Shown: one piece after another, positions 1-10,979 of the stretch
Layout of the letters: the number at the start of each line of letters is the position of its first letter
How positions within the stretch are numbered: position 1 is the first letter of the stretch
Translations under genes and position numbers: made by a program
From: a virus
Length of the DNA: 10,979 nt
Reading direction: 5' to 3' (one strand)
UHGV virus genome: UHGV-1780201
Notes under the pieces: generated by a model
Databases searched by the model: none
What the model was told of the DNA's origin: nothing
Seen by the model: only the letters and a program-made list of their open reading frames with translations

Positions 1-828
1 CACGCCTGTAATCTCATTCAGGTACTGACATTTCATATATAAATCAGATGACTTTTGTGCATCAGTCTGTGATAATCCCGCAACATTACGCATCTTTGTA
101 TAGAGAAACAGATTTTTAAAGTTGTTGCGGCCTTTCGACTTGACCATGTTTTCGCGAAGCATTTCGATATCGTTGCGATCCTGCACGGCATCGGTGACGT
201 ACATGATGTATCCGGCATGCGCGCCGTTTTCGTAATACTTGCGGCGGAACAGCGTGGCCGACTCATTCAGCCAGGCAGAGTTAAGGGCGCTGAGATATTC
301 CGGCAGGCCGTACAGCTCCTGATTAATATCCGGCTCCAGCAGGTGAAACACGGAACCGTGCGTGAAGTCTGTCTGTTCGTTGAAGGACGGCACCCCTCAG
401 TAAACATCCTCCTCCACGCCACGGCGGGTATATTTTGCCGGTGAGGTTTCCAGTCTGATGACCTTACCGGTGGTGCTGTAACGCTTTTCCAGAAACGCAT
501 TACCGAACACCAGAAAATCCAGCACAAAGCGGCTGAAATCCTGTTGCGAAAGCCACGGGTGCGGAATAAACGTTGAAGCCAGAATATTACGTTTGACGTA
601 AATCGGTGAGCTGTGATGTACGGCAGCACGCAGGCTTTTTGCCAGACCGGTAAAGCTGACCGGTGGCTCATACCATCTGCCGTTACTGATGCACTCGACG
701 TAATCCAGAATGTCACGGCGGTCGAGTACCGGCACCGGTTCACCAAAGGTGAATGCTTCCATTTTCGGGGCGCTGGCGGTGATTGTTTTTGCCGCAGGTT
801 GCGGTGTTTTCCCTTTTTTCTTGCTCAT
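1..828 (-). pseudogene. Q: Portal protein gpQ (P2-like), 3' end beyond window; interrupted by an in-frame TGA at 397-399
   Basis: ATG at 826-828 (minus) opens a 143-codon ORF (MSKKKGKTPQPAAK...RRGVEEDVY) ending at TGA 397-399. The same frame continues with no further stop for 132 codons to position 1 (GVPSFNEQTDFTHGSVFHLLEPDINQELYGLPEYLSALNSAWLNESATLFRRKYYENGAHAGYIMYVTD...). Position immediately downstream of P and the overlapping ATGA junction with the P stop match the P2 P-Q arrangement. Identity is from recollection of P2 gpQ, not a search. Confidence 0.75.
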
Positions 829-2600
829 CAGTAAAACTCCAGAATGGTGGATGTCAGCGGGGTGCTGATACCGGCGGTGAGTGGCTCATTTAACAGGGCG
901 TGCATGGTTGCCCAGGCGAGGTCGGCGTGGCTGGCTTCCTCGCTGCGGCTGGCCTCATAGGTGGCGCTGCGTCCGCTGCTGGTCATGGTCTTGCGGATAG
1001 CCATAAACGAGCTGGTGATGTCGGTGGCGCTGACGTCATATTCCAGACAGCCACGGCGGATAACGTCTTTTGCCTTGAGCACCATTGCGGTTTTCATTTC
1101 CGGCGTGTAGCGGATATCGCGCGCGGCGGGATAGAACGAGCGCACGAGCTGGAACACGCCGACACCGAGGCCGGTGGCATCAATACCGATGTATTCGACG
1201 TTGTATTTTTCGGTGAGTTTGCGGATGGATTCCGCCTGAGTGGCAAAGTCCATGCCTTTCCACTGGTGACGCTCAAGTATTCTGAATTTGCCACCGGCCA
1301 CCACCGGCGGTGCCAGCACCACGCATCCGGCGCTGTCGCCACGGTGTGACGGGTCGTAACCAATCCATACCGGGCGGGAGCCGAACGGATTCGCGGCAAA
1401 CGGCGCATAGTCTTCCCATTCTTCCAGCGTGTCGACCATGCAGCGTTGCAGCTCCTCGAACGGGAACACCGACGCCTTGTCGTCAACAAATTCACACATG
1501 AACAGGTTTTTAAAATCGTCGGCGCTGTTTTCACGTTTGAGCTGCTCAATGTCGAACAGCGTGCAGCCGCCTTTCAGCGCGTCCTCAATGGTGACAATCT
1601 GCCGCCACTGGCCGTCCGCACAGAGAAGACCTCCGGCAAGGGCGTTATGACTGACGTCGATTTCCACGCGTTCGGCGGCGCTGGCGCGCCCCCGGTTGAA
1701 CAGTTCACCCGACCAGAACGGGTAGGCGTCGTGCGCCAGCGTGGACGGGGTGGAGAAATAGGTCGAGCGCAGGTGACTCTGTGAGGCCATACCTGATGCC
1801 ACCTTACGCAGTACCTGAAAATTCGGGATCCAGAAAATCTCGTCGACGTACAGGTCACCGTTATGGCTCTGTGCGGTGTTGGAGTTGGTGCCGAGAAAAA
1901 TCAGTTTTGCGCCATTATTGCCCAGGACGATCGGGTCACCGGACAGGTCAACGTCAACCAGCCGGGCAAAGGCGATGATGTATTCGCGGAACACATACGC
2001 CTGCGTTTTACTGGCCGACAGAAAAATCTGGTTATGGCCGGTTTTCAGGGCGCGCAGCAGCGCCTCGCGGGAAAAATAAAACGTCGCGCCAATCTGGCGG
2101 GATTTCAGGATATCGCGGATGCGGTGCTCAAGCCCGGCGCGATACCAGTGCAACTGATAGTCGAAAGACTGCTCAAAGAAAATCTGCTCCAGCTTTTCGA
2201 TGGCCTCGTCACTGAAAAAATTCTTTTTCGGTTTGCGCCGCCCGCCTTTGTTGCGGTTAGCGACGTTCGGATTAAGGTCTGCCTCGTTGCCGGTCTGACT
2301 GTAACGGTTTACCCGTGCCAGTCGTTCAATCTGGCGTCCCAGCAGGTCAATTTCCTTGAAGTCACCACCGGTTTTCTGCGGTTTGATGATGAGCTGGGTC
2401 AGTCGCGCTTCCAGACTCATTTCGACACGGCTGATGGGGGCAACGCTGTCCCAGCCGTCGCGCTGTTTCCAGCTCTGCACCGTCGGGCGTTTCATCTGCA
2501 ACATGGCGGCAATCTGCGGCACGGAAAACCCCTGCCAGTACAGCAGCGCCGCCTGACGACGCGGGTCGTGTCAAAGAGTGGTGTCTGTGGTGATGGTCAT
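828..2600 (-). CDS. P: Terminase large (ATPase) subunit gpP (P2-like); native ATG at 2598-2600 is followed by an in-frame TGA at codon 10 (2571-2573), then an intact 564-codon ORF (828-2522)
   Basis: The 564-aa ORF 828-2522 (minus) matches my recollection of P2 gpP. Extending the frame upstream gives MTITTDTTL*HDPRRQAALLYWQGFSV, with the ATG at 2598-2600 preceded by a GAGG Shine-Dalgarno (+ strand CCTC at 2606-2609). 26 + 564 = 590 codons, the length I recall for P2 gpP. May be functionally a pseudogene unless internal initiation or readthrough occurs. Confidence 0.8.
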
Positions 2601-2773
2601 GAATACCTCGCCGTGATGAATACACGGCAAGGCTACTGAGTCGCGCCCCGCGATTCGCTAAGGTGCTGTTGTGTCAGTGATAAGCCATCCGGGACTGATG
2701 GCGGAGGATGCGTATCGTCGGGAAACTGATGCCGACATGTGACTCCTCTAATCACTATTCAGGACTCCTGACA
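2601..2773. promoter_or_regulatory. Divergent late promoter region (P_P leftward, P_O rightward), presumed Ogr-activated
   Basis: 173-bp non-coding gap between divergently transcribed P and O. In P2 this interval holds the two divergent Ogr-dependent late promoters (established knowledge). I could not find a clean TGT-N12-ACA element, so exact promoter positions are not assigned. Confidence 0.4.
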
Positions 2774-3628
2774 ATGGCAAAAAAAGTCTCAAAATTCTTT
2801 CGTATCGGCGTTGAGGGTGACACCTGTGACGGACGTGTCATCAGTGCGCAGGATATTCAGGAAATGGCCGAAACCTTTGACCCGCGAGTCTATGGTTGCC
2901 GCATTAACCTGGAACATCTGCGCGGCATCCTGCCTGACGGTATTTTTAACAGTTATGGCGATGTGGCCGAACTGAAGGCCGAAAAGATTGACGATGATTC
3001 GGCGCTGAAAGGCAAATGGGCGCTGTTTGCGAAAATCACCCCAACCGATGACCTTATCGCGATGAACAAGGCCGCGCAGAAGGTCTATACCTCAATGGAA
3101 ATTCAGCCGAACTTTGCCAATACCGGCAAATGTTATCTGGTGGGTCTGGCCGTCACCGATGACCCGGCAAGCCTCGGCACGGAATACCTGGAATTCTGCC
3201 GCACGGCAAAACACAACCCCCTGAACCGCTTCAAATTAAGCCCTGAAAACCTGATTTCAGTGGCAACGCCCGTTGAGCTGGAATTTGAAGACCTGCCTGA
3301 AACCGTGTTCACCGCCCTGACCGAAAAGGTGAAATCCATTTTTGGCCGTAAACAGGCCAGCGATGACGCCCGTCTGAATGACGTGCATGAAGCGGTGACC
3401 GCTGTTGCTGAACATGTGCAGGAAAAACTGAGCGCCACTGAGCAGCGCATCGCAGAAATGGAAACCGCCTTTTCCGCACTTAAGCAGGATATGACTGACA
3501 GGGCGGATGAAACCAGCCAGGCATTCACCCGCCTGAAAAACAGTCTCGACCACACCGAAAGTCTGACCCAGCAGCGCCGCAGCAAGGCCACCGGCGGTGG
3601 CGGTGACGCCCTGATGACGAACTGCTGA
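2774..3628 (+). CDS. O: Capsid scaffolding protein gpO
   Basis: 284-aa ORF starting MAKKVSKFFRIGVEGDTCDG, with AGGA Shine-Dalgarno 9 nt upstream (2761-2764). The ORF-track start at 2708 is rejected as an upstream extension. Length and sequence match recollection of P2 gpO; first gene of the rightward operon. Confidence 0.9.
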   Translation: MAKKVSKFFRIGVEGDTCDGRVISAQDIQEMAETFDPRVYGCRINLEHLRGILPDGIFNSYGDVAELKAEKIDDDSALKGKWALFAKITPTDDLIAMNKAAQKVYTSMEIQPNFANTGKCYLVGLAVTDDPASLGTEYLEFCRTAKHNPLNRFKLSPENLISVATPVELEFEDLPETVFTALTEKVKSIFGRKQASDDARLNDVHEAVTAVAEHVQEKLSATEQRIAEMETAFSALKQDMTDRADETSQAFTRLKNSLDHTESLTQQRRSKATGGGGDALMTNC

Positions 3629-3686
3629 CCGGCGTCAGTCAGTCCGGGAAAACCTTCACGATTAACCCTTAATTTCAGGAAAAACT

Positions 3687-4760
3687 ATGCGCCAGGAAAC
3701 CCGCTTTAAATTTAATGCCTACCTGTCCCGTGTTGCCGAACTGAACGGCATCGACGCCGGTGATGTGTCGAAAAAATTCACCGTTGAACCGTCGGTCACC
3801 CAGACCCTGATGAACACCATGCAGGAGTCCTCTGACTTTCTGACCCGCATCAACATTGTGCCGGTCAGCGAAATGAAAGGGGAAAAAATTGGTATCGGTG
3901 TCACCGGCTCCATCGCCAGCACCACCGACACCGCCGGTGGCACCGAGCGTCAGCCGAAGGACTTCTCGAAGCTGGCGTCTAACAAGTACGAATGCGACCA
4001 GATTAACTTCGATTTTTATATCCGCTACAAAACGCTGGACCTGTGGGCGCGTTATCAGGATTTCCAGCTCCGTGTCCGTAACGCCATTATCAAACGCCAG
4101 TCCCTTGATTTCATCATGGCCGGTTTTAACGGCGTGAGGCGTGCCGAAACCTCTGACCGCAGCAGCAATCCGATGCTGCAGGATGTGGCGGTCGGCTGGC
4201 TGCAGAAATACCGCAATGAAGCCCCGGCGCGCGTGATGAGCAAGGTCACTGACGAGGAAGGTCACACCACCTCTGAGGTCATCCGCGTGGGTAAGGGCGG
4301 TGATTATGCCAGCCTTGATGCACTGGTGATGGATGCGACCAACAACCTGATTGAGCCGTGGTATCAGGAAGACCCTGACCTTGTGGTGATTGTGGGGCGT
4401 CAGTTACTGGCGGACAAGTATTTCCCCATCGTTAACAAGGAGCAGGACAACAGCGAAATGCTGGCCGCTGACGTCATCATCAGCCAGAAACGCATCGGTA
4501 ACCTGCCGGCGGTACGCGTCCCGTACTTCCCGGCGGATGCGATGCTCATCACGAAGCTGGAAAACCTGTCCATCTACTACATGGATGACAGCCATCGCCG
4601 CGTGATTGTGGAAAACCCGAAACTCGACCGCGTGGAGAACTACGAGTCAATGAACATTGATTACGTAGTGGAAGACTACGCCGCCGGTTGTCTGGTGGAA
4701 AAAATTAAGGTCGGTGATTTCTCCACACTGGCTAAAGCGACCGCAGAGCCGGGAGCGTAA
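3687..4760 (+). CDS. N: Major capsid protein gpN
   Basis: 357-aa ORF (MRQETRFKFNAYLSRVAELNGID...), AGGA Shine-Dalgarno upstream. Length and position after O match P2 gpN. Confidence 0.9.
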   Translation: MRQETRFKFNAYLSRVAELNGIDAGDVSKKFTVEPSVTQTLMNTMQESSDFLTRINIVPVSEMKGEKIGIGVTGSIASTTDTAGGTERQPKDFSKLASNKYECDQINFDFYIRYKTLDLWARYQDFQLRVRNAIIKRQSLDFIMAGFNGVRRAETSDRSSNPMLQDVAVGWLQKYRNEAPARVMSKVTDEEGHTTSEVIRVGKGGDYASLDALVMDATNNLIEPWYQEDPDLVVIVGRQLLADKYFPIVNKEQDNSEMLAADVIISQKRIGNLPAVRVPYFPADAMLITKLENLSIYYMDDSHRRVIVENPKLDRVENYESMNIDYVVEDYAAGCLVEKIKVGDFSTLAKATAEPGA

Positions 4761-4763
4761 CCG

Positions 4764-5507
4764 ATGACGAGTCCCGCACAGCGCCACATGATGCGGGTCT
4801 CGGCAGCGATGACCGCGCAGCGGGAAGCCGCCCCGCTGCGACATGCAACTGTCTATGAGCAGATGCTGGTTAAGCTCGCCGCAGACCAGCGCACACTGAA
4901 AGCGATTTATTCAAAAGAGCTGAAGGCCGCGAAAAAGCGCGAACTGCTGCCGTTCTGGTTGCCGTGGGTGAACGGCGTGCTGGAGCAGGGCAAAGGTGCA
5001 CAGGATGACATTCTGATGACGGTCATGCTGTGGCGTCTGGATACCGGCGATATTGCCGGTGCGCTGGAGATTGCCCGTTATGCCCTGAAGTACGGTCTGA
5101 CCATGCCGGGAAAACACCGCCGCACCCCGCCGTACATGTTCACCGAGGAGGTCGCGCTTGCGGCCATGCGTGCCCACGCTGCCGGTGAGTCTGTGGATAC
5201 CCGCCTGCTGACGGACACCCTTGAACTGACCGCCACGGCTGACATGCCTGATGAAGTGCGCGCAAAGCTGCACAAAATCACCGGTCTGTTTCTGCGTGAC
5301 GCTGGTGATGCCGCCGGTGCGCTGGCTCACCTGCAACGTGCGACACAGCTCGACTGTCAGGCAGGCGTCAAAAAAGAGATTGAACGACTGGAGCGGGAGC
5401 TGAAACCGAAGCCGGAGCCGCAGCCAAAAGCGGCCACCCGTACCCCGCGTAAGACCCGGAGCGTGACACCGGCAAAACGTGGACGCCCGAAAAAGAAAGC
5501 CAGTTAA
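4764..5507 (+). CDS. M: Terminase small (endonuclease) subunit gpM
   Basis: 247-aa ORF directly after N with a basic Lys/Arg/Pro-rich C-terminus (KPKPEPQPKAATRTPRKTRSVTPAKRGRPKKKAS). Length and synteny match P2 gpM. Confidence 0.85.
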   Translation: MTSPAQRHMMRVSAAMTAQREAAPLRHATVYEQMLVKLAADQRTLKAIYSKELKAAKKRELLPFWLPWVNGVLEQGKGAQDDILMTVMLWRLDTGDIAGALEIARYALKYGLTMPGKHRRTPPYMFTEEVALAAMRAHAAGESVDTRLLTDTLELTATADMPDEVRAKLHKITGLFLRDAGDAAGALAHLQRATQLDCQAGVKKEIERLERELKPKPEPQPKAATRTPRKTRSVTPAKRGRPKKKAS

Positions 5508-5606
5508 CAACCGAATGCGCCCCGCGCCAGGGCGGCACGCCGGTCAGTGAGGGTGAATCACCTGACACTGCACCGGCGTCCACCGCCCGACTTTTCAGAG
5601 GTAGTC

Positions 5607-6116
5607 ATGATGACGCTGATTATTCCGCGAAAGGAGGCTCCCGTGTCCGGTGAGGGTACGGTGGTCATCCCGCAACCGGCAGGCGACGAGCCGGTGATTA
5701 AAAATACGTTCTTTTTTCCCGATATCGACCCGAAGCGCGTCCGGGAACGTATGCGCCTTGAGCAGACTGTCGCCCCCGCCCGTCTGCGTGAGGCCATCAA
5801 GTCAGGCATGGCGGAGACGAATGCGGAGCTGTACGAGTACCGCGAACAGAAAATTGCCGCCGGTTTTACGCGTCTGGCGGACGTTCCGGCGGACGACATC
5901 GACGGTGAAAGCATCAAAGTTTTTTACTACGAGCGCGCCGTGTGTGCGATGGCGACCGCGTCGCTTTATGAGCGTTATCGCGGCGTGGATGCCAGTGCGA
6001 AAGGCGACAAGAAGGCCGACAGCATTGACAGCACCATTGATGAGCTGTGGCGGGATATGCGCTGGGCGGTGGCGCGCATCCAGGACAAGCCGCGCTGCAT
6101 CGTGAGTCAAATCTGA
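5607..6116 (+). CDS. L: Head completion/stabilization protein gpL
   Basis: 169-aa ORF from ATG 5607 (MMTLIIPRKEAPVSGEG...), GAGG Shine-Dalgarno at 5597-5600. The upstream in-frame ATG at 5547 in the ORF track is rejected because it lacks an RBS and exceeds the P2 gpL length. Confidence 0.85.
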   Translation: MMTLIIPRKEAPVSGEGTVVIPQPAGDEPVIKNTFFFPDIDPKRVRERMRLEQTVAPARLREAIKSGMAETNAELYEYREQKIAAGFTRLADVPADDIDGESIKVFYYERAVCAMATASLYERYRGVDASAKGDKKADSIDSTIDELWRDMRWAVARIQDKPRCIVSQI

Positions 6117-6319
6117 TGAAGACCTTTGCGCTACAGGGCGACACGCTCGACGCCATTTGTGTCCGGTATTACGGGCGCACTGAGGGCGTGGTTGAGACCG
6201 TGCTCGCCGCAAATCCGGGACTGGCTGAACTGGGTGCGGTGCTGCCACACGGCACCGCCGTCGAACTGCCCGACGTTCAGACCGCGCCCGTGGCTGAAAC
6301 TGTCAATCTGTGGGAGTAA
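6116..6319 (+). CDS. X: Tail protein gpX
   Basis: 67-aa ORF (MKTFALQGDTLDAICVRYYGRTEGVVETVLAANPGLAELG...). Its ATG overlaps the L stop (TGATG at 6114-6118). Size and position match P2 gpX. Confidence 0.8.
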   Translation: MKTFALQGDTLDAICVRYYGRTEGVVETVLAANPGLAELGAVLPHGTAVELPDVQTAPVAETVNLWE

Positions 6320-6322
6320 CGC

Positions 6323-6604
6323 ATGACAGCAGAAGAAAAAAGCGTCCTGTCGCTTTTCATGATTGGGGTGCTGATTGTTGTCGGCAAGGTGCTTGCCGGT
6401 GGTGAACCCATCACCGCGGGTCTGTTTATCGGGCGGATGTTGGTCGGTGGTTTTGTCTGGATGGTTGCCGGTGTTGTTCTGGTGCAGTTTCCTGACCTGT
6501 CACTGCCTGCGGTGTGCGGCATCGGCTCCATGCTGGGTATCGCCGGTTATCAGGTGATTGAGATTGCCATTCAGCGCCGCTTTAAGGGCAGGGGGAAACC
6601 GTAA
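6323..6604 (+). CDS. Y: Holin gpY
   Basis: 93-aa ORF with hydrophobic segments (LSLFMIGVLIVVGKVLAGG, GGFVWMVAGVVLVQF, CGIGSMLGIAGYQVI) and a charged C-terminus (RRFKGRGKP), typical of a holin. Lies immediately upstream of the endolysin, as in P2. Confidence 0.8.
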   Translation: MTAEEKSVLSLFMIGVLIVVGKVLAGGEPITAGLFIGRMLVGGFVWMVAGVVLVQFPDLSLPAVCGIGSMLGIAGYQVIEIAIQRRFKGRGKP

Positions 6605-7101
6605 TGCCGGTAATTAACACACATCAGAATATCGCCGCCTTTCTCGACATGCTGGCCGTGTCCGAAGGGACGGCGAATCATCCGCTGACGAAAAACCGGG
6701 GCTATGACGTGATAGTCACCGGACTGGACGGGAAGCCGGAAATTTTCACCGACTACAGTGACCACCCGTTCGCGCATGGCCGACCGGCGAAGGTGTTTAA
6801 CCGTCGCGGTGAAAAGTCCACGGCATCCGGTCGCTATCAGCAGCTTTACCTGTTCTGGCCGCACTACCGCAAACAGCTTGCCCTGCCGGATTTCAGTCCG
6901 TTGTCACAGGACAGACTCGCCATTCAGTTGATCCGCGAACGCGGAGCACTGGATGACATCCGGGCGGGACGCATTGAGCGCGCCATTTCACGCTGTCGCA
7001 ATATCTGGGCGTCCCTGCCGGGTGCCGGTTACGGTCAGCGTGAGCATTCACTGGAAAAACTGGTCACCGTCTGGCGTACCGCTGGCGGCGTACCGGCTTA
7101 A
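6604..7101 (+). CDS. K: Endolysin (lysozyme) gpK
   Basis: 165-aa ORF (MPVINTHQNIAAFLDMLAVSEGTANHPL...). Its start overlaps the Y stop (TAATG at 6602-6606). Length, sequence and position match P2 gpK. Confidence 0.85.
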   Translation: MPVINTHQNIAAFLDMLAVSEGTANHPLTKNRGYDVIVTGLDGKPEIFTDYSDHPFAHGRPAKVFNRRGEKSTASGRYQQLYLFWPHYRKQLALPDFSPLSQDRLAIQLIRERGALDDIRAGRIERAISRCRNIWASLPGAGYGQREHSLEKLVTVWRTAGGVPA

Positions 7102-7115
7102 ACGGAGTAAACACC

Positions 7116-7541
7116 ATGAAGAAATTATCCCTTTCACTGATGCTGCACGTGTCGCTGGCGCTGATGCTGGCACTGTCCCTGATTTACCCGCAGAGCGTGG
7201 CCGTCAGTTTTGTCGCTGCCTGGGCGATTCTGGCGACGGTTATCTGTGTGGTTGCCGGTGGTGTCGGCGTGTATGCCACGGAGTATGTACTGGAACGCTA
7301 CGGACGGGAGCTGCCGCCGGAATCGCTGGCCGTGAAGATTGTCACGTCGCTGTTTTTACAGCCGGTGCCGTGGCGCAGGCGGGCGGCGGCTCTGGTGGTG
7401 ATGGTGGCGACGTTTATCTCGCTGGTCGCTGCCGGGTGGATTTTTACCGCGCTGATTTATCTCGTGGCATCGGTGTTCTTCCGGCTGATACGTACGGCCT
7501 GCCGTCAGCGTTTTGAGGGGCGGGAACCATGTCAAAGCTGA
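7116..7541 (+). CDS. lysA: LysA, membrane protein affecting lysis timing
   Basis: 141-aa ORF, highly hydrophobic with several predicted transmembrane segments (LSLSLMLHVSLALMLALSLIY, AAWAILATVICVVAGGVGVYA, AALVVMVATFISLVAAGWIFTALIYLVASVFF). Position after K matches P2 lysA. Confidence 0.75.
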   Translation: MKKLSLSLMLHVSLALMLALSLIYPQSVAVSFVAAWAILATVICVVAGGVGVYATEYVLERYGRELPPESLAVKIVTSLFLQPVPWRRRAAALVVMVATFISLVAAGWIFTALIYLVASVFFRLIRTACRQRFEGREPCQS

Positions 7542-7954
7542 TGATTGTGATGGTTGTGTTGTTATCGCTGGCGGTGGCGGGTCTGTTTCTGGCGAAGCAT
7601 AAAAACGCCAGCCTGCGCACCTCACTGGACAGGGCAAACAACGTAGCCAGCGAGCAGCAGGCGACCATCACCATGCTGAAAAATCAGCTTCATGTTGCGC
7701 TCACCAGGGCAGACAAAAACGAGCTGGCGCAGGTGGCACTGCGTCAGGAACTGGAGAACGCCGCGAAGCGTGAAGCACAGCGCGAGAAAACCATCACGAG
7801 GTTACTCAATGAAAACGAAGATTTTCGCCGCTGGTACGGTGCTGACCTGCCTGATGCTGTGCGCCGGTTGCACCAGCGCCCGGCCTGCGCAGACGCCAGT
7901 GATTGTCCACAACGCCTGCCCGAAAGTGAGTCTTTGCCCGATGCCGGGCAGTGA
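7529..7954 (+). CDS. lysB: LysB, Rz-like inner-membrane spanin
   Basis: 141-aa ORF with an N-terminal transmembrane anchor (LMIVMVVLLSLAVAGLFLA) followed by a charged, likely coiled-coil region. Overlaps the lysA 3' end by 13 nt. Matches P2 lysB in size and position. Confidence 0.75.
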   Translation: MSKLMIVMVVLLSLAVAGLFLAKHKNASLRTSLDRANNVASEQQATITMLKNQLHVALTRADKNELAQVALRQELENAAKREAQREKTITRLLNENEDFRRWYGADLPDAVRRLHQRPACADASDCPQRLPESESLPDAGQ

Positions 7955-8099
7955 CCCGCAGAAGAACGGCGATTTAAGTGCCGATATCCGGCAGCTTGAG
8001 AACGCGCTGGCACGCTGTGCCAGCCAGGTAAAAATGATTAAACACTGTCAGGACGAAAACGATGCTCAAACCCGACAGCCTGCGCAGGGCGCTGACTGA
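7809..8099 (+). CDS. lysC: LysC, Rz1-like outer-membrane lipoprotein spanin
   Basis: 96-aa ORF in the +1 frame relative to lysB, starting at ATG 7809 (MKTKIFAAGTVLTCLMLCAGC...). It has a lipoprotein signal peptide with lipobox L-C-A-G-C and a Pro-rich mature region. It extends past the lysB stop and overlaps the start of R. The ORF-track start at 7692 is rejected. Confidence 0.7.
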   Translation: MKTKIFAAGTVLTCLMLCAGCTSARPAQTPVIVHNACPKVSLCPMPGSDPQKNGDLSADIRQLENALARCASQVKMIKHCQDENDAQTRQPAQGAD

Positions 8100-8529
8100 T
8101 GCCGTCACGGTGCTGAAAACTAACCCCGATATGCTGCGGATATTCGTGGATAACGGGAGTATTGCCTCCACACTGGCGGCGTCGTTGTCATTCGAAAAGC
8201 GTTACACGCTCAATGTCATTGTGACCGACTTTACCGGTGATTTTGACCTGCTCATCGTGCCGGTGCTGGCGTGGCTGCGGGAAAATCAGCCCGACATCAT
8301 GACCACCGACGCAGGCCAGAAAAAGGGCTTCACGTTTTATGCAGACATCAACAATGACAGCAGCTTTGATATCAGCATCAGCCTGATGCTGACCGAGCGC
8401 ACGCTGGTCAGTGAGGTGGACGGCGCACTGCATGTGAAGAATATCCCGGAACCTCCGCCGCCGGAGCCGGTTACCCGACCGATGGAGCTGTATATCAATG
8501 GCGAACTGGTGAGCAAGTGGGATGAATGA
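8062..8529 (+). CDS. R: Tail completion protein gpR
   Basis: 155-aa ORF (MLKPDSLRRALTDAVTVLKTNPDMLRIFVDNGS...). Length and synteny match P2 gpR. Confidence 0.85.
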   Translation: MLKPDSLRRALTDAVTVLKTNPDMLRIFVDNGSIASTLAASLSFEKRYTLNVIVTDFTGDFDLLIVPVLAWLRENQPDIMTTDAGQKKGFTFYADINNDSSFDISISLMLTERTLVSEVDGALHVKNIPEPPPPEPVTRPMELYINGELVSKWDE

Positions 8530-8974
8530 GTTTAAGCGTTTTGAAGACCGGCTGACCGGACTGATTGAGTCGCTGTCACCATCAGGGCGTCGGCGACTGA
8601 GTGCCGAACTGGCGAAACGTCTGCGGCAGAGTCAGCAGCATCGTGTGATGGCACAGAAAGCCCCGGACGGCACACCCTACGCGCCACGTCAGCAGCAGAG
8701 CGCCAGAAAAAAGACCGGTCGCGTTAAGCGAAAAATGTTTGCGAAACTTATCACCAGTCGTTTTTTGCATATCCGCGCCAGCCCGGAACAGGCATCAATG
8801 GAATTTTACGGCGGAAAGTCACCGAAAATCGCCAGTGTGCATCAGTTCGGTCTGTCGGAAGAAAACCGGAAAGACGGTAAGAAAATTGATTATCCGGCGC
8901 GTCCCCTGCTCGGCTTTACCGGTGAGGATGTGCAGATGATTGAAGAGATTATTCTGGCGCACCTCGACCGTTAG
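8522..8974 (+). CDS. S: Tail completion protein gpS
   Basis: 150-aa ORF (MNEFKRFEDRLTGLIESLSPSGRRRLSAELAKRLRQ...). Overlaps the R 3' end by 8 nt. Length and synteny match P2 gpS. Confidence 0.85.
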   Translation: MNEFKRFEDRLTGLIESLSPSGRRRLSAELAKRLRQSQQHRVMAQKAPDGTPYAPRQQQSARKKTGRVKRKMFAKLITSRFLHIRASPEQASMEFYGGKSPKIASVHQFGLSEENRKDGKKIDYPARPLLGFTGEDVQMIEEIILAHLDR

Positions 8975-9040
8975 TTGTGCCATTCCCGACACCTCATCGT
9001 CACATTGCCGCCGGTATGACCCGGCGGCATCCTTCCCGTT
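8975..9040 (+). promoter_or_regulatory. S-V intergenic region, presumed site of late promoter P_V; contains a GC-rich hairpin at 9006-9029
   Basis: 66-bp gap between S and V. P2 has a late promoter upstream of V (established knowledge). A 9-bp perfect inverted repeat TGCCGCCGG / CCGGCGGCA with a 6-nt loop sits at 9006-9029. No clean promoter motif was identified. Confidence 0.3.
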
Positions 9041-9682
9041 ATGAACACTCTCGCAAATATTCAGGAACTCGCGCGCGCACTGCGCAACATGATCCGCACC
9101 GGCATTATCGTCGAAACCGACCTTAACGCCGGTCGCTGCCGTGTGCAGACCGGCGGCATGTGCACCGACTGGCTTCAGTGGCTGACCCATCGCGCCGGGC
9201 GTTCGCGCACATGGTGGGCACCTTCCGTGGGGGAACAGGTGCTGATTCTGGCCGTGGGCGGTGAACTCGACACGGCGTTCGTTCTGCCGGGGATTTATTC
9301 CGGCGATAACCCCGCGCCGTCTGCGTCGGCGGATGCCCTGCATATCCGTTTCCCTGACGGGGCGGTGATTGAATATGAACCCGAAACCAGTGCACTTACG
9401 GTAAGCGGAATTAAAACGGCCAGCGTGACGGCTTCTGATTCTGTTACTGCCACGGTGCCGGTGGTCACGGTGAAAGCATCAACCCGCGTCACCCTGGACA
9501 CACCGGAAGTGGTCTGCACTAACAAGCTGACTACCGGCACGCTGGAAGTGCAGAAGGGCGGGAAGATGCACGGCAACATCGAGCATACCGACGGGAAATT
9601 CACGTCTAACGGCGTTCAGGTGGATGACCACGGTCACGGTGGTGTTAAGTCAGGAGACAACTGGACACAGGGGACAAAATGA
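9041..9682 (+). CDS. V: Baseplate central spike protein gpV
   Basis: 213-aa ORF (MNTLANIQELARALRNMIRTGIIVETDLNAGRCRVQTGG...) with a C-terminal His-Gly cluster (DDHGHGGVKSGD), consistent with the metal-binding spike apex described for P2 gpV-type spikes. Synteny matches P2. Confidence 0.85.
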   Translation: MNTLANIQELARALRNMIRTGIIVETDLNAGRCRVQTGGMCTDWLQWLTHRAGRSRTWWAPSVGEQVLILAVGGELDTAFVLPGIYSGDNPAPSASADALHIRFPDGAVIEYEPETSALTVSGIKTASVTASDSVTATVPVVTVKASTRVTLDTPEVVCTNKLTTGTLEVQKGGKMHGNIEHTDGKFTSNGVQVDDHGHGGVKSGDNWTQGTK

Positions 9683-10026
9683 CAGCACGTTATCTCGGAA
9701 TGAATCGCAGTGATGGCCAGACTGTCACTGACCTTGAGCATATCAGCCAGAGTATCGGCGATATCCTGCGCACGCCGGTCGGCTCACGGGTGATGCGTCG
9801 TGATTACGGCTCGTTGCTGGCGTCAATGATTGACCAGCCGCAGACCCCGGCGCTTGAGTTGCAGATTAAGGTCGCCTGTTACATGGCGGTGCTGAAATGG
9901 GAACCCCGCGTCACCCTGGCATCCGTCACCACGGCGCGCAGCTTTGACGGGCGAATGACGGTCACGTTAACCGGCCAGCATAACGACACCGGCCAGCCAC
10001 TTTCGTTAACCATCCCTGTGAGTTGA
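9679..10026 (+). CDS. W: Baseplate wedge protein gpW (gp25-like)
   Basis: 115-aa ORF (MTARYLGMNRSDGQTVTDLEHISQSIGDILRTPVGSRVMRRDYGS...). Its start overlaps the V stop (ATGA). Length and synteny match P2 gpW. Confidence 0.85.
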   Translation: MTARYLGMNRSDGQTVTDLEHISQSIGDILRTPVGSRVMRRDYGSLLASMIDQPQTPALELQIKVACYMAVLKWEPRVTLASVTTARSFDGRMTVTLTGQHNDTGQPLSLTIPVS

Positions 10027-10030
10027 AACC

Positions 10031-10939
10031 ATGCCGATTATCGACCTGAACCAGCTACCCGCACCGGATGTGGTTGAGGAGCTGGACTTTGAAACCATTC
10101 TTGCCGAACGCAAGGCGACACTGATTTCCCTTTACCCGGAAGACCAGCAGGAGGCGGTCGCCCGTACCCTGACGCTGGAATCCGAGCCTCTCGTCAAACT
10201 GCTGGAGGAAAATGCTTATCGCGAGCTTATCTGGCGTCAGCGTGTGAATGAGGCCGCACGGGCGGTGATGCTGGCCTGTGCCGCCGGTAATGACCTTGAT
10301 GTGATTGGTGCCAATTACAACACCACGCGCCTGATTATCACCCCGGCAGATGATTCGACTATCCCGCCGACACCGGCAGTGATGGAGTCTGACACCGATT
10401 ATCGTCTGCGTATTCAGCAGGCGTTTGAGCGCTTAAGCGTCGCCGGGTCGGTGGGTGCCTATCAGTATCATGGCCGCAGTGCCGACGGGCGTGTCGCGGA
10501 TATCTCTGTCACCAGTCCGTCTCCGGCCTGCGTCACCATCTCTGTGCTGTCACGTGAAAATAACGGTGTCGCATCCGAAGACCTGCTGGCGGTGGTGCGT
10601 AACGCTCTTAATGGCGAGGACGTCAGGCCGGTGGCCGACCGCGTGACCGTGCAGTCTGCCGCCATCGTTGAATACCAGATAAACGCCACGCTTTACCTTT
10701 ACCCTGGTCCCGAAAGCGAACCCATTCGCGCTGCTGCTGTGAAAAAACTGGAAGCGTATATCACGGCACAGCACCGGCTGGGGCGTGACATCCGTCTGTC
10801 TGCCATTTATGCCGCTTTGCATGTGGAAGGCGTGCAGCGTGTCGAACTGACTGCTCCGCTGGCCGACATCGTGCTCAACAGTACGCAGGCGTCTTTCTGT
10901 ACCGAATACAACGTCGTGACCGGAGGCTCGGATGAGTGA
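10031..10939 (+). CDS. J: Baseplate assembly protein gpJ
   Basis: 302-aa ORF (MPIIDLNQLPAPDVVEELDFETILAERKATLISLYPEDQQ...). Length and synteny match P2 gpJ. Confidence 0.85.
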   Translation: MPIIDLNQLPAPDVVEELDFETILAERKATLISLYPEDQQEAVARTLTLESEPLVKLLEENAYRELIWRQRVNEAARAVMLACAAGNDLDVIGANYNTTRLIITPADDSTIPPTPAVMESDTDYRLRIQQAFERLSVAGSVGAYQYHGRSADGRVADISVTSPSPACVTISVLSRENNGVASEDLLAVVRNALNGEDVRPVADRVTVQSAAIVEYQINATLYLYPGPESEPIRAAAVKKLEAYITAQHRLGRDIRLSAIYAALHVEGVQRVELTAPLADIVLNSTQASFCTEYNVVTGGSDE

Positions 10940-10979
10940 TTCGCGACTGCTGCCGACCGGCTCATCACCGCTTGAGGTC
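10932..10979 (+). CDS. I: Baseplate protein gpI, 5' fragment (continues beyond window)
   Basis: ATG at 10932 overlapping the J stop; the first 16 codons (MSDSRLLPTGSSPLEV) are in the window. Position matches P2 gene I. Confidence 0.6.
   Translation, partial: MSDSRLLPTGSSPLEV

Follow-up and report, generated by a model that had tools for sequence, protein, structure and literature searches.

An in-frame TGA in the portal gene of a P2-like phage contig, very probably an artefact of sequencing or assembly

When a stop codon interrupts an essential gene on a metagenomic phage contig, has the phage lost the gene, does it decode the stop, or is the contig wrong? The window (the whole stretch of DNA that was analysed, 10,979 nucleotides, UHGV virus genome UHGV-1780201) raises this question at its left end. 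On the minus strand, a frame running from 828 to 1 opens with MSKKKGKTPQ..., continues to a stretch ending in RRGVEEDVY, meets a TGA at 399..397, which is codon 144 of the portal gene, and then reads GVPSFNEQTDFTHG...; 132 more codons stay open past the TGA, up to the window edge. In the list of open reading frames the portal fragment appears as 397..828(-), with 143 aa. An initial annotation had described an in-frame TGA inside a portal ORF that stays open for 132 codons beyond it, and translation bears this out. The TGA is really present in the deposited contig, and it is very probably an artefact of sequencing or assembly; the portal gene of the real phage is most likely intact.

The element and its contig

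The contig carries a P2-like (Peduovirus) phage or prophage of the ordinary kind, whose host is E. coli or a close relative. From position 100 to 10979 the window aligns colinearly with P2-like prophages, the highest identity being 98.4%, and the gene order is the late order of P2 (Q, P, then O N M L X Y K lysA lysB R S V W J). Over positions 100-900, the DNA identity to the P2-family genes for portal (gpQ) and terminase (gpP) is 96-98%, with 75 phage records among the matches, and the same region is matched in ~1600 of 5426 complete E. coli genomes. The interrupted gene belongs to the gpQ family by homology as well as by position, downstream of the terminase gene gpP and divergent from the capsid genes O-N-M-L. 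It resembles P2 gene Q (gpQ; Phage_portal PF04860) and its homologs in Peduovirus and E. coli in its DNA identity of 96-98% over 100-828, in the ATGA overlap by which Q follows P, in its divergence from the O-N-M-L-X-Y-K operon, and in a protein that matches apart from the private changes. On the other hand, it differs from P2 gene Q in having TGA at codon 144 and GGG at codon 145 (both TGG in relatives), in three further private replacements, and in being without the last 101 codons, in whose place foreign sequence is found. The non-essential P2 gene orf30, located between S and V, is absent at 8975-9040; it is also absent from the closest E. coli prophages, the intergenic gap there measures 66 bases, and its absence is ordinary variation among P2-like phages. 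The coordinates of the features discussed here are collected in the table.

By exact-product look-up, the window is 100% identical to ena:ERZ773497:NODE_3291_length_10979_cov_2.881765, which, judged by its naming, is a contig of a SPAdes-type metagenome assembly. A literature search on the accession ERZ773497 returned no matches. The k-mer coverage recorded in the contig name is low, at 2.88. A k-mer coverage below 3 corresponds to a read depth of about 4-6x for reads of 100-150 nt at k=55, and at such a depth a few percent of the positions would be covered by one read.

Table. Features of the window, with coordinates on the window and the strand where it applies
Feature	Position	Strand	Remark
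Foreign tail, fragment of a methylase/SNF2-helicase gene (TKMRNVAGLSQTDAQKSSDLYMKCQYLNEITGV), fused in frame	1..99	-	not portal
Exact 24-mer AACTTTAAAAATCTGTTTCTCTAT (gene strand), encoding NFKNLFLY	100..123		point at which the source switches
Portal gene (P2 gpQ homolog), codons 1-243 of ~344	100..828	-	start ATG overlaps the terminase stop (ATGA)
Five window-private substitutions, all non-synonymous	359..397		39 bases; probable low-quality single-read patch
Codon 145, GGG (Gly) in place of an invariant TGG (Trp)	394..396	-	adjoins the TGA
In-frame TGA, portal codon 144	397..399	-	TGG (Trp) in all relatives
Terminase large subunit gene (gpP homolog), otherwise intact	828..2600	-	Pfam and comparison with relatives
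Second private in-frame TGA, terminase large subunit (gpP) codon 10	2571..2573	-	TTA (Leu) in relatives
Five private C>G changes in 44 bases, holin gene Y	6416..6459	+	four non-synonymous

The portal stop and the substitutions around it

Codons 144-145 are TGG TGG (Trp-Trp) in 131/131 P2-like relatives, and therefore the TGA at codon 144 is not a chance end of an ORF. The alignment to homologs that had been proposed as a check, with TGG (Trp) as the guess for the sense codon, thus returned the expected codon throughout, and the initial view that the TGA is not a natural gene end is upheld by an invariant Trp codon. The window has TAC TGA GGG GTG where P2, pro483 and the closest E. coli prophage have TAC TGG TGG GTG (Tyr-Trp-Trp-Val). 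On the plus strand, position 397 is T in the window and C in the relatives (131/131), and the neighbouring position 396 is C in the window and A in the relatives (again 131/131), so that codons 144 and 145 jointly carry a dinucleotide change, GT>AG on the gene strand.

The lesion had been thought to involve a single codon, which proved to be too narrow a description: codon 145 is also altered (TGG>GGG), and three private non-synonymous transversions accompany the two changed codons, all within 39 bases. The five changes on the plus strand are 359 G>T, 368 G>T, 374 G>T, 396 A>C and 397 C>T. Read on the gene strand, they are a G>A and a T>G in codons 144 and 145 together with three C>A, and their consequences for the portal protein are W144*, W145G, P152Q, A154D and P157H. 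These differences were counted against the closest alleles of the stretch, those of E. coli WP2-W18 and Yersinia phage vB_YpM_115. In the panel of 131 relatives, which consists of annotated loci and 120 IMG/VR contigs, positions 359, 368, 374, 396 and 397 are G, G, G, A and C in 131/131, and the window is different at every one of them.

Across the panel of relatives, the E. coli genomes, the phage records, IMG/VR, the JGI metagenomes and the exact-product look-up, no independent copy of the TGA allele was found. An exact 34-mer with TGAGGG occurs 0 times in IMG/VR, and the corresponding 34-mer with TGGTGG occurs in at least 120 IMG/VR contigs; a 24-mer with TGAGGG occurs 0 times in the JGI metagenomes by exact scan. 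When the 91-base stretch was searched by BLAST in complete E. coli genomes and in phage records, none of the 1862 E. coli places and 75 phage records exceeded 94.5% identity. The exact look-up of the 143-aa truncated product returned one contig besides the window's own, the draft E. coli contig ABEBTU010000094.1 (GCA_021016015.1), which is 97.2% identical to the window overall and starts inside portal codon 144 (...TAC TG). It was rejected as independent support for the stop, since its product is cut by the contig end and not by a stop codon; its start at this very codon is probably a coincidence among many fragmented assemblies. Mutagenesis by a diversity-generating retroelement was also considered and rejected, because the changes are not adenine-specific and the window is without a reverse transcriptase.

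If the stop at codon 144 were real, it would abolish the portal, because the Phage_portal domain of Pfam spans residues 89-327 of full-length P2 gpQ (53.3 bits), with codon 144 inside the domain, and neither window portal fragment alone reaches the Phage_portal threshold. A sequence search for a solved structure of a close P2 gpQ homolog, in which residue 144 could be placed, found none. The uninterrupted portal ORF of ~344 codons is missing from the window, with a stop at codon 144 and the portal sequence over at codon 243, and this failure is attributed to artefact and not to biology.

The left end of the contig

The portal gene had been described as otherwise intact. This does not hold, since portal homology ends at window position 100 (codon 243 of 344) and SNF2-helicase sequence lies beyond. 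The real portal sequence after the stop consists of codons 145-243 only (396..100), and the last 33 open codons (99..1) belong to the helicase gene. All phage and E. coli matches end at position 100, and the GC content is 38% in the tail (1..99) against ~55% in the adjoining portal. Positions 3-123 are identical, over 121/121 bases, to three independent gut-metagenome contigs by exact scan. Around the segment, the GC content of these contigs is 36-38%, and the ORF that contains the segment is no shorter than 2178 aa and shows features of a methylase and of an SNF2/DExH helicase (...LFVDESHNFKNLFLYTKMRN...). Translated in the frame of the portal, the tail gives FLYTKMRNVAGLSQTDAQKSSDLYMKCQYLNEITGV, where its homologs have FLYTKMRNVGGIAQTEAQKSSDLFMKCRYLDEITGG and similar. 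BLAST with positions 1-105 gave matches at 70-77% identity. Some are genes labelled 'helicase-related' or 'SNF2-related' on plasmids of Firmicutes (Anaerococcus, Aerococcus, Streptococcus, Lactococcus and Monoglobus); others are unannotated 'Bacteriophage sp.' contigs from human faeces. The 99 bases of the tail have no match in the 5426 complete E. coli genomes, and two exact scans of the GTDB species genomes did not find them.

The two sources meet at the 24-mer listed in the table. It is present in 65 panel loci and is common to P2-like portal genes and to the SNF2-helicase gene of low-GC gut elements, in both of which it encodes the same eight residues. In a three-way alignment, the window is helicase-identical on one side of the 24-mer and portal on the other. 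The left end is chimeric: an exact k-mer is shared, and its flanks match different independent sources. The junction at this k-mer has the look of a mis-join in a de Bruijn graph, made through a repeat longer than the smallest k, which is 21 in SPAdes. The window resembles chimeric contigs of this origin in its exact 24-base junction, in having each side 100% or ~98% identical to unrelated sources, and in the step of GC content from 38% to ~55%; it differs from them in a join that, by chance, keeps the frame. With NFKNLFLY encoded by both genes, the fusion looked like a continuous ORF at first reading, and an ORF that is open to the contig end can conceal such a join. Two unrelated genomes were fused here through nothing more than 24 bases (8 residues) that the portal gene of a phage and an SNF2-helicase gene have in common by coincidence. 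Since the contig switches source at 100-123, it is suggested that coverage by phage reads was giving out ~250-300 bases from the TGA.

Private changes across the window and the competing explanations

The portal is not the only gene with a stop of this kind. The terminase large subunit is called as 564 aa in the window instead of the 590 aa of relatives because of the private TGA at codon 10, where position 2572 is C in the window and A in 94/94 relatives. Downstream of this codon, Pfam finds all three terminase domains, Terminase_5, Terminase_6N and Terminase_6C. The second cluster lies in the holin gene, at sites 6416, 6419, 6436, 6443 and 6459, where the relatives have C in 37-38 of 37-38 sequences; it looks like a patch of miscalls of a single type from a single read. 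Private changes are also found in the W, J and O genes, not in the head genes alone. No private indels were found across the window in comparison with the relatives, and all genes other than those of portal and terminase hold their reading frame. Two smaller groups were observed as well. At 1914-1943 in the terminase gene, three private changes fall within 30 bases, two of them synonymous transitions, and this group may be real variation. At 2950-2951 in the scaffold gene O, a private change of two adjacent bases gives K59N and R60S and looks like another miscall.

In total, 26 substitutions are private to the window. Their ratio of non-synonymous to synonymous changes is 17:9, compared with 57:126 for the shared polymorphisms (Fisher p=0.0016), and their ratio of transversions to transitions is 18:8, compared with 61:126 (Fisher p=0.00045). 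The occurrence of two clusters of 5 within 45 bases has a permutation P of 1e-5. Among the private transversions, 15/18 are non-synonymous, the proportion expected of unselected random changes, and half of the private transversions belong to the A<->C / G<->T class, which is the commonest class of Illumina miscall. The private changes are therefore clustered, rich in transversions and without sign of selection, as is typical of artefacts. Random substitutions in these genes create a stop in 3.2% of cases; at this rate, 18-26 errors give two or more stops with a probability of 0.12-0.21, so that two stops are unremarkable under an error model. Some genuine variation is likely to be mixed in: the 8 transitions among the 26 private changes, most of them synonymous, resemble genuine variation, and, because the panel of relatives thins to 16-38 sequences towards the right end of the window, some of the changes counted as private there are probably rare but real variants.

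Low coverage, clustered private substitutions, a second stop, a second cluster and a chimeric end are direct observations, from which we infer that the patches derive from single low-quality reads. At very low depth, some stretches would rest on one read, and the miscalls of a poor read, often in its tail, could escape correction and enter the consensus. One such patch of ~40 bases (359-397) would have turned TGG TGG (Trp144-Trp145) into TGA GGG and altered three nearby codons. The window shares with uncorrected errors in low-coverage short-read metagenome assemblies both the very low coverage and private substitutions that occur in clusters, are rich in transversions, often belong to one type and bear no mark of selection; each patch in the window corresponds roughly to part of a read length, and no observation in the window conflicts with this comparison. 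The initial annotation had left open a nonsense lesion and a base-call error. The latter is favoured, and the former disfavoured, by the private cluster, the low coverage and the chimeric nature of the contig. Its further statement that the element cannot make infectious particles is not an inference that can be drawn from a chimeric contig with 2.88x k-mer coverage and the same error signature in terminase and holin.

The main rival to an artefact is real pseudogenisation, in which a decaying P2-like prophage would have had its portal (W144*) and terminase (L10*) truly knocked out and would package no DNA; such an element could be a cryptic prophage, or one drifting towards a tail-only, tailocin-like state. 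This is unlikely. It would account for two stops falling in two adjacent head/packaging genes while the tail, baseplate and lysis genes are all open, and E. coli genomes do harbour defective remnants of P2-like phages, such as that of strain C with its truncated portal pseudogene. The window resembles the E. coli C remnant in that its portal gene is not fully translatable, but the defects of such prophages are deletions and truncations that recur in related strains, whereas those of the window are private point changes in a late region that is free of indels and otherwise complete. Spontaneous bacterial mutation is rich in transitions and includes indels. Five non-synonymous changes in 39 bases and five C>G in 44 bases are unlike it, and private indels are absent. 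Moreover, error-like private changes extend to the holin, W, J and O genes, the TGA allele is absent from the 131 relatives, IMG/VR and the JGI metagenomes, and the contig has 2.88x coverage with a proven chimeric end. The specific case in which both opal stops (W144* and L10*) are real, and a P2-like prophage of gut E. coli has just lost head assembly and packaging with tail, baseplate and lysis intact, is rated slightly lower still. If true, it would be an early snapshot of a phage becoming a tailocin-like or cryptic element, and readthrough of UGA by tRNA-Trp at the former Trp codon might give partial rescue.

It is very improbable that 359-397 was recombined in, or assembled from reads, from a divergent portal allele of another P2-like phage. 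The portal gene is indeed polymorphic just downstream, with NEPTAFAPG and NEPTPFAPG alleles and synonymous variants, and the draft contig ABEBTU010000094.1 breaks exactly at codon 144. However, a functional divergent allele would have no stop and mostly synonymous differences, and all five changes here are non-synonymous; the five positions are invariant in the 131 relatives, and the 91-base stretch is at most 94.5% identical to any of the 1862 E. coli places and 75 phage records. A mosaic allele is thus effectively excluded.

Decoding of the UGA, whether by near-cognate readthrough with tRNA-Trp, by an opal suppressor, as selenocysteine or under a code with TGA as Trp, has a negligible chance of being correct: the relatives' codon is TGG (Trp) and the frame is open downstream, but TGA is found at codon 144 in 0/131 relatives, it is the terminator of 9/15 complete genes of the window, whose ends agree with those of P2 (the terminase gene, whose stop overlaps the start of the portal gene, is one of them), and the second private TGA (terminase codon 10) replaces Leu, not Trp. 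UGA is a stop codon that can be misread by tRNA-Trp, and it means Trp in genetic code 4; such a code is ruled out here because TGA terminates 9/15 complete genes. A tRNA gene search of the window found none, Rfam gave no relevant match to a recoding element around the stop (200-600), and the folding energy of the 76 nt downstream of the stop is no better than that of shuffles (z = -0.51). The codon's lack of conservation and the use of TGA as an ordinary stop effectively refute recoding already.

With an artefact as the preferred reading, the biological import of the locus is small, the phage being an ordinary P2-like one. Where a metagenome contig of ~3x coverage shows an essential gene interrupted by an in-frame stop, claims of pseudogenes or recoding call for read-level support. 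Among the P2-like records, ON470611.1 (Escherichia phage vB_EcoM-473R3, a partial genome of 11 kb) has its terminase annotated as two CDSs and an extra gap before the portal, and may be another low-quality or rearranged record.

Follow-up and report, generated by a model that had tools for sequence, protein, structure and literature searches.

A premature TGA in the terminase gene P of a P2-like phage contig is probably a base-call error

Results

An early stop codon in an otherwise intact gene

In the window, by which we mean the whole 10,979-nt stretch of DNA analysed here, the gene for the large subunit of the phage terminase, P, contains an in-frame TGA at its tenth codon. We infer from the assembled consensus that this stop is most probably a base-call error that became fixed in a metagenome contig of very low coverage, and that the phage behind the contig almost certainly encodes Leu10 (as TTA) within a normal 590-aa gpP. 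As read from the letters, the TGA results from one changed base in a gene that is otherwise intact and collinear, because the flanks of the codon match those of P2 and of phage vB_EcoM-720R8 apart from one T>G: over the 201 nt around the site, this T>G is the sole difference from 720R8 and one of two differences from P2, the other being synonymous. The landmarks of the gene are the following.

828–2600, minus strand: gene P, large (ATPase) subunit of the terminase; a frame of 590 codons and a stop that is collinear with P2 gpP and broken only at codon 10
2598–2609, minus strand: native start, ATG (2600..2598), preceded by GAGG (2609..2606) at a distance of five nucleotides, identical in P2 and 720R8
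2571–2573, minus strand: in-frame TGA, codon 10 of gene P; private A>C at 2572 on the plus strand
2502–2522, minus strand: candidate internal starts GTG 2522..2520 (codon 27) and ATG 2504..2502 (codon 33), both within the Terminase_5/HTH domain

Read on the minus strand, the beginning of the gene runs GAGG(2609..2606) TATTC ATG(2600..2598) ACC ATC ACC ACA GAC ACC ACT CTT TGA(2573..2571) CAC GAC CCG, the A>C at 2572 on the plus strand corresponding to TTA (Leu) > TGA on the coding strand. Translation of 828–2600 (minus) yields 591 codons, MTITTDTTL*HDPRRQAALLYWQGF..., and closes at the usual stop; P2 gpP (NP_046758.1; NC_001895 1221–2993), whose annotated CDS start occupies the same position as the ATG of the window, has 590 aa plus stop and the sequence MTITTDTTLLHDPRRQ.... 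The two proteins are collinear across the TGA, and tblastn with a P protein gave 99.5% identity over residues 1–590 and no gaps. Both contain the Pfam domains Terminase_5 (an HTH domain, residues 12–69), Terminase_6N, and Terminase_6C. P2 and the window further share the divergent P/O promoter region and the gene order Q-P / O-N-M-L...; they differ in codon 10, which is TTA in P2, and in a few other changes private to the window, including T220S. A chance ORF pattern was ruled out as the source of the TGA, given that the gene is collinear with P2 and only one base is changed. The architecture and collinearity of a P2-type terminase large subunit are present, and what the gene lacks is an uninterrupted frame from its native ATG, a break that is probably artefactual.

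The sequence-only reading of this DNA had described these features accurately in every detail: the ATG with its GAGG Shine-Dalgarno, a codon total equal to the length of P2 gpP, a native start severed from the body of the gene by an opal codon, and two further in-frame starts downstream. It had asked for collinearity with gpP and for the ancestral codon, which proves to be TTA. The biological interpretation that it attached to them, namely a leaky stop or an internal start, found no support, as discussed below.

A shallow contig with a chimeric end

The window is the entire contig NODE_3291_length_10979_cov_2.881765 of the ENA metagenome assembly ERZ773497 (100% identity), an accession for which a literature search gave no result. 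The contig name is SPAdes-style and gives a k-mer coverage of about 2.9 (cov_2.881765), a depth low enough for sequencing and assembly artefacts and one that changes the reading of any single-base anomaly. The contig covers the late region of a P2-like (Peduovirus) phage and shares 97–98% identity with numerous P2-like phages and prophages of E. coli. Its genes are Q (partial) and P on the minus strand, followed by O, N, M, L, X, Y, K, lysA, lysB, lysC, R, S, V, W, and J on the plus strand. Relative to the proteins of the E. coli prophage in NZ_CP039403, all genes other than P and Q are full length and free of frameshifts. The baseplate gene V (9041–9682) encodes a 213-aa allele; its identity to the 211-aa form found in P2 and NZ_CP039403 is only about 89%, and it differs from the V of NZ_CP039403 in its C-terminal allele. 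The same protein, residue for residue, is widespread: 256 blocks of the collection index it.

The main rival to a base-call error is an ordinary private nonsense mutation, which we regard as unlikely: a P2-like prophage of gut E. coli would have recently acquired L10*, lost its terminase large subunit, become packaging-defective, and entered early pseudogene decay. Consistent with such decay, Q, the next gene in the same operon, carries a second stop. The lesions in the window, however, consist of these two nonsense codons only, with zero frameshifts, zero deletions, and the fifteen other late genes full length. Further, the stop lies in a contig that is not only shallow but also joined to foreign sequence at its left end.

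1–123, no strand assigned: chimeric contig end; bases 3–123 match a methylase/SNF2-type helicase ORF at 100% identity
100–828, minus strand: portal gene Q, codons 1–243; the contig ends before the remainder, whose place is taken by foreign sequence
397–399, minus strand: second in-frame TGA, codon 144 of Q (TGG>TGA), adjoining a private TGG>GGG at codon 145 (window 394–399)

Homology to P2 Q ends at base 100, and the GC content of bases 1–99 is 38%, versus 57% elsewhere. Bases 3–123 match three unrelated low-GC metagenome contigs at 100%, in each case within an ORF of >1,100 aa for a methylase/SNF2-type helicase (...VDESHNFKNLFLYTKMRNVAGLSQ...). The overlap of this match with P2 Q is limited to 24 nt (100–123), which code for NFKNLFLY in both proteins. 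No homolog of bases 1–99 was found in E. coli genomes, P2 relatives, or GTDB representatives. On the evidence of these matches, the left end is demonstrably a chimeric join through a shared 24-mer, and the contig is mis-assembled there, independently of anything in P; the apparent truncation of Q is this chimeric contig end. Two other origins of bases 1–99, truncation of the prophage and a mosaic allele of Q, were considered and dropped in view of the 100% copy of a foreign helicase/methylase gene.

At the second stop, codons 144–145 of Q read TGGTGG in 83 panel sequences and TGAGGG in the window only, the changes on the plus strand being A>C and C>T at 396/397. In a draft E. coli assembly (GCA_021016015.1, ABEBTU010000094.1), a contig break falls in Q codon 144, at the equivalent of window position 398. 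That this is also the site of the error cluster and TGA of the window may be a coincidence; alternatively, the GGC-rich context may be (i) hard for short-read sequencing or (ii) variable between co-resident prophages. Outside the window, 0.1–0.75 kb past the 3' end of Q, four relatives carry differing cargo genes, among them a reverse transcriptase with a retron Ec48 effector, a gene for an FRG-domain protein, and Fic. In P2-like prophages, the region next to the portal gene is a known hotspot at which defence genes vary.

The TGA allele is confined to one contig

Codon 10 of P was compared across an 84-member panel of relatives, in which it is TTA in 81 members and TTG in 3; TGA occurs in the window only. 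All relatives examined start at the ATG equivalent to 2598–2600 and have Leu at codon 10, which disposes of the possibility that homologous terminases begin downstream of 2571. Every one of the ten loci that share the V allele of the window encodes a 590-aa P (10/10). The closest relative found, the human-gut metagenome contig ERZ919136 k127_88894 (L089), has the same V allele and gene set, and differs in having an intact 590-aa P and a 344-aa Q, and in lacking both the foreign left end and the private substitutions described below.

Searches with short queries gave the same result. A 61-nt query at the TGA site had matches in 1,509 complete E. coli genomes; all of the 60 matches listed contain one mismatch, and no full-length exact match was found among them. 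A second query, of 45 nt with the site at its centre and the G in each 28-nt megablast word, was found neither in the 5,426 complete E. coli genomes nor among the 50,697 phage records. The exact 37-mer with TGA gave 0 matches in GTDB species representatives, IMG/VR, and JGI metagenomes. That the allele was never seen elsewhere in E. coli genomes and phage records argues against a genuine nonsense mutation, although such mutations do arise in this 11-kb region: 3 of the 84 P2-like relatives have in-frame stops there, in X, lysB, K, and Q, and none in P.

Private substitutions resemble errors

L089 is 99.54% identical to the window over 10,880 nt, with 50 differences and zero indels. We divided these differences into (i) those at which the base of the window also occurs in other relatives and (ii) those private to the window.

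Window base also in other relatives: n = 30; 23 transitions and 7 transversions; 23 synonymous, 6 missense, 0 stop, 1 intergenic
Private to window: n = 20; 5 transitions and 15 transversions; 6 synonymous, 12 missense, 2 stops, 0 intergenic

The two classes differ significantly both in transitions versus transversions (Fisher, p=0.0005) and in synonymous versus non-synonymous changes (6/14 for private and 23/6 for shared; p=0.001). When all possible single substitutions in these genes were enumerated, 24% were synonymous, 73% missense, and 3.2% stops. Because its proportions match those of random substitution, the private class looks like unselected noise. A leave-one-out comparison over 83 relatives was concordant, with 6 transitions and 17 transversions in the window versus 640/333 in the pooled panel (p=0.0002). 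The private total against this first panel, 23, is no higher than that of some finished relatives, and only the spectrum and the clustering are abnormal. The clusters comprise two adjacent private pairs, at 396/397 and 2950/2951, and two runs of a single type.

359–374 (16 nt), plus strand: three private G>T, at 359, 368, and 374; all at codon position 2 of Q, all missense
6416–6459 (44 nt), plus strand: five private C>G in the holin gene Y; four missense

Such runs of one transversion type look like the product of low-quality read tails, and not like natural divergence or mosaicism. An unselected appearance of private substitutions would also be expected from relaxed selection in a decaying prophage, and to that extent the pattern is compatible with a genuine nonsense mutation; relaxed selection nevertheless fails to account for the 3:1 excess of transversions or for the runs of C>G and G>T. 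The private spectrum is thus error-like and distinct from that of the shared polymorphisms, with same-type clusters present.

The P stop at 2572 falls in the private class, as an A>C transversion on the plus strand, and we infer that this substitution in particular is one of the errors. An estimate of expected stops favours this assignment. With ~15 probable errors, each with a 3–4% chance of creating a stop, about 0.5 artefactual stops would be expected, against about 0.05 for a genuine prophage, giving roughly tenfold odds for an artefact; these odds leave aside that the Q stop falls within an evident cluster of errors. The change at 2572 stands alone: its nearest private neighbours are 378 nt (2950) and 629 nt (1943) away, with no obvious bad-read cluster around it. 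It is mainly for this reason that we hold our confidence in a base-call error at high, short of near certainty. By this account, the 11 kb of the window would contain roughly 15 probable base errors, two of which create stop codons.

Readthrough, re-initiation, and recoding

The sequence-only reading had proposed that the stop might be leaky. Under this proposal, near-cognate tRNA-Trp would insert Trp at a genuine UGA-C a few per cent of the time, producing some full-length gpP(L10W) and leaving the phage viable with a reduced burst. The stop context is indeed UGA-C; Poole, Brown and Tate reportedly found in 1995 that no tetranucleotide signal in E. coli is weaker. In eukaryotic systems, UGA-C is a weak terminator (PMC9841425). 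The proposal, however, presupposes that the TGA is real, and the stop is absent from all relatives (0/84 panel members and 0/10 nearest loci). Its flanks are identical to those of Leu-encoding relatives, with no co-evolved stimulatory element. The 76-nt downstream fold is unremarkable (z = -1.8; 10/200 shuffles fold as well), and a SECIS-like or other stimulatory structure downstream was accordingly rejected. No tRNA, suppressor tRNA included, was found in the window. With a private TGA on one contig of ~2.9x coverage, amid a chimeric end and error-like private changes, we consider leaky readthrough very improbable. Less probable still is its more specific form, in which a prophage of gut E. 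coli making gpP(L10W) at a few per cent would hold a natural "throttled" packaging enzyme.

Nothing supports programmed readthrough. The stops of programmed UGA readthrough (e.g., that of the Q-beta A1 protein) are conserved among relatives and lie in evolved contexts. The window shares with programmed UGA readthrough and selenocysteine recoding only an in-frame UGA within a long ORF; in contrast to those systems, its TGA occurs on a single contig, stands where a Leu is conserved, and has the same flanks as stop-free relatives. A programmed event needs conservation, and none is present; neither a conserved stop nor a stimulatory context or structure was found.

The other proposal, internal initiation, holds that a genuine TGA is followed by a restart at GTG codon 27 or ATG codon 33, yielding a working, N-terminally truncated terminase. 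Both codons are in frame, and the gene caller picked GTG 2522..2520 as the start of P. With Terminase_5/HTH spanning residues 12–69, however, a restart at either codon would cut into this conserved N-terminal domain. Neither annotation nor gene calling places the start of any relative there, and the ten nearest loci all have the 590-aa form. An exact-protein look-up returned no record of the 558-aa product from the ATG, and the 564-aa product from the GTG is on record for this contig only. We give this explanation scarcely any weight. An alternative genetic code is excluded by the enterobacterial host range and by the two TGAs standing for different amino acids, Leu in P and Trp in Q.

Discussion

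A base-call error accounts best for the stop in P. On the coding strand, a T at codon 10 would have been read as G (A>C on the plus strand), and the very low depth at which this metagenome contig was assembled would have let the error stand in the consensus. The window has in common with low-coverage short-read assembly errors its 2.9x k-mer coverage, a chimeric join at a 24-mer, and private changes that are rich in transversions, for the most part missense or nonsense, and clustered by type.

Single-base "recoding" signals in this window can be interpreted only with the reads in hand, and the lesson that it offers is one of data quality. Neither an artefact nor a private nonsense mutation is novel. 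If the stop were real, it would mean that a single prophage carries a knockout, private to it, in a gene essential for packaging: ordinary decay with no new mechanism.
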